Shown here: positions 1 to 64,000 of the stretch, in pieces
Position numbering within the stretch: position 1 is the stretch's first letter
Layout of the letters: each line of letters begins with the position of its first letter
Sequence record: OR983333.1
Strand: one strand, 5' to 3'
DNA from: Escherichia phage 1-6af
DNA: 64,000 nucleotides
Made by a program: the position numbers and the translations under genes
Notes under the pieces: model-generated
The model's database searches: none
Seen by the model: only the letters and a program-made list of their open reading frames with translations
Told to the model about the DNA's origin: nothing

Positions 1-1557
1 TCTGTAGACAAAACTGGCTATGTCTCAACTACTTCAGTAACTGGTAAATCTATTAAACTTACAGCTCTTCGCAAAGGTGAGATTAACATAACATGTTCTG
101 TCAGCCAAATGACACAAAGGGATTATGACGCGTTTGACGACTATCCTTGGTATCATGCTGTTATATCAAACTGTGCAGTTGCTACAACTCACTATGAAAC
201 ACCACAAGTAAAAGAATTCGAATCTGAACATTTTACTGATCTTCCGGGGTGGGGAGAACAAACAGTGGTAGATAGTGATGGGAATCCTTCAGTTAAGAAG
301 TTCAACTGGAAATGTGAAAGAGTTCGTTCTTTTAACAACAGGCTCTTTGCCCTGAATATGAGGGAATCAAATGCTTCTGGCGTTACAACTAACTACCCAC
401 TTCGTCTTCGTTGGTCTAATTTTGCTAATGAGAACAAAGCTCCTACACTATGGGATGACTTTGCCTATGATCGTTTAGTAACATCTGACTTAGCTTCGAA
501 CATAGTTGGGCAGACTGAGGCTCTGGAAAATGGTTATGCTGGTTACATTGATTTAGCAGACTCCAATGGCAGCTTGATTGATATCCTACCTCTTAAAGAT
601 TACTTGTTCGTTTACACGGAGTTTGAAACGTACATTGGTTCTCCGACTAATAACACGTATCAACCACTGATGTTCAAGAAACTCTTTAATGACTCTGGTA
701 TCCTTGCTCCTGAGTGTGCAGTTGAAGTAGAAGGTAGCCATTTCGTTGTTACTCAGAACGATGTGATCTTACATAACGGCGCAACTAAGAAGTCAATCGC
801 TTCCAACCGTGTCAAGAACATGCTGATTAATGAGATCTGTCTGGTCAACCCGTTAGCTACCAGAGTTCACTTACATCAAGATAAAAAGGAGGTTTGGATT
901 CTTTATGTAGGTCCGGGAGAGCCTAAGGAAAGTTATGCTTGTACTAAAGCTGCTGTATGGAATTACGAGTTTGATACTTGGTCTTTCCGTACTATCCCAT
1001 ATGCTCAGTGTATTGGTTTGGTTGATCCTCCTGTCCTTGAAAGGGGTCCAATTTGGGCTGACTTCCAAGAAATCACTTGGGATGACCCATCGATCAAAGA
1101 GCTTGTTTGGAGAAAGGATGCAACAAACTTCAGACAGAGGATTACGATAGTAGGTTCATTCTTGAGGGGATTCTACCAAGTGGATGTAGGCGCTCTTGAC
1201 TATTTCTATGACAGATTAAATGATGCTGTTATAGAGAAGCCTCTGGAAATGAGGTTGGAGAGGACTGGTATAGATTTTGATAATGTGACGAATGAGTGGA
1301 ATCAGAAGCATGTTAATAGATTCCGTCCTCAGACAACTGGCTCAGGCACCTATACCTTTGAAGCTGGAGGTAGTCAATTCTCAAATGAATATGGACACCC
1401 ACACACATCTAAGACTTATACAATCGGTGTTGACAGACATGTCTCGGTGAGACTGAACCATCCATACCTTTTCTATAATGTTATAGATAATGATGTTAAC
1501 AGTAATGCTGCTATCAATGGGTTAACGATAGAGTTTGCTGTTGGCGGACGGAGATAA
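1..1557 (+). CDS. virion structural protein (tail-associated), probably 5'-partial
   Basis: Frame open from window position 1 into the ORF whose first ATG is at 109; no in-frame stop and no SD before 109; Ig-like strand motif in first 36 codons; terminator follows. Confidence 0.5.
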   Translation, partial: SVDKTGYVSTTSVTGKSIKLTALRKGEINITCSVSQMTQRDYDAFDDYPWYHAVISNCAVATTHYETPQVKEFESEHFTDLPGWGEQTVVDSDGNPSVKKFNWKCERVRSFNNRLFALNMRESNASGVTTNYPLRLRWSNFANENKAPTLWDDFAYDRLVTSDLASNIVGQTEALENGYAGYIDLADSNGSLIDILPLKDYLFVYTEFETYIGSPTNNTYQPLMFKKLFNDSGILAPECAVEVEGSHFVVTQNDVILHNGATKKSIASNRVKNMLINEICLVNPLATRVHLHQDKKEVWILYVGPGEPKESYACTKAAVWNYEFDTWSFRTIPYAQCIGLVDPPVLERGPIWADFQEITWDDPSIKELVWRKDATNFRQRITIVGSFLRGFYQVDVGALDYFYDRLNDAVIEKPLEMRLERTGIDFDNVTNEWNQKHVNRFRPQTTGSGTYTFEAGGSQFSNEYGHPHTSKTYTIGVDRHVSVRLNHPYLFYNVIDNDVNSNAAINGLTIEFAVGGRR

Positions 1558-1561
1558 CAAC

Positions 1562-1590
1562 AAGGGGCTTCGTGCCCCTTTTATTGTTTT
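1562..1590 (+). terminator. intrinsic terminator
   Basis: AAGGGGC-ttcgt-GCCCCTT hairpin followed by TTTTATTGTTTT, directly after the stop at 1555-1557. Confidence 0.6.
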
Positions 1591-1600
1591 GGAGGAACTT

Positions 1601-2569
1601 ATGGGTGCAGGTGGTTTTCGTAAGAACACTGGTCGTAATAACACCACACTCCCGTACAACGTTGGGTTTCTCAATAATGTACAGGACACAGAAACATATA
1701 ACGTAGCCGTATATGACGAGCTACAGAAAGTTAGTACAGCTACTAACCAAATGTTCCAAGCTATTGATGAGATTCACGATGAGATTGATGTTCGTATCAA
1801 AGCTCTTCATGCGATGAATCTACAATTTGATGAGCTTGAGAATAGAGTTACTACAGAGATAGAGACAGCTATTGCAGATATCCAAACTCAGATGGGGAAC
1901 TTATCCACTGAAGATATTTGGGATAATTCTGTTCAACCTCCTGTAAAATTAGAAAGCACTGTATCTGGCTTTAAAACTAGTATTGAAGGTAACACAACTA
2001 AGATTCAAACGGTAGAAGGGATTGTTAACGACCAAGGTCAAGAGATCGCTTTAGTTCAGACAGAGATTCAAAATATCAACGGAAGCCTTTCTCAGTATAT
2101 GAAACTCTCTGAGTATGAAGCTACGTGGGGTGTTAACTCTACAATCAACGGAAAATATGCTGGGGTCAAGCTAACTAACAACGGAACAAACAGTCAATTC
2201 CAAGTAACAGCTAACAAATTTATTGTTGGTGATGGCAGCTCCGGTAACACTCCTTTTGTTTTTGAAAACGGTAGAGCGAAGATGGAGTTTGCTGACATAA
2301 AGAATGTCAACATTACAACTGCTATGATTGCTGACGCTAGAATACAGTGGGCACAAATTGATAATGTCAACATCACAAACGCACAGATTCAGAGTTTGTC
2401 TGCTAATAAAATTACCGCTGGTTCTATGAGTGGTACAAACTGGAGATTGACTGTTGGTGGTGATTTTGTTATGGGTGGTACTGGTGGTTCTCAGCTATGG
2501 ATGAATGGGAACAGGATAGATTTTTATGATGGAAGTGGTACACTCCGTATCAGAATAGGGAGTTGGTAA
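1601..2569 (+). CDS. tail fibre / receptor-binding-like protein
   Basis: ATG 1601 preceded by GGAGGA; coiled-coil N-terminus then repeated NVNIT-type motifs; ORF-track start 1535 overlaps the upstream gene and terminator. Confidence 0.5.
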   Translation: MGAGGFRKNTGRNNTTLPYNVGFLNNVQDTETYNVAVYDELQKVSTATNQMFQAIDEIHDEIDVRIKALHAMNLQFDELENRVTTEIETAIADIQTQMGNLSTEDIWDNSVQPPVKLESTVSGFKTSIEGNTTKIQTVEGIVNDQGQEIALVQTEIQNINGSLSQYMKLSEYEATWGVNSTINGKYAGVKLTNNGTNSQFQVTANKFIVGDGSSGNTPFVFENGRAKMEFADIKNVNITTAMIADARIQWAQIDNVNITNAQIQSLSANKITAGSMSGTNWRLTVGGDFVMGGTGGSQLWMNGNRIDFYDGSGTLRIRIGSW

Positions 2570-2570
2570 T

Positions 2571-3605
2571 ATGGCATATGGAATATGGACAACGCCAGTT
2601 GGACCGGGACCAGCTTCTCCGGCTGAGATTTTTATTGATAGTAATTCCACTTTCCCTCAATTCAAGAATAGGGTCAGTGGTAATTACAACTTTAATGGAG
2701 GTAGTAGAGATTTCCCTATTTCTGGATGGGATGGCTCAGGCCAAATTGTTGTAGTCCCAACCGGCTCTTTGTGTTGGCAATGGGAAGTCCCTCCTAACCT
2801 TGTCCCTGATGTGTATGTTGTAAATAACATAAGTATTGTGAATAACTCAACTTTTAGGGTTAGCATAAATATGAATCCCGGAAGTAACCCATTGTTTGAC
2901 GTGGCTTTCAATGTATATCAAATATGGCCTAGAGCTAATAGAAACTACGGGATAACCTTTTCAAACACAGCTGATTACTTCTCTATATCAGATGCTGGGG
3001 TTGTTGGTCAATGTATTTGGGCTTGGGAAGGAAACATTAATGGTTCTATGCAAATACCAGCCATCAGTGGTTTTGATATGTCAAGAGCTTCTGTGTTTGC
3101 TAACTGGTCTGGAGGGCAAGGTTTACTGTACGATGCAGGGAGTCGTAATATCAGAGTTTATCAAAACAGAACATACGACAATGGAAACAACAACCAAACA
3201 GGTACAATCAACAATGTGAGAGTTGCAGTGTTCTGTGATGGGGCTGGTGTTCCTACTCACAATGGTGGATTGAACATCTACTCACCTAATGGTTCTCAAT
3301 GTGTATTCTCTACTTACAGAACACCTTTTATGGTTGATCGCTTTATGGCTATGAGTGGAGGAGACACTGGACTATCCTATCCTATGATTCCTCTGACGAA
3401 TGGGGCTGGTTCAATTAGAGGCCAAGCTGGTAGTTGGTATTTCCAACACGCAAGATCTCATATAATGAACGGGTCTTCTTTTGGCACAGGGTATGGTCGA
3501 TATATGTTCCAGTGGAGTAGAAACTACGATATGGGTGGTGGTGGGGCTATCTCCCTTCAGGTTCCAGTACTAGATGCTAGGAAGATTTTTAGAAGCATAC
3601 AATAA
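2571..3605 (+). CDS. virion structural protein (putative fibre/adhesin component)
   Basis: Operon position among tail genes; Gly/Asn/Ser-rich beta-type composition. Confidence 0.35.
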   Translation: MAYGIWTTPVGPGPASPAEIFIDSNSTFPQFKNRVSGNYNFNGGSRDFPISGWDGSGQIVVVPTGSLCWQWEVPPNLVPDVYVVNNISIVNNSTFRVSINMNPGSNPLFDVAFNVYQIWPRANRNYGITFSNTADYFSISDAGVVGQCIWAWEGNINGSMQIPAISGFDMSRASVFANWSGGQGLLYDAGSRNIRVYQNRTYDNGNNNQTGTINNVRVAVFCDGAGVPTHNGGLNIYSPNGSQCVFSTYRTPFMVDRFMAMSGGDTGLSYPMIPLTNGAGSIRGQAGSWYFQHARSHIMNGSSFGTGYGRYMFQWSRNYDMGGGGAISLQVPVLDARKIFRSIQ

Positions 3606-3614
3606 GGAGAGCTT

Positions 3615-4397
3615 ATGGCAATTAGAATGGATATAGAAGAACTAGACCCGATGGTTCAACAGGCTTCAAAGAAGTATGGAATCCCAGCTGCTTTGATTCA
3701 TGCTGTAATCCAAAGAGAGTCTAGCGGACGTCCTAAGGTGGCTTCCGGAACTGGTCCTGTCGGTTTGATGCAGATCAGTAAAGGGTTAGCCAAAGACTAT
3801 GGTTACAAACTAGAAGATAGACTTGATCCAGCAAAGAATATCGACATGGGTGCTCGTTACATCAGAGACAACCTGAAAGCTTTTAATGGTGACGTTAAGA
3901 AGGCAATGGTCGGTTACTCAGAGGGAACTGGTGGTGCTAAGCAGATGTTCGCTGGTAAGAAAGGATTTACCCCTCAGGCTCTAGATTCAATGAACAACAA
4001 ACACTTTCTTCCTTTTTATGGTGATGCAGCTTCTCAGATTGCTAACCCTGTTGGAGCTTTGCAAGCTGTTCAACCAGTCAATCAGTTTAGTCCTGACTTA
4101 TTAGATAGAGAGAAGGCCGCACAAGCTCCGACTCAGGCAGAAATTGCTGCTTCTAAGACTGGTGCTTTAGGTGGCAATCCAGTAGAGTTTTACTCTGATG
4201 AAGCACAAGAAGGGGAAGATCAGAAGCCTCAACAGAACTTTGGTAATGCAGTATTAGGGGTAGCTGCTATGCTTGCTGGTAAACCTCCTACTTCTCAAAC
4301 AGTTCAGAGGGCAAGTGCACCACATGCGGCAGGTTCTCAGTACAGTCCACAAACACAAGCAGTGCTCAGACGTTTGGCTAGCATTGGTGTAAAGTAA
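3615..4397 (+). CDS. lytic transglycosylase (SLT domain), virion-associated
   Basis: SLT motifs IQRESSG ... GLMQI ... Y..G; AAGGAG RBS. Confidence 0.75.
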   Translation: MAIRMDIEELDPMVQQASKKYGIPAALIHAVIQRESSGRPKVASGTGPVGLMQISKGLAKDYGYKLEDRLDPAKNIDMGARYIRDNLKAFNGDVKKAMVGYSEGTGGAKQMFAGKKGFTPQALDSMNNKHFLPFYGDAASQIANPVGALQAVQPVNQFSPDLLDREKAAQAPTQAEIAASKTGALGGNPVEFYSDEAQEGEDQKPQQNFGNAVLGVAAMLAGKPPTSQTVQRASAPHAAGSQYSPQTQAVLRRLASIGVK

Positions 4398-4416
4398 TAA
4401 TCTTTAAGGAGGACTT

Positions 4417-5469
4417 ATGTCTTTATTTGGAAAATCAGCTTCTAGCAAAATCACAGTGGCCCCTTCCTCTCAGGTTGATGCCCTGCTGAAGCAGATTGTT
4501 GCTAATGCTCAGAATATGCAGAACAACGATCCGGGATTCATCTCCCAACAACTGGCTGGGTTTAATGGCAACCAACAAGGTGCTCTGAATAACTTAGCAG
4601 CTTCTACTACTCAGAAGCAATTGGCTGATATGTACACACCTCGTACACAGCAAGGGTTGGACCAATTAAACTCTCTTGCACAGCAGTATCAGAATATTGT
4701 CAACAGTGGTGGGGTTACAGCTGATGGTGTTAATAATTTTAGCAAAGGTTTGAACAATTCAGCTTTAGCTCAAGCTACTAGCAAAGCAGCTTCCAACGTA
4801 TCTCTCGGAAATGGTTCTGACTCAGGTTCTCTTCGTAGAGCTGCTGCTCAGGGTGCTGCTTTGAATGGTGCTAATACAAATCTATCTCGAACTATCAATG
4901 GAAAGAATATGGGAATTAATGCCCTTCAACAAGACCAAAACTTCCAGAGAGGCTTACTTGGTGCTCAGTTGGGGTTAGCTGGACAGAACCTTAATCTTGG
5001 TGCACAAGGTGTTCAGGCAACCCAACAAGCTATCCAGAATCAACTCTTGGCTGGTAATTTACAACAGCGACAAGATCAAGCTCAAGCTGACATTAATTGG
5101 CAGAATGCTATTGGCTCTAGGCAGTATGGGTGGAATCAGCTTAACAACCAGCTTAATGTATTAAACAGTGTAAGCCCAATGGCTGGGTACACAATTAAGA
5201 ATGCCGCTCCGGGTATTAACACAGGACAGCAGATTCTCGGTGCTGGTATCACTGGATTAGGTATTGCAGGTCGTATGGGTGCTTTCTCTCCTAACCAACA
5301 GACTCAGAATGCTTGGAGTTCCTATAACAACTCAGGTGGGCAATCTGGAATGGCTGGTCCTATGATTGGAGGTTCTAATCTTTCTCAACAGAAAGGTCAG
5401 TCTAACTGGTTATCCACAGCAGGTAGTAATATCTTAGGTGGTGTCTTAGGGGCATTCGGAGCAAACTAA
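4417..5469 (+). CDS. Gln/Asn/Gly-rich virion internal protein
   Basis: Low-complexity Q/N/G/A-rich ORF with AGGAGG RBS; paralogous to the next gene. Confidence 0.4.
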   Translation: MSLFGKSASSKITVAPSSQVDALLKQIVANAQNMQNNDPGFISQQLAGFNGNQQGALNNLAASTTQKQLADMYTPRTQQGLDQLNSLAQQYQNIVNSGGVTADGVNNFSKGLNNSALAQATSKAASNVSLGNGSDSGSLRRAAAQGAALNGANTNLSRTINGKNMGINALQQDQNFQRGLLGAQLGLAGQNLNLGAQGVQATQQAIQNQLLAGNLQQRQDQAQADINWQNAIGSRQYGWNQLNNQLNVLNSVSPMAGYTIKNAAPGINTGQQILGAGITGLGIAGRMGAFSPNQQTQNAWSSYNNSGGQSGMAGPMIGGSNLSQQKGQSNWLSTAGSNILGGVLGAFGAN

Positions 5470-5481
5470 AGGAGATTTAAT

Positions 5482-6450
5482 ATGGCTTTATTTGGAGGAG
5501 GGAATAGTAAAACTACTTCCCAAATGATTCGCCCTGAATACATTCAACAGTATATTGACCAGCTTAATAAGCAGATTGGTAATACCAGTTCAGGGGATTA
5601 TGTTTATCGAGATAATGTAGGGTTTAATAACAACCAGACGGAGGCACTTAATAACTTAGCACAATCTGGTGCTCTAGGAACTCTCTCACAGCAATATATG
5701 GATGCAGCAGGTCAAGGGTTAGGGTATCTGGATAATGCCTATAAAGGTTATCAGAGCCTCTCTGGACAAGGTGGGATTACTGGAGAACAGATCGGTGCTC
5801 TCGCTGGTCAACTGTATGATGACGATGCTGTGCAAGCAGCTATTACAGCTAATAATGAGCAGGTTCAACAGAACTTGGCACGTAATGCGCTTCCTCAGTT
5901 AGCTCAACAGTTTGCTGGTCAACAAGGCTCAGGTGCTCGTATGGCTAAGTCTTTTGCCCAAGGTGATGCTCTGAATCAGATGCAAGGGCAAGCAACAGAC
6001 ATTACCAATAGTGCCTATAACTCTGCTATTAGCCAAGCTGAAAGTATCCTCTCTGGTAATAGGCAGAATCAGGCAGCTGCTCTCTCAGGTCTTTCTAATA
6101 TTGGTTCTAACCTTTCTAACCTAGGTCAACAGGGTGCTAATTTGTCTCAACAGCAAATGATGAATCAATGGAATGCAGGGTTGCAGCAACAACAGCAACA
6201 ACAGAATGAATATGATAATGCCTACCAGAATGCTCAGAATGCAGCTAATTGGGGATGGCAGGATATCAACAACCAACTCGGTGCAGCAGGTGTACTTAAC
6301 GGCGCTCTCGGACAAACTACAACTACTAAAACATCTGGTGGCAAAGGTGGTTTCCTTGGTGGAGCTATGAGTGGTGCAGCAGCAGGTTCTTCCTTTGGGC
6401 CTTGGGGTGCATTAGCTGGGGGTGTAATCGGTGGGTTGGCTAGTACTTAA
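5482..6450 (+). CDS. Gln/Asn/Gly-rich virion internal protein (tandem paralog)
   Basis: Shares N-terminal pattern M(S/A)LFG...FNxNQ..ALNNLA with 4417..5469. Confidence 0.4.
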   Translation: MALFGGGNSKTTSQMIRPEYIQQYIDQLNKQIGNTSSGDYVYRDNVGFNNNQTEALNNLAQSGALGTLSQQYMDAAGQGLGYLDNAYKGYQSLSGQGGITGEQIGALAGQLYDDDAVQAAITANNEQVQQNLARNALPQLAQQFAGQQGSGARMAKSFAQGDALNQMQGQATDITNSAYNSAISQAESILSGNRQNQAAALSGLSNIGSNLSNLGQQGANLSQQQMMNQWNAGLQQQQQQQNEYDNAYQNAQNAANWGWQDINNQLGAAGVLNGALGQTTTTKTSGGKGGFLGGAMSGAAAGSSFGPWGALAGGVIGGLAST

Positions 6451-6463
6451 TTAGGAGATAAAT

Positions 6464-8119
6464 ATGCAACAGACAACTTACGCTCAGGTTAGAAGTCGTG
6501 ACCCGAGAAATACTTTCTATGGTGTTAATCCAGGAGCGGCTTCGGCCTCTCCTTATATGGCTAGACCGACTCAGACAGCAGACATTTCTATGTACCAACG
6601 TCCTGCTGTACCTTCATCTCTTGCGGGTCTTGTCTCTCAGGCAGAAGAAGATCAGAATGCTATGATTAATCCGGGATTCCAGCAACGTCTTATGGAACAG
6701 CAGAATCAAGGAACCCCTACCAGTCTTCAGGGTATTGATATTGGAGCACCAGCCCCTGTAGCGGCTAATCCTAACCTATCCACTGATCAAGGTTTACAAG
6801 ATGCAGGGCTTATGCCTAGTGACCCTCTTCCGGTAACACCTCCCCCTAAACCACTAGAAGCTGGTCCTATGGAGTTTACTCCTTCTCAGGTGGAACAGGC
6901 ACAAGGTGTGATTAACACTCTTGCTCAAGGACAAGACACTGGTGATGGAATGGCTGCTGCTACTCGTGCTAAAGATCAGGAACGTGTTAACAATGATATC
7001 TTGCAAGTTGCTAAAGCTAAAGACCCTTCAGAAGCTTGGAACAAACTACAGAAAGAACCGTTCTATCAGAACTCTAGTTTCTACACAGGTTTGATGGGTG
7101 TAGGTCTTTCAATCATGTCAGGTAAGTCTCCTATCGAAGCTTTCCAGATTGGTCAGGGAATGGCTAATCAAGATGAGACTAAGAAGCAACTGGAAGCTAA
7201 CCGTGATGCCCTGATTGAACAAGGTTTCTCTCAAGACTCGATCGCAGCTGCTATTGCTAACGGAGACCCTTCTCTGCTGAAGATGAAAGCTGTAGACCCT
7301 GCTCAGAAAGAAGCGTTGTATGCTGCTCGTGAAGAACGACAGAATGCTGAATGGGATAGACGTCAACAGATTCAAGAGCAGACTATGCGTGAGCGTGCTG
7401 AGGAAACTCGTCGAGCCGCTGAAGAAAGAGCTAATATGAACTTTGAACGTCAGAAAGAGTTGATTGGGTATCGTGATAAAGTTAAGGCTGAACGTGCTGA
7501 ACAAGCTGCTCAGAGTTTTAACTTTAACCCGAAAGAAGTTCGTCTTGCTCAGAATACAGCTGAAGGTACGGTTGCTAAGCAGTGGGCAGAGAAAGGTGGT
7601 CTGTTTAACCAGTCTAACAAAGACTTGGATTTGGCTGATAAGGCTGTTAAGGATAAAGACTATCAGACAGCTCGTTCTGCTTACATGCAGGCTATCATGA
7701 ACTCCGCAAGGGCTGAAATCGGTGCTACTCGTTCTCTTACCGAAGAAGATTTGGGGCACTTTGCAGAAGACCCATCAATCTTCATTCGTGTTGGCAACAA
7801 GTTTGCACTTAAATCTGGATGGCGTCCTACTGATTCTGCTCTTGCTTATGCTCGTAAGCAAGCTAACGTTGGTCACACCTCTGCAATGAAAGGTGTTGCT
7901 GATGCTAAGAGAGCTACGATTGAAGCTTACATCGGTTCTGGTATGGATAAGAAGAGAGCTACTGCATTGGTTAACCGTGCAATCCCTTCTGGCGGTTTCT
8001 ACGATCCTCTAGGTGTTTTCTCTGAACAAGCGGAAGAAGCAGTTGGTGGTGCAGCAACCAATCCTAAGCTTAATGGTGCTTTATCAGCTGTCGAAGACAC
8101 TAGCTGGTTCACGCAATAA
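6464..8119 (+). CDS. virion internal / ejection protein
   Basis: 551-aa ORF in structural operon; Pro-rich linker and Arg/Glu-rich coiled coil. Confidence 0.35.
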   Translation: MQQTTYAQVRSRDPRNTFYGVNPGAASASPYMARPTQTADISMYQRPAVPSSLAGLVSQAEEDQNAMINPGFQQRLMEQQNQGTPTSLQGIDIGAPAPVAANPNLSTDQGLQDAGLMPSDPLPVTPPPKPLEAGPMEFTPSQVEQAQGVINTLAQGQDTGDGMAAATRAKDQERVNNDILQVAKAKDPSEAWNKLQKEPFYQNSSFYTGLMGVGLSIMSGKSPIEAFQIGQGMANQDETKKQLEANRDALIEQGFSQDSIAAAIANGDPSLLKMKAVDPAQKEALYAAREERQNAEWDRRQQIQEQTMRERAEETRRAAEERANMNFERQKELIGYRDKVKAERAEQAAQSFNFNPKEVRLAQNTAEGTVAKQWAEKGGLFNQSNKDLDLADKAVKDKDYQTARSAYMQAIMNSARAEIGATRSLTEEDLGHFAEDPSIFIRVGNKFALKSGWRPTDSALAYARKQANVGHTSAMKGVADAKRATIEAYIGSGMDKKRATALVNRAIPSGGFYDPLGVFSEQAEEAVGGAATNPKLNGALSAVEDTSWFTQ

Positions 8120-8186
8120 GACCTAAGTCCTGCCTTCTATAATGTATATAGGGGGTAGGACATTTTTATTTATAAAAGGAGACGTT

Positions 8187-11100
8187 ATGGCTAACATTAA
8201 ACCGTGGGAAGAAGCTTCCAAAGCTCCTGCGTATCTGAATGCCTCTCCGGAGCAACAAGCTCAAATGAGAGAACAATATAAGGCAGCAGGTGGCTCTATT
8301 CCTGAGGAACAACCAGTAGCACAACCACAACAAGAAGAACGTGGTGCTATAGGTGAGTTTGCTCAAGGTGTGTCAAATGCTCTTCAATCTGGTGGTGCAA
8401 ATATTGCAGCTAGTGCTGCTAAAGGTATTGGTGGTTTAGTTGAGATTGGTGAGAATCTAGCTGGAGCACAAACTAGTTATGGTAAGCGTATCCAAGAGAA
8501 CTCTCAGAACCTTCTGAAAGAACGTATGGATAAGATTGAGGATGGGATTGGTAAAACTGTTGGTCAGTATGCTGGCGTTGCTGGTGATATTGGTATGACT
8601 GTTGCTAACCCATTGGCTGCTGCTGCTATCATCGCAGGTCGTGAGACAGGTCGTGCATATGCAGACCAAACCCCTGAAGAGGGAGAAGATAAATCTATTC
8701 TAGATGCGGCCTTAGTTGGTGGTGCTAACTATGCGGCTCAGAGAATTCTTCCGGGCGCTGTTGGTACAGCTGAGTCCACACTTGGACGTATCGGTCAGAA
8801 CGTTGCTAGTAACGCAGTGGCTGGTGCTAAAGGTGGCGCTCTTGTAGGTGCTGCTGAAGCTCAGAACAAGCATGGAGATGATACAACCTTTGCTAATGTA
8901 TTAGAGGGTGCTATCGAAGAAGGTGCTATGGGTGCTGCATTTGGTGGTGCAGTTGGTGGGGTTCATGGTTTGATTAGCCGTCCAGACTCTGCTGTCTTCA
9001 AGAATACTCCAGAGTATGCGAAGACTGATATTGCTGCTGATGACGAACTAATTCGCAGTGCTAAGAATATTGATGAATTGAAAGAAGCCTACTCTAAAGC
9101 TGAAACTGCTAACGCTGCTTCTGCTCTGAATCTTCTGGATGAGAATGGATTCCGTATTACAGATGCTGTTGCTGTAGATTCTCCTGCTGCTCAGCGTATC
9201 CTCAATACTGACCAAGCTCGCGCTGAGAAAGCTGCTTCCGTTCAGAAAGAACATTCCAACATTCCGGGCCTTAACCCTTTAGCTTCTCCTGCTAAAACTC
9301 GTGGTAAAGCATTCGCTGATAACGAGCACAACCAGAAGCAGGCTGTTGCTATGAAGGATGCAATGGCTGATTATACCAAAGACAACACGAAAGCTCTTAC
9401 AGATGTTCTAGATAATCTAGACCGTGAATTAACATCTCTCCGAGCTTCTGGTGATTTTACTGGTAGTCCGATTGATATTAAGAATCGTACACAAGCTGAC
9501 CGTGATTTCATTGATGCTTACAAGACTTTCTACAATGAAGCAAATCGATTCAAAGCTCGTGATGGTGAAGACTTTAATAACTTTGTAGAGAAAGCTGCTG
9601 AACTACAGAAGATGGCTGATAATGTTTCTCCAGAGATGAAGAAAGCTATCGGTGGGTTGAAGAAACTGAAAGGTATGCCTGAAGGTTTTAATCCTATCCA
9701 AGATGCTTACACTCTGAACAATACAGCTAAGTTCATGAGCAATCAAGACCGTGGTTGGACTTCCCTGACTGATGATGGATTCCGTGAGGCTTCTTCACCT
9801 AGTCTGGTAATGAATACTCTCGGTGCTGCTAAGTATGCTCTGAATCGCTTCTCTTCTCAGCGTGCTCGCTCTCAACGTGTTAAGCAACAAGAATCTAACA
9901 GTGAAGCTATCCGCTCTCTTGCTCGTGGTGATTTGGAAGTTGCTCGTGCTAAATCTACTGCTGATGAAGCTCGTGCTAAGATGGAAGAAGAACCAGTTGT
10001 TGATGACATTAAATTTAAGACGCAAAATGACGTGGAAACCGAACCGGTTCGGGAGTCTTCTTCTAGTACTGTGACAGAAGAAAATCCTCCTTCTTCTGCT
10101 CCTCAAGAAACTCCTCTTACAGCTCGTGATTTAGTTGCTCAAAGACGTGCTATCCGTCAGGCTGAACAGCGTCGTGCTGAAGAAGAGGCGTTGGCTGCTC
10201 AAGAAGCTCCGGTCGAACAAGCTCCACAGGCTGAACCTCTCCCTGCTCGCAACCCTTTAGAGGAGCGTCGTGCAATGGAACAGCAACGTGCTCAAGAAGA
10301 GGCCGCACAAGCTCCAGAACCAACCGTAGAGGAACCAACAGTCAAAGCTGAGCCATTACCTGCCCGTGCTCCTAAAGCTCCTAAGGAGGCTGTACAGGAT
10401 GTTAAACCGGCAAGTGGTGTAGAACGTTTAGCTGCTATGTCTAGTGCTGCCCGTCAGGCTACTAAAGATCGTGCAGAACGTTTTGCTCGTTCTCTGTACT
10501 CTAAGGCTGCTAAGGCTAAAGCTACCGCTGAAAACTTCTTGGCTTATAAAGGTGATCCTAAGGAATTGATGCGTCGTATTCGTCAGGAAGACAATGCTAT
10601 CAACACTGAACGTCATGAAGAAATGGCTCGTAACCAGCTGGCTTCACAGCAAGGTATTGCTACTGCTAAGAACAACACTGTACGAACTAATTTTGCTGAA
10701 TGGGTTAAGGAACGTGGTCTGCCAGAAGACATTGCTACTAAGGCATTACGTGCTGAAGAGAAAGGTTTAGGTGGGAACGTTACTAACTTGGATAGTCTGA
10801 AACGTCGTGCTGAAAGGTTGTATCAGAAGCAGCGTGAAGATGAGTTTGATAGATTGTATCAACAAGCTCTAGAAGAGAACAAAGCTTTCGATAATAAGAA
10901 TGCTCCTAAACTGGTTGACCAGAAGAAAGAGCTTCAGTCTGAGATTGATGCTTTGATTGATTCAGAACCTTTACGTCCTGCTCAGAAAGATGCTATGCGC
11001 AAGTTGATGAATGACTTTGTAGATGGAAAGTTTAAATCTTCAGAGAAAGCTGGTAGGGAAGAGGCTTTGGAAGTTGGTCAGATGAAGGATATTTGGGATG

Positions 11101-12608
11101 GGTTTATTAACACCTATAACAGAGAAGTGAATGCCTTCAACAAAGCCAACAAGAACTCTCAATACGAAGCTGCTGCTAAGCATTTACAGGCTCGTGAAGA
11201 ACGTCTTGCTACCCTCAGGAAAAAGGCTCAGGCTCGTTCGGATGCTAAAGCTGCTGTTGAGAATGAACGTAAAACCCTAGAGGCTATTGCAGCTCAGAAG
11301 AGTGAGATTGAGAAGATGATGGAAGGTTTACCTAAACCTGTTCGTGAGGCTCAGGAATCTCGTACATTGAAACAGTTGGCTGCTCACCACGATAAGAACT
11401 CTCCGGTTCCTCCAGAGAAGTTCCGTAGTTATATTGAACGTATTCACAACGCCGAGTCAGATTACCTTGATCGTCAGCGTCGTTTAACTGATGCAGAGGA
11501 AGATGCTCGTCAGGCTAAGTGGAATAAGATGTATGAGCAAGCGGAAGAGATGAACCGTAAGTTTGATGTGGACAAGAGAGTTAAGCGCAGTGAAGAGCTT
11601 AAAGCGGCCCAAGAGCGAGAGAATGACCTTATGGCAGTACAACGTCAACGTGATGACATTCATCGCCGTCTGATGCGTACTATGGAAGATAAGGGCATAT
11701 CTAGAGAGGATGCTGAAGCGTTTGCTGGTTCCTACATGGATAACCGTTATGCACTTCTCGAGAAGCCTATGACTCCAACTGAACATCAGAATGCTCGCTC
11801 TCGTATTGAGGCTGATGTTGAGAAGTTCGCTAAGAAGTACGAATCAATGACTCCTATCGAGAAAGAGATTGTTAAGGTTACTGGGGATACTGAAGGTAAG
11901 CTTGATAACTTGGATGCTGATACTAGGAAGGCTATTGAGGAGGCTCAGAAGGTTGACTCTGATATTAAGAAACTGCAAGAGGAAGAGTTGGAGATGGAGA
12001 AGATTCGTTCTGCTCTGCCTGACGATGAAAGATCTCAAGCAAATTCTGATATCTTGGAAAGCATTAAACAACAGGAAGAGGTCTTTGCTGATAAAGTAGA
12101 GAAAGCTTTCTTGAGTGGTAAAAGCTTGGATGAGTTGGCTAGTGTGGCTGAAGTTTTAGACAGGGTTCATGGTGCAGATAAGGCTGGTAACAACCGTCGC
12201 TTTGTACGTGCATTGCAGACTGCTGCTGAAAACAAGAAGAAGTATGGTGATAATCCAGTAGCTTGGTTTAGTGCTGATGATTATTCTGCTATTGCTAAAC
12301 TTGGTGCTTCTTCCGCAGGTGGTAACAAATCCAGAGCACTGGAGAAGATCTTTGGTTCTACAGCTGAACAGGCTAAGAGTAAGTTGCTTGGTAGGGATGA
12401 TGTAGCGAAGATGAGACGTGTAATTGAAGAGAACCCTGATATTAAGATTCCTTCTTACAAGACAACGAACCGTACTGAGTACTTGAAGTTCTTGGAGAAG
12501 TTTAATGACGAAGGGAAGCCGAAGATTAAACGTGGCTCATTGTCAGAGAAGCTTGAACGCAGTAAGCGTCAATCGAGACTCCGTGTAAGAGTTCGACCTA
12601 AGGAGTGA
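8187..12608 (+). CDS. large internal virion protein (ejection or tape-measure-like)
   Basis: About 1474 aa, Ala/Glu/Lys/Arg-rich coiled coil; ATG 8187 with AAAGGAG RBS (ORF-track start 8142 lacks an RBS). Confidence 0.45.
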   Translation: MANIKPWEEASKAPAYLNASPEQQAQMREQYKAAGGSIPEEQPVAQPQQEERGAIGEFAQGVSNALQSGGANIAASAAKGIGGLVEIGENLAGAQTSYGKRIQENSQNLLKERMDKIEDGIGKTVGQYAGVAGDIGMTVANPLAAAAIIAGRETGRAYADQTPEEGEDKSILDAALVGGANYAAQRILPGAVGTAESTLGRIGQNVASNAVAGAKGGALVGAAEAQNKHGDDTTFANVLEGAIEEGAMGAAFGGAVGGVHGLISRPDSAVFKNTPEYAKTDIAADDELIRSAKNIDELKEAYSKAETANAASALNLLDENGFRITDAVAVDSPAAQRILNTDQARAEKAASVQKEHSNIPGLNPLASPAKTRGKAFADNEHNQKQAVAMKDAMADYTKDNTKALTDVLDNLDRELTSLRASGDFTGSPIDIKNRTQADRDFIDAYKTFYNEANRFKARDGEDFNNFVEKAAELQKMADNVSPEMKKAIGGLKKLKGMPEGFNPIQDAYTLNNTAKFMSNQDRGWTSLTDDGFREASSPSLVMNTLGAAKYALNRFSSQRARSQRVKQQESNSEAIRSLARGDLEVARAKSTADEARAKMEEEPVVDDIKFKTQNDVETEPVRESSSSTVTEENPPSSAPQETPLTARDLVAQRRAIRQAEQRRAEEEALAAQEAPVEQAPQAEPLPARNPLEERRAMEQQRAQEEAAQAPEPTVEEPTVKAEPLPARAPKAPKEAVQDVKPASGVERLAAMSSAARQATKDRAERFARSLYSKAAKAKATAENFLAYKGDPKELMRRIRQEDNAINTERHEEMARNQLASQQGIATAKNNTVRTNFAEWVKERGLPEDIATKALRAEEKGLGGNVTNLDSLKRRAERLYQKQREDEFDRLYQQALEENKAFDNKNAPKLVDQKKELQSEIDALIDSEPLRPAQKDAMRKLMNDFVDGKFKSSEKAGREEALEVGQMKDIWDGFINTYNREVNAFNKANKNSQYEAAAKHLQAREERLATLRKKAQARSDAKAAVENERKTLEAIAAQKSEIEKMMEGLPKPVREAQESRTLKQLAAHHDKNSPVPPEKFRSYIERIHNAESDYLDRQRRLTDAEEDARQAKWNKMYEQAEEMNRKFDVDKRVKRSEELKAAQERENDLMAVQRQRDDIHRRLMRTMEDKGISREDAEAFAGSYMDNRYALLEKPMTPTEHQNARSRIEADVEKFAKKYESMTPIEKEIVKVTGDTEGKLDNLDADTRKAIEEAQKVDSDIKKLQEEELEMEKIRSALPDDERSQANSDILESIKQQEEVFADKVEKAFLSGKSLDELASVAEVLDRVHGADKAGNNRRFVRALQTAAENKKKYGDNPVAWFSADDYSAIAKLGASSAGGNKSRALEKIFGSTAEQAKSKLLGRDDVAKMRRVIEENPDIKIPSYKTTNRTEYLKFLEKFNDEGKPKIKRGSLSEKLERSKRQSRLRVRVRPKE

Positions 12609-12616
12609 TAAAAGAA

Positions 12617-12657
12617 AAGCCCTCAAGGAGAAATCCAAGAGGGCTTTATTTGTTTCT
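12617..12657. terminator. terminator at convergence of rightward and leftward blocks
   Basis: AGCCCTC / GAGGGCT stem followed by TTTATTTGTTT, at the point where the plus and minus gene blocks converge. Confidence 0.5.
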
Positions 12658-12971
12658 AAGTTTTAAAAACCATCAAATTCGTCATACATCCCAATTCTCT
12701 TCAGAAGTCTGGATGTTCATCTTCAAAGCATCCTGAGATGCCTCCGTAGAACCAATCTGATTTACTACCAAGAATAACAACTTCTTCATTCATATAACCC
12801 CCTAGATTGTGTTTATAAAATTAATAAGCTTCTCTTCACTTTCATCAAAAGCTTTTCCAGCTGCTTCCATCTCCCAAGTGTCGGCGTTGTTGATAAAACT
12901 CTGAGCTTCTAATAGGTCGTGGATTAAGTCGAAGAGTTTATTTTTATCTGCTTGTGTGATCATGTCAGTTC

Positions 12972-13199
12972 CTAGATTAAATCGTAATACTGAATAATAT
13001 CAGAGAGTTTGAACTCTCGAATCTCATCTTTCTCTACATCTATTGCTGTCATAATCCAACAAGGTTTGCCACCGTTATGAAAACGGGAGCTAGCAACGGA
13101 GGTTCGGAGTGGAATAACGGACCGGTCAGCAACCTCGCCTCTCCAATTGCGATAGCGAAAGCGAAGCACTTGTTGCGTAGATTTTTGATCATCACTCAT
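12972..13199 (-). CDS. hypothetical protein
   Basis: ATG 13199 overlaps the stop of the HNH gene (ATGAGTGA); the open frame extends to 13334. Confidence 0.35.
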   Translation of the reverse strand: MSDDQKSTQQVLRFRYRNWRGEVADRSVIPLRTSVASSRFHNGGKPCWIMTAIDVEKDEIREFKLSDIIQYYDLI

Positions 13200-13593
13200 T
13201 TCCTTTTTTGAATTGTTTTCTTGCATCATTCTCTTCTTTTGTTTTAATCTTATGACAAGGGTCTTTACATAGAACCTGAAAACCTTCTTTCTCACACAGA
13301 GCACGAGAGATGATTTCATCCCAAGTTGCTTCATGATCTAAGGGAACTATAGGCTCTATGTGGTCAATAGCCATATCCTTTACAGGGTGGTCAGAACCAC
13401 ACATGGCACATTTAAAGTGCATTGCCAGTCTTCCTGTCTTCGGATTAATCTTCTGCTCTGTCTTGGCGTCTGCTAGTGCATCGAACATGGGCTTCCACTT
13501 TCTAGTCAGAGAACGAATCCCTGACTTGATGAAAGAGTTGTAACGAGCTTCAGTCCACATTCCACTACAGCGAGTCTTCTCAGACTTCGCCAT
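13192..13593 (-). CDS. HNH homing endonuclease
   Basis: CxxC ... DHIEP ... C..CH zinc/HNH motifs. Confidence 0.7.
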   Translation of the reverse strand: MAKSEKTRCSGMWTEARYNSFIKSGIRSLTRKWKPMFDALADAKTEQKINPKTGRLAMHFKCAMCGSDHPVKDMAIDHIEPIVPLDHEATWDEIISRALCEKEGFQVLCKDPCHKIKTKEENDARKQFKKGNE

Positions 13594-13759
13594 AATCAGC
13601 TTCTTCCCAAACTCGTTTGTTTACACGATGACTCACTTTGCCCTCACGAGGAATACGACCAGTTCGCTGATCAAACAGTTGATGTTTAATCTTTTGATCT
13701 TTACGAGATTCACGATTGGATGAGTTTTCATCATATGAACGATAATCAAATTTACCCAT
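13580..13759 (-). CDS. hypothetical small protein (59 aa)
   Basis: Below ORF-track cutoff; ATG 13759 with AAGGA RBS; hand translation. Confidence 0.3.
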   Translation of the reverse strand: MGKFDYRSYDENSSNRESRKDQKIKHQLFDQRTGRIPREGKVSHRVNKRVWEEADYGEV

Positions 13760-13772
13760 TATAATATCCTTA

Positions 13773-14615
13773 TTACCAAGATTTATCTAACCATGTCCAG
13801 TCGAACAGGTCTTCCGGAGCCTGACCAACAAAGAGCAGCCGAGCATTCTCAAGCATCTTCTCTTCATCTTCAGTATCGAACTTCTTATAGTATTCCATTC
13901 GTACTATATGATACATGGTCCACTTATCTGTAACACCAGCCAACAATTTAGCTGCTGCCTTCTTCCCTATTCCTTGACGTCGAAGCTGAAGCTTACCGCC
14001 CCACATAACTTCTTTACGTTCCCCACATCCGGGGATATTATCCGTACCATCTCCAATCAACATTTGATAGAAGAAGTTTTGCCATGAGACTAAATCGGAT
14101 ACATAGTGAGGAGGAACTTCTTTCTGTCTTTCTCCACAAGCCCAGCGATAATGCCATCCGGGAGTTATCAACAAATCCTTGTCTCTAGTACAGATGATAG
14201 TATTCTTATCCCTACGTTGTCTTTCAGCTAGTGCATCATCAGCTTCTCTCCCAAAGACCTCAATGTATTCGTACTTGGCTTTAATGTAATCACCAACGTT
14301 TTGCCAGTGAAAAGGTCTTTCTCCGGGAGGTCTGTTTGCCTTGTAGTCTTGCTGCTTAGCAACATCAAAACGGAAGTTACCGCCTTCGCTGAAGTAGAAC
14401 ACAACCTTACTGCAACCTGAGCGAGCAATGATTGTATCTATCTTGTACTGAAGTCGTTCAATCATGAAATTGTAATCAACTGGAACACGTCCTGTGTCAA
14501 GAAAGGGATGCTCCTGAGTAAGAGCACCCACTTCATATCGAAGAACGTCAGCATCCACTATAGCAACTTCAGGGAGCTTAACTTCTTCCATAAATATCAT
14601 CCTGAGCTTGAGCAA
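13773..14615 (-). CDS. 5'-3' exonuclease / flap endonuclease (FEN, RNase H-like)
   Basis: C-terminal GDGTDNIPG motif and acidic DKD cluster typical of phage FEN. Confidence 0.7.
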   Translation of the reverse strand: MLKLRMIFMEEVKLPEVAIVDADVLRYEVGALTQEHPFLDTGRVPVDYNFMIERLQYKIDTIIARSGCSKVVFYFSEGGNFRFDVAKQQDYKANRPPGERPFHWQNVGDYIKAKYEYIEVFGREADDALAERQRRDKNTIICTRDKDLLITPGWHYRWACGERQKEVPPHYVSDLVSWQNFFYQMLIGDGTDNIPGCGERKEVMWGGKLQLRRQGIGKKAAAKLLAGVTDKWTMYHIVRMEYYKKFDTEDEEKMLENARLLFVGQAPEDLFDWTWLDKSW

Positions 14616-15467
14616 TAATCCAATCTAGATCTGAGACTGCTGATTCGATGGTTGAGTCATTAAACAGTAGATATGTTTTTCTCTGTTCGCCTTCAATATA
14701 TGAACGAGAGTCTCCATCAAAAGAGCAACCATCTCTAAGAACTTGGACAACTTGGACATGGAAATTCTTTTCTAGTTCTCGTACCTCTGCATCAAAACCT
14801 CCGTCAGTAAACACGACAATATCATCCTGACCTAGCCCTTCTTGTTTGATACTTTTTACAGCAAGATTCCCCATATGATTGTTGCCAAACATAGGTTTTA
14901 AGAAGTCTTCACTTGTAGAAATCATCAAATCTCTTACAGACTTCCCTCCCCATTCTGGTCTATGTTTTTCTTTCCATTCACGATCTTCATAGCGTGCTAG
15001 AAAATTTTCTAGAGGTATTCCTAGTGCAGCAGCAGCTACTCTGTACATTGGCTCCTTGAAGGATTTGGTTGAATATCCGTGGTGGTATGAATGGGCATTG
15101 ACCCAAGCATTGGCTATCGTATCTTTACCACAACCCGGAGGCCCATTAAGAATTACTACTAAAGGCTTATAGTGGGAATCTCCCACCATATTGGTCAGTG
15201 CTGGATTGCCTTGAGATTCCATTTCTAATTGCTCCGTGTGGTCATGTGAGTAATCTACTGGAGAAGTTTTGTTACCAGTAACTTTAGGTAAAATCGCTCT
15301 AGTTGTTTCTACGTATCTACCGCCATCAACATTGATTTGAAACTCTACAAGTTCATTCTGTAATTCATACCCTGATAAGTTGGATAGCTCCTCCAACTCA
15401 TCTCTGACGAAATTTAAATGTTTGATTTTAATTGCAAGAGCTTTCTTTAAAGCTTTTACCTCTTCAT

Positions 15468-15477
<10 letters not shown>
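14578..15477 (-). CDS. P-loop deoxynucleoside monophosphate kinase-like protein
   Basis: GPPGCGKDT P-loop and FTDGGFDAE / VQVLRDG motifs resembling T4 gp1; about 100-aa N-terminal coiled-coil extension. Confidence 0.5.
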
Positions 15478-16963
<1,486 letters not shown>

Positions 16964-16964
<1 letters not shown>

Positions 16965-17224
16965 TATTTTATTCCACGTTCTTTCAGAGCTTCTAACAAT
17001 CCATTGTGATTGGCAGCACATTCTGTGTACTGGTCCTGATACCACTCCAATGTAGTGGCTAGTGCTTTTCCTTGAGCACTCTCTAAAAGAGGTAGGTCAA
17101 CCCTACATTCAGCTTTTAGGTTTGTTGGTAAGGGCATTGATTGCCTGCTGTTGTCGCTCATTGAACAAGCTGACATACTCATCACTAGCGCAGACATTAT
17201 AAAAAACTGGTTTAGTTTTCTCAT
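16964..17224 (-). CDS. o-spanin (Rz1-like lipoprotein) candidate
   Basis: Signal/lipobox-like MSALVMSMSAC, Pro-containing periplasmic segment; overlaps the 3' part of the i-spanin ORF in another frame. Confidence 0.4.
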
Positions 17225-17459
17225 AATGCATCTCTTTATAAACGGTTTCCGTGTTCTTCTTCCAGTTAGATAAACCGGTAAGAACTCTCTGAGCAACTTC
17301 ATCAGCTGCTCTATTTCTTTCAATCTCTAACTCTTGTTGATGTTTCTCTTTATCCAGATTACTACTGTCTGTTTGGTACTCGTTAAACTTCATACCACCA
17401 AAGAACACAAGAGCTGAGAAAACGATAAACCCTAAGTTATCACTTAATGTGTTTTGCAT
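17109..17459 (-). CDS. i-spanin (Rz-like) candidate
   Basis: N-terminal TM helix then coiled coil; ATG 17459 with GGAGA RBS. Confidence 0.45.
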   Translation of the reverse strand: MQNTLSDNLGFIVFSALVFFGGMKFNEYQTDSSNLDKEKHQQELEIERNRAADEVAQRVLTGLSNWKKNTETVYKEMHYEKTKPVFYNVCASDEYVSLFNERQQQAINALTNKPKS

Positions 17460-17470
17460 GTTGTCTCCAA

Positions 17471-17495
17471 CGAAAAAAGCCACCCGGAGGTGGCT
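17471..17495 (-). terminator. intrinsic terminator
   Basis: GCCACC-tccg-GGTGGC hairpin followed by TTTTTT on the minus strand. Confidence 0.55.
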
Positions 17496-17517
17496 AAGCT
17501 ATAACAAGGAGAGTTAT

Positions 17518-17931
17518 TTATATGAATTTCTGCATACCTTTGATACGAGGGTTATCATCACCAACTCTCGATTTACAGTAAGCGATAAAAGATTCAGTAT
17601 TGAGGTTATCTTTTTGGGAACCCCACTGAAGGTTGTCTGCTCTATTGTTGCTCGGATTATCATCCAGATGCATAACAACAGCGTTAGGAAAAGGTTTATC
17701 ACCGTGAAAAGTCTCACACACTAAGATATGAATCCTTTTCTTAAACTTTCTTTTCTTGTTTACAAACACCATTCTTCCATCTTTCTCTCTATATCCGCTA
17801 TATGGTTTTCCTACGAAAAGCCTAACTCCACCATTATTCATTATGGCTGTGAAAGGCTTAATCTTAACTCTACCAAAAGATGATACGGAAAGGAAATCAT
17901 AATAGGGATGATCTTTCCAGACTTCTTCCAC
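17518..17931 (-). CDS. HNH homing endonuclease
   Basis: HxxxxN...N HNH core (HLDDNPSNNRADNL). Confidence 0.7.
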   Translation of the reverse strand: MEEVWKDHPYYDFLSVSSFGRVKIKPFTAIMNNGGVRLFVGKPYSGYREKDGRMVFVNKKRKFKKRIHILVCETFHGDKPFPNAVVMHLDDNPSNNRADNLQWGSQKDNLNTESFIAYCKSRVGDDNPRIKGMQKFI

Positions 17932-17940
17932 TATTTATCC

Positions 17941-18687
17941 TCAAAATGGGCTATCGTTGTCGTCTTCATAAGTAGAAGCAGGCTCTTTATCAATCGTAGG
18001 GATTGAAGGAGTAGCTTCTTTCTGATCTGTTTCAGAAGCACGAGTAATTTCACGACCAGCCAGAGGCATGTTCTTAGCGTCATTAGCTTGAGTAAGCAGG
18101 TTGCGCTGGAACGGGAACATCAGTTGATAGGATGCTACGTTCTCATCGGTTTCAGCATACGGTTCGAAGAATACCAGAGGACTACGAGCTTCACCAACTG
18201 CTGCACGATATTTGGTTGGGATTGGAGAAATGGTCTTGATGGAGTTTTTAACTTCACCAGCTTTGTTAGTGTAAGAGTTAACCAGAATGTTAACAGGCTG
18301 ACCTAACAGAACATCCTTGAACCAAGACAGATCACCTTTCAGTGCTTGAATACTTGGGTCAATCATCTTGCAAAGATCAAGAATACCAGAGTTCTTAGCT
18401 CGTGGGTTTACATCATAGCTCTTGAACTGGCAAGCCGGACGTGGTTCTAATGCCTTACCATCGGAATCTTTACCAGTAGCATCAACACCAATCAGCTCGA
18501 AAGCTAAATCCATACGGAAAGCCGGATTCTTAGGAGTTACTGCTTTGGTCTTCGGGTCAATCCAAGGGTCACGATTGTGAACACCCAAACCTACTACACG
18601 AACGATACGTGCTTCGTACTCACCATCAGGGATTACATCGTAGTTGGATTTACGGGAAGAAGTTGCGATAGTTGGAATCATAGACAT
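17941..18687 (-). CDS. single-stranded DNA-binding protein
   Basis: Acidic C-terminal tail ending DDNDSPF (SSB-type); sits in replication block; AAGGAAAT RBS. Confidence 0.55.
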   Translation of the reverse strand: MSMIPTIATSSRKSNYDVIPDGEYEARIVRVVGLGVHNRDPWIDPKTKAVTPKNPAFRMDLAFELIGVDATGKDSDGKALEPRPACQFKSYDVNPRAKNSGILDLCKMIDPSIQALKGDLSWFKDVLLGQPVNILVNSYTNKAGEVKNSIKTISPIPTKYRAAVGEARSPLVFFEPYAETDENVASYQLMFPFQRNLLTQANDAKNMPLAGREITRASETDQKEATPSIPTIDKEPASTYEDDNDSPF

Positions 18688-19103
18688 ATTTTAATTTCCT
18701 TATTTAATTTGAAAGATTGTTGCTCTCTTTGAGCGGTTATGTATAGTATACATTACGCTTATACCGATAAGAGTACTATATAATATAAGTATCTTTGGTA
18801 GTAGATATAACACACTAGTAATGTATATATTGTATAGCTGATAAAGTTATTGCAGGCTTGTATATTGGGCAATTCACAGAATCCCTTGCAAGTACCGAAG
18901 GGCAGGAGCCACCTGCGAGATAAAAATAGAGAATTAAGGAATCCTTGATTTAGGTTGTAGGGACTCCTAGGGACTTTGATTCTCTATTTAAAAGAATATT
19001 AATTACTTATTACCTAAATAATTAACTAACTTACTTAAACCAAATTCAAGAACAATAGATAAAAAGATTATTCCTAAGAAAGCTAAAAAGTAAAGGATAT
19101 AAG
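18688..19103 (-). promoter_or_regulatory. AT-rich intergenic control region upstream of the SSB gene
   Basis: 416-bp ORF-free AT-rich region with short inverted repeats (AGAGAAT ... ATTCTCT). Confidence 0.3.
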
Positions 19104-19352
19104 TTACCATTCAAGTAAACCTTTAAAGTTAGATTGTTCTACTATCCTCTGATAGTGAAGATTAGAATCAGCTTGTTTCTTTAACATCTCATTATATTGA
19201 TCTCTGATAGAGTCTTTATAAACTACAGGTTCTTTAAATAATGAGATCTTGTTCTTTTCTTCTTTCATCGAAAACCTTCCTAATCTCTTGCAGAGAAACA
19301 GCTTTATAATTAATTTGCTCCATTGATGTACAGAAATATCTCCAATCATCAA
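19104..19352 (-). CDS. hypothetical protein
   Basis: ORF in operon; 5' end overlaps the upstream gene, start may be internal. Confidence 0.3.
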   Translation of the reverse strand: MMIGDISVHQWSKLIIKLFLCKRLGRFSMKEEKNKISLFKEPVVYKDSIRDQYNEMLKKQADSNLHYQRIVEQSNFKGLLEW

Positions 19353-19737
19353 TTACATGATTATGGGTATGAGCATAAATATTAAACTTCCCTCTCATTT
19401 CATCAGTGTGAATAGGAATATGAGTTACCCAAAACTCTTTATATTTATAATCACCAGAGATTCTACGGAAGACTTTCATCATATCAGGGAGAAGTTCTAA
19501 CCTGTCATGGTTCCCTAAGACTAGATGCTTCTCTCCTTTTACTTCAGCGATGATATCAAGGGCATACTTTTCAAACACCCAATCACCGGTAAAGAATATT
19601 TTGTCTCGCTTAGTTACATGATCAAATGCAGCTAGAATTGCTTTGTCATGTTCTTCGATGGTTTTAAATTGCTTACGAAAACTACAGATGTTGCGATGAC
19701 CTAAGTGACCATCTCCTGCAAAATAAACTTCAGCCAT
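19234..19737 (-). CDS. calcineurin-like metallophosphoesterase
   Basis: GDGHLGH ... GDW ... GNHD metallophosphatase motifs. Confidence 0.6.
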   Translation of the reverse strand: MAEVYFAGDGHLGHRNICSFRKQFKTIEEHDKAILAAFDHVTKRDKIFFTGDWVFEKYALDIIAEVKGEKHLVLGNHDRLELLPDMMKVFRRISGDYKYKEFWVTHIPIHTDEMRGKFNIYAHTHNHVIDDWRYFCTSMEQINYKAVSLQEIRKVFDERRKEQDLII

Positions 19738-19746
19738 AAAGACCTC

Positions 19747-19962
19747 TTAGATAGTACACCCATCACAAGTTAAGTCACCTAGCAGGGATAGGGAAAGTAA
19801 TCTGGATTGCTCATCACTATATAGTTGATCAATCTCTTCTTTAAGTTTTGCCAACTCAATGAAATTGATAAGTTGACCATGTTCGAGACAGTCTGTTTTT
19901 AGTATAAATAAAACTTCAGCGTCTGTTGAATCTTCACTTGAATATTTATCAATGTATTCCAT
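19747..19962 (-). CDS. hypothetical protein
   Basis: Acidic 71-aa ORF with C-terminal CDGC; operon context. Confidence 0.35.
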   Translation of the reverse strand: MEYIDKYSSEDSTDAEVLFILKTDCLEHGQLINFIELAKLKEEIDQLYSDEQSRLLSLSLLGDLTCDGCTI

Positions 19963-20117
19963 TTTTACTCCTATTAATTATGACCAAGATTTAGCTTTTA
20001 CTTCGACGTATGTTTTAACTTCACCTTTCAAGACTTCCTGAGAAGCAATTGCACTTTCCTCAGAGTGATGTACAACGGTGATCTCTTTCTTTCCAATCTT
20101 ATAAGTGTGAATCCAAA

Positions 20118-20318
20118 TCATACTTCTTCCTCATATTCCCAATTTCTTTCATAATATCCAGAGTTGTAGTTTAGGGCGCACTTCTCAGCCTCTTCTATGT
20201 CGTCAGTGTTTAGGATATTTACCCACCCTCCAACTTCATCAAAACCTTCTTCTTCTTCGTTAAACCATACACTATACTTTTTCATCGAGAAGTTCTTCCC
20301 CAATCTTTTACATAGCAT
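20118..20318 (-). CDS. hypothetical protein
   Basis: Acidic 66-aa ORF; operon context. Confidence 0.35.
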   Translation of the reverse strand: MLCKRLGKNFSMKKYSVWFNEEEEGFDEVGGWVNILNTDDIEEAEKCALNYNSGYYERNWEYEEEV

Positions 20319-20454
20319 CGACCGTTAACCCACTTTGTCTCTGACTTAAACTCTTGAGACAATCTCACTTCACAGTCTTCTCTACTGGCATCTCCTCCGA
20401 TATCAATCAGATACAGGAATAGAGCTATACCTAAAGCCCAAAGAATTATCTTCT

Positions 20455-20847
20455 TCATCGAATCACCAAAGGCTCTTCAGAGTACACAGGAGCGGCTATT
20501 TCTACAGGAGGTGCTGCCCTAAGGTCATTAAGTCTTACACCCTTCAGCATCCCATCTAGGTGGTCCTTTTGGGGGATTCCAACAGGGAAGTCGTCAATCC
20601 AGATATCTACAAAGAAACCTAGCTGCCGACATACCTCATCCTTCTGTACACCATTGCAAAAGATGATAGGAATTTGCAAACACTCTGCATCAATCTTAAT
20701 GTCGTGATTATCATACCCATTAGGCTCTGCAAAGCGATAAGTTACAAAACGTACATCATAACCTTTGGCTTGCATTAATGCCACCACAGAGCGCCACAGC
20801 TTTTTATCTGAGGTGTAAGTGTCATCGTAATCTAAACCAATATTCAT
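20455..20847 (-). CDS. HAD-like phosphatase (nucleotidase-like)
   Basis: N-terminal IGLDYDDT (DxDxT) and WIDDF motifs. Confidence 0.45.
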   Translation of the reverse strand: MNIGLDYDDTYTSDKKLWRSVVALMQAKGYDVRFVTYRFAEPNGYDNHDIKIDAECLQIPIIFCNGVQKDEVCRQLGFFVDIWIDDFPVGIPQKDHLDGMLKGVRLNDLRAAPPVEIAAPVYSEEPLVIR

Positions 20848-20863
20848 ATCTAAATCCTTTAGA

Positions 20864-20888
20864 CAAGAAAAGCCGCCCGAAGGCAGCT
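20864..20888 (-). terminator. intrinsic terminator
   Basis: GCTGCC-ttc-GGGCGGC hairpin followed by TTTTCTTG on the minus strand. Confidence 0.5.
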
Positions 20889-20894
20889 TCTTAT

Positions 20895-21092
20895 TTAACT
20901 GTTCACTTTAGCTTCAAGTGTTTCATTTTCAATACTCAAGTCAATCACTACACCAGTAAGCTCAACGACTGCTTGGCGAAGGGCATCTTTACCCATAGAG
21001 TGTACTTGAGATAAGAAGAAAGCTTTACCTTCTTCAGTGGATATGGTTTCTTTCAGTTCAGTTGCAGTCATTCTTTTTCTCTCTCTTTCCAT
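20895..21092 (-). CDS. hypothetical protein
   Basis: 65-aa ORF; operon context. Confidence 0.35.
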   Translation of the reverse strand: MERERKRMTATELKETISTEEGKAFFLSQVHSMGKDALRQAVVELTGVVIDLSIENETLEAKVNS

Positions 21093-21248
21093 AATTCAGC
21101 CAGTTCTAAATAATATTGTGCTTCATCAGCACGTCCTTGTTCACTACAGATGGCGCTTTGACGATAACACCAATCCGATGGCATCTCTTCCACTTCAATC
21201 TCCTTGTTACGAACCAATCAATAAGAATAGTTCATTCGTCTTATTTAT

Positions 21249-21440
21249 TCACTCTGCCAATGCAGGTATCTCTAATCTCTTAATTGTGAATGCTTTGTCT
21301 GGAAACTTTCGAACTAGCTCCGCTGCTTTGCTAATTGCTAAGTTCTCTGTTTCAAAGATACAGAATTGACTATTCAGCGCGGTAATAGTGGAGCCACCAC
21401 TGAAGATGGCCCAAGATTTATAATAATCACGAACACTCAT
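21249..21440 (-). CDS. hypothetical protein
   Basis: 63-aa ORF starting right after the polymerase C-terminal exon. Confidence 0.35.
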   Translation of the reverse strand: MSVRDYYKSWAIFSGGSTITALNSQFCIFETENLAISKAAELVRKFPDKAFTIKRLEIPALAE

Positions 21441-21448
21441 AACCCACC

Positions 21449-21601
21449 TTAGTGCGTATGCATCCAGTTAAGTCCAATCTGACAATCAGATGCCAGAGGA
21501 CATTCCATGTTCAAGTACTCACCAGCTTTCTTAACGCAAAGCTCAGTGTGCTCTTTGAGTTTCTGTACATCGTTACGATTAACTGAGAACTGGCCCTCAT
21601 C
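21449..21601 (-). CDS. DNA polymerase (family A) C-terminal exon / segment
   Basis: Hand translation DEGQFSVNRN ... GLNWMHTH*; continues exon 1 as ...VIDMH|DEGQ..., restoring an HDE motif-C-like sequence and a T7-like C-terminal ...G.NW...H. Confidence 0.6.
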   Translation of the reverse strand, partial: DEGQFSVNRNDVQKLKEHTELCVKKAGEYLNMECPLASDCQIGLNWMHTH

Positions 21602-22208
21602 CATTTATGTTATTCCCAAATTACTTCGGGTATCGGACTATATCATAACAGCATAGCTAATTTGCTGTTGTTGGCGCTTCGAGGGTTTCCCTGTTAACCC
21701 CCTACTCCCGCAGGATAGTCTCTACACTTTCCACTTTCGAATCCATCTACAAGCGATTCCAAAGCTCACACCAAACCTTTCTGCAAGAGCAACACCAGTG
21801 CATTCATTGTTAAGCCAGAACTCTTTAGCAGCATTCTGTCTTTCTCTGTTTCTGCCAGTGTTTGACTCGATAGCATGTGCACTACCTTCTAAGATTTCTA
21901 GATGGTCAGTATTGCAACAAGCTCTATTCTTGCATTTATGGTTAACTTCATAACCGTCAGGGATGTTTCCAAATTTCTCTTCCATGACGTATCTGTGATA
22001 CATGACCCATTTGCCATTTATCATTTTTCGAAAGTAACCATCTTTATTTAGTTTGTGTGAGATAGGGATGATACATCCTGTGCTAGTTGTTTCTAGCACT
22101 AGATCTTTCTTAGCCATATCACCTCCTAATAGCTTAGCTCGGTATTGCCCTCAACTTAATGGTCGGGTTTCACCGAGTTCACCAACTTTTACATGCACAA
22201 TGAAGTTT
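21602..22208 (-). mobile_element. putative group I intron carrying an HNH homing-endonuclease ORF
   Basis: Exon 1 ends ...AUGCAU; intron nt 11-16 GUGCAU can pair with it (P1) giving a U.G at the splice site; intron ends in G; reading frame is restored across the junction. Confidence 0.5.
21722..22117 (-). CDS. HNH homing endonuclease (intron-encoded)
   Basis: HNH motif YEVNHKCKNRACCNTDHL; own AGGAGG RBS; lies inside the polymerase interruption. Confidence 0.7.
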   Translation of the reverse strand: MAKKDLVLETTSTGCIIPISHKLNKDGYFRKMINGKWVMYHRYVMEEKFGNIPDGYEVNHKCKNRACCNTDHLEILEGSAHAIESNTGRNRERQNAAKEFWLNNECTGVALAERFGVSFGIACRWIRKWKV

Positions 22209-23900
22209 ATGCATATCAATTACCTTAGCACAACGAACCCCATCCCTCTCAATCCACTTGTTAAGGAACATCATAGCATATTTCATAACAACAGCACCAG
22301 CACATTGCAGGAGTGTGTTAAGGGCTTTATGAACCATAACTTTACCAGTGGCATCTCGTCTCATTGTAATCTTACGACCATCAACACCAATCAAGTATCC
22401 TTGAGCAGCCTTTTCTGTCATACGATCAATGAGGATTGCAATACATGGGTTCTCTGCCAAGAAACGTGCTCGCATCACTGAACCTTCGTCAGCCCCACCA
22501 CCTACAATTGAACCAAGCTTAGCATCGCCAGCACCGTAGTTGAATGCATAGATAAACGTTTTAGCGTTGTCACGAGTAGGAAGACCAGCAAGTTTCTGGT
22601 TGTGGGAGTGGATATCACCTTCAAGGAGAATATCACGATACATAATAGCAGAAGCTAAACCACGTTCTGCCAGAGCTTTCTTAGCTGGGTTGTTCTCTTC
22701 AATTGCCTCAGCAAGCATATCCCTACACTCTTTAATGAGGTAGTGAGCGAGCATACGAAGTTCAAGCCCAGAACCATCATACCCTAAGAATACTTCTTTA
22801 CCAGCGGGTATGTAATATTTGTAAGCACCTACAGGTTTGTCTTTCTTCCCCGGTTTACCTTTCTCATAAATTACGTTAGTACCTTTTCGTATATAACAAC
22901 CATCAGGAACAACGTTAGTAATAACGAAAGGACGAGAATGATCACTGTCTGAGTTATAGTCAGACTCAAACAAACTGCGACACTCGTGACCAAACAAACC
23001 ACGGGAGGGAATATTAACCACGATACGATGTTTGAATCGAAAAGTCGGCGTAGCGCAGCTGTTAGCTTCTGCCGAAAGTTTACCATCTTCGCGTTCCTTT
23101 GCTATGAGTCCACTGATAAGACCTAGCCTGTGAGCCGCTACAACGCGTCTCTTAAGCAAACTTCCGACACTCCCTAGCTCACCCCCTAACCCTTCTTCAA
23201 GAGTCTCCTCGAGGTTTGTAGGAGCTGTAGGCCACTTGTTTGAAGTGGCTAGTGCTTTCTTAATCTCATCAAACGTTACAGGATTACGTCGATTCGGGTT
23301 TAATCCCAAACCAAACACGTAAGCCTTCATATAGTTCTTAGTTTTAAACCTAAAATGCTTTTCTAAGAACTTCTTAATATCAGCGTCAACCATCTCGGCT
23401 GTCTGCTTCTGCTTAGCATTTCCTCGCATCCAAGCAGTATACCATGCTTGGTATGTTCCATACTTTCTCATATCTTTCTTAATTTCGAAAGTATTCCAAG
23501 GCTTCTTAGATACGTTAAACTCTGGAGGAAGAAAGCCCTCATCCATAAGAGCTTCTTTAACTCGTGCATCTTTCGATGGGTCAAAGTCTACGTATTCGAC
23601 ACAGGTGAAAGCTCCACCAATGTCTTCTCTCTTCAGCCCAACTCTATCACAATAGGCTTGAGGCCACTTCTGCAAAGCTCCAGACTTCTTAAACGGCTTC
23701 ATATAAGTAGAGCCATCTAATCTCATCTTAGGTAAGAGAGGAATCAACTCTCTGTCAATATTAACAATAATCTCTTTAAGGAGGTGAACATACCACCGAG
23801 CATTTCTTCGGTTGAAACTCACTCCGTGCTTTGCTTGCTTAGAGATTATATCAGCGACAGTCATCTCTGTCAAAAATGGAAGAGCGTCCGGGTTGCTCAC
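22209..23900 (-). CDS. DNA polymerase family A, polymerase-domain exon 1
   Basis: Motif A YDGSGLELRMLAHY and motif B RDNAKTFIYAFNYGAGDAKLG; the open frame runs 10 codons into the intron to a stop at 22179. Confidence 0.8.
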
Positions 23901-23916
23901 TTTATACTCCTTTAAA

Positions 23917-24339
23917 TTATTGGTAAAGTAAATCTGTAAATGCTTGGTTATCTTCTACTACATTCAACATGGTGGCTTCATCACTATAAGCCCTAACCGT
24001 CCCGTTGACAACTGTCCAAGGAGGAGGTGGAGGTGGTGCATGGTTAGCCCTAGCTTCACGAGGTTGCTCTCGTACTAAATGAGCCACAACCCTTTGGTTA
24101 GCGACTTCTTCTCTTTCTCGGATAGCTCTTTGGATGTAAGCCAGCTTCATACCCCAAGCTTCTTCAAACTCTTGAGGGTGTTTATCACTGATAACCACAT
24201 ATTGACGTTCAGGAATACCAGATCGAATCTCCGATAATAATTCATGGAACAGATCTAGTTCGTGCTCAGTGAGATTCATTTCGATATCATCCCACTTAAG
24301 AACTAAGAAACGGTTTTGGTGTCTAGCTGGTAATGGCAT
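23917..24339 (-). CDS. hypothetical protein
   Basis: 140-aa ORF with poly-Pro stretch; operon context. Confidence 0.4.
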   Translation of the reverse strand: MPLPARHQNRFLVLKWDDIEMNLTEHELDLFHELLSEIRSGIPERQYVVISDKHPQEFEEAWGMKLAYIQRAIREREEVANQRVVAHLVREQPREARANHAPPPPPPWTVVNGTVRAYSDEATMLNVVEDNQAFTDLLYQ

Positions 24340-24342
24340 AAC

Positions 24343-24618
24343 TCAACCTTTTGGGAATGGCATTAAAGATTCCATAGCAGATTTAATTTCGTTATTGATT
24401 CGTGAGTCACGATAAGAGATAAACTTACCTTTGCTATCACGTAACATCACATTAGTTCTGGCTGTTAAATGAGGGAGTAATGTAATACTGGTTGGGATAG
24501 TATCAATCCCTACAGAACATCTGTCAATAGTTTTGCTTTCAGTTAACAAATAAGACCAAGTCTGCTCTGGATGGTTGGGGTATGTGTCTCGAATCTGTAC
24601 CATAGCTAACTTATTCAT
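24343..24618 (-). CDS. hypothetical protein (tandem paralog A)
   Basis: Shares ARTNV.LR...GKFISY....PFPKG with 24620..24877. Confidence 0.4.
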   Translation of the reverse strand: MNKLAMVQIRDTYPNHPEQTWSYLLTESKTIDRCSVGIDTIPTSITLLPHLTARTNVMLRDSKGKFISYRDSRINNEIKSAMESLMPFPKG

Positions 24619-24619
24619 G

Positions 24620-24877
24620 TTAAACTCCTTTAGGGAATGGGATGAGGTTTTCTACTGCAACACGATATTCTTTCTCTACATCTTTATTCTTATAAGAAAT
24701 GAATTTCCCATCAGCCCCACGGAGGATTACATTAGTACGAGCTGTTTTTGGATTATGACCAATCTGGTTTGCAATTAGGCTGATGTTGTGTTTGACATCA
24801 TGGTTATTAGTGAATTTCCACTTAGCCAGACGGTTAGTCCAAACATCAATGATAGTTACGGTTTTTACAATAGACAT
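24620..24877 (-). CDS. hypothetical protein (tandem paralog B)
   Basis: Paralog of 24343..24618. Confidence 0.4.
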   Translation of the reverse strand: MSIVKTVTIIDVWTNRLAKWKFTNNHDVKHNISLIANQIGHNPKTARTNVILRGADGKFISYKNKDVEKEYRVAVENLIPFPKGV

Positions 24878-24910
24878 AATTATTACCTAAGAAGTTTAAT
24901 TTGGTTTATA

Positions 24911-24940
24911 TAAAAGAAAAGGCCACCCAAGTGGGCAGCC
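24911..24940 (-). terminator. intrinsic terminator
   Basis: GGCTGCCCA-ctt-GGGTGGCC hairpin followed by TTTTCTTTT on minus; near-identical to the terminator at 25157. Confidence 0.5.
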
Positions 24941-24958
24941 TATTGTACTAGAACTGGA

Positions 24959-25144
24959 TTACTCTTCGATGACATTTAATAACAACTTCTGACGGACAAC
25001 TCTTCTCACATATCTATGCTCTTTTTTAATACCGAGAGCACGCTGTCGAACTGAACGCCTGTTTTTGTATTTGTCACACGGATATTTGTCATGACCGGGG
25101 CAGCAATTTCCAGGGTTGATAAAATTGATAATTTCTCTCTTCAT
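24959..25144 (-). CDS. small basic Cys-rich protein
   Basis: 61-aa ORF with CCPGH...C motif, flanked by two near-identical terminators. Confidence 0.4.
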   Translation of the reverse strand: MKREIINFINPGNCCPGHDKYPCDKYKNRRSVRQRALGIKKEHRYVRRVVRQKLLLNVIEE

Positions 25145-25156
25145 CTAATTGCCCTT

Positions 25157-25185
25157 TAATGAAAAGGCCACCCATTTGGGTAGCC
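25157..25185 (-). terminator. intrinsic terminator
   Basis: GGCTACCCA-aat-GGGTGGCC hairpin followed by TTTTCATT on minus. Confidence 0.5.
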
Positions 25186-25190
25186 TCATG

Positions 25191-25508
25191 TTATGATGAG
25201 CTTAAAGCTCCTTTGCGTGCTCCAGCTGCTTTTCCAGCTCGATCACCACTTTTGCCGCCGTTTGAACGGTTTGAGCTGACTGATTCAACACGTAAGTTGC
25301 TTGACGCATTAGAACCTCCAGACTTGACAGCTCGTTTGTGTCCAACGTCTTTACCTCTGACAGCAGCTTTTCCATCGCGCTTTTCAACGATGCGACGTGC
25401 ACGGTGGCGCTGAGCATCTCCGCTCTTGCTCCCAATTCCCGTTTCACCGCGCTTGATCGCAGTCCTTCTTTCTTGTGCATAATCTCTTTTTCCTACATGA
25501 TCTGCCAT
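25191..25508 (-). CDS. basic low-complexity protein (frame uncertain)
   Basis: ATG overlaps the HNH stop (TAATG) with AGGAGA RBS; an alternative overlapping frame 25202..25480 encodes a helical protein. Confidence 0.3.
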   Translation of the reverse strand: MADHVGKRDYAQERRTAIKRGETGIGSKSGDAQRHRARRIVEKRDGKAAVRGKDVGHKRAVKSGGSNASSNLRVESVSSNRSNGGKSGDRAGKAAGARKGALSSS

Positions 25509-25837
25509 TAGATTTCTCCTGATTCTCTTTGATTAAAGGTGTGGATGGCGTGGCAATTAGCACACAATATCCTGCACTTCCTCATCTCTTCTTTTACTTG
25601 AGATAAAGATCTGGTGTGCCCTTTGGAGAGTTCGAATGACTTAGTTAATGGATTTAAATGATCAAACTGAAGAGCAGATGCGTGGCCCTTAAAGCCACAC
25701 TCAGAGCATCCATAGAATGTTTTAACTCTACGAATAAAAGCTAGTTGCCTAACTCTTCTTCTCTCGTTATCTGCCTTTCTCTTATCTCTATTTCCTGGGT
25801 CGGCCCATCTACACGAGTCATTGCAAAACCTCTGCAT
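25508..25837 (-). CDS. HNH homing endonuclease
   Basis: CSECG ... FDHLNP ... CANCH zinc/HNH motifs. Confidence 0.65.
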   Translation of the reverse strand: MQRFCNDSCRWADPGNRDKRKADNERRRVRQLAFIRRVKTFYGCSECGFKGHASALQFDHLNPLTKSFELSKGHTRSLSQVKEEMRKCRILCANCHAIHTFNQRESGEI

Positions 25838-25952
25838 TATATACTTCGTTACAAATGGTACCTTACAGGTTTCACATTCCTTGTGGTAGGTTGCTATTTG
25901 GACCTCCTACTCAGTGTAAATAAAACCCTCTTCTATCATTGACTTTTGAGTA

Positions 25953-26132
25953 CTAATCACTCCACCCTCCCGGTGGTTCAAAATTTTCTTGAACATCCAG
26001 AACCTCTACATCATCACTCAGGTAGGTACTCTTGCCAAAACCTAAAAGCCAGCGAGCTTTATCAATATCTTTATAAAAATTAAGAGCTGCACTACCATCA
26101 TAACACTCACGAACTATAATACCGATTTTCAT
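25953..26132 (-). CDS. hypothetical small protein (59 aa)
   Basis: Below ORF-track cutoff; start overlaps the PhoH stop (TAATG); hand translation. Confidence 0.3.
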   Translation of the reverse strand: MKIGIIVRECYDGSAALNFYKDIDKARWLLGFGKSTYLSDDVEVLDVQENFEPPGGWSD

Positions 26133-26872
26133 TAACTGTTTACCTTTTCCATTGCTTTAACAATCGCCTTACAGAAACCAGAACGAACAATATCATCTGA
26201 CTCACCGTCTACAATCTCAGCGAACTCATACAGATCATGTTCATCAATAAAATTAGTAGCCCAAGTTAGGCCACTCTCACGACCACGCATATCATGCTGG
26301 TTAGTATCACCCATGCAGAACAGCTGAGAGGTTTCTCCCAATCGAGTCATGATTGAGAAGGCTTCATCTTTAGTGGTGTTCTGGAACTCATCAACAATAA
26401 CAATAGCATCATTGAAAGAACGACCACGGAGATATTCCAGAGGTACAAATTCAATGTTACCATTTCCGATTTGGCATTCATAGAATCCCTTACCGTATCG
26501 CTGAGTAATAACATCAATGATAGGCATCAGGTAGGGTTCAAACTTCTCGCGCATTCCTCCCGGAAGTAACCCAAGAGAGTTACCCATGCCGACCGAAGGG
26601 CGACTCAGAATGATCTTCTGAATCTTACCGCTTTTCAGTGCATCAATAACCGTGGAAGTGATTACAAAGGTCTTACCACAGCCCGCAGGAGCATCTGTGA
26701 ACACAACTTGTTTAGTCTTGATAGCATTGAGTAGCTCAGACTGAAACTGGTTCTGAGGGACTACAGGCTTTGCTAAAACCACCTCTTCATACTCTCGCTT
26801 ACCTTTACGAGTAACAAGTGCTTCTCGACGAAGGTCTTTCCGTGATTCTTTCCGTGATTGACGACGACTCAT
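26132..26872 (-). CDS. phoH: PhoH-like ATPase
   Basis: Walker A APAGCGKTF and PhoH-like architecture. Confidence 0.75.
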   Translation of the reverse strand: MSRRQSRKESRKDLRREALVTRKGKREYEEVVLAKPVVPQNQFQSELLNAIKTKQVVFTDAPAGCGKTFVITSTVIDALKSGKIQKIILSRPSVGMGNSLGLLPGGMREKFEPYLMPIIDVITQRYGKGFYECQIGNGNIEFVPLEYLRGRSFNDAIVIVDEFQNTTKDEAFSIMTRLGETSQLFCMGDTNQHDMRGRESGLTWATNFIDEHDLYEFAEIVDGESDDIVRSGFCKAIVKAMEKVNS

Positions 26873-27054
26873 TTACGCTCTCCAATTTCTTCGTAATGAC
26901 ACTCAGTAGTTAAGCAGTCTTTACAGATTGCTGTATAAACCCTGACGTTAGTAAATCGTTTGTTCTTCCCTTTGGTTGGAGAGCCTTTGGCAAGCTCTCT
27001 GATAACCTTGTTACTTAAATGAAGGTTTGTTCCTTCACATTTAGAGCACTTCAT
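26869..27054 (-). CDS. zinc-ribbon protein
   Basis: CSKCEG ... CKDC Cys pairs. Confidence 0.4.
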   Translation of the reverse strand: MKCSKCEGTNLHLSNKVIRELAKGSPTKGKNKRFTNVRVYTAICKDCLTTECHYEEIGERK

Positions 27055-27062
27055 TGTTTACC

Positions 27063-27308
27063 TCAGAAATTATAAGGGTCATAATCAAGAGAATCAAACC
27101 CATAATCTGAGCTATTAAGGTATCGGCGCTTTAATCCGAAATCTTCGTAGTGAGGTTTTCCAGGAACAGTTTTGCCTTTGGTTATGTTCGTTACTTGACT
27201 AGAAGAGAAAAGGTGAACCCCTTCAGAAGTCCTAGCAGAAGATTTTTCTCCTTTCTTAACCACTTTTCCTTTTTTGGCCCATCCTTCGAATGTTCTATAT
27301 TGCATCAA
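27063..27308 (-). CDS. hypothetical protein
   Basis: 81-aa ORF; operon context. Confidence 0.35.
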   Translation of the reverse strand: MMQYRTFEGWAKKGKVVKKGEKSSARTSEGVHLFSSSQVTNITKGKTVPGKPHYEDFGLKRRYLNSSDYGFDSLDYDPYNF

Positions 27309-27314
27309 AACTCC

Positions 27315-27515
27315 TTACCACAATGTCCATTCAGTAAGGGACCACAGAGAGTCCCCTATGTGGGTGTTGTCATGTCGGATGAGATCTTTGATTTTATCAA
27401 CATCAGTCAAGTGAGTTACATTCAAGATATCCTCAACATCTGGAACATGTTTGAATATGGCAACAATGTTATTACCATCATCAGAAAACTCCTCAAGCAC
27501 ATAAACTACACTCAT
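27315..27515 (-). CDS. hypothetical protein
   Basis: 66-aa acidic ORF; operon context. Confidence 0.35.
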   Translation of the reverse strand: MSVVYVLEEFSDDGNNIVAIFKHVPDVEDILNVTHLTDVDKIKDLIRHDNTHIGDSLWSLTEWTLW

Positions 27516-27835
27516 GCGACATTAGCCTCTTTATGAAGTCTATAAATAGCTGTCGCCATGCAAGCAACAGCCTCGTTGTGTGGGAGGTGCATCCCTGTAG
27601 AACCATCCCAATCTTTGAACTCACTGTCAAAGACTCCGGTAGGCTCTGGATACAGAGCTTGCAGCTCCACTAGATCGTTAGCAACTTGTTGCCATTTATC
27701 GTCAGACCAGATAGGGTCATCCAACCAGTAATACAAATAGGAATGGATGATCAATTGCCTTCTGTGCCGATTAATTACTTCAGCGGGACTTATCTCACTT
27801 CCATTTGAAGTCCTAAATGTATTACTGTCAATCAT
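27512..27835 (-). CDS. hypothetical protein
   Basis: 107-aa ORF; start/stop overlap with neighbours. Confidence 0.35.
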   Translation of the reverse strand: MIDSNTFRTSNGSEISPAEVINRHRRQLIIHSYLYYWLDDPIWSDDKWQQVANDLVELQALYPEPTGVFDSEFKDWDGSTGMHLPHNEAVACMATAIYRLHKEANVA

Positions 27836-28038
27836 TACGAAAATTCCCGTTCTGTTAAAGAGTGCTGAACTTCATTATCCGGAGACCAAACCTTTTCTCC
27901 ATTTACCAATTTCTTAGCATCTTCATCTGAAGCACAATCTAAAGCAGGATTATCAGGTGTTGGCTTCTTTGGAAATCTTTTCCAAGTCCAAAAATATCCG
28001 TCATCGTCTTGGCAACCAAGAGTCCACAAAGTTTTCAT
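27835..28038 (-). CDS. hypothetical protein
   Basis: 67-aa ORF; operon context. Confidence 0.35.
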   Translation of the reverse strand: MKTLWTLGCQDDDGYFWTWKRFPKKPTPDNPALDCASDEDAKKLVNGEKVWSPDNEVQHSLTEREFS

Positions 28039-28053
28039 TTCACAACCTTAAAT

Positions 28054-28296
28054 TTAAATGTTGTTGGGTGAGAATAATTCCACACAGTCAAGCATGTAGT
28101 AGGAGTAACCAAAGGGTTTGGCTGTTAAGTTGGAAACCATTTTATCAAAAAGGGATTGAGAAACATCCTCTTCTACTCCAACATCCTCAAGCTGCTGCTT
28201 TGTAGGATAGTCAGTGAAAGAGCAAAGAATTTCTGTATCCTCTCCTCTGTCTGCATCCTCAACACGACTCAGAATCCAAATATTCTTCCTAACCAT
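28054..28296 (-). CDS. hypothetical protein
   Basis: 80-aa ORF; operon context. Confidence 0.35.
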   Translation of the reverse strand: MVRKNIWILSRVEDADRGEDTEILCSFTDYPTKQQLEDVGVEEDVSQSLFDKMVSNLTAKPFGYSYYMLDCVELFSPNNI

Positions 28297-28297
28297 T

Positions 28298-28954
28298 TTA
28301 ATTCTCCAAAGTTTTCTTCAGAGCTGCCCACGAGATTGGGTAGAGCTTAGCCATCTCTTCATCTACGGATTTAGCAAACACTCGAACTTCATATTGAGCG
28401 TGAGAGGATAGTCGCTGACGGCACAACTCAAACCAGCCATACAAAGAACCAGTCCACACCCACTCAGTGATCATCCCCTGAGGAAGAACAAATCGAGCTT
28501 GCTCTGGTGCAATAAATTCAATCAACTTATCATATGCTGCTAAAGAAGCTTCATATGCATCATTAATCAACATTAATGCTTCAGCTCGCTCTCCGTCGAT
28601 GAGTTGAATCCCTGAACCTGCATGGAGGTCCGAAGGTCTCGCAAAAATCTCTTTAGGGATGAAGACTTCAACTGCTCCATCTTTATACCGCCGGGACATT
28701 TCGTTCCACGAGAATCCAACCTGATGCTTTCCCAGCTGTCTCGCAATTGCGATAGGTGCTTTGCATCGGAAACTGACTTGCGGGTGTCGGAATGGAGTAC
28801 AGTGTTTTTCCCGTGCAAGGAAGTTGATAAGTTTTGTGTCTCTCTCATTTAAGTCACCTTCTCGAACAACACCGAAAGATACTCTAGCTGCATTGACTAC
28901 AGATTTGTCACTTCCCATAGCTTCGATTAATGTTGCTTGTAGTTGTTCATTCAT
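28298..28954 (-). CDS. thyX: flavin-dependent thymidylate synthase ThyX
   Basis: Matches ThyX along its length by eye: AARVSF, HCTPF.H...F.CKAPIAIARQ, SRRY, SHAQYEVR. Confidence 0.9.
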   Translation of the reverse strand: MNEQLQATLIEAMGSDKSVVNAARVSFGVVREGDLNERDTKLINFLAREKHCTPFRHPQVSFRCKAPIAIARQLGKHQVGFSWNEMSRRYKDGAVEVFIPKEIFARPSDLHAGSGIQLIDGERAEALMLINDAYEASLAAYDKLIEFIAPEQARFVLPQGMITEWVWTGSLYGWFELCRQRLSSHAQYEVRVFAKSVDEEMAKLYPISWAALKKTLEN

Positions 28955-28969
28955 CCGTGAATATCCTTA

Positions 28970-29245
28970 TTATTTATTGCTCAGGGCTGTATCCAAAAAA
29001 GCTTTCAGGTTTGCTTCAGTCTGCATACCAGAGAGGCTGTAGTGTGCACCACTGTTACGGTCAGGCACAACGAAAGCAGGGATGCTTCGTACACCATACT
29101 TAACAGCTTGCTCACGACCATCACCTTCAAGGATGTTAATCTCTTCCACTTCTACATCAAACTCCTTAACAACCTTCTCAAAGGTAGGAGCCATTGCTTT
29201 ACATGGAGCACACTGATCACTATAAAACTTAATTACTTTAGACAT
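28970..29245 (-). CDS. thioredoxin/glutaredoxin-like protein
   Basis: CAPC redox motif in a thioredoxin-fold-sized protein with cis-Pro-type IPAF segment. Confidence 0.65.
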   Translation of the reverse strand: MSKVIKFYSDQCAPCKAMAPTFEKVVKEFDVEVEEINILEGDGREQAVKYGVRSIPAFVVPDRNSGAHYSLSGMQTEANLKAFLDTALSNK

Positions 29246-29253
29246 GTAAATCC

Positions 29254-29433
29254 TTATGCAGTCAGGAGGTGAAGCAGGAATGGGATAACAACAGCTATGA
29301 TAACCATGATGGTTGATGCTGTTTGAATCTCACCTTTCTTATCAGGGGTTTCTTCAATAAGCTTCCCAGAAGCCCAATAAATACCACCACCAATAAAGAT
29401 AGCCCAAATACCCCATACGATTGCTGATAACAT
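29254..29433 (-). CDS. small membrane protein (2 TM helices, 59 aa)
   Basis: Below cutoff; ATG 29433 with AAGGA RBS; hand translation; the ORF-track frame 29295..29567 is probably a shadow. Confidence 0.35.
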   Translation of the reverse strand: MLSAIVWGIWAIFIGGGIYWASGKLIEETPDKKGEIQTASTIMVIIAVVIPFLLHLLTA

Positions 29434-29493
29434 ATATCTATATCCTTATAAATAAGTTCGCCCCACCTCGGGTTAGGAGACAGGGCGGAGGTT

Positions 29494-30057
29494 TTAGTAA
29501 GACACATCACCACTTGAATGGGACATGTTGCTCTTGACGAAGTAGCAATACTTGCCAAGACCTTCATTAATTTCTTGAAGCATACTCTGATCGACAGGGT
29601 AGGTGGCTAAATCACCATCAAACTCATCCATCTTCTCAATAATACACATCAAGGTCATGCACATATCAGAGAGCATACCGTCCATGTCTAGATCAGCATT
29701 ACCCTCTGAGAACCAAGCATGAGAGAGGTAGTTAGCTGCTGTAGCATCCACTTTAACACAGTGGTAACGCATACGTTCAGCAATACGATCTCCTACCTGT
29801 CGTGCGTAATCTTCCAGCTCATCAAACATACCATGAACACCTTGAAATCCTGCACCAGAGACGTTCCAGTGGTAGTTTTTAGCTTTGATATGCAAGAGTT
29901 CCATGTTAGCTTGTAAGCAGCTCAGGATGTGTTCTAGGCTGTTTCCACTAATCATACCCTGCATTGTTTCAAGGCGAGAGATTGATAGGTCGGACCGGTC
30001 TAACATGCTATAACTGTCACGACCGATCTCAGGTAAATCAAAAACATTCTTATGCAT
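29494..30057 (-). CDS. Dps-like ferritin-fold protein
   Basis: Dps signature region HIKAKNYHWNVSGAGFQGVHGMFDE...IAER; start at Met 30057 with GGAG RBS (ORF track extends to 30096). Confidence 0.6.
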   Translation of the reverse strand: MHKNVFDLPEIGRDSYSMLDRSDLSISRLETMQGMISGNSLEHILSCLQANMELLHIKAKNYHWNVSGAGFQGVHGMFDELEDYARQVGDRIAERMRYHCVKVDATAANYLSHAWFSEGNADLDMDGMLSDMCMTLMCIIEKMDEFDGDLATYPVDQSMLQEINEGLGKYCYFVKSNMSHSSGDVSY

Positions 30058-30379
30058 TTGGGTTTTCTCCATCCAGTTCAACTGAGTTAGCAACATTACG
30101 TGCGATATTATCCATTACCTGCTGAGTAATTACGATGCAGTTCTGTGGGTCTACTGACTTAGAACGCCCCATTTCAGGGTCATACACCTTAACTCGCTTA
30201 GCAGTTGAACCTGTAACCTGAAGAACCTTCAACAGATATCCCTGATTACCAATAGACCAAGCAACAACATCACGATTCTTGATAAAGCGACCAAGCATAT
30301 CACGATGATAAAACTGTTGCATCACCTTGGATTTTGTAATCTCTTCAGTGGGCGGGGCCACTTTACTCAAATCTAACAT
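30050..30379 (-). CDS. hypothetical protein
   Basis: 109-aa ORF; operon context. Confidence 0.35.
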   Translation of the reverse strand: MLDLSKVAPPTEEITKSKVMQQFYHRDMLGRFIKNRDVVAWSIGNQGYLLKVLQVTGSTAKRVKVYDPEMGRSKSVDPQNCIVITQQVMDNIARNVANSVELDGENPNA

Positions 30380-30451
30380 AACTCTCTCCTGTAAAATACA
30401 AATTCTTGTTGTACTCTATATACATTTGAGAGTTACCATATCTACTACCAA

Positions 30452-30661
30452 TCAGTAATAAATTACTTTAGACATAAAAGAACCCGAGTTAGGGTCTTCG
30501 TACCAGCGATGAATGTCAGCACTTTTAACTGTTCCAATTAAAGTTTTCATCTTCTTCTTAGCAATACGAGCATCTTTACGGGTGTCAAATAATTTGATAT
30601 TATCTTTACCTAGATGGTGTCCATCTTCCCAAACAACACGAACAGCCCATATCTTTTTCAT
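30452..30661 (-). CDS. hypothetical protein (tandem paralog)
   Basis: Shares MxxxWxxxxxW start and xYY/HY end with 30661..30855. Confidence 0.4.
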   Translation of the reverse strand: MKKIWAVRVVWEDGHHLGKDNIKLFDTRKDARIAKKKMKTLIGTVKSADIHRWYEDPNSGSFMSKVIYY

Positions 30662-30855
30662 TAGTAATGTACCTTTCCGCTGATATAAACACGACCAGAG
30701 GAATACTCTCTGGCCTTATGAATGCTAATACTCTTAGTTAAGTCCATATTGAACATAGACTTTTTAAACTCTCGAGCTTGTTGGCGGGTAGGTAGTGCAG
30801 TCATAGTCATACCACCTGATGCCCACTTAATCTTCGCTAACCAGAATTGTCTCAT
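30661..30855 (-). CDS. hypothetical protein (tandem paralog)
   Basis: Paralog of 30452..30661. Confidence 0.4.
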   Translation of the reverse strand: MRQFWLAKIKWASGGMTMTALPTRQQAREFKKSMFNMDLTKSISIHKAREYSSGRVYISGKVHY

Positions 30856-30908
30856 TTATCTTTCATCCACATTAAAGGAGAGATGAAGTCTACTTCTCAT
30901 AGACTTCG

Positions 30909-31379
30909 CTAGGAGTTTTGCCTCTTCAAGAGTTTTACTCCATACACAGACTCACGTTTACCATCTTTTTGAACAGATACACAGAACGTCCCGCCCTTCT
31001 CTTGGTAGACATTCTTAACTCCTAGCTTGTTATCAACCCTTGTCTTAGCATTCTGACTGTTCTCAGAGTGAGAGCACTTTCTCAGGTTAGTTTCTTCTAG
31101 GTTTTCTCTGTTACCATCGGCATGATCTATTTGATATTCATCCGATAAATCCTCACCAGTATAAAGAACAAAAAGAATCCTATGATTATGGACACGAACT
31201 CCTCCTAAGGGAATTTGATAATACCCATCTTTTGTGAGCTTGCCATCAGGTTTACCTACTATATCATTAGCAAACTTACTAGGCTTCCTTTTCCAAGAAA
31301 GCCCTGAAGGGGATGACATGTCTATATTAAAGAGATCAACTACTTCATCATAGCATATCAGCATGATTTGTTCCACCAA
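30909..31379 (-). CDS. HNH homing endonuclease
   Basis: HNH motif YQIDHADGNRENL...N. Confidence 0.65.
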   Translation of the reverse strand: MVEQIMLICYDEVVDLFNIDMSSPSGLSWKRKPSKFANDIVGKPDGKLTKDGYYQIPLGGVRVHNHRILFVLYTGEDLSDEYQIDHADGNRENLEETNLRKCSHSENSQNAKTRVDNKLGVKNVYQEKGGTFCVSVQKDGKRESVYGVKLLKRQNS

Positions 31380-31902
31380 AAGCTTTTGTTGGCCCTTGTT
31401 GGTTATTGTATGAACCTTTAGTTGCGTAGCTATCCTCTTCCGAGGATGAGTGTTTAAAGAATTCCATCTGACCGATACGCATTCCCGGCTTGATCAGCAG
31501 AGAGTGGTGCTGTAGGACGTTCTTGAATTCCATAGTTAACTGACTGCCATGCCAACCACCGTCAGCATGACCAGCGTGCATGTGCTCTAAGAAGCAACGA
31601 CCGACAGTAGATCGTAGCATGAAGTCACAGCTAATGTTGTCTGGAAGGTTGAATGTCTCCACTGTATGAGCTAAGAAACACTCACCCGGTTTGATCACCA
31701 ACCCTTCCTCTGGAATCATAACCTCATTGAAATTAGGGGATTCTTTAGCAGAGATATCAACAACCCCATTAGCTGCACCTTCCATCAGAACACGATCTCC
31801 AATACGAACATCAATGCTGGAGGAATTAACAGCTGAGTGTGGTGCATCAATAACACCATCATCAATTAATTTATGTAACTCTGGGCTTCCTAGTAAACTC
31901 AT
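31348..31902 (-). CDS. dcd: dCTP deaminase
   Basis: Length about 184 aa and C-terminal KGSYNNQQG resemble bacterial Dcd. Confidence 0.7.
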   Translation of the reverse strand: MSLLGSPELHKLIDDGVIDAPHSAVNSSSIDVRIGDRVLMEGAANGVVDISAKESPNFNEVMIPEEGLVIKPGECFLAHTVETFNLPDNISCDFMLRSTVGRCFLEHMHAGHADGGWHGSQLTMEFKNVLQHHSLLIKPGMRIGQMEFFKHSSSEEDSYATKGSYNNQQGPTKAFGGTNHADML

Positions 31903-31911
31903 TCTTATTCC

Positions 31912-33225
31912 TTAGTTATTTGTTTCCATGTCAAAAGAGATTCCACGACCCGCTTCATCGGCAAACCGAACTGTACGGGTTTGAGGTTCTAATACTTCAG
32001 GGTTGTTGGCAATAAAGCGATCAGCGAGATTATCTACCACATCTTGGGCCACACCTTCATCAGTCCACACAGCCCTAACAGGTGCGTTGATATCACCAAC
32101 AGCAAAACCCTGACCAGAGAACTGGTGACGGCTAACAGTCAAGCCGTTTGATCGACCACGAGAAGGACTAGACATCCATTGCTCCATAGAATCACTTGTA
32201 ATACCAAGAGCTTCTTCAAAAGATGTTCTACGAGAAGAGCTTAGATTTCGTGCTTCATTTGCTCGACGTCTTGTAGGGGCTACAAACACCCCTTCAATTG
32301 CATTGTGTCGGTTAGGTTCGTCTTCTCTACCAAGCAGATCACCACCTGTATTAGTTGTTAAATTTGTCAACCCTTCAGACCAATACGCATGAATCTGACC
32401 GGAACCGTGAAGACTAGACATAATCTGAATCTCTTCATAAGGGATTCCAAAAAATCGACTCATGTCTCGGTTAACACAATATAGAGCACTTGTTGTATCC
32501 TCAATAAGAGCAACCTGACCTATTTCATTAACAAGATGACTGACTGGCTGAGGTGTAGGAAGGTATCGAGTTTGGGCCATATATTGATATGCAACAGATG
32601 GGGCTGAGAATCTTAACACTTGTGAATTAGGCCACTTTTTGTGAACGTATCTGATTTCACGACTAGAAACAACCACAGGGCAAGGGGCGGTCATAGCTAA
32701 ATACCCATGAGGGGTCATGAATAAGTTGTCAAGAGTCATCGCACCACGGCACATCATAGGAAAGTTATCCAATACCTCTTCGATAGAAGTAGGATAATTA
32801 AACATGAATTGGATACGAACCCCATTCCACTGAAACTCAATAATATCAGTGAATGTTAATTGAGAACCCCCAGCATAGGATTCGTTTGTAGCTTCAGCAA
32901 GAAGAGATGAATACTCAATATCTTGAGACTCAAGCCACTCTTTAACGTTACTTTCAACTTCTCGTCCGAGATCTTGCCACTGCTCATGACGGATGAAAGT
33001 ATTTCGAGTTCTTGGGGCCTGTCCTCTGACAATAAAGATATCAATGTCATGCGGAGCTGTGTTATTAAGCACAGCATCACGAATAGCCCCACCAGTGATG
33101 ATAGGACAAATACAGTCTGGAATCAAGTTGTTGTTAATCAGCTGTTCAATGAAGTGACGACCAACAGTGATATCCGGTTGTTGAGCAACCTTATCTTCAA
33201 TTCGGTTAATCGGGATAACAATCAT
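31912..33225 (-). CDS. Pol-beta-superfamily nucleotidyltransferase (CCA-adding enzyme / poly(A) polymerase-like head)
   Basis: GGAIRDAVL...DIDIFI NTase motif; Ser/Arg-rich C-terminal half; ATG 33225 overlaps upstream stop. Confidence 0.5.
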   Translation of the reverse strand: MIVIPINRIEDKVAQQPDITVGRHFIEQLINNNLIPDCICPIITGGAIRDAVLNNTAPHDIDIFIVRGQAPRTRNTFIRHEQWQDLGREVESNVKEWLESQDIEYSSLLAEATNESYAGGSQLTFTDIIEFQWNGVRIQFMFNYPTSIEEVLDNFPMMCRGAMTLDNLFMTPHGYLAMTAPCPVVVSSREIRYVHKKWPNSQVLRFSAPSVAYQYMAQTRYLPTPQPVSHLVNEIGQVALIEDTTSALYCVNRDMSRFFGIPYEEIQIMSSLHGSGQIHAYWSEGLTNLTTNTGGDLLGREDEPNRHNAIEGVFVAPTRRRANEARNLSSSRRTSFEEALGITSDSMEQWMSSPSRGRSNGLTVSRHQFSGQGFAVGDINAPVRAVWTDEGVAQDVVDNLADRFIANNPEVLEPQTRTVRFADEAGRGISFDMETNN

Positions 33226-33226
33226 T

Positions 33227-33784
33227 TTACATTTTCCAATATAATGAAGGTGGGTCGTAAGGGTCAAATCCTGTGATTTCACACAAGAAAAGATAAACCT
33301 TAACAGTTAAGTTAACGTCCTGTTCACAATAAGTAAACATATCTTCAGTGAAAGCATCCCATGCTTCCTCTTGCTCACCATAATCGCCCTTAAGTTCTCC
33401 TAAGAACTCACCCCACTGCTTCAAACCATGACCCCTTGGGCCACGTCTAGGGTCGCCTTTCGGATACTCAGGACTGTCACCAATACGGTCAGGTTTAAGA
33501 TATCGACTAAGACATAAAGTGTCAAAGACGTTAAAATTATATTTAATCAAAGAGGGATACATCTTCTTCAGAGCAGGTAAGTCGAAGTCAATAATATTAT
33601 GACCCACGAGCACATCTGCTTCTGTCAGTTTACGAATCCCGTCTTCGATTTGGTGAGGCCGATAGCCCCACCTTTCACCAGTTTCAACATCGAAGATATA
33701 AATACACCATACTTTAGTTATGTCATCGTACAGTGCATTACTCTCGATATCGAATGCAAACACTTTCTTCTTTTTCTTTACCAC
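33227..33784 (-). CDS. 3'-5' exonuclease (family-A polymerase exo domain encoded as a separate gene)
   Basis: Exo I FDIESNAL, Exo [14 protein letters not shown], Exo III-like YCEQDV, matching the T7 polymerase N-terminus. Confidence 0.8.
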
Positions 33785-35568
33785 GGTGAAGCTCCATCTG
33801 CTTGGTTGACGAGAGAAGCTGCATCCTCTCCATTAGTTAAAACGAATGGATTATCTTCATCAACTTCAAAGTCTTCCCTCTCTACAAGTCTACCGGTTTC
33901 ACTGATATACTTAGTATAACAGACACCTGTCTGACCGTAGTTGCGTTCTTTCAGTAATCGAATGACTGAGAGGTTCTTAGCTAAGCCGTCAGCTTGCTTG
34001 TCACGCTCAAAACCAATGATACACTGACACCAACGCATAAGAGAACGAGAGCCAGTGAACTGCACTTCACGTACCTGTCCACCTTCTTCATGAGGAGCAC
34101 CACCTGCCGGAGCATTAAGGTGAGATAACACGAAAGCGGTAAAGTCTAGTTCTTTACACATACCAGCAAGCTCGGAAGCAATCTTACTGATTTCAGTGTT
34201 AATCTCTGAAGGGGTTAAATGAGACACCAGAGCGGTAATGTTATCAAGGATGATGAACTTACACTGGTTTTCAACTACCCAGAAACGAATACACTGTTTA
34301 ATGTCTTCCCACTCATTCTGTCCGAAGTTGTCATACAAGAAGAATTTGTCTGCATAACGAAGTGCTTCATTACGCAAATCCTCCTCATCATATTCAACAT
34401 CGGGTCGGTGGAAAGGAATTGATGCTGACTTACCAGCAATGTTCTTAACAGACATGCCTACCTTCTCTTCCAAGAAGAAGCCACCTCCATTAAAACCATG
34501 CTCTAAGCACAGATGAGCAACCAGCTCGTGAGCAATGAGTGTTTTACCACTACCAACCCCACCACCAATTGCTACCACCTCTCCCCATCGAATACCGAAG
34601 GTCATCTCATTCAGAGTCTTCCACGGATATGGGATACCCCACTCCGCTTTCTTCAGAGCATCATCAAGGCAATCAAAGATTGTTACAGCTCCAGCAGGAG
34701 ATTCCCGCTTTGCTGAATACTTGAGAATGTTGAATAACTCTTGACCACGACCAGACAGAAGCATATCATTCGCATCCTTAATCTCTTTCTCCACACCGTT
34801 GTATGGGAAGGTTCCTTTAGGGATACGAGCAAACTTGACATGAGGGAATAAAGAACGACCTTTTGTTAAAGCTATCTCACCTGCATCATCGTTGTCCATG
34901 CAGAGCACAACCTCCTCAAAACCATTTACGAAGTCTCGATTACGAGACAACACAGAAGAGATTGAACCTGCACCGAACGGTAAAGAAACACAGGCTGGTT
35001 TAATGTTTGTTGCATTTGTAAAAGCTGTAAGGACATGGAAACCAGACATACAAGATAGCGGGTCTTCAAAAATGAAGAGCTTCTTGTTGTACACATCTCC
35101 ACGTTGAGCTTGTGCCATACCAAATAAATCTGCTTCTTTCACACTGCCGACATAATAAAACTTCTTATTATCTAGCAGCTTAACCTCGTAACCAACAATG
35201 TTTCCATCACGTTCGCGAGGAAAGAAGTAGCTGTCTGGAGTCTGACCGTCAGTTTGACTGAGGCCAATACGACACTCAAAACGCTCTGATACAGCTTTTG
35301 GGATTAAACGTCGAGTAAGCTCTCCCTGAGGAAGCTCTAAGCAATCATCTAAGACTTCTCTCAACTCTTCAGGGGATAACTCTTTTCTCTCGTTTGGAGT
35401 AGGTGTAGTGCCCTTTTCGAACACTTCGTAATTCCCACAACGGTTACAACTTCCCCACTCCTCACCTGTCTCTTCGTTACGGAAGAGAATCATGTGGTTG
35501 TGGGTTTTATCACGACCATGAGAGATACATTCCTTACAACCTGTGTCTCCCAAAATGATCTTTGACAT
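33778..35568 (-). CDS. DNA primase-helicase (T7 gp4-like)
   Basis: N-terminal zinc ribbon, [16 protein letters not shown], helicase Walker [10 protein letters not shown] and Walker B IILDNI. Confidence 0.85.
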
Positions 35569-35594
35569 GCTCTTCCTCCTTGGAATCCTTGAGC

Positions 35595-35798
35595 TTAGTA
35601 GAACGAACGAATTTCATCCCACACTTGTTCCTGTTCTTTCCTATAAAAAGAAAGTTGGGTCTTGAACATCTCCACTGATGATTCAAAGTTTTTGGTTTGT
35701 GCAGCTTCAACGAAACGTTCATGTCGGTTGATTTTGCACCGTAGCATTAAATACTTGGCTTCAAGTCTCCGAAGAGCCTGCCTTTTCTCAAGATTCAC
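35595..35798 (-). CDS. hypothetical protein
   Basis: 67-aa helical ORF; a second overlapping frame 35534..35722 exists. Confidence 0.3.
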   Translation of the reverse strand: MNLEKRQALRRLEAKYLMLRCKINRHERFVEAAQTKNFESSVEMFKTQLSFYRKEQEQVWDEIRSFY

Positions 35799-36207
35799 TT
35801 TTCAGATACTCTGACCAGTCGCCAGATTCAACCAGAACGTCTTGTTCTTCGTCGATGTGATAAATCCAAGCGATAACAGTTTCACCTGAGTCCATCTTAA
35901 CAGCAATCTGAGTACGCTGATAGAAGCTGTCTTCAGGGCTATGTTTGTTGTAACCTTCCAGACGGTCATACGGACCTTCCAGACCTGCTTTGTCAGTAGC
36001 AAACACTTCTACACGAACAGGCTTATTATTATTGCTGTGTGTGAGAGAGATGCTTGGGAAGTAGGAACCACCATAACGGAACAGATCGAAGTTGTCTTCA
36101 GTCCAACCTTCACCAATTGACTTAGCACCAGCTCGGTCATTAACTAAATAGTTAGCTTGACCACGACGAAGAGAACCATAAGTTGCTACGTAAATTACTT
36201 CTGACAT
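35788..36207 (-). CDS. GGCT/AIG2-like (gamma-glutamyl cyclotransferase fold) protein
   Basis: N-terminal YGSLRRG and ...AWIY pattern of the AIG2/GGCT family. Confidence 0.65.
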   Translation of the reverse strand: MSEVIYVATYGSLRRGQANYLVNDRAGAKSIGEGWTEDNFDLFRYGGSYFPSISLTHSNNNKPVRVEVFATDKAGLEGPYDRLEGYNKHSPEDSFYQRTQIAVKMDSGETVIAWIYHIDEEQDVLVESGDWSEYLKSES

Positions 36208-36276
36208 TATCTATACCTTTGTTGGTTTGTTTAGTTTATCCGAACTAGCCTCCTCTTTCGAAGAGGCTAAAGCAGA

Positions 36277-36462
36277 TTACTCTGTAATAAAGATTTTGAT
36301 TACGCCACAGATCGCTGCACTTTCAAACACTGCAATAGCTTCACTTCCTTGAAAGAAGGCCACTTTGCCATCAGTGAAGTTAAACATATCAGCATCGAGG
36401 TCCATAGCTCGCATTTCACCAGCTGCATTGGTATCTTTAAACAGAACTTTATACTTATTCAC
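36277..36462 (-). CDS. hypothetical protein
   Basis: 61-aa ORF inside the ligase operon. Confidence 0.35.
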   Translation of the reverse strand: MNKYKVLFKDTNAAGEMRAMDLDADMFNFTDGKVAFFQGSEAIAVFESAAICGVIKIFITE

Positions 36463-36707
36463 AGATAGGTCACTCCTTTGTCTTGTTGTGCTTCAGTGAT
36501 GATACGTTCTACACATTCCATAGAATACTTATCACCACGTTTCAGGAAAGTTACAATTGCAGAGAATTGATTACCAATCATTCGCTGATTAGTAATACCC
36601 CACTCCTCACACAATTTACGCAACTCTTTACGAGAGCCTACAATAAGAGGCTCTTTTTGTTCTATCATTCCATTTTGTACTAGATCTTCCAATGAAAACA
36701 TATCCAT
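36459..36707 (-). CDS. hypothetical protein
   Basis: 82-aa ORF; start/stop overlap. Confidence 0.35.
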   Translation of the reverse strand: MDMFSLEDLVQNGMIEQKEPLIVGSRKELRKLCEEWGITNQRMIGNQFSAIVTFLKRGDKYSMECVERIITEAQQDKGVTYL

Positions 36708-36713
36708 ATATCC

Positions 36714-37910
36714 TTAGTAGTTTACAACAGTGCCATCATTCAGGGTAATGCTATTAATCTGCAACACACGACCAAGCTGACGATCACTAATTGGAGCATT
36801 CCAGCCAGAGCGGTAGAAGTTACGACCGCAGAAGAAAACAATTACGTTACTTGCTACAGTTGAACCGTTTTCAGGATGCTTGATGTTAGCGATGTAATAA
36901 CCACGACGCAGATTACGACGGGTGATCGGGGTGATCTCTAACCCTTGCTCTTCAACTTGCATCGTTTCAGGAACAGGTTCCGAAGATTCTTCAGCAACTG
37001 GCTCAGCTGTTAATGCAAAGTTCTCATCATCTGCTGATTCAGCAAATTCTTCTTCCGCTTCTTCAACAGGCAGTTGGTAAGCAACACGATAGTCAGGTTC
37101 AACACCAGAGAAGCTCTTAACAAACTCAACGATATTGTGAGTGTAAGTCTCCAGAGTTGTACCAGTCAGTCCCGGAGCTGTATTTACTTCCAGAACCCAA
37201 GCGTTATTCCCTTTACTAATCAGATCAACAGCACCGAAGTTTAAGCCCAGAGCAGATACAGCTTTGTGAGCTTGAATCAGAACTTGATCAGGAGGAGCTT
37301 CAGTGAATGCGTTAGAATAAACCCAACCAGTGTGATGGTTACGAATATCTTCACGGTAGCTTTCCAGTTCACGATATCCATTACGACGAATCTTCTTCTG
37401 AACGTAAGTGATAACACCTTCAAACACATGAACACGCCATTCACGACGTGGGCCTTGAATACCTTTCGTATACAGAGGAGCACTTGCAACACCTTCTCCC
37501 GGAAGACGAACGGTGATACCTTCACCAGAGTGACCAGTTAAGGTTGCACGTTCATAAACAATTTCGGTTCGGTTCCAGTTCAGAGCTAATTCGTGATCGA
37601 TAGTGTATTCAACAGTCTTAACTTCAGCCAAACGCAATGCGTTGAACGCTGCAATCTTGTTAGCCGCTCGGTTCAGAGCTTCAACAGGGTTCAATACGGT
37701 TGCACCACCAAAGAAAGAAGCATCATAACGGCGGTTGCCATAGTTTACAACAATATCACCAGCTCGAGAACGATAACGAGAGCCTTCTGATACCAAAGAC
37801 ATTACGTTAGCATTTAAGCGGAGTTCCTGAATCTTAGTATTAATTGCAGAAGTAAGTTCACGAACTGAATCGGAAGGGCCATAAGGAAGAACACGGATAC
37901 GAGTAGTCAT
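36714..37910 (-). CDS. RimK-like ATP-grasp ligase
   Basis: ATP-grasp motifs EWRVHVFEG and FGAVDLI...WVLEVNTAPGL; acidic linker and C-terminal extra domain. Confidence 0.75.
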   Translation of the reverse strand: MTTRIRVLPYGPSDSVRELTSAINTKIQELRLNANVMSLVSEGSRYRSRAGDIVVNYGNRRYDASFFGGATVLNPVEALNRAANKIAAFNALRLAEVKTVEYTIDHELALNWNRTEIVYERATLTGHSGEGITVRLPGEGVASAPLYTKGIQGPRREWRVHVFEGVITYVQKKIRRNGYRELESYREDIRNHHTGWVYSNAFTEAPPDQVLIQAHKAVSALGLNFGAVDLISKGNNAWVLEVNTAPGLTGTTLETYTHNIVEFVKSFSGVEPDYRVAYQLPVEEAEEEFAESADDENFALTAEPVAEESSEPVPETMQVEEQGLEITPITRRNLRRGYYIANIKHPENGSTVASNVIVFFCGRNFYRSGWNAPISDRQLGRVLQINSITLNDGTVVNY

Positions 37911-37912
37911 TG

Positions 37913-38137
37913 TTAGATACCTTTAAGTTTAAGAATTTCGTTACGAGTTTTTTGAATCTGAGCTTCAATTTCGAAGTAGTCGTTGAACGCATCGTTCTCT
38001 ACTTCATCGGATGGTGCATCAATCAGACCGAAAGCGAACGGATACAGCTTTCGCTGCTCCGTTACTAATTCGATATGAACTCCCATATAATACTGTAGGA
38101 GAGTGATCTTTGGTTTCTTAGGAACCAGATTTGACAT
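37913..38137 (-). CDS. hypothetical protein
   Basis: 74-aa ORF in the ligase operon. Confidence 0.35.
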   Translation of the reverse strand: MSNLVPKKPKITLLQYYMGVHIELVTEQRKLYPFAFGLIDAPSDEVENDAFNDYFEIEAQIQKTRNEILKLKGI

Positions 38138-38351
38138 GAGGTTCTACCTTAATGCCTTTGATTTTTACATAATCAGCAAGCACGTTGTTGATCACCGTTG
38201 GGAAAGGAACCTCAACCTGTGTTTCAAGTACTTGACCAATACCAGCTTGCATCCACTTTTGGATTGCACGAAGGTTATCACATCCTGTGCTCGTCATCGG
38301 GATACGTCGAGTAGTTACAACGTTATCCAGCATCATCTTACGAATTTCCAT
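38118..38351 (-). CDS. hypothetical protein
   Basis: 77-aa ORF in the ligase operon. Confidence 0.35.
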   Translation of the reverse strand: MEIRKMMLDNVVTTRRIPMTSTGCDNLRAIQKWMQAGIGQVLETQVEVPFPTVINNVLADYVKIKGIKVEPHVKSGS

Positions 38352-38353
38352 AC

Positions 38354-40384
38354 TTAACCTCTATTCAATGAACATTTAGGAGAATTACAATAAACTTGAT
38401 TCATAGAACCAAGCGTACAACTTTCAGCATCGCGCCACGGAATCTGCTTAAAACACTCTGAGCAGTATCCAAGGGTTGACCACATGGCTTTGGTGAAGTC
38501 AGTGCTTCGGTTTCCGTCGAAGCTGACAACAGTTTTGCGGAGAGTTGTTCGTGATTCAGGAAACACACCTGCTTTCTCAGCAGGTTCCTCCTTTTTTGGC
38601 TTAGTTGAGATTGCAAAAATACTGTTGCTACGTTTCTCAACATAAGCATCAACAACATCCTCCAGAGTGATGCCTGTCTGTTTCGCTGAGGAAGGTAATA
38701 CAGTCATACGACCAATCATATCTTCAGTTACACGTAAAGCAAACTCAGGACGACGGGCGTTTGTTGTATCTGTTGCTTTAATCCATACATAACCATCTTT
38801 GATCGTAGCATTAGATACTTTCTTCTTTACCTCTACAGCGCAGGCTTTACAGATATCTTCACCGCGAAGACGACTAAGTTCATCATCGAACTCATTCTCT
38901 GTTTTAACTTCACCACAGATTTCACAAACACCAATAGGAGTCTCCTCCTCTTCTTCCTCTTTAGGTTTAGTCAAACCTTCCAGACATTCAGGATGCCAGT
39001 AGCACTGATATGCGAAGACTGCTTTAGGTGCATCCTTCCAATCAATGTGTTTGTCACAACCACCACAATCACCATGAGAATGTGCTTCCCAGAATTTACG
39101 AGTGATAGTAACGCCATTCTTGTTGACGAAACTATCATTCATGTCAAAAGGGATATCATCATCAAAGTCAGCAGTAGTAGACTCAGGCTCCTTTTTCTCC
39201 AGAGATGGGTCAACAAAACGACCTGCTGTGATCACTAAGCGAACCATAGCATTAACTTCGGAGATACAGGATACTGTCCCACGGTAAACAATTTTAGGGT
39301 CTTTCAGGGCATCCTGATAAGCCTTAATATCTACGTTATGGACATCACCTTCGATATACTCTTGAGATTTCTCATCGTAGATATAACCAATCATCTTACC
39401 ACGAGAAGGAACAGCACCAGCAGTTGCATAAGGAACAAACTCATGCGGAGTGATTTCCACAGTCATATCGCGGCGAATATCAATGTTTCGATCACTTGCG
39501 ATTTTGTTTTGACTTACCACTGCGTTTCTTCGACGAACATCTGCCGCTGTCACTCCCGGCTTCGTGTCGTAGGGATTGCTTGTACTGCTTTTTGAGGAAC
39601 TTTGATAGTTGCTTTGGCTGTAGTTGTTCGAGTAATAACTGCCCCAACGATTGGCTACCGTAAAAACCGGAAGCTCGTGGGCGACCTCTTCAACCAGAGT
39701 CATGCCGTTGTTTGACATATCAAAGATATACTCTGTACCAACTTTACATTCAAAATGCTCGTCAATACGGTTCTTATGAGACTTAGAACGCTTCAGAATC
39801 CACATCAACATATCTTCTTCAGAAGCACCAAACCAATCTCTGTTACAACGTGCGAGGTGGAAAGGACGCTCTTCGTTACGAATGATATGAAGGCGGTTAT
39901 CAGAAGCATCATGCCAGATTAAGGTGAAAGCACCATCCAGCTTTTGAATAGTCTCTGCTGCACCGATAGTGTTAATAGAGTGGCAGATGTTCTCGCTGTC
40001 TACCTCGAAGCTTTTGCTGTCAGGTAACAGATCTTGGTCCATCAAGGTTCCATTATGAACCAGAGTGATGTTACCATGTTGGAAAGGATGGGCGTTCTTG
40101 GCGTTAACTGCACCTTTCGTTGCATGACGACTGTGACCAACAATCCATGAAGGTGCTACAGTGTAAGCTGTTTCACCAGTGGTGTGCTTCTTGTACTCAT
40201 CTTGTAGGATGAATGCGAAAGAAGGAAGAGCTTCTTTATAAGTGAAGACTTCCTTAGTGCTTTTACGCTGACCAAAGATACCGGAGGAATGTTGTCCTCG
40301 GAATACTCCAGCATAAAAGAGTTGGTTGAATACGTCTAAATCAGTGCTTGACAGATTACCGCCAGCTAATACGATGCCACAAAT
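38354..40384 (-). CDS. class-II (Ntn) glutamine amidotransferase-domain protein with non-canonical start
   Basis: Upstream of the ORF-track start the same frame encodes (I)CGIVLAGG...FRGQHSSGIFG...GHSRHATKG...HNGTL; the catalytic Cys codon follows ATT; no ATG/GTG/TTG between an in-frame TAG (40388-40390) and 40045. Confidence 0.65.
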   Translation of the reverse strand: MCGIVLAGGNLSSTDLDVFNQLFYAGVFRGQHSSGIFGQRKSTKEVFTYKEALPSFAFILQDEYKKHTTGETAYTVAPSWIVGHSRHATKGAVNAKNAHPFQHGNITLVHNGTLMDQDLLPDSKSFEVDSENICHSINTIGAAETIQKLDGAFTLIWHDASDNRLHIIRNEERPFHLARCNRDWFGASEEDMLMWILKRSKSHKNRIDEHFECKVGTEYIFDMSNNGMTLVEEVAHELPVFTVANRWGSYYSNNYSQSNYQSSSKSSTSNPYDTKPGVTAADVRRRNAVVSQNKIASDRNIDIRRDMTVEITPHEFVPYATAGAVPSRGKMIGYIYDEKSQEYIEGDVHNVDIKAYQDALKDPKIVYRGTVSCISEVNAMVRLVITAGRFVDPSLEKKEPESTTADFDDDIPFDMNDSFVNKNGVTITRKFWEAHSHGDCGGCDKHIDWKDAPKAVFAYQCYWHPECLEGLTKPKEEEEEETPIGVCEICGEVKTENEFDDELSRLRGEDICKACAVEVKKKVSNATIKDGYVWIKATDTTNARRPEFALRVTEDMIGRMTVLPSSAKQTGITLEDVVDAYVEKRSNSIFAISTKPKKEEPAEKAGVFPESRTTLRKTVVSFDGNRSTDFTKAMWSTLGYCSECFKQIPWRDAESCTLGSMNQVYCNSPKCSLNRG

Positions 40385-40463
40385 TTTCTAATCCACCTGA
40401 AGGGTAAACCCTTTCATCTAATTAACCTTTAAATTGTGCCCCTTTGTCAGAGGCACCCATTGA

Positions 40464-41567
40464 TTACAGCGCTTGTTCTAACTGATTTTCCAGATGGTCT
40501 GGAATGTACCCTGTGATATTGCTATCACTGTGACCTGACTCACGTAGTAAGTCAAAAATAGCACGGATACGTTGTTCTGGAGCGTGTCTTACTTGAGATA
40601 GGTCTGCTGTACGAAGCATAACCAAAATCTCTTGATACAAGTTGTTAGCGTTCCCTCGGACATAACCAAGGAATCCATAGAAGTCTGACATAAGACGCAA
40701 GTCAACAAGAACATCTCCGTTGGAGTTGGTTCGACGTAAACGAATACGACCAGACTGTTCTACTTCATGAGAACGACAATACAAAACATCACGGGCCATA
40801 CAATAACCTGAATGCAAATCCGATTCATCCAGATTGTAATCCAGAGGAAGGTAAGGAAGCATTGGGGCAAATCGTACAGTATTTAAATGCTCAACAAACT
40901 GATCGTTGCTCATATCTGCGTTATCTAAAGCCAGCTTCTTCAGCATCAAGAAGCGGTTAACCAGATTGAGAAGTTGACCACGTTTCCACTTAGGCTCGCT
41001 GATACGGAACTCAATCGAACCGTATTGGGCAAGTGGCAGAAGGTTCAGGGATGTATACTTATCCCATGAACGAACCAGACGGTTGAAGAACTCTTCACCA
41101 TCGTAGTTAAATGCGTCAGAGGCATTCATTACCTGTGCTTGTACCACTGCAAACGCAGGGCAGAAATTGCTACGGTAACGATGGTAGCCTGAGCACTTGA
41201 ACAACATCTTTTCGTAGAAGGTCCAAGCGAGAATGGTTTTCTTGAGGATATTACTATCAGCATCCCTCATATCCATATGAACGTGAGTAGAGCAACGCCA
41301 AGTCCCCTCGGCGTGCGATTCAGCTACTGCTTCACTCAGGTTGTTGATAGCGTCTAACAACTCCTGTCCGTTGTAAGGTCGTGAACATACCATTTCACAA
41401 CCATTACGCAGGGAACCATCCTCTGTACAATCCCACATATCTGCTTCGATATGATCGGAACCTTCGAGTTCAAGTTCAATACCGACACCGCACTGAAGTG
41501 CAATTGAACTATGCGCCTCAGTTAAACGTCCTTCTCGATATCCAAAAGTTTGCGCTACAGTTGTCAT
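40464..41567 (-). CDS. GS/GCS2-like carboxylate-amine ligase (amidoligase)
   Basis: GIELELEG and STHVHMD motifs resembling the YbdK/GCS2 family. Confidence 0.6.
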   Translation of the reverse strand: MTTVAQTFGYREGRLTEAHSSIALQCGVGIELELEGSDHIEADMWDCTEDGSLRNGCEMVCSRPYNGQELLDAINNLSEAVAESHAEGTWRCSTHVHMDMRDADSNILKKTILAWTFYEKMLFKCSGYHRYRSNFCPAFAVVQAQVMNASDAFNYDGEEFFNRLVRSWDKYTSLNLLPLAQYGSIEFRISEPKWKRGQLLNLVNRFLMLKKLALDNADMSNDQFVEHLNTVRFAPMLPYLPLDYNLDESDLHSGYCMARDVLYCRSHEVEQSGRIRLRRTNSNGDVLVDLRLMSDFYGFLGYVRGNANNLYQEILVMLRTADLSQVRHAPEQRIRAIFDLLRESGHSDSNITGYIPDHLENQLEQAL

Positions 41568-42181
41568 AACGAATCCACCAACGTAATATTATAATTGCTA
41601 AGGTTTTCAGAGATGTGATGAAAATGCTCCAGAAGTCGCATCGGTTGCTGACCGTAAGAGTCACGAGGTGCTTCCAGATCTACTTGTCCTACCAGTGCAC
41701 CTTTATAATGCACCTTACCATCCGTAGGGTTGATGTAAATGTAACGAGTAACCAATCCATCAAATTCAGGATTGAACAGACTGTAAACCATTTCACCAGA
41801 GATCGAACGACCAATCCCAGGAGCGTTTCGAATCTTGTTACCCATCAAACCCTTCGCTCTCTGACGAACAGGGTTGATGTGAGTCCAGCTTACAGTGTTA
41901 CCGTTATGGAACAGATAACCAACATCAGGCGATTCAAGAATCAAGGTTGGGTCGAACACTGGAATATTCATCGTAGTGTTTCGAAGATTCCCTTGCTCAT
42001 TCTTGTACCACTGCTCTACAACAAAGTACAAAGCCTGTTCTGCTTCGTGAGAGAAGTCATCGCTGCGGAAGTTACCGCTCTGCTCAACACCAATCACAAA
42101 ACACGGAAGGTTGATATTGCCTGCCCGTTTAGCAATCCATGTACCATTATAGTAATGAGAAAAATCAGCTACTAAGCTCAC
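41564..42181 (-). CDS. hypothetical protein (ligase operon)
   Basis: 205-aa ORF; start/stop overlap with neighbours. Confidence 0.4.
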   Translation of the reverse strand: MSLVADFSHYYNGTWIAKRAGNINLPCFVIGVEQSGNFRSDDFSHEAEQALYFVVEQWYKNEQGNLRNTTMNIPVFDPTLILESPDVGYLFHNGNTVSWTHINPVRQRAKGLMGNKIRNAPGIGRSISGEMVYSLFNPEFDGLVTRYIYINPTDGKVHYKGALVGQVDLEAPRDSYGQQPMRLLEHFHHISENLSNYNITLVDSL

Positions 42182-42190
42182 GATAACCTC

Positions 42191-42997
42191 TTATGCTACC
42201 TGAAGGAGTTTGATCTGCTGGTCAGCTTCTTTAACGTTGTTCCCGTTAATGATTTCATGAAGCTTCTCAATCGGAAGGCGAGAGTGCAATGCCATCAGAG
42301 TGGACATATCACACTGCTGAACAACCTTGTCAACCTGATCGTAAACAAACTTACGGTTTTCACGATCACTAATCCAGAAGTTAGACAGAGAGCGGTATTC
42401 AATACCATAGTCTTTATAACGGATTGCAGATGCTTTACCGTAGAGTTCTTTACGGCGAGTATCTTTGTCCATAATTACTGCTGGGAGAGACAGGAAGTAG
42501 TCACACAGCACACCAAGCATCATCTGAGTTTGCAAAGTGATATCCAAAGCACCAACTACACCAAGATGTACGTGACCACCGGCAGTACGAAGCCCCTTAT
42601 TCTGGGAAGTCGGGGATGGGTTCTTCTGACCAGTGAAGGCGTTGAAATCAGGAGTGCACCCGAAGATGAACGCTGATTCATTAAAGGTCTTCATCTCTTC
42701 TTCAGTGAAGATGTGAGAGCTAACACCAGGAGCTGTTTCCATGTCCAGTTTGTTCAGGACATTATTGGTGAGATCAATACCACGTTGCATGTTATCGTTA
42801 AACGCTTCAAAACCGCTCTGTGGGTCAATATCAAACTCAGCCAATACGTTGTCCTCTTGGAGACGAACATCCTTAGCCAGAGCGATCTTATCGTCCTTAG
42901 AGCAGCCTAATAAACCGGCTACAGAAGTGATGATACCATTGCTAGTACGAACAAACATTTCAGGGTCAGAGCCGATAAGGAATTTGCGCTTAGTCAT
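42191..42997 (-). CDS. amidoligase-like protein (second GS-like paralog)
   Basis: N-terminal GSDPE and GGHVHLG motifs. Confidence 0.5.
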   Translation of the reverse strand: MTKRKFLIGSDPEMFVRTSNGIITSVAGLLGCSKDDKIALAKDVRLQEDNVLAEFDIDPQSGFEAFNDNMQRGIDLTNNVLNKLDMETAPGVSSHIFTEEEMKTFNESAFIFGCTPDFNAFTGQKNPSPTSQNKGLRTAGGHVHLGVVGALDITLQTQMMLGVLCDYFLSLPAVIMDKDTRRKELYGKASAIRYKDYGIEYRSLSNFWISDRENRKFVYDQVDKVVQQCDMSTLMALHSRLPIEKLHEIINGNNVKEADQQIKLLQVA

Positions 42998-43961
42998 TGT
43001 AATACTCCACTAGTTCAGAAAAGAGAGATGAGATTGTGTTACCAACTTCTTCAAGAGTAAGACCGGAATCTGCTCCAGTTCTCTGAATCAGTCGGGCTGT
43101 AAAGTTTTGTACTGTAATGTTTCCCAACTTGTCATCTATTGTTTCACGTTTGTGACCATAACAGTTGGACCAGAGTCTTAACCACTCTGACATTGTTTCA
43201 TACTCGTCTGGGTCTTGATCTTTAGCACGAGCAAATCTTCGTAAGGCATCTTGGTTATGGTTACGAACATAACCATGCCCGTTGTCGCCAACACCGAAGG
43301 GGTTTTGAACCCATACTTGTTTCGTGTATTCATCAGAGTCAACAACCAAAGGAAGGAATGCTGCTGCTGACATATTGTTGTTAATAACAATAGAGGTGCT
43401 CTCGCTACTCCCATTGGCTCTTCCTCGTTGAGACCATCCACCGAAGAAGTCACGACCCAACCCAGCTAACACTAGAGCGATGCCGATGCGTTTACGCTTA
43501 AGCCACTCTTCCCTGTCTTCAATTCCTTCTGCTAGGAAATCCATTCCACGATACTGCCCTTCCAGAATGCTACGGAAGAGCATGAGTCCTGTGAAGATCT
43601 GATCTGCTGGATGCTCACGAAGGTTGACAGCAACACTATTCGCTGAAGTGATCGTAAATACGTCACGATAGCAAGACATGGAGTTCATAATGTCTGCTGT
43701 TTCAACCAAATTCTTTTCAATATCAGATGTAACATGACCATGAAAAGAGTGAGTCCAGTAATTCAACATCTCCAGTTGCAAGTTGATATCACGGTTGAAG
43801 CGACGATAGCGCCCTTCTTCCGTGATAACTTCACCATTAATGTCATTTACACACTGGCCTTGCATGTAGTTGTGGATACCGAAGCACCCACGACCTAAGA
43901 ACTTCTGTTCCCCTAAATCCTGTTGAAGATTCTGAGGTACGATCGTTGTGGAGATTGACAT
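42990..43961 (-). CDS. hypothetical protein (ligase operon)
   Basis: 323-aa ORF; overlapping start/stop. Confidence 0.4.
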   Translation of the reverse strand: MSISTTIVPQNLQQDLGEQKFLGRGCFGIHNYMQGQCVNDINGEVITEEGRYRRFNRDINLQLEMLNYWTHSFHGHVTSDIEKNLVETADIMNSMSCYRDVFTITSANSVAVNLREHPADQIFTGLMLFRSILEGQYRGMDFLAEGIEDREEWLKRKRIGIALVLAGLGRDFFGGWSQRGRANGSSESTSIVINNNMSAAAFLPLVVDSDEYTKQVWVQNPFGVGDNGHGYVRNHNQDALRRFARAKDQDPDEYETMSEWLRLWSNCYGHKRETIDDKLGNITVQNFTARLIQRTGADSGLTLEEVGNTISSLFSELVEYYND

Positions 43962-43971
43962 AACTAACCTT

Positions 43972-45171
43972 TTATTTTCCTAAAAATAATCCGCTCATAA
44001 CACCATCCCACTCAGAGGATGGAATCACTGAATACTCCGAACTTTGGTCCAGAGTTCCACTACTAAATCGCTGAACAATGTTGTAGATGTTGAACAGGTC
44101 TTTAGCCTCGGCACGAATGCCATATACTAATTTATTTGCTGTTCTTTCATCTTTAGAGACACGACGAGCAAAGTTAACCAAAAGGTTATCACATTTCAGG
44201 ATTTCTGATTCACTCTCTACTAGATCGGGGTGCATTACTGGCAAGAACATTGAGTTGTTAACTCGCAATTCTGCTGTTTCGTCGTTCTCATAATGAATCC
44301 ACTTAAAGTCTTCATCACGGAAGTGACCGCATCCATCTCTGTATGACTGTTGACGCCAAGGCACTTGAAATGCTTCAGCGTATTTATCAGCCATACCAAC
44401 TGTAAATAGCGACGCTGGGAAGATACAAGCATCCCAATCATTACCAACCAGAGTTGCTTTCGTTTCACCCAAGAGGTTAGTGTAAGTGCTAACCATTCGT
44501 GAGTAAACATAAGCCTGAAGGATTGTCCAGCCTTCAACCAACCATTTGTGGAGGAAGGTTTCAACTTGACTCTCTTCATCTTCACAATAGAAGGTTCGAT
44601 CTAACATCAAATAGAATAGACAACGATCAGCAGGAACATTTTCAGTTGCTACCCCCATAAAACCTTTATCGTGCCAGCGTAAACAGGAGGGACGATCTTT
44701 GTCCACAAATGCTTCCATAGCTTCCAGTACAGCACGAGGTGTGGTTCGATGTTCAGGGTTTTTGTCGTTCCAACGTTCAATGTTATTCTTAGGGGGCGTG
44801 TCTTCATCTTCATACGAACACCAACTTAAAGCTTCAGCTACATGCTTTTCATCACGCCAACTTCTAAAGCCTAACATCTTCATATGAGTTCCAGAGTTCC
44901 AGATATGCTTGATTTTACACATATCCATCTCTCGGCTTAACAGGAACTCTTCCCCATCAGCACTACGAACGTTAGATTCTTCATGCCACACTCGAACGTG
45001 CATATTCCATCCATGAGTTGCCTCATACATGTTAGGGTCGAAGTAGTCATCATATTCTTCGTCGTCTTCATCAACGCCACCATTATAGTTGCGAAGCTGA
45101 AGGAACCCATAACAAGGAGGACTAACCGTTAAAACATTACCTTCAGTATCTTCTAATGTTACTGGAAACAT
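43972..45171 (-). CDS. hypothetical Trp-rich acidic protein (ligase operon)
   Basis: 399-aa ORF; operon context. Confidence 0.4.
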   Translation of the reverse strand: MFPVTLEDTEGNVLTVSPPCYGFLQLRNYNGGVDEDDEEYDDYFDPNMYEATHGWNMHVRVWHEESNVRSADGEEFLLSREMDMCKIKHIWNSGTHMKMLGFRSWRDEKHVAEALSWCSYEDEDTPPKNNIERWNDKNPEHRTTPRAVLEAMEAFVDKDRPSCLRWHDKGFMGVATENVPADRCLFYLMLDRTFYCEDEESQVETFLHKWLVEGWTILQAYVYSRMVSTYTNLLGETKATLVGNDWDACIFPASLFTVGMADKYAEAFQVPWRQQSYRDGCGHFRDEDFKWIHYENDETAELRVNNSMFLPVMHPDLVESESEILKCDNLLVNFARRVSKDERTANKLVYGIRAEAKDLFNIYNIVQRFSSGTLDQSSEYSVIPSSEWDGVMSGLFLGK

Positions 45172-45182
45172 TATACCAACCT

Positions 45183-45545
45183 CTATTGGTTTTTAATTAA
45201 CTCAATCGACTTACGGATATAAAGAATATCTCGGAAGTTTCGATAGTTGTTCATAAATTGATGCTTCTGGAACTCAGCTTCTTCCAGAGCTTTCTTTGCT
45301 TCTGCGTAGTTTTTACGGGCAAGATGTACAACCCGCTCTGGTAACACGTTTGCACGATGGATTAGATACTTATGAGCTTTCATGTTACTTTGCTCACGAG
45401 CAATCTTACCTTTAGCAACCTTGATACCATTTGCAATCCAAGCAAGTTCTTGCTCAAGCTCATCGTTGGACATTCCACCGAGGTTTGATGCAACCTTGTT
45501 CAGAGTTTCAATATTAACGTTGCCCTTGATGGGACGTGTATTCAT
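45183..45545 (-). CDS. hypothetical protein
   Basis: 120-aa helical ORF, first gene of the ligase operon. Confidence 0.4.
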   Translation of the reverse strand: MNTRPIKGNVNIETLNKVASNLGGMSNDELEQELAWIANGIKVAKGKIAREQSNMKAHKYLIHRANVLPERVVHLARKNYAEAKKALEEAEFQKHQFMNNYRNFRDILYIRKSIELIKNQ

Positions 45546-45547
45546 AC

Positions 45548-45700
45548 TTACTCCTGTTGTTTACACTCGTCAATAACCCACTGATAAGTGGATTGCCCAG
45601 AAAAGAAACACTGAATAAATCCAGATGTTCTCTGCGTTACCAGTGCTAGTGCACAAATCACTACCGCTGCTGCTAGCAGTTTTAAATCTAATTTAGACAT
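45548..45700 (-). CDS. small signal-peptide-like protein (50 aa)
   Basis: Below cutoff; ATG 45700 with GAGG RBS; hydrophobic N-terminus; hand translation. Confidence 0.3.
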   Translation of the reverse strand: MSKLDLKLLAAAVVICALALVTQRTSGFIQCFFSGQSTYQWVIDECKQQE

Positions 45701-45926
45701 ATTTCCTCTCGTTGAATTTAAAAAAGGACTCTCCGAAAAGAGTCAAGCTTTAAATACAAAAAGATATTACCCAATATCTGTGGATAACCTGCTCTTAAAA
45801 TATCTATCCGACGGATGTTCGAGGAATGTTCCTCTCCCTAGCATCGGCCCCATACGGGAAATATATTAAGATTAGGTTAGTTGAGTCAGAATAACTCACA
45901 TAGCCCTCCGAAGAAGGCTATAGGTG

Positions 45927-46160
45927 TTACTCGCCTTTCTTAGCACGGTCTTTGGCAGTCTTGCCAGTGCGGATGCGGTGTGAAACGTTAACCAGAGTGC
46001 CACCTTCAACTACAGTAACGCTCTTGTTTTTAGCCAGATCAAACACAGTCTTCTCTGTGCCGCCCAAGCGAATTTGCTTAGGCTCACTGAAGGTTTGGGT
46101 TGATTTAGATTGGAACTGGAATGGTTGACGGATTGCATCAATTGCGCTTACTTTAGACAT
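45927..46160 (-). CDS. hypothetical protein
   Basis: 77-aa basic ORF with AAGGAA RBS. Confidence 0.4.
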   Translation of the reverse strand: MSKVSAIDAIRQPFQFQSKSTQTFSEPKQIRLGGTEKTVFDLAKNKSVTVVEGGTLVNVSHRIRTGKTAKDRAKKGE

Positions 46161-46266
46161 AGGGGAAATTCCTTAAAAAGTCATGGCTGCGTAGAGGGAA
46201 TTCCCTACGCAAATTGGGCCGCCCACAGAGAGGCGTCATAGTACTAAAAGGAGGAGAGAAGAAGGC

Positions 46267-46383
46267 TTATTTAGCTACCTTTTTCTGTCCATTTACGAAC
46301 CAGATAATTGAACCATCAGGCTGTCGTTGACCGAAGCCTTTCTGGTTAATCATATCGTCATAAGAATATGCTTTACGTCTCAT
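46267..46383 (-). CDS. hypothetical small protein (38 aa)
   Basis: Below cutoff; AGGAAAA RBS; hand translation. Confidence 0.25.
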   Translation of the reverse strand: MRRKAYSYDDMINQKGFGQRQPDGSIIWFVNGQKKVAK

Positions 46384-46394
46384 TTGTTTTCCTA

Positions 46395-46607
46395 TTAACA
46401 GGCGTAGTTACTTAGATACACATGCCGATCTCTCAGCACCTCACCAAGAAAAGATTTGTAATCTTCTGTTATGTCAGAATAAAACTTCTCTTTAGCTTCT
46501 TCCTCAGACACTTTCCACAACTTAGAAAGTTGGTTGAACAATACTTCCTCAGAGGAGAACAGTAGGTATGCATTCTGGATGAGTATATCTTTCTCTTCTT
46601 GAGTCAT
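46395..46607 (-). CDS. hypothetical protein
   Basis: 70-aa ORF; operon context. Confidence 0.4.
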   Translation of the reverse strand: MTQEEKDILIQNAYLLFSSEEVLFNQLSKLWKVSEEEAKEKFYSDITEDYKSFLGEVLRDRHVYLSNYAC

Positions 46608-46614
46608 AGATCAC

Positions 46615-46863
46615 CTATGAAGTTAAAATAATCTCAGCCTTAATAAACTTCTCACCAACAACCATATCTCCAGACACAGGACGAACTTCTCCAGTTCCTA
46701 AGTTAACAGCTCCAGCAGGTTGACAACCTATGCTCTTAGCTGTCAGCATGTAAATCTTTTGAAGATGGCACTCTTGGAGAGTGAACACATCTGACATGTT
46801 TAGATCTTTAACACGGAGGACTGTTTCCTCTTTGCTCTTAACTTTAATATGAATAGTGCTCAT
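46615..46863 (-). CDS. small beta-rich protein (paralog family member)
   Basis: About 80 aa; shares a loose motif with the family described in findings. Confidence 0.4.
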   Translation of the reverse strand: MSTIHIKVKSKEETVLRVKDLNMSDVFTLQECHLQKIYMLTAKSIGCQPAGAVNLGTGEVRPVSGDMVVGEKFIKAEIILTS

Positions 46864-46865
46864 AA

Positions 46866-47111
46866 TTACTCCTGAACCACTGACATACGAATCATTTCAA
46901 CCTGAGTATCACTTTTCATAACACCCAGAACACCAGTCATAAGATTAACTGTAGTAATCCAACCTTCTTCGACAGAGATCTTATTGGATACATTGGTAAC
47001 TCGCATATAATACTGAGGCGATGCTAAACCTTGTTGGATTACGAAAGGGTTTCCGGGAATAATTGTATCCAGTGAAACAGTTTTATCTTTAATCTTGGGA
47101 AGGATCTTCAT
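46866..47111 (-). CDS. small beta-rich protein (paralog family member)
   Basis: LxxIPGNPF motif; tandem with neighbours. Confidence 0.45.
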   Translation of the reverse strand: MKILPKIKDKTVSLDTIIPGNPFVIQQGLASPQYYMRVTNVSNKISVEEGWITTVNLMTGVLGVMKSDTQVEMIRMSVVQE

Positions 47112-47359
47112 TATGTGTTATCCACCAAAAGTTCTGCTGACACAGGAACAACTCGGCACCAGATAGAAGGTGCTGTTACGTTACCATCGGATAAACGAAG
47201 GGTAATTGCTCGATCAGAGTTAACGGTTACATTAGGACTTTCAGACACAGACCCTTTAACATAGAGAGTAGCACTCTCAGGGAATTTAAATACTGCTCCG
47301 CTGGGAAGGGAGTTGATATCAACCGTGGTCACTTCTTCTTTCTTGTGAGTAATCTTCAT
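47111..47359 (-). CDS. small beta-rich protein (paralog family member)
   Basis: INSLPSGAVF motif; ATGA overlap with neighbour. Confidence 0.45.
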   Translation of the reverse strand: MKITHKKEEVTTVDINSLPSGAVFKFPESATLYVKGSVSESPNVTVNSDRAITLRLSDGNVTAPSIWCRVVPVSAELLVDNT

Positions 47360-47367
47360 ATTGATTC

Positions 47368-47679
47368 CTATTTAAGTTTGAGGCTAATATTAAGGTGCAT
47401 ACATGCCCTGTTCTGTACAGCAGCATAGCTTCTACCGAGCATGTCAGCCATTCTCTGAATAGACATGAACCCAGCATTACGGATAAGGAACTGGTCTTCT
47501 TCTTCAGACCATTTAACTCGGATTGAAGCTCTTGATATTCCGAATTTAGTGCAAGCTGTATTAACTGCATTCTCCGTTACATTCATAATCTGAGCAACTT
47601 CTTTAACCGAGTACTCTTTGATTAGTCTCCGAAGATTTTCAATCTGCATCGGAGTCCATATAGTTCTTCGTGCTTTCAT
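47368..47679 (-). CDS. HTH DNA-binding protein (two tandem HTH-like repeats)
   Basis: Two repeats of W..E......S..E.A.....AV pattern (sigma region-4 / Myb-like); GGAGG RBS. Confidence 0.45.
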   Translation of the reverse strand: MKARRTIWTPMQIENLRRLIKEYSVKEVAQIMNVTENAVNTACTKFGISRASIRVKWSEEEDQFLIRNAGFMSIQRMADMLGRSYAAVQNRACMHLNISLKLK

Positions 47680-47706
47680 ACATCCTCCAATTAGATATTA
47701 TTCGAT

Positions 47707-47853
47707 TTGGTTACAGGTGTAGGATTCGAACCTACGCTCGGACTCCCTAGCCATCACCAAAGGAATGCATCCAATGGGCATACGGTCATTTGACCACGGG
47801 CGACTGCTTTACCGTAGGCTCTGCATTAGTGAGCCTCATAAGCTATACCTGTA
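47707..47853 (-). other. tRNA-like element of non-canonical length
   Basis: Minus strand reads GTAGG-TTCGAAT-CCTAC (T-arm), ACCTGTA, A, CCA; the only complementary 5' acceptor (TACAGGT) lies about 147 nt upstream, so no standard cloverleaf. Confidence 0.3.
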
Positions 47854-47982
47854 ACTAATTGCCAGGGATTCCACCTGGCTCCATCTGTTTTTAAAGTCAC
47901 TCAGATATCGTCCGGACTCTTTGCTGAGGGCCGTACAGGCTACTTCAAGTAACTGCTGTAAAGATTATTCCACAGCTTACCA

Positions 47983-48081
47983 CGATGAGGAGGTGCCTCA
48001 TCAGGAGAGTACACTAGCTCTGGGCCACGCCGTAGATATCGGCCTCCCTTCTACAGCTAATCAGCTAGTGTACTCTCCTGA
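47983..48081. repeat. nested inverted repeats (7-bp hairpin plus 20-bp perfect inverted repeat with 43-nt spacer)
   Basis: GATGAGG-aggtg-CCTCATC, then ATCAGGAGAGTACACTAGCT ... AGCTAGTGTACTCTCCTGAT. Confidence 0.6.
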
Positions 48082-48327
48082 TAATTTATAAATAGGGGGA
48101 GGGGACGAATCCTCCCTTATCCTATTAATTAGTATTGCATGTAAGATCTAACAATCGGTTGCCTTTGTAGGAATAAGCGTTATGCTAATCCAGCACTAAA
48201 CTCCCGCCCCCTTAGTGGGCTGGGTTATTAAAGGGTAACGCCCTTATGGGCTAGTTACATGAATGTTAGTTTGATAGGAGATCTGAAGTCCTATCTCAAA
48301 GGACTCTCGTAAGAATCCTTCACGATA

Positions 48328-48459
48328 TTACTTATTCATCTCTCGTCGGCTATCTCTCCAAGCCAACCAAGTGTAGGTTTTCAGTTCTTCAAAGTCTTCT
48401 GGAGAGAATAGATACTCTTTGAAGGTATCACCAAACCACTTTAAAAATTCTTCAGTCAT
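48328..48459 (-). CDS. hypothetical small protein (43 aa)
   Basis: Below cutoff; hand translation; weak AAGAGA RBS. Confidence 0.25.
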   Translation of the reverse strand: MTEEFLKWFGDTFKEYLFSPEDFEELKTYTWLAWRDSRREMNK

Positions 48460-48468
48460 AATATTCTC

Positions 48469-48642
48469 TTAGCAAGACTGGTCACACGGCTGATCACCGC
48501 ATGTTTTACAAATTACTGGTGAATAACTACAGGCAGGGTAGACAGAAACCCCATCCCATGTCTCACACCCACAATCAGGACATGTGCCGTTTGATTCCAT
48601 GTCATCATCGTCATCTACTTCACCGCCACCAAAACAACTCAT
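48469..48642 (-). CDS. small Cys-rich zinc-binding protein (57 aa)
   Basis: Below cutoff; ATG 48642 with AAGGAG RBS; CPDCGC ... CKTCGD..C pattern; hand translation. Confidence 0.4.
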   Translation of the reverse strand: MSCFGGGEVDDDDDMESNGTCPDCGCETWDGVSVYPACSYSPVICKTCGDQPCDQSC

Positions 48643-48651
48643 ACAGGCTCC

Positions 48652-48873
48652 TTAGTAAACTAAACCTATAGCCTTTGCATCGGGCTGAGGGACTACCTTT
48701 GCGCTAGGGCGATAACCATCCACTGAACCATTCCAAAGGTTGACACAGGTAATATACCCATCGTCTATGATGTCTGTTTTAATCCAGAAGTGTTTATCAT
48801 GACCAAAGATACTTCCGTTTGGCAGCGTGGACAGTTCAGCGGTTTTAAGTGACTGCTTAGAGTCTAGTTTCAT
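48652..48873 (-). CDS. small beta-rich protein (paralog family member)
   Basis: LSTLPNGSIFG..KHFWI motif. Confidence 0.45.
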   Translation of the reverse strand: MKLDSKQSLKTAELSTLPNGSIFGHDKHFWIKTDIIDDGYITCVNLWNGSVDGYRPSAKVVPQPDAKAIGLVY

Positions 48874-48880
48874 AATAACC

Positions 48881-49129
48881 TCAATTATCGTAGCATGTAT
48901 TCCAATACATGTAGTTAACGTACGTTCTCGGTTTGATTCCGTACATGATGAAGTGAGTCTTCTTGATCCTTTCCTTCAGCGTGTAATAAAGGCCATCACT
49001 GAAGTTACCAATCTTTACTTGGAAGCGTAAGGAGCGAGCATCCATTCGAAGCATGGAGATTAGCTGTACCCTACTACCTCCAGCCATCTCTTCAAGAAGC
49101 TTCTTTGTATTCCAATAATGAGCTGTCAT
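48881..49129 (-). CDS. hypothetical protein
   Basis: 82-aa ORF; operon context. Confidence 0.35.
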   Translation of the reverse strand: MTAHYWNTKKLLEEMAGGSRVQLISMLRMDARSLRFQVKIGNFSDGLYYTLKERIKKTHFIMYGIKPRTYVNYMYWNTCYDN

Positions 49130-49130
49130 A

Positions 49131-49412
49131 TTACCACTCCTTACCGGTTGTTGTTACAGAACCACCACACCACTGTGCATCTGACAAGGTTTTAGTTTCC
49201 TCATCTACTGCTGCACCGTTCAGGCATGAGATACCACTGTAACGCATATCAATTTCACCAGAAGGAACCTTCTCACCTTTGTGCCAGCGAGAAACACAAA
49301 CACCTTCCACTGCTACTGCACACCATCCATCAGGACGGCTCTGTACGCAGCCTGTAAGGGCTATGCAGACAAGGAAGATACATATTAAGGATATTACACC
49401 ACCCCATGACAT
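49131..49412 (-). CDS. lipoprotein
   Basis: Signal peptide with lipobox LTGC from internal Met; GGAGG RBS; ORF track extends to 49469 over the palindromic element. Confidence 0.45.
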   Translation of the reverse strand: MSWGGVISLICIFLVCIALTGCVQSRPDGWCAVAVEGVCVSRWHKGEKVPSGEIDMRYSGISCLNGAAVDEETKTLSDAQWCGGSVTTTGKEW

Positions 49413-49420
49413 AACACACC

Positions 49421-49510
49421 TCCAAGAGCCTCTAGCGAGGATGACAGGGTTCGAACCTGCATACTCCAATTACTTCTTTAACGACCGCTTAGAAGGCGGG
49501 GAAGATACAT
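49421..49510. repeat. palindromic tRNA-like intergenic element
   Basis: 13-bp perfect inverted repeat TCTAGCGAGGATG ... CATCCTCGCTAGA enclosing GGTTCGAACC and a CCGC-CTTCTAA-GCGG stem-loop (minus sense). Confidence 0.45.
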
Positions 49511-49525
49511 CCTCGCTAGAAGCTC

Positions 49526-49966
49526 TTATTTATTATTGAAACCCTTGCTCCAGTAATACTTACCGTTGCAAGACCTACTACAAAAATGGTTTTGGTTTTC
49601 TTTGTGGACCTTGTTACCCCTTCTCTCAAAAGATGTGCCACAATTACTACAAATCAAAGTAATGACCACACCCTTAGGTCTGTTCTCTAAGGTCTTCTTT
49701 AGGTGATCATTTGTGCTTAGAATCTGAAGGTTAGATATCTCATCATTGGTTGGATTTTGATCAACATGATCTACCTCTTCCTCCGCAGTAAGATACCTCC
49801 CTACATGGCAAGACATTAAATACCTTGCATAAGAGATCGTAGTCCTATCTGTGTTAGAATTGAATAGGTCAACACGCCTCCTCCCATCCTTACTTGTCCT
49901 TAAATACCCCAACCTCCAGTCATTGATGAAGGGGTATTCCAACTCTATTTTCAATACCACCTCCAT
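49526..49966 (-). CDS. HNH homing endonuclease
   Basis: HNH motif EEVDHVDQNPTNDEISNL...NDH plus C-terminal zinc ribbon. Confidence 0.65.
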   Translation of the reverse strand: MEVVLKIELEYPFINDWRLGYLRTSKDGRRRVDLFNSNTDRTTISYARYLMSCHVGRYLTAEEEVDHVDQNPTNDEISNLQILSTNDHLKKTLENRPKGVVITLICSNCGTSFERRGNKVHKENQNHFCSRSCNGKYYWSKGFNNK

Positions 49967-49989
49967 TGAGCTAAGGGTGCTAGATTTGT

Positions 49990-50199
49990 TTAACTAAAGA
50001 TACGAATGGCTACATCGTGACCAATATGACCGGGAACTTTATGCTGTTCTATTTTCAAACAGTGTTTACAGATACGAGATACACGAGATTCTTTTCTCTC
50101 GACCGGAGTGTCTTTAGCGTGGGTGATATGTAGGTTCTCAGTGATCACCCACTCGTGTTTACATCCAGAATCTTCGGGCTTTTTCTTACGAAAGAACAT
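49990..50199 (-). CDS. small zinc-ribbon protein (tandem paralog 1)
   Basis: MFFRKKKP...CKHEW...CKHC; start at internal Met of ORF 49990..50241. Confidence 0.4.
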   Translation of the reverse strand: MFFRKKKPEDSGCKHEWVITENLHITHAKDTPVERKESRVSRICKHCLKIEQHKVPGHIGHDVAIRIFS

Positions 50200-50207
50200 A
50201 ACACCCC

Positions 50208-50372
50208 TTAGATCAGATCTGTTTTCTTGTGCAGACCACACACTTTACAGCGAGAGTAGATACGCAACCCTTGTCGCTCTCTGTCAGTAAGTTTATTTGT
50301 GATCGTCAGTTCATAAGTATGAAGATCTTCCCACTCATGGAAATGAAAGAAGCGTTTGAACCATTTGATCAT
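50208..50372 (-). CDS. small zinc-ribbon protein (tandem paralog 2, 54 aa)
   Basis: Below cutoff; hand translation MIKWFKRFFHFHEW...CKVCG. Confidence 0.35.
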   Translation of the reverse strand: MIKWFKRFFHFHEWEDLHTYELTITNKLTDRERQGLRIYSRCKVCGLHKKTDLI

Positions 50373-50381
50373 AATGATTCC

Positions 50382-50543
50382 TTAGATTACATCACGATGA
50401 CTAACATCACCACACACCTTACACTGAATAACGTAACGTGTGCCCTTGTCGTTATTCCCATCTGAATCTGTATAGACCAGAGGGCGAGTATTAATAATCT
50501 TCCAATCATGACAATGAAAGACACGCTTTAGCCACTTGAACAT
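50382..50543 (-). CDS. small zinc-ribbon protein (tandem paralog 3)
   Basis: MFKWLKRVFHCHDW...CKVCG from internal Met; the N-terminal 58 codons of the ORF-track call look non-coding. Confidence 0.35.
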   Translation of the reverse strand: MFKWLKRVFHCHDWKIINTRPLVYTDSDGNNDKGTRYVIQCKVCGDVSHRDVI

Positions 50544-50550
50544 ATTAACC

Positions 50551-50802
50551 TCAAGCACAAGCAGGGAGAGTGATGATTTTATACTGACCATCAAACTCAC
50601 TAAACAAACCCAAGAATGTAGGACTGTACGTACCAGTGCAAACAAACTCATCAAACAATGCGTTATAGCTAGGCTTAATCTTCCAAGCCCATACATAACC
50701 CATCTTGTCAATTGCAATGTAACGAGTGTTCAGAGGAACAGTCATCATCACACCGTCAACTTCGATCACTTTAGTGATTGGTGCAGCTTGAAAGTTTTTC
50801 AT
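50551..50802 (-). CDS. hypothetical protein
   Basis: 83-aa ORF; operon context. Confidence 0.35.
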   Translation of the reverse strand: MKNFQAAPITKVIEVDGVMMTVPLNTRYIAIDKMGYVWAWKIKPSYNALFDEFVCTGTYSPTFLGLFSEFDGQYKIITLPACA

Positions 50803-50984
50803 ACTTTACCTTTGATAAAAATATCATTACCACAGACACAGCATGAACGAACAACAGTAGCGCCACGCTGAACGATACGAACCTCTTCCTTAACCAGATT
50901 AATACGAGCACCGCAGCAAGGGGAGTTGACATAAGAGTAACCAGCTTGCGTATGTTTTATTGTTTGCTTAGACATTTTATTCAA
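50799..50984 (-). CDS. zinc-ribbon protein
   Basis: CCG ... CCVCG Cys clusters. Confidence 0.4.
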   Translation of the reverse strand: MNKMSKQTIKHTQAGYSYVNSPCCGARINLVKEEVRIVQRGATVVRSCCVCGNDIFIKGKV

Positions 50985-51321
50985 GATCTCTCAGTTGTTC
51001 AGCCATTTGTTCGCATTCGTTGATGCAGAAAGCTTCTGTTCTTGGAACCCCGTTAGGGTTGAACCGTGTCTTATCACCTGCATGGGCACAATCAAATCCG
51101 ATTGTATTTAAACCACCCATCTCTTCAAGGGTGTCTTGCCATGTGACACCACCATGAACACTTACATAACAAACCTTTTCCTTTCCGTTATATCCGGTGA
51201 AGTTTTTATGTTTTAAGCTGTCTGGTAGCTCTACATATCCACAAAAATGGGAGTCGTTCATGTGCATAATCACAGCACGAAGACCTGATTTAGTGACCCA
51301 ATCTTTAACCATGCGTCTCAT
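50977..51321 (-). CDS. hypothetical protein
   Basis: 114-aa ORF with His/Cys/Asp-rich segments. Confidence 0.4.
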   Translation of the reverse strand: MRRMVKDWVTKSGLRAVIMHMNDSHFCGYVELPDSLKHKNFTGYNGKEKVCYVSVHGGVTWQDTLEEMGGLNTIGFDCAHAGDKTRFNPNGVPRTEAFCINECEQMAEQLRDLE

Positions 51322-51365
51322 ATAAGCACCTCTTGTTAGTTTAAGTAAGAGTTGTCCCTTAATTA

Positions 51366-51393
51366 AAACAACAAAGGCCGCCCGAAGGCAGCC
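51366..51393 (-). terminator. intrinsic terminator
   Basis: GGCTGCC-ttcg-GGCGGCC hairpin with T-rich runs on both sides. Confidence 0.5.
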
Positions 51394-51402
51394 TTTTATT
51401 TA

Positions 51403-51543
51403 TTAACTGTTATACGTCCAACCACCTTGCTTGTTACGAATGGCTGACATTGCATGAATCCAAAAGCCTTCCAGTTTCAGAGCACCGTTAGCTACTGCAT
51501 CCATACGTTCAGGGCGGTTCATACGTTTGGTTGATACTTTCAT
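51403..51543 (-). CDS. hypothetical small protein (46 aa)
   Basis: Below cutoff; hand translation. Confidence 0.3.
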   Translation of the reverse strand: MKVSTKRMNRPERMDAVANGALKLEGFWIHAMSAIRNKQGGWTYNS

Positions 51544-51901
51544 ACCTATCTCTCTTTGTTAGTGGAGGCATTATTGCCAGTTGATATAAGGAATAGCCCT
51601 AGTCAGTAGACTAATCCTGACCGCGTACTCATTGCCGACCTTCTCTGCCTAAGAGTTCAGGTTCTAGAGCTATCTCTTATTCCAACTGGTGAAGACTCCC
51701 TACCCCTAGGAAGTCTCCTGAATCCCAAACTAATACGTACCCCTACATATCAGAAAGTCTTTCGAAAATTAACAGGTTTTAGTCTAGCACCGGATGTTCG
51801 AGCAAGCTCTCCCTAGCGGTGTGGCATATGCCTGAATTAATAAGTTAATGAGGAACACCCTCACATAGCCCTCTGATAAACACAAGGGCTATAAGTCGGT
51901 G

Positions 51902-52120
51902 TTACTTTTGAGTCAAATACAAATCAGGGCGAGGCATAACAGTGGTTGATGGATTGAAATTACCAACATAACCAGTGCTTAGATTGGCAGCCCTGCGTAG
52001 TCCATTAGAGAGATCATCATCTAGCATCAGCCAGAATTTTTGATCATAAGAGAAAACATCTCCCCCTTTAAGATCTTCCACATTTGCATATTTAGGAGTC
52101 TCAACTACTTTAATTTCCAT
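51902..52120 (-). CDS. small beta-rich protein (paralog family member)
   Basis: VEDLKGGDVF..QKFWL motif. Confidence 0.45.
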   Translation of the reverse strand: MEIKVVETPKYANVEDLKGGDVFSYDQKFWLMLDDDLSNGLRRAANLSTGYVGNFNPSTTVMPRPDLYLTQK

Positions 52121-52378
52121 CTACTTACCCTTGTTGGTAATAATAACATCATGAAGAAGAACAATCTTGCTTTTCGAGCTAAGCTTAAGGACTTGCTTAT
52201 TTGTCAGACTGAGGACGACACAACCACCATCAGAAGGCTTGGTCTCTTCAATCTGTGGGGTAAATAGCTGAACAACCATGTAGAAATCTGTTCGTGTTTC
52301 CCTGATTTGGAATACATCTCCAAGTTTGAGATCACCAACACACAAAGACGGTTCCTTTACTTCAAGATTAATCTTCAT
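52121..52378 (-). CDS. small beta-rich protein (paralog family member)
   Basis: VGDLKLGDVF...FYMV motif. Confidence 0.45.
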   Translation of the reverse strand: MKINLEVKEPSLCVGDLKLGDVFQIRETRTDFYMVVQLFTPQIEETKPSDGGCVVLSLTNKQVLKLSSKSKIVLLHDVIITNKGK

Positions 52379-52604
52379 CTTTAGCCTCTATATTGGTTAT
52401 GTGGAGATCACTGCGTACTTGGCAGACTTCATCTCGTTTAATAGGAATGAGCTTTCCAGTTACCACATCAACACAGTTCACATAATTTTCTGCGTATAGA
52501 CTGTCAGTTCTAATGTAAAAGAACCCTTTAGACTCAAACAGAACCCCCGGCTTCATGTTATTTAAGCGAAGCATTGTACGATCGGATTTAATATTAACTT
52601 TCAT
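52368..52604 (-). CDS. small beta-rich protein (paralog family member)
   Basis: LNNMKPGVLF..GFFYI motif. Confidence 0.45.
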   Translation of the reverse strand: MKVNIKSDRTMLRLNNMKPGVLFESKGFFYIRTDSLYAENYVNCVDVVTGKLIPIKRDEVCQVRSDLHITNIEAKDED

Positions 52605-52606
52605 CT

Positions 52607-52888
52607 TTAATCCACCTTATTGGTAAGTCGAGCATTATCAACTACCTGAACAACAGTATCTTTTCTCAACATTGTTATTCTATCCGAAGTGAGATCTACT
52701 ACTACCCTTTCATCAGACTTCCAACTAGCTGAATAAACGGTTGAGGAATCTAGCTTTACTGTAAGATATAATTTATTTTTAGGTGGCACAGTTTCAAAAA
52801 CACTTCCCACCTTCAGATCTTTCAGCTGCTTGACTACAGGGGCTGTATTAATATCATGCTTCATTGTTAATCTCCTGCTGCTTAGCAA
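52607..52888 (-). CDS. small beta-rich protein (paralog family member)
   Basis: LKDLKVGSVF...LYLTV motif. Confidence 0.45.
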   Translation of the reverse strand: MLSSRRLTMKHDINTAPVVKQLKDLKVGSVFETVPPKNKLYLTVKLDSSTVYSASWKSDERVVVDLTSDRITMLRKDTVVQVVDNARLTNKVD

Positions 52889-53150
52889 TAGCTACTCGCA
52901 AGTCTTCATTAGCACGAGCAAGGCGTAATACTTCATTGTTGAGGTTCTGAAGACGCTTGTTTCTGTCCTCTACTTGCATAATAAGATCGTTAAGTGTTAC
53001 TTTAACTTTCTCATTATACATCTCATCCACTCGAACTAGGGATTTATACATTCTCTCCCAGCTTGCTGCTTTGTTTCTGAGAATAATAAATCCTAGAACG
53101 CTGATAGTTAAACAGCTTACAAAAAGGAATTTATATACTTCTAAAGTCAT
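52854..53150 (-). CDS. membrane-anchored coiled-coil protein
   Basis: N-terminal TM helix then heptad-rich coiled coil. Confidence 0.4.
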   Translation of the reverse strand: MTLEVYKFLFVSCLTISVLGFIILRNKAASWERMYKSLVRVDEMYNEKVKVTLNDLIMQVEDRNKRLQNLNNEVLRLARANEDLRVAIAKQQEINNEA

Positions 53151-53350
53151 ATTATTTTACCCTTTATCAGAGATTAAAAGTAATATTATTTAAGTAAGTT
53201 ATATTTAGTAAACTTATTTTCTAAGAAATTTTCAAAGGGTCTATATACAGAGCATTACCCATAGTTCCAGAATACTGCCATCTTTTTCAATAAATTTACT
53301 AAGTGGTTGGTTTATAAAGGAATTTAGTTTGTCAAATCTGGCACTAGTGA

Positions 53351-53740
53351 TTATTCCCTAGAGCTATTATCGAACACTAAATCACCACAATACATAGGAT
53401 TGGCATACCATTTTGGCACCCCTTCGCTCTTACTCTGAAAGTAAGTCCCACTATACAGCGGAACATAATTCTTCTTAAGGGCACGTTTAGCTAACCGCTC
53501 GCTTTCTCCAATGGCTTGCTTAGTCATCGGATTTTTATCACGAATCAGCTTTACATAACGTTTATAAGGTTTCTCCTGTTTTAATAGTACCGGAATCCAC
53601 TCAAACTGGTTCTTTTGTCTTATCACCTGTTCAGCGGTCAGTTTTCGTTGGGCCATTCTATTTATCACGGTATCCGCAACTAAAGCCTTACATGCGGTTG
53701 GCTGATTCCCTGCCTCATAATAAATAGTCAATGTCAACAT
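53351..53740 (-). CDS. SleB-like cell-wall hydrolase (endolysin candidate)
   Basis: N-terminal TIYYEAGNQP...ALVADTVINRM resembles the cell-wall hydrolase (SleB-type) family. Confidence 0.5.
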   Translation of the reverse strand: MLTLTIYYEAGNQPTACKALVADTVINRMAQRKLTAEQVIRQKNQFEWIPVLLKQEKPYKRYVKLIRDKNPMTKQAIGESERLAKRALKKNYVPLYSGTYFQSKSEGVPKWYANPMYCGDLVFDNSSRE

Positions 53741-53787
53741 TAGCTGGGCCGTTGTTATCAGAACTTGCTACCTCCTGTTTTACGGGC

Positions 53788-53816
53788 ATAAAAAAGCCCC
53801 AGCCGTAGCCGGGGCA
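53788..53816 (-). terminator. intrinsic terminator
   Basis: GC-rich hairpin GCCCCGGC / GCTGGGGC followed by TTTTTT on minus. Confidence 0.5.
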
Positions 53817-53875
53817 AACCTGAAAGCAACACATGACCGTTGCTATAAATACACTCGCAAATGCACTTACAGCAA

Positions 53876-53900
53876 CGCAAAAAGCCGCTCAAAGGCGGCT
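53876..53900 (-). terminator. intrinsic terminator
   Basis: AGCCGCC-tttga-GCGGCT hairpin followed by TTTTTGCGTT on minus. Confidence 0.45.
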
Positions 53901-53956
53901 ATGCGGAAGCTTCAAATGGGGAGAGGGCACGACGCTACAGAAAGAGCGTCATAGTA

Positions 53957-54130
53957 CTAAAAAGAGAGGCTATTGGAGAGGTTACTTATTGCCTTCCTTA
54001 ATGCCTTGTTTTCTTGTTTAACCAATTCGTTTTCTTCTTGCAAGGATGCTACCAGATGGACCAGAACATCAACTACTGCATCACCTTGCCGCATCTCTCT
54101 GACTTTATTTAGAATCTCTGAATAAATCAT
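53957..54130 (-). CDS. hypothetical small coiled-coil protein (57 aa)
   Basis: Below cutoff; ATGA overlap with upstream stop; its stop lies inside a conserved motif. Confidence 0.3.
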   Translation of the reverse strand: MIYSEILNKVREMRQGDAVVDVLVHLVASLQEENELVKQENKALRKAISNLSNSLSF

Positions 54131-54570
54131 TTTACCCTCGCCTCTTTGATGGGGTCAATGTATTTCTCAACGCCCCATTTATGTTTACTATCTGCGTAGA
54201 AAACATCAGGCGCACACTGACTTGTCTTAGGGAATGCTTGCGGGTCTTTCGTGCTACCTTTAAACTTCTGCTTACCACGGGTGCGACCATTACAGAAGAT
54301 TTCTAACTTCTTCTCTTCTTCTGTTTTAGCGCCCCCGCTCTGTAACAAAGAACGTTTATGATCAGCTAACAACAACGCATCAGCACGATGGACACGATGG
54401 CCTACACGTTTTGCCACACTAGAAGGAACATGGGATTCAGCTTCAGCCTTTGCAGCACGACGTTTTAAACTACGCTTACTAACGTGATTGGTTGCCTTTG
54501 GCTTCTCTTTCTCCAATTCAGAAATAGAAAAACAACGACCGCCCTTCATGCTGATTTTAGATTTAGCCAC
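54127..54570 (-). CDS. basic protein, unknown function
   Basis: 147-aa Lys/Arg-rich ORF in a locally GC-richer block. Confidence 0.4.
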   Translation of the reverse strand: MAKSKISMKGGRCFSISELEKEKPKATNHVSKRSLKRRAAKAEAESHVPSSVAKRVGHRVHRADALLLADHKRSLLQSGGAKTEEEKKLEIFCNGRTRGKQKFKGSTKDPQAFPKTSQCAPDVFYADSKHKWGVEKYIDPIKEARVK

Positions 54571-54639
54571 AATCTTATTCCTTTCAGTGATAAGTTATAT
54601 CGGGCAAGCCCATCAAGGCGATAGGCTTGAACAAATAAC

Positions 54640-54849
54640 TTAATCAAGTAAACTAAACGATTTCCAACTACGTAGAAGGATTGTACCGTCATCCATAGTT
54701 ACACACAACTTTAGTAGTTTCTTATTGGCACTACTCACCGTTGTAATTCGTCCGGTTGTGCATTTACCTTTGTTGCTGTAAAGATATACAACACGACGAC
54801 CTAACAGTCGGGAGGGAGCTTTCTTAAACTCTGAAATATTAGTGATCAT
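54640..54849 (-). CDS. hypothetical protein
   Basis: 69-aa ORF; ATGA overlap with upstream gene. Confidence 0.35.
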   Translation of the reverse strand: MITNISEFKKAPSRLLGRRVVYLYSNKGKCTTGRITTVSSANKKLLKLCVTMDDGTILLRSWKSFSLLD

Positions 54850-55070
54850 AATGCTTGATACCTTTGGATGTGTTCAATACGGGTGGATTGAGCAAAGGAC
54901 GCTTTAACAGCCATTTTTCTAACTTCTTCTTTACGCTGATTAGCGTGTACAGTATCCCAATGATTGTCATCACGTTGGCGCTGTAATATCTTACTACATT
55001 TGCGATGGTTTCCCGTGCTGCGATGTTTCTCACAAATAGGACACTTACCAAAATTGCTACTGAATATCAT
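54846..55070 (-). CDS. basic zinc-finger protein
   Basis: CPICEKH...C motif; 4-nt overlaps with both neighbours; preferred over alternative frame 54839..55051. Confidence 0.35.
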   Translation of the reverse strand: MIFSSNFGKCPICEKHRSTGNHRKCSKILQRQRDDNHWDTVHANQRKEEVRKMAVKASFAQSTRIEHIQRYQAL

Positions 55071-55294
55071 TTTCTTAATCCCAACTTTCTTAAGATACGG
55101 CCTAACGTTGTTTCTTGCGTGATAATATAGCTGATCGCTTCACGTTCCAACGTCTCAATCTTCATTGGAGACGGATACCATTCACCGGTAATAACACATT
55201 TACATTCAACGCCATACTTTTTAGATAGGCGGTAATGTTGACCGTTGACAAGATTCCTATAGATCGTGGTATGTGTAATTAACATGATCGTCAC
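55067..55294 (-). CDS. hypothetical protein
   Basis: 75-aa ORF; operon context. Confidence 0.35.
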   Translation of the reverse strand: MTIMLITHTTIYRNLVNGQHYRLSKKYGVECKCVITGEWYPSPMKIETLEREAISYIITQETTLGRILRKLGLRK

Positions 55295-55396
55295 CTTTGA
55301 TTAGATTCTTTGATTAATGCACTGAATCAATGCACTGATAAAAGAAAAGGCGCTACCCGTTAAGATAGCGCCTTATGCTTATTTGAATTGTCTTAC

Positions 55397-56305
55397 TTAT
55401 GCCGCTTGGCGTGCCGCCATAATTTCAGCCGCTTTACGCAATACTTCTTCCTCTTCTGCTTTCGCCGCTTGTTCGGTACGGGTAGCAACCGTTGAAGAGA
55501 TACGACTGCGCAGTCCTTCTAACTTCTCCTGCATAGCTGCGATAGTCTTTTCCATTTCATCAGCGTATGAATCGAGGGATTCTAATTCCTTGCTTGATGC
55601 GTTCATCAGATAGTCATCGGAGATCGCTACCGTTGAGGCCGTTACTTTCTTGATGAGTGAGTCGAAAGACTTTTTAACCTTGCCGACTTCTTCACTTAAG
55701 GCGATAGTATTATCGCTAGTAGCGCCGTTGCGCTCATCAGCCAGCAATTTGGCTTCGATACGGATTGCATTCAAGCGTTCAACTAAAGCGTAAATATCCT
55801 GATTAAAATCTTCCTTGTTTTTCGCAGGTATTTGCAGGTGTGCCGCTACGTTGTCATTGCAACCCTTGTAAAAGTTAGGGTTATCGACTTCAATTTCACG
55901 ACCGAGGGCAAAATTTTCGAAAGCATTTGACCAGCGAGCTCGATTTTGTTCCATTTTGGCCTTAATTTGCGCTTCTTTCGCATCTTCTTTCGCTTTCGCT
56001 TCACCTTCCAGATTAATCCACTTTTTACGACCGTTTGCCGCATCAGTGTTAAACTTGATAGGAGTTAAGAAAGTAATTGCAGTGGCAATAACATCCATAT
56101 CACGGAAACGTTCAGTTAACAAGAAGTCAACCGCCGCCTGCAATACGTCCAGCTTCTTACCATTACTGCGGAAGTGCTGTAAGTGCCCTAACAGGAAGTT
56201 AGAAACATCTTGTTTGATCGCCGCGTTATTACTGCGAATGTTGTTAGCCAGAGCATTAAAACCGGATTCGTTAACCAGAGTAAAGATTTTAGCCATGATA
56301 TTCAC
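55397..56305 (-). CDS. hypothetical coiled-coil protein
   Basis: 302-aa helical ORF; AAAGGTGAA RBS. Confidence 0.45.
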   Translation of the reverse strand: MNIMAKIFTLVNESGFNALANNIRSNNAAIKQDVSNFLLGHLQHFRSNGKKLDVLQAAVDFLLTERFRDMDVIATAITFLTPIKFNTDAANGRKKWINLEGEAKAKEDAKEAQIKAKMEQNRARWSNAFENFALGREIEVDNPNFYKGCNDNVAAHLQIPAKNKEDFNQDIYALVERLNAIRIEAKLLADERNGATSDNTIALSEEVGKVKKSFDSLIKKVTASTVAISDDYLMNASSKELESLDSYADEMEKTIAAMQEKLEGLRSRISSTVATRTEQAAKAEEEEVLRKAAEIMAARQAA

Positions 56306-57118
56306 CTTTCAATTGTAAGGGCGCTATTGCCCCGCTCTCTATGAGCTTGTTTAAGTCACTATTAACTTAACTATAACCACTCGTTGTTAAGTAGTTATAG
56401 GTAAGCGGGGCGGTCTTATCAGGAGTTAACCTTGCCGCCCCCTTATCCGTGATGTTTCATCTGGTATCTTTAATTAGTCGCTATAAACGAAGCCGACCTG
56501 ATAGCGATGATCAATCATCACAATAAGGCTGTGTGTCCGACTCTAATTAGTTACATTATTGTAACCGTCGGCAATATCGTCCACTTTGCTTTCGCTCTCG
56601 CCTATCCTTTTATATCAGCTCTCTATCGCTAGTCATCGCCCACTACGGGATACTATTGCGAAAGAGTCACTAACCGCCTAATATTCCGACGTTTTATATC
56701 TTTCAGCGAGTTTACTACATTACCCGACTATGTACTTTCATCATAAGATGAATCTCAAGCCGTTCACATCGTAAACGTTCACACTAAACCTTATTGTTAA
56801 ATAGCAATTTGCCACTTTTAACCACTCCCCGCCGCCCTCAATTGGGCGTTAATTCGTCGGGATTGCCTACCCTGATTAACTTCTTTCACTGTAGCGCCTT
56901 GTTAGCGATGACCGCCGCTACCCTTAACCGTGGGCGATTAGCTTAAGCCTTTGCGTGCACTCAATGAATCCGTTTACCAGTGGTGACGTTTCCAGTAAGG
57001 GAATGTAAAACTGTTTACCCTGATAATTTAGGGAGTTTTACGCCGTTTTATCTGGTATGCTTTCCGATGGTTATTATCATCCAGCATATTCAACCGATAT
57101 AGGAGAATGTTTAAATTA

Positions 57119-57743
57119 TTAAAGAGCGGTAAATCTATCAGTGTGCTTTCTCACACTATGCAACTGTTAGCCGTTGTTACGCTTTCCTTAAGCGGTGATT
57201 TGCTTAAGTGATGCTCATTATGAATCATGTTGTTTTCGCTGTCAACCGCTTTTTAATCTTTTTTCGTCGTTCCCGCTATTGGGAGGATATATCAATCAGC
57301 TTTATTTGATTGAAGATTAAGCGGTGATGCTTAACTTATGATTCATATTGTTAAAGAGCGTTAGCCTTTTAGAGTGTCTGCTAATCACTGTCACATTTAA
57401 GGCTTACTTATTCATTAACGGGCCGCCTACACCCGAACTACTCGCTGCACTATGTGCCACTTTTCCCGCGATACGTTGATTTGGGAACTTGTTAGCGGTG
57501 TATCTGCTAACTTGTGGTTAGTATGGACTACTTTAACCACGTTTGCAACTCTTTTTATCATCTTCTTTTAATTCCTTTCCCTTATCTCGCGTGAATCTAT
57601 GCGAAAGGGCAAGATGATAAGTTTTTAAAGAGCGGGATTTTTTAAGTCATCGCTGACTATGCTCACTATATATCAGGCTGTTTTCGGTGTCAATACTCTT
57701 TTTGAGAATATTTTCACTTTCTAACCTGATTTTTAAAGAGCGG
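57119..57743. repeat. dispersed TTAAAGAGCGG repeats inside a 1.8-kb ORF-free region
   Basis: Copies at 57119, 57351, 57625, 57733 (plus strand) and an inverted GAGCGGGGCAAT copy at 56326-56338; also TWAGCGGTGW-like repeats. Confidence 0.45.
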
Positions 57744-58076
57744 GGCAATTTCTTGCCTTGTATGTTTTACATCGTACCCGATGAAATGAAGTATACGCTA
57801 ATCAGATGAGATTGCAATAGGGTAAAGCAAATTATTTTAAACTTTTTCACTATAGGAAGGTAAAAGAGCAGGCGCACGCGATACATCATAGAAAACGGCT
57901 TGTAAAGCGATATTTAGCGGCCTAAAACGCATCACAACGAGCTAAAAGGGAGTAAGGCATACACTCACCTCATAAAAGAGAAAAGCCTCACTAGGAGGCT
58001 TACAGGAAGGATTAGAGAATCAGATAGATTATGACCATAGGCATGACTACGGCACAATACAGAAGAAAGATTAAGC

Positions 58077-58442
58077 CTATGGATTTACACATTGACCGTT
58101 ACCGGATGCCATTTCATTCATAGACTCATCAAAGAGCGTCAACGATGAGCGCATCAAGTGATCGACCGTAATTTGCTTACCAGTGGTTTCATTTACCAGT
58201 TGAATAGTTTTATCATATGATTGTACATGATCGAAATCATTTACATGTAAAATAATAACTTTAGGTGACTTTTTACCAGTGTCATAGTTTTCTACAATAT
58301 AGGTGCACTGTAAACCGTCAACCGTAGCAGGGGAGAACGTTGCAGCCTTAACGCTACCCATAGCTGACAGCAGGACACCTAACAGGAGAACGACAAGGAA
58401 GAAGCCTACAATCGTTTTAACGACGAATTTAATAAACCACAT
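58077..58442 (-). CDS. membrane-anchored periplasmic protein (superinfection-exclusion-like candidate)
   Basis: N-terminal TM/signal anchor then soluble domain; early-operon position. Confidence 0.4.
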   Translation of the reverse strand: MWFIKFVVKTIVGFFLVVLLLGVLLSAMGSVKAATFSPATVDGLQCTYIVENYDTGKKSPKVIILHVNDFDHVQSYDKTIQLVNETTGKQITVDHLMRSSLTLFDESMNEMASGNGQCVNP

Positions 58443-58640
58443 AGCAATTAACCTTTAATATTGAGATTAAGCAAATCGAGAGCGGCAACAATCAGTAAAT
58501 AGTTTAAAGAAATGAAGCCCACGACAAACAAAAACAAAAACAGCACAACAGACCTTAAAGAACGTAAGAATAAAGCATGTCAGCGACGAATAACGCCACT
58601 GTAACAACGAACAAGCAACGCCAAAAATAATCATGAATCA

Positions 58641-58895
58641 TTAGTTGCCTTTACCCTTAAATAGTGCTACTCTGAGCAGTTCGATTTCTTCCAGCGATAA
58701 GAGAATCCGACGTTGCGCCAAATACTGACCAGCTAGGAGGGTATCCATGATCAAAGCAACAGCGGGAAAGCTCACCGTCTTAATATTATCGCCGACAATA
58801 AACAAGATTAGACACTTGTCAGAGTCATCAGTATATGAGAAATCAATCTCACCATAATTGTGAGTCGGAATAGTAAAGCTATGCTCTTTAGTCAT
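58641..58895 (-). CDS. hypothetical protein
   Basis: 84-aa ORF; 8-nt overlap with upstream gene. Confidence 0.4.
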   Translation of the reverse strand: MTKEHSFTIPTHNYGEIDFSYTDDSDKCLILFIVGDNIKTVSFPAVALIMDTLLAGQYLAQRRILLSLEEIELLRVALFKGKGN

Positions 58896-59139
58896 GTATC
58901 AATCTTTCACTTAACAGGTTAGCCAGTGACAAATCACCTTTGATATAGATGTCACGAAAATCAGCACGGGTAATTTCAAGGCCAGCAAATTTCAACCATT
59001 TTTTAGCTGACTGAAAATCCATTTTGCAAAAAGTGATAATAGGCACGATAAGCTGACCATCAAGCGTATTAAACATGATAGCAGTATCGCCAACAAAACA
59101 AGAAAAGTCGTTAGATAATTCAACTTCTTTAATAGCCAT
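58888..59139 (-). CDS. hypothetical protein
   Basis: 83-aa ORF; operon context. Confidence 0.4.
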   Translation of the reverse strand: MAIKEVELSNDFSCFVGDTAIMFNTLDGQLIVPIITFCKMDFQSAKKWLKFAGLEITRADFRDIYIKGDLSLANLLSERLIHD

Positions 59140-59175
59140 TATTTATACTCCCAAAAGATTGGCAAATTAATTTAT

Positions 59176-59667
59176 TCACTTACTAGCCTTAATGCAGTTG
59201 GCTAAATTAACGTGAACAGTATAAACAGCGTTGTCAGCGTTATTGTAAACAGTTGTGGCGATCATCGACTCATTAACCGGACCATAACTCACAAGATTAG
59301 TAACGGCTTTAACGTCTTCATAACGTTGTACAGTGCCAAATGTCACCATATCCATATCGTTATCGGTACGCTTAAGCACCAAATCACTGTTAGGCTGATT
59401 ATCTAGCGTTTTAGATTGAAAGAGAACGCCATCATTAGTAACGTTGCTAAATTTCATCTTTAACACGATGGAAGTGCCATCACTATCAGCACCGTTACAA
59501 ATCATCCAACCCTTATTGATGGAACTAGAGAAGACACTAGCCGCATCAGTTGCAGGAGTAGGACTAGCGATAGCCTTATCAGAAAGAGATGTGACCAGTG
59601 CACTAACACCAATCGCTGCAACTAGTGCATAACTTGCCAGATTAACTACCTGCATTGCTTTAGCCAT
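59176..59667 (-). CDS. secreted protein with signal peptide (first gene of leftward block)
   Basis: Signal peptide with AIAS cleavage-like site; GGAG RBS. Confidence 0.45.
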   Translation of the reverse strand: MAKAMQVVNLASYALVAAIGVSALVTSLSDKAIASPTPATDAASVFSSSINKGWMICNGADSDGTSIVLKMKFSNVTNDGVLFQSKTLDNQPNSDLVLKRTDNDMDMVTFGTVQRYEDVKAVTNLVSYGPVNESMIATTVYNNADNAVYTVHVNLANCIKASK

Positions 59668-59860
59668 TTCGTTACTCCTTAGATAGATTCAGTCAACTGT
59701 CATCAACTATATATTAAAGGAAAAGACTGTCAACCATCTATTTTCTAACTTTCTTGCATCCTACTGAAAACTAAAGGAATTTAATTTACTAAACTTTCCA
59801 TACTCAGAGAATCAGCTTACTTCTTATTGTTACTTTATAACACTACGGGTAACAGACCAA

Positions 59861-60330
59861 CAGACCAGGACAAACGGGGATACAACAACCGCAGGACAGA
59901 CCACGGGGAAACATGCAAGATAGTGCGGTAATAATATACCACTTAAATAATTGTATAACTCAAACATCAAAGACCATTCGCTACGCTCATGTACGCTGAA
60001 AAAAGAAAGTAATAAAAGAATATAATAACTGTTAATTACTATCTTTCCACTTAATTAATACATACATCATTATTGCACTCATAATCATTACTATTGAAAC
60101 TATTTACACTCAAACTATGGGGGGAATGCGACGCTAACGCTGCCATTGGAACGGTAACAATACGGTATTATTAGACCTGTTATGATTGTGCCTGTACTAG
60201 TTTATACAGTGCTAGCCTTTCTCTCACTCTTTAAAGGGGTACTAAATAAACGGGTAGGTAATGTATTGGGTAGTATACACGGGGGAATAATTACGGGGAG
60301 TAGGCACGGGGAAAGGTGGAACATGTAAAG
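59861..60330. repeat. CACGGGGA(A) and CAGACCA repeat cluster flanking an AT-rich core
   Basis: ACGGGGA at 59874, 59903, 60279, 60293, 60306; CAGACCA three times at 59853-59901; 300-bp AT-rich core between; divergent gene orientation on both sides. Confidence 0.5.
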
Positions 60331-60453
60331 GGAAGGTAAAGGCATTGCCAATAACCCTTTTTTAAATGAGGACTCCCCCTTTTTAGGAAACGCGCGGGAA
60401 GCGGCTAGCCCCACTCGGTCAAATCAGAATTTTAAACTCTTATATATAAGAAT

Positions 60454-60660
60454 ATGCCCCAACTTTATGTTGTGGATTTAAGCTTAAGAGAGGACTTAAT
60501 GAATCTAATTAAAGTATTTAGACGGATGAAGTGTAAGCACAATTACTATCTTCTTCGTAAAGCTTACGGGGATGAAAGAATACATGGTTTGTATCTATCA
60601 ACATGGAAGTGTAAGGAATGTGGTAAGTTGAGATTCAGTACGTGGGTGGATAAGCCTTAA
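60454..60660 (+). CDS. small zinc-ribbon protein
   Basis: CKHN ... CKECG Cys pairs; first rightward gene. Confidence 0.4.
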   Translation: MPQLYVVDLSLREDLMNLIKVFRRMKCKHNYYLLRKAYGDERIHGLYLSTWKCKECGKLRFSTWVDKP

Positions 60661-60874
60661 CGTGACATGGCCTTTATGGGGGTGCCTTAACATGAAGTCC
60701 CCTTTATGTCTTAACTTTATCAGAGGGATTTATGACTGAAGATGAATATGGTAGCTTCTCTGAAGAAGACTACGAAAATGAATACAGGTATGCTCGCGGG
60801 TGTCAATGTGAGGGTGCCTTTACGGGTAGGTCTTATGATGTGCCCTTTATACTCTTATTCAGAGGAGAAGAATT

Positions 60875-61141
60875 ATGAATTTAGTATTAGACTTTTTATC
60901 AGAGTTGATTCCACGGTTCAGAACGGAGAAATGTGCCTTCATTAAAGAATCCTCTGATAAGTATGGAGATGGTGAGATGATGGAACTCACTTGCATTGGT
61001 CGTCTGGTTGACTTAGGTGATGAAACAGATTTCGATGTTACGATGGATGTTAGCAGTTTAGGTTGGTTATTCTTCAGAGCATTCGTATCGTACAAATATG
61101 AAACATTTAAAGATTACAGCAAGGGAGGGACAGATGAATAA
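60875..61141 (+). CDS. hypothetical protein
   Basis: 88-aa ORF with AGGAGAAGAA RBS. Confidence 0.35.
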   Translation: MNLVLDFLSELIPRFRTEKCAFIKESSDKYGDGEMMELTCIGRLVDLGDETDFDVTMDVSSLGWLFFRAFVSYKYETFKDYSKGGTDE

Positions 61142-61766
61142 TAAAATAATCGCAGTTAATATGGAAGGTGTTTATGGAGGTAGCTTCCCTTCTGGTTCTC
61201 CTTTCCACACTAAAGCGATGGACCTTAACGAGTATAATTCACAGCTGTGTCGCTCTGGCTGTAGCTTACAACGTTTAGAAACTATGGGAAATGTTTCAGG
61301 ATTGGCTGTACAAGATTTATATAGTGGAAGTATTCTTAAACCAAATATTACGGAGAACAAAAACATGTTAGATTTGATTCATACTACTCGCCCTAACTCT
61401 AAAACTAAATCAGCACCATCTACTCTGGAAGTAGTTGAGTATGAGTCTACTAAACATGATCACCTCCCTGACTATGCTCGTGCAATGATTGAGATGATTG
61501 AAGAAGCTGAATATGAAATGCTCCATGATTACATTACCTCCAAAGATGAATGGCATCGTGATGTTCGAATCGAAGAAGATGGTACAGAAATAATTACGTG
61601 GATTCATAAGAGTGAGCTAGTAGACGACGCACTGCGAGACTACGAAAAATTTTTGGTCGACGGCTCTATTCTTTTAGAGGAAGAGAAGGGTGTAGAACTT
61701 CCGTGGGAAGGTGAGACGATTGCTCTAGGTAAGATGTTTAACCTGTCCGTTGGTGATTGTAAGTAA
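61134..61766 (+). CDS. hypothetical protein
   Basis: ATG 61134 preceded by AAGGGAGGGA; ORF-track start 61098 lacks an RBS. Confidence 0.4.
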   Translation: MNNKIIAVNMEGVYGGSFPSGSPFHTKAMDLNEYNSQLCRSGCSLQRLETMGNVSGLAVQDLYSGSILKPNITENKNMLDLIHTTRPNSKTKSAPSTLEVVEYESTKHDHLPDYARAMIEMIEEAEYEMLHDYITSKDEWHRDVRIEEDGTEIITWIHKSELVDDALRDYEKFLVDGSILLEEEKGVELPWEGETIALGKMFNLSVGDCK

Positions 61767-61822
61767 TATTTGCCTCCATTGGGAGGCTTTTTGTGTTGTT
61801 GATAATGTAGAAGGAGTATAAA

Positions 61823-62296
61823 ATGTTTGGAGAAAACGGAGAACTCACGCCTGCACAGGTAGCTGAGATTACAGGAAGATTACCCGGAGTAACGGAAGAA
61901 CTTGAAGGCCGTGGTATGAACCCAAGCAATGGGAAGTTTCAAAAGGGAAATAAATTCGGACGACCCAGAGGTAGTAGAGGTAAACTGACACAATTAATGT
62001 TGGACCGTGTTGCTGCAAGTCATTTGTCTCCTGATGAAGTGTTAATTCAAATTTACGAAGATCCTAATATTCCACCTGATCTTAGATTCAAGGCTGCATC
62101 AAAAGTTGCAGATCTGGTATATCCTAAGGCGGCCTCTGTTGAAGTTAAGATTGAGGAAGAGAATGTAATCAACGAAGAATCATTGAATGCACAAATCAAG
62201 GACTTCTTGACTGGAGCACTTGGTATCGACGTTATGCCTCCAGAAGAAGACAACTCTGAGGACGCTGAAAAGGGGGAGGAAGCGGACGAGAGTTAA
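61823..62296 (+). CDS. putative terminase small subunit
   Basis: 157-aa ORF immediately upstream of terL with basic N-terminal region and acidic C-terminus; assignment by position only. Confidence 0.3.
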   Translation: MFGENGELTPAQVAEITGRLPGVTEELEGRGMNPSNGKFQKGNKFGRPRGSRGKLTQLMLDRVAASHLSPDEVLIQIYEDPNIPPDLRFKAASKVADLVYPKAASVEVKIEEENVINEESLNAQIKDFLTGALGIDVMPPEEDNSEDAEKGEEADES

Positions 62297-62457
62297 GTAA
62301 AGGAAACAGGGAGCTGTCGAAGAACATCTGATTAGCAATCTGAGGATTGTTATAGTTTTATTGCCACGATGTTCTTTTACAGTGTACCCTTGTAGTGGAG
62401 AGGGGAGGTTCTTTGACGAAGGGACTTTCCCTTTTCTATTTTTAAACTGGAGGAAGT

Positions 62458-63999
62458 ATGTCATTAGATAAACAAATTTATGAAGCTCTAACTGGTAACA
62501 ACCTTAGTGTAGACGAAAAGAAAGCACTATTGAATATGTTGAAAGAGCGTGACCAATGGAGGAAGTATAATAGGATTTTGTCTTTCAAGGCGTACGACTT
62601 CCAAAAGAAATTTTATGCAGCAGGATTGAAGCATCGCTTTAGATTCTTGTGTGCAGCGAACCGTGTTGGTAAATCTTACAGCGAGGCATATGAGTTTGCT
62701 TGTCATGTCACAGGTCGCTACCCAACTTGGTGGACAGGATATAAATTTAAAAGACCTATCTTAGCATGGGCAGTTGGTATTACAGGGGATTCCACAAGGA
62801 AAGTATTGCAAAAGGAATTGTTTGGTACACCTATCGGAAAGGATACAAACTTATTGGGGACAGGTGTCATTCCTCGTGATGCTATCGTCATTGACACGAT
62901 AGAACGAGATGGTAACAAACTTCAAATCGTACAAATTAAACATCAAAATGAGAGAGGAGAATTTGACGGTTTAAGTACATTAGAATTCCGTTCAACCCAA
63001 CAGGGTGAACACACATTGATGGGTGCGACAGTTGACTACATTTGGTTAGACGAAGAAGATCCATACGAGTCTATGGCTATATTCGCACAGTGCGTCACAC
63101 GTACACTCACAACTAAAGGTCTAGTTACAATTACAGCTACACCAGAGAACGGTTTAACGGAACTGGTAGATAAATTTATGAAAGGTGAAGGGGATGAGAA
63201 CACAGGTTCTCTATATTTCCAGAATGCTTCTTGGTGGGATGCTCATGTAGACCTAGGTGGACATATCACTGACCAAGATATAAAAGATATGACTGAAGGT
63301 ATTCCAGCGTGGCAATTAGAAATGCGTTCGAAAGGTATGCCATTGTTAGGAAGTGGTTTGATATATGATGTATCGGATGACACAATTAAATGTGAGCCAT
63401 TCGAAATTCCCGATACGTGGAAACGTGTCTGTGCAATTGATATTGGTATTGATCACCCAACTGCTGCTGTTTGGACAGCTTACGACGCAAACACGGATAC
63501 TATCTATGTTTACGACTCATATAAAGAAGGTGGCTTTACTCCAGTGTATCATGCTCCAGCTATTAATGGTCGTGGTCAGTGGATTCCTGTCATCCTACCG
63601 CACGATGCGGACAATATTGAGAAAGGTAGTGGCTCATCTGTTGCTCAATTCTATAAGAATGCAGGGGTTAACGTACAGAGTGAGACCTTCTACAACAAAA
63701 TTGGAATGGATGGTAAAAAGAACTTCTTTGTAGAACCGGGAATCACAGATATCCGAGAAAGAATGATGAGTGGACGCTTTAAAATCTTTAACACAGCCGC
63801 TAACGCTAAGCTATTCGAAGAGAAAGCTAGATATCACCGTAAGGTTGGTAAGATTATTAAAGAATATGATGACTTAATGGATGCAATGCGCTATTCAGCG
63901 TGCTCTGTTACACATCGTGGTCGCTCTAAACATGATGTTAGCTACGGAAGTGCTTCTCTGTATGAGGCAAACGTAAGCAGATGGAATCAGAGTTACTAA
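62458..63999 (+). CDS. terL: terminase large subunit
   Basis: Walker A AANRVGKSY, Walker B YIWLDEED, C-terminal RNase-H-like nuclease segment AIDIGIDHPTAA. Confidence 0.8.
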   Translation: MSLDKQIYEALTGNNLSVDEKKALLNMLKERDQWRKYNRILSFKAYDFQKKFYAAGLKHRFRFLCAANRVGKSYSEAYEFACHVTGRYPTWWTGYKFKRPILAWAVGITGDSTRKVLQKELFGTPIGKDTNLLGTGVIPRDAIVIDTIERDGNKLQIVQIKHQNERGEFDGLSTLEFRSTQQGEHTLMGATVDYIWLDEEDPYESMAIFAQCVTRTLTTKGLVTITATPENGLTELVDKFMKGEGDENTGSLYFQNASWWDAHVDLGGHITDQDIKDMTEGIPAWQLEMRSKGMPLLGSGLIYDVSDDTIKCEPFEIPDTWKRVCAIDIGIDHPTAAVWTAYDANTDTIYVYDSYKEGGFTPVYHAPAINGRGQWIPVILPHDADNIEKGSGSSVAQFYKNAGVNVQSETFYNKIGMDGKKNFFVEPGITDIRERMMSGRFKIFNTAANAKLFEEKARYHRKVGKIIKEYDDLMDAMRYSACSVTHRGRSKHDVSYGSASLYEANVSRWNQSY

Positions 64000-64000
64000 A

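What the first reader, a model, noticed from the sequence alone, without database searches (positions are those of the whole stretch)
59668..60453. Divergent control region with CACGGGGA(A) and CAGACCA repeats around an AT-rich core
This is the switch point between the leftward early block and the rightward terminase-side block. Five ACGGGGA-type copies (two extended copies CACGGGGAAACATGCAAG and CACGGGGAAAGGTGGAACATGTAAAG lie about 400 bp apart) and three CAGACCA copies flank about 300 bp of AT-rich sequence. The geometry fits an origin, a packaging/terminus region, or a bidirectional early promoter region with operator repeats.
Basis: seen in the sequence. Interest (0 to 1): 0.55.

Follow-up and report, generated by a model that had tools for sequence, protein, structure and literature searches.

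The report
Phage genome end with heptamer repeats
This stretch is where the linear chromosome of a phiEco32-like E. coli phage begins and ends: it holds the family's known 193-bp terminal repeat and an early promoter, plus short repeated 7-base motifs that are probably signals for cutting and packaging the DNA, much as in phage T7.

Summary
All five ACGGGG copies in the finding lie within 59874-60312. The 64-kb window has only one more on the + strand, inside gene 1. The three CAGACCA copies and the low-GC core are also present.

The window is a Kuravirus (phiEco32-like) podophage. By homology to ends mapped in phiEco32, YF01, Paul and SU10, window 60214-60406 is the family's 193-bp direct terminal repeat (DTR). 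The finding is therefore the concatemer junction, that is, the genome terminus.

The right-hand repeat cluster lies inside the DTR, at +37, +66, +80 and +93 from the left end. The left-hand cluster lies 311-369 bp upstream, in unique right-end DNA. A consensus sigma-70 early promoter (59733..59706, minus strand) drives the leftward genes.

The heptamer (general form AYGGGKA) is conserved across Gordonclarkvirinae in three flavours. A similar motif occurs in Salmonella phage 7-11. Both DTR boundaries sit in the same heptamer, GCT^AGCC.

T7 has the same layout, with CCTAAAG heptamers inside and beside its terminal repeat.

My best reading, which is inferred, is that these are cis-acting signals for terminase recognition and DTR generation. 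An origin or a regulatory role is not excluded. The terminus is already known. I found no description of the heptamer arrays in the papers I could read. Interest is modest.

The parts
59176..59667 (-). First leftward early gene (163 aa, signal-peptide-like N-terminus). It is the homologue of the last gene at the right end of phiEco32-like genomes.
   Evidence: ORF list. PHROG 21410/36409, unknown function. It is 78-94% identical in G-type relatives.
59706..59733 (-). Early sigma-70 promoter: TTGACA, 16 nt, TATAGT (11 of 12 matches). It reads leftward into the early genes, about 670 bp inside the right genome end.
   Evidence: Promoter scan. It is near-identical (about 3 mismatches in 28 nt) to the early promoter listed for SU10 upstream of CDS125 (S2 Table, PMC4281155). 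It is conserved in 11 of 13 aligned relatives.
59845..59909 (+). Upstream heptamer cluster in unique right-end DNA. ACGGGTA (59845), ACGGGGA (59874) and ACGGGGA (59903) are spaced 29 bp apart. Three CAGACCA copies (59853, 59861, 59897) are interleaved.
   Evidence: The heptamers are conserved in phiEco32, YF01, NJ01, SGF2, SR02, XT32 and 4E8, and are replaced by ATGGGTA/ACGGGTA in T-type phages. Bas92 keeps only the last copy.
59922..60122 (.). Low-GC core (27% GC at 59922-60100). It holds four blocks that are nearly invariant across 13 relatives: 59924-59952 (GCGGTAATAATATACCACTTAAATAAT), 59996-60018 (CGCTGAAAAAAGAAAGTAATAAA), 60047-60086 (CCACTTAATTAATACATACATCATTATTGCACTCATAATC) and 60110-60122 (CAAACTATGGGGG). 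Function is unknown.
   Evidence: Composition. Alignment conservation. CCACTTAA(A/T)TAAT is repeated 108 bp apart (D4).
60123..60210 (.). Variable spacer just outside the left boundary of the terminal repeat.
   Evidence: There is almost no conservation among the 13 relatives here.
60211..60217 (+). Left DTR boundary, GCT^AGCC. The mature left genome end starts at 60214.
   Evidence: The records of phiEco32, Paul, WFI101126, CHD5UKE1, NC-B and SU7 start with AGCCTTTC. 4E8 and ES17 start with GGCCT.
60214..60406 (+). 193-bp direct terminal repeat. There is a single copy in this circularly permuted or concatemer-like assembly.
   Evidence: Alignment to the two ends of phiEco32. The records of SU10, phiEco32 and YF01 end at query position 739, which is window 60406. 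DTRs are annotated in YF01, 4E8, NC-B and Paul. Boundary table. Literature: 193-bp DTR by restriction mapping and primer walking in phiEco32, nanopore reads in YF01, and PhageTerm in Paul (PMC9965538). Blunt ends with sharp read drop-off in SU10 (PMC4281155).
60250..60312 (+). Heptamer cluster inside the DTR: ACGGGTA (+37), ACGGGGG (+66), ACGGGGA (+80) and ACGGGGA (+93).
   Evidence: The +37 and +66 positions are kept in all three DTR flavours.
60355..60385 (+). Most conserved part of the DTR: CCCTTTTTTA, N12, CCCTTTTTA, around GAGGACTCCCCC (60368-60379).
   Evidence: Invariant columns. Single copy in the window. The internal direct repeat was described for SU10. The 'highly conserved region ~130-170' of the DTR was noted for 30 phages (PMC9965538). 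A related GAGGAC...CCCCCTTTT element is present in phage 7-11.
60404..60410 (+). Right DTR boundary, GCT^AGCC. The mature right genome end stops at 60406.
   Evidence: GCTAGCC occurs only twice on the + strand of the window, at the two boundaries.
60407..60498 (+). Conserved leader upstream of gene 1, including the palindrome TCTTATATATAAGA (60438-60451). It is only a weak sigma-70 match (8 of 12).
   Evidence: (I9). For SU10 it is described only as a 'potential sigma-70 promoter'.
60499..60660 (+). Gene 1, a small Zn-ribbon-like protein. The likely start is the ATG at 60499; the earliest possible start is 60454. It contains the sixth ACGGGG copy (60566) as coding sequence.
   Evidence: The copy is absent from the T-type allele of gene 1.

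Best explanation
The interval is the concatemer junction (genome terminus) of a phiEco32-like Kuravirus.

Reading left to right, it holds:
- the sigma-70 early promoter that reads inward from the right genome end;
- a cluster of three AYGGGKA heptamers in unique right-end DNA;
- a low-GC block with conserved elements;
- a variable spacer;
- the 193-bp direct terminal repeat (60214-60406), which carries four more heptamers at +37 to +93 and a highly conserved GAGGACTCCCCC core.

Both repeat boundaries lie in the same heptamer, GCT^AGCC.

Proposed mechanism, inferred by analogy with T7/T3:
1. Replication gives concatemers with one copy of the repeat between genomes.
2. The phage terminase (P22-like TerL at 62458-63999, with the putative small subunit at 61823-62296) or an accessory protein recognises the heptamer arrays and/or the conserved core.
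3. It cuts or nicks at the two CT^AG sites.
4. The 193 bp between them is duplicated by DNA synthesis, so that each packaged genome carries the repeat at both ends.

What is shown: the position of the repeat and its boundaries (by homology to mapped ends), the promoter match, the clustering and conservation of the heptamers, and the shared boundary sequence.

What is inferred: which protein binds the heptamers, and that their role is packaging.
For: Terminus:
- phiEco32's two ends align to 60214-60406.
- The SU10, phiEco32 and YF01 records end at window 60406.
- Independent records start at the homologous base.
- Published mapping is cited.

Heptamers:
- Clustering has P of 1e-7 to 1e-9, and all copies are on one strand.
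- They are conserved in 20 or more Gordonclarkvirinae while the flanks diverge, to 69% identity in 4E8.
- The first two DTR copies are always at +37 and +66 from the end.
- Where the DTR cluster uses ATGGGTA, the upstream cluster does too, in 13 of 14 genomes that have both clusters.

Boundaries:
- GCTAGCC occurs on the + strand only at the two boundaries.
- Relatives keep CT^AG(C/G)(C/T).

T7 parallel:
- CCTAAAG-type heptamers occur 5 times upstream of, 4 times inside and at least 13 times downstream of the 160-bp terminal repeat.
- All are in one orientation, and CTATCT is present at both boundaries.

Phage 7-11 (a different family) has four CTGTATGGATAG-type repeats followed by a GAGGAC...CCCCCTTTT core in the equivalent intergenic region.

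The putative small terminase gene lies 1.4 kb downstream. It has a weak DUF5681 match. YF01's authors annotate gp3-4 as terminase small and large subunits.
Against: - No binding or packaging experiment exists for these motifs in any relative that I could find.
- To my knowledge the function of T7's own heptamer arrays has never been established, so the analogy transfers architecture rather than a proven mechanism.
- The putative small terminase is 90-100% identical across motif flavours. Its two flavour-linked residues (NPSN versus EPST at 33-36) are contradicted by 4E8.
- ECBP2 combines a G-type upstream cluster with a T-type DTR cluster. The two clusters therefore need not match.
- Bas92 keeps only one upstream copy, so the upstream cluster may be partly dispensable.
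- The upstream cluster is 311-369 bp from the boundary, further than T7's arrays.
- The flavours are few lineages, not many independent events.
Confidence: 0.45

Rival explanations
1. Replication origin. The heptamers are iteron-like binding sites for a phage initiator. That could be an early protein such as the fast-evolving gp5 (61098-61766). Bound on both sides, it would melt the low-GC core between the clusters.
For: - Two same-strand repeat clusters bracket a 27% GC block that contains nearly invariant elements.
- gp5 is encoded nearby in the early left-end operon.
- gp5 splits into 73-93%, 58% and about 40% identity classes that mostly follow the DTR flavour.
- No origin has been mapped in this family (mention none).
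- From memory: T7 has secondary origins at its end-proximal promoters.
Against: - The repeat core is 7 bp with 13-29 bp spacing, unlike typical 17-22 bp iterons phased at two helical turns.
- There is no DnaA box (up to 1 mismatch) and no IHF consensus in the interval.
- 4E8 has the G-type DTR with the 40%-class gp5.
- gp5 has no Pfam domain, and the AlphaFold model is unusable (pLDDT 46.7), so there is no sign of a DNA-binding fold.
- The GC-skew minimum here is fully explained by the switch in transcription direction.
- One cluster is inside the terminal repeat, at fixed distances from the physical end. An origin does not require that.
Confidence: 0.2
2. Transcription control. The heptamers are upstream binding sites for a phage or host regulator that activates, silences or loops the two outward-facing early promoters. 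These are the leftward promoter at 59733..59706 and a putative promoter for gene 1 near 60420-60450.
For: - Each cluster lies 110-190 bp upstream of a promoter or putative promoter that faces away from it.
- The phage is known to shut off early sigma-70 transcription (Pavlova 2012, as summarised in PMC8948821).
- A near-consensus gp36-type element, TAATGTATT, lies among the DTR heptamers at 60259-60267.
Against: - The sites do not overlap the -35/-10 elements.
- Early shut-off in phiEco32 is attributed to gp79 acting on RNA polymerase, not to a DNA-binding repressor.
- The six mapped gp36 promoters are upstream of genes 6, 13, 26, 40, 58 and 68, not here.
- The rightward promoter is weak, 8 of 12.
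- The TAATGTATT element is not conserved: it is TAATGAATA in phiEco32 and absent in T-type phages.
- The fixed +37/+66 register relative to the DNA end is not explained.
Confidence: 0.15
3. A role at the DNA ends of the virion or during infection rather than in packaging. For example, sites for an end-binding, end-protecting or ejection-pausing factor. Alternatively, no sequence-specific function at all, with the repeats being relics of local duplication kept by hitch-hiking with the essential terminal repeat.
For: - The DTR cluster is present 37-99 bp from both physical ends.
- The right-end layout (end, repeat, heptamers, inward-facing strong host promoter) resembles T7's leading end, where host RNA polymerase pulls the genome in (for the T7 layout; the mechanism is from memory).
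- Copy number and spacing vary between lineages.
Against: - The heptamer core is kept while the surrounding sequence diverges, and across genera and even in 7-11. This argues for selection on the motif itself.
- Strict single-strand orientation and conserved +37/+66 positions argue against relics.
Confidence: 0.12

Closest known systems
phiEco32 / Kuravirus 193-bp direct terminal repeat (Savalia et al. 2008, as cited; SU10, YF01 and Paul papers)
   Same: - The sequence is homologous and has the same length (193 bp).
- It has the same boundaries.
- It has the same position, between the last leftward early gene and gene 1.
- It has the same conserved 130-170 core and internal CCCTTTTTTA repeat.
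   Different: - Nothing essential differs. This is a new isolate-level copy, 98% identical to phage 1-6bf.
- The papers I could read describe the repeat, its conserved core and the early promoter, but not the AYGGGKA heptamer arrays or the shared boundary heptamer.
- Savalia 2008 and Pavlova 2012 were not available, so prior description there cannot be excluded.
Phage T7 concatemer junction: 160-bp terminal repetition with CCTAAAG heptamer arrays (called SRL and SRR by Dunn and Studier 1983, from memory)
   Same: - It is a short exact terminal repeat.
- One heptamer is repeated in one orientation both inside the repeat and in adjacent unique DNA.
- A short sequence is shared by the two boundaries.
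- Strong host promoters read inward from the end.
   Different: - The motif and the proteins are unrelated. The Kuravirus TerL is P22-like according to the Paul and WFI101126 annotations.
- T7 has arrays on both sides, directly abutting the repeat and with many more copies. Here there is one upstream cluster 311-369 bp away and none downstream.
- T7 couples processing to its own RNA polymerase, whereas these phages use host polymerase with a phage sigma factor.
Terminase recognition sites made of short repeats around a cut site (P1 pac hexamers, SPP1 pacL/pacR, lambda cosB R sites); from memory
   Same: - Clusters of a short motif lie on either side of a defined cleavage position.
- The terminase genes are encoded next to the site.
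- Lineage-specific motif variants exist.
   Different: - Those systems make headful or cohesive-end genomes, not exact direct repeats.
- Small-subunit binding is demonstrated there and untested here.
- The small-subunit to site covariation seen for lambda versus phage 21 is not seen clearly here.
Iteron-type origins (lambda ori, plasmid oriV); from memory
   Same: Direct repeats lie next to an AT-rich block.
   Different: - The core is much shorter, at 7 bp.
- The spacing is irregular, at 13-29 bp.
- There is no DnaA or IHF site.
- No identifiable initiator is present.
- One cluster lies inside a terminal repeat.

Membership tests
Kuravirus/phiEco32-type direct terminal repeat (genome terminus) | Sequence homologous to the experimentally mapped phiEco32 terminal repeat | tested here: met
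   The phiEco32 record begins and ends with the same 193 bp. These align to window 60214-60406.
Kuravirus/phiEco32-type direct terminal repeat (genome terminus) | Same length and same boundary positions as in relatives with mapped ends | tested here: met
   The length is 193 bp. The left boundary is ...GCT|AGCCTTTC and the right is ...GCGGCT|AGCC. The SU10, phiEco32 and YF01 records end at window 60406, and Paul (PhageTerm) starts at the homologous base.
Kuravirus/phiEco32-type direct terminal repeat (genome terminus) | Located between the last leftward early gene with its sigma-70 promoter and rightward gene 1 / terminase block | tested here: met
   Gene order in the window matches phiEco32, NJ01 and others. 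The promoter is near-identical (about 3 mismatches in 28 nt) to SU10's listed early promoter.
Kuravirus/phiEco32-type direct terminal repeat (genome terminus) | Physically duplicated at both ends of this phage's virion DNA | not testable with these tools
   The window holds one copy. Reads or restriction mapping of virion DNA are needed.
T7-type concatemer junction with heptamer arrays | Same short motif, in one orientation, both inside the terminal repeat and in flanking unique DNA | tested here: met
   Window: 4 copies inside and 3 upstream, all on the + strand. T7: 4 inside, 5 upstream and at least 13 downstream.
T7-type concatemer junction with heptamer arrays | Arrays directly abutting the repeat on both sides | tested here: not met
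   The upstream cluster is 311-369 bp from the boundary. There is no array downstream of 60406; the only further copy is coding sequence at 60566.
T7-type concatemer junction with heptamer arrays | Homology of sequence or of packaging proteins to T7 | not tested
   The motifs differ (ACGGGGA versus CCTAAAG). TerL is annotated as P22-like/Terminase_6 in relatives. No direct comparison with T7 gp18/gp19 was run.
Terminase small-subunit recognition site (pac/cosB-like) | Repeated motifs flanking a defined cleavage position | tested here: met
   Relative to the left boundary at 60214, the upstream cluster is at -369 to -311 and the DTR cluster at +37 to +93.
Terminase small-subunit recognition site (pac/cosB-like) | Motif variants co-vary with the small terminase | tested here: inconclusive
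   gp6 residues 33-36 are NPSN in G-type phages and EPST in T-type phages. 4E8 (G-type DTR) has EPST. The lineages are few.
Terminase small-subunit recognition site (pac/cosB-like) | Direct binding by the small subunit, and requirement for packaging | not testable with these tools
   This needs EMSA or footprinting and transduction or packaging assays.
Iteron-type replication origin | Three or more direct repeats of about 17-22 bp, helically phased | tested here: not met
   The conserved core is 7 bp. Spacings are 29, 29 and 29, 14, 13 bp. Flanks are not conserved between copies.
Iteron-type replication origin | Adjacent AT-rich unwinding region | tested here: met
   59922-60100 is 27% GC, with a minimum of 20%.
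Iteron-type replication origin | Host factor sites (DnaA, IHF) or a cognate initiator gene | tested here: not met
   There is no DnaA box with up to 1 mismatch and no IHF consensus in the interval. No neighbour has a recognisable DNA-binding or initiator domain.
Divergent promoter region with operators | Two divergent promoters | tested here: inconclusive
   The leftward promoter matches 11 of 12 and is near-identical to the SU10 list entry. The rightward candidate matches only 8 of 12.
Divergent promoter region with operators | Repeats overlapping or adjoining the -35/-10 elements | tested here: not met
   The nearest heptamer is 112 bp upstream of the leftward -35. The DTR cluster is about 110-190 bp upstream of the gene 1 leader.

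The most novel reading that the evidence does not exclude
Three elements together may form the complete cis-acting code by which a P22-like terminase makes exact T7-style direct terminal repeats:
- the AYGGGKA heptamer arrays;
- the invariant GAGGACTCCCCC core;
- the identical CT^AGCC sequence at both repeat boundaries.

Natural G-type, T-type and mixed (ECBP2) variants would provide ready-made specificity swaps. [quoted passage not shown] If this reading is right, that question would become directly testable in an easily grown coliphage family.
Probability: 0.3. Interest if true: 0.55.

Novelty: new member of a known kind. Interest (0 to 1): 0.3.

Why it matters
- **Practical use.** It fixes where this phage's genome starts and ends (60214 and 60406). 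That is needed for correct annotation and engineering of Kuravirus therapeutic candidates.
- **Correction to the record.** It shows that the 'control region' is mainly a chromosome-end structure.
- **Wider question.** How terminases produce exact direct terminal repeats is still poorly understood. This family offers compact, conserved candidate signals: heptamer arrays at fixed distances from the end, an invariant core, and the same cut-site heptamer at both boundaries. It also offers natural variants.
- **A general pattern.** The parallel with T7's unexplained heptamer arrays suggests such arrays may be a general feature of short-DTR podophages rather than a T7 curiosity.

Tried and rejected
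1. **Structured or known RNA.** There is no tRNA. There is no Rfam match apart from one chance-level hit outside the interval. Neither strand has an unusual folding energy (an earlier attempt, timed out).
2. **Hidden coding sequence.** The small ORFs over the repeats (60182-60328 on +, 60202-60414 on -) are not preserved. The DTR varies by indels, at 193, 206 and 250 bp.
3. **Finding the binding protein by covariation.**
   - gp1 alleles do not follow motif flavour.
   - gp5 and gp6 follow it except in 4E8.
   - ECBP2 mixes flavours between the two clusters.
   - The result is not conclusive.
4. **gp5 as a DNA-binding protein.** It has no Pfam domain and no PDB relative. The AlphaFold2 model from a 29-sequence alignment has mean pLDDT 46.7, so no fold search was run. 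The 'ABC transporter' label in databases is unsupported.
5. **Late (gp36-type) promoter in the interval.** There is only a one-mismatch match, TAATGTATT, at 60259. It is not conserved in phiEco32 or T-type phages. Across the window such one-mismatch matches are at chance level. The real late promoter for the terminase block is at 61803.
6. **The 'extended' 18-26 nt repeat copies.** Similarity beyond CACGGGGAAA is not conserved in relatives.
7. **CAGACCA as an independent repeat.** Only the copy abutting the third heptamer is conserved.
8. **DnaA and IHF sites.** None were found.
9. **Primary phiEco32 papers.** Savalia 2008 and Pavlova 2012 are not held in the library.
10. **IMG/VR scans.** They added few relatives.
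Full report
**What the window is.**
A megablast of 59000-61200 finds 98 phage records. All are Escherichia or Shigella podophages of the phiEco32 group (Kuravirus, Gordonclarkvirinae). The best is phage 1-6bf at 98.5% identity. The interval 59668-60453 is the non-coding gap between a leftward 163-aa gene (59176-59667) and the first small rightward gene. The terminase large subunit follows at 62458-63999. GC skew changes sign here, as expected where transcription direction switches.

**Checking the observation.**
- The repeats are as described. ACGGGGA is at 59874, 59903, 60293 and 60306. ACGGGGG is at 60279.
- The whole 64-kb window holds only one more ACGGGGA, at 60566 inside gene 1.
- Four of 5 exact copies fall in 786 bp, which has a binomial P near 1e-7.
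- With the wider form ACGGG[GT]A, six of eleven copies are in the interval (P near 1.5e-9), and all are on the + strand.
- CAGACCA occurs three times (59853, 59861, 59897; 3 of 12 in the window).
- The DNA between the left cluster and 60213 is 33% GC. The stretch 59922-60100 is 27% GC, with a minimum of 20%.
- The similarity of the two 'extended' copies beyond CACGGGGAAA is not kept in relatives, so it is probably chance.

**The key result: this is the genome terminus.**
- The phiEco32 reference record is linear. It starts and ends with the same 193 bases, AGCCTTTCTC...GCGAGCGGCT.
- These align to window 60214-60406.
- In a blastn of the interval against all phage records, the matches to SU10, phiEco32 and YF01 run to the last base of those records. 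They stop at query position 739, which is window 60406.
- The records of Paul (ends predicted by PhageTerm), WFI101126, CHD5UKE1, NC-B and SU7 start with the homologous AGCCTTTC. 4E8 and ES17 start with GGCCT at the same homologous base. YF01, 4E8, NC-B and Paul annotate a direct terminal repeat there.
- According to the literature:
  - the 193-bp repeat was mapped in phiEco32 by restriction profiling, primer walking and subcloning;
  - it was seen on full-length nanopore reads in YF01;
  - it was predicted by PhageTerm in Paul;
  - it was found by similarity in 30 phages, with a highly conserved stretch at about 130-170 (PMC9965538);
  - SU10 reads drop off sharply at both ends, indicating blunt ends (PMC4281155).
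- The window carries a single copy, as expected for a permuted or concatemer-style assembly.

**Anatomy, left to right.**
1. **Early promoter.** A sigma-70 promoter lies on the minus strand: TTGACA, 16 nt, TATAGT, at 59733..59706. It is near-identical (about 3 mismatches in 28 nt) to the early promoter listed for SU10 upstream of its last gene.
2. **Upstream heptamer cluster.** ACGGGTA, ACGGGGA and ACGGGGA lie at 59845, 59874 and 59903, 29 bp apart.
3. **Low-GC block.** It contains four nearly invariant elements (59924-59952, 59996-60018, 60047-60086, 60110-60122), followed by an unconserved spacer.
4. **The terminal repeat (60214-60406).** Heptamers lie at +37, +66, +80 and +93 from the end. 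The invariant GAGGACTCCCCC core sits between two CCCTTTTT(T)A repeats (60355-60385).
5. **Leader of gene 1.** It is conserved and carries the palindrome TCTTATATATAAGA (60438-60451). It is only a weak sigma-70 match, 8 of 12.

The late gp36-type promoter for the terminase block (TAATGTAGA) is at 61803, outside the finding.

**Conservation and variation of the heptamer.**
I compared about 24 Gordonclarkvirinae genomes, counting the window. The general motif is AYGGGKA. The repeat comes in three flavours:
- **G-type** (193 bp): ACGGGTA at +37, then ACGGGGA three times. Found in the window, phiEco32, NJ01, SGF2, XT32, SR02, YF01, Paul, ES17 and others.
- **T-type** (250 bp): ACGGGTA at +37, then ATGGGTA three or four times. 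Found in NC-B, SU7, ECBP2, TH42, TH43 and 101114BS3.
- **A third type** (206 bp) with about six mixed copies. Found in 4E8, KBNP1711 and EP335.

The +37 and +66 positions are constant in all three. The motif survives where the flanks have diverged to about 69-74% identity.

The upstream cluster follows the same flavour in 13 of 14 genomes where both clusters were seen. ECBP2 is the exception: its upstream cluster is the G-rich type seen in 4E8 and its DTR cluster is T-type. Bas92 retains a single upstream copy. These flavours represent a few lineages, not many independent events.

Salmonella phage 7-11 belongs to a different family. In its equivalent 1.7-kb intergenic region it has four CTGTATGGATAG-type repeats, followed about 200 bp later by GAGGAC...CCCCCTTTT. 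The layout is therefore old.

**Boundaries.**
In the window both ends of the repeat lie in the heptamer GCT^AGCC (60211-60217 and 60404-60410). These are the only two + strand copies in 64 kb. Relatives keep CT^AG(C/G)(C/T) at both boundaries. This fits one sequence-specific cutting or nicking activity acting twice.

**Comparison with T7.**
I rebuilt the T7 concatemer junction from the two ends of NC_001604.
- The 160-bp repeat contains four CCTAAAG-type heptamers.
- Five more lie 70-157 bp upstream, and at least thirteen follow downstream.
- All are in one orientation.
- Both boundaries share CTATCT.

The Kuravirus junction is a sparser version of the same design, built from an unrelated motif. 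The right end of the Kuravirus genome runs: end, repeat, heptamers, then an inward-facing strong host promoter. This also mirrors T7's leading left end.

**Mechanism.**
I consider it most likely (about 0.45) that the following are cis-acting signals for terminase recognition and for generating the repeat from concatemers, as proposed for T7/T3:
- the heptamer arrays;
- the conserved core;
- the two CT^AG sites.

That the region is the terminus and carries the family's DTR I hold at about 0.9. The binding protein is unknown.
- The putative small terminase (61823-62296) has a weak DUF5681 match. YF01's authors annotate gp3-4 as terminase small and large subunits.
- It is 90-100% identical across flavours. 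Its two flavour-linked residues are contradicted by 4E8.
- The fast-evolving gp5 tracks flavour equally imperfectly. It shows no recognisable fold.

**Rivals.**
- **Iteron-like origin.** It is supported by the low-GC block and its conserved elements. It is weakened by the 7-bp core, the irregular spacing, and the lack of DnaA or IHF sites or of an initiator.
- **Upstream regulatory sites for the two outward promoters.** The geometry is suggestive, but the sites are 110-190 bp from the promoters, and early shut-off is attributed to gp79 acting on RNA polymerase.
- **An end-associated role during ejection, or no role at all.**

None of these can be excluded without experiments.

**Novelty.**
The terminal repeat, its conserved core, its internal T-run repeat and the early promoter are already published for this family. 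In the papers I could read, the heptamer arrays, their three flavours and the shared boundary heptamer are not mentioned. I file this as a new member of a known kind: a short-DTR concatemer junction with heptamer arrays, as in T7. Interest is modest. [quoted passage not shown]

Noticed in passing
window 60211-60217 and 60404-60410: Both boundaries of the terminal repeat lie in the identical heptamer GCT^AGCC. These are the only two + strand copies in the 64-kb window. Relatives keep CT^AG(C/G)(C/T) at both boundaries. T7's two boundaries likewise share CTATCT.
   Followed up: partly
window 61803-61811 (+), just upstream of 61823-62296: TAATGTAGA matches the gp36 (phage sigma factor) late promoter listed for SU10 between CDS3 and CDS4. 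It sits about 11 nt before the start of the putative small terminase gene. The true late promoter of the terminase block is therefore outside the finding.
   Followed up: partly
window 60259-60267 (+), inside the terminal repeat: TAATGTATT matches the gp36 promoter consensus tAATGTAtA at 8 of 9 positions. It is shared by SGF2, XT32 and Paul. It is TAATGAATA in phiEco32 and absent in T-type phages. Window-wide, one-mismatch matches are at chance level.
   Followed up: partly
window 59924-60122: The 'AT-rich core' is not a featureless spacer. Four blocks are nearly invariant across 13 relatives of three genera, including a CCACTTAA(A/T)TAAT pair 108 bp apart and CGCTGAAAAA. Their function is unknown. 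Bas92 carries a tandem duplication of the GAAAAGAATAAAAGAAACGCTGAAAAA block.
   Followed up: partly
window 60438-60451: The perfect palindrome TCTTATATATAAGA lies in the conserved leader of gene 1, just outside the right boundary of the terminal repeat. It is conserved, with small changes, in most relatives.
   Followed up: no
window 61098-61766 (gp5 homologue): Databases label this protein 'ABC transporter'. It has no Pfam hit and no PDB relative, and its AlphaFold2 model is low-confidence (pLDDT 46.7). It is by far the most variable protein of the left-end block, at 39-93% identity, while neighbouring TerL and gp6 stay at 90% or above.
   Followed up: partly
L010 (ECBP2 left end) and L054 (ECBP2 right end): ECBP2 is mosaic at the junction. 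Its terminal repeat is the 250-bp T-type of SU7 and NC-B. Its upstream heptamer cluster and the start of the AT core are the 4E8/KBNP1711 type. Its gene 1 is the window's allele.
   Followed up: partly
L051 (Salmonella phage 7-11) 907-990 and 1193-1225: The 1.75-kb intergenic region before the phi32_6 homologue has four CTGTATGGATAG-type direct repeats and, downstream, GAGGACGACCCACTTCCCCCTTTT. This resembles the Kuravirus DTR core. It may mark the unmapped terminus of 7-11.
   Followed up: no
window 60566-60572: The sixth ACGGGG copy is coding sequence of gene 1 (K-A-Y-G-D-E-R). It is kept in both E. coli alleles of gene 1 but not in the T-type phages' allele, so it is probably not part of the array.
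   Followed up: partly
window 59176-59667 (-): The first early gene at the right genome end encodes a 163-aa protein with a hydrophobic, signal-peptide-like N-terminus. This suggests an exported early protein. It is only 43% identical in T-type phages.
   Followed up: no
L045 / L005 (phage SU7): The SU7 paper reports a 53-bp DTR and cautions about it. The record's left end carries the full 250-bp T-type repeat sequence seen in NC-B, while the right end stops after about 53 bp of it. The short value therefore looks like an assembly or trimming artefact.
   Followed up: partly
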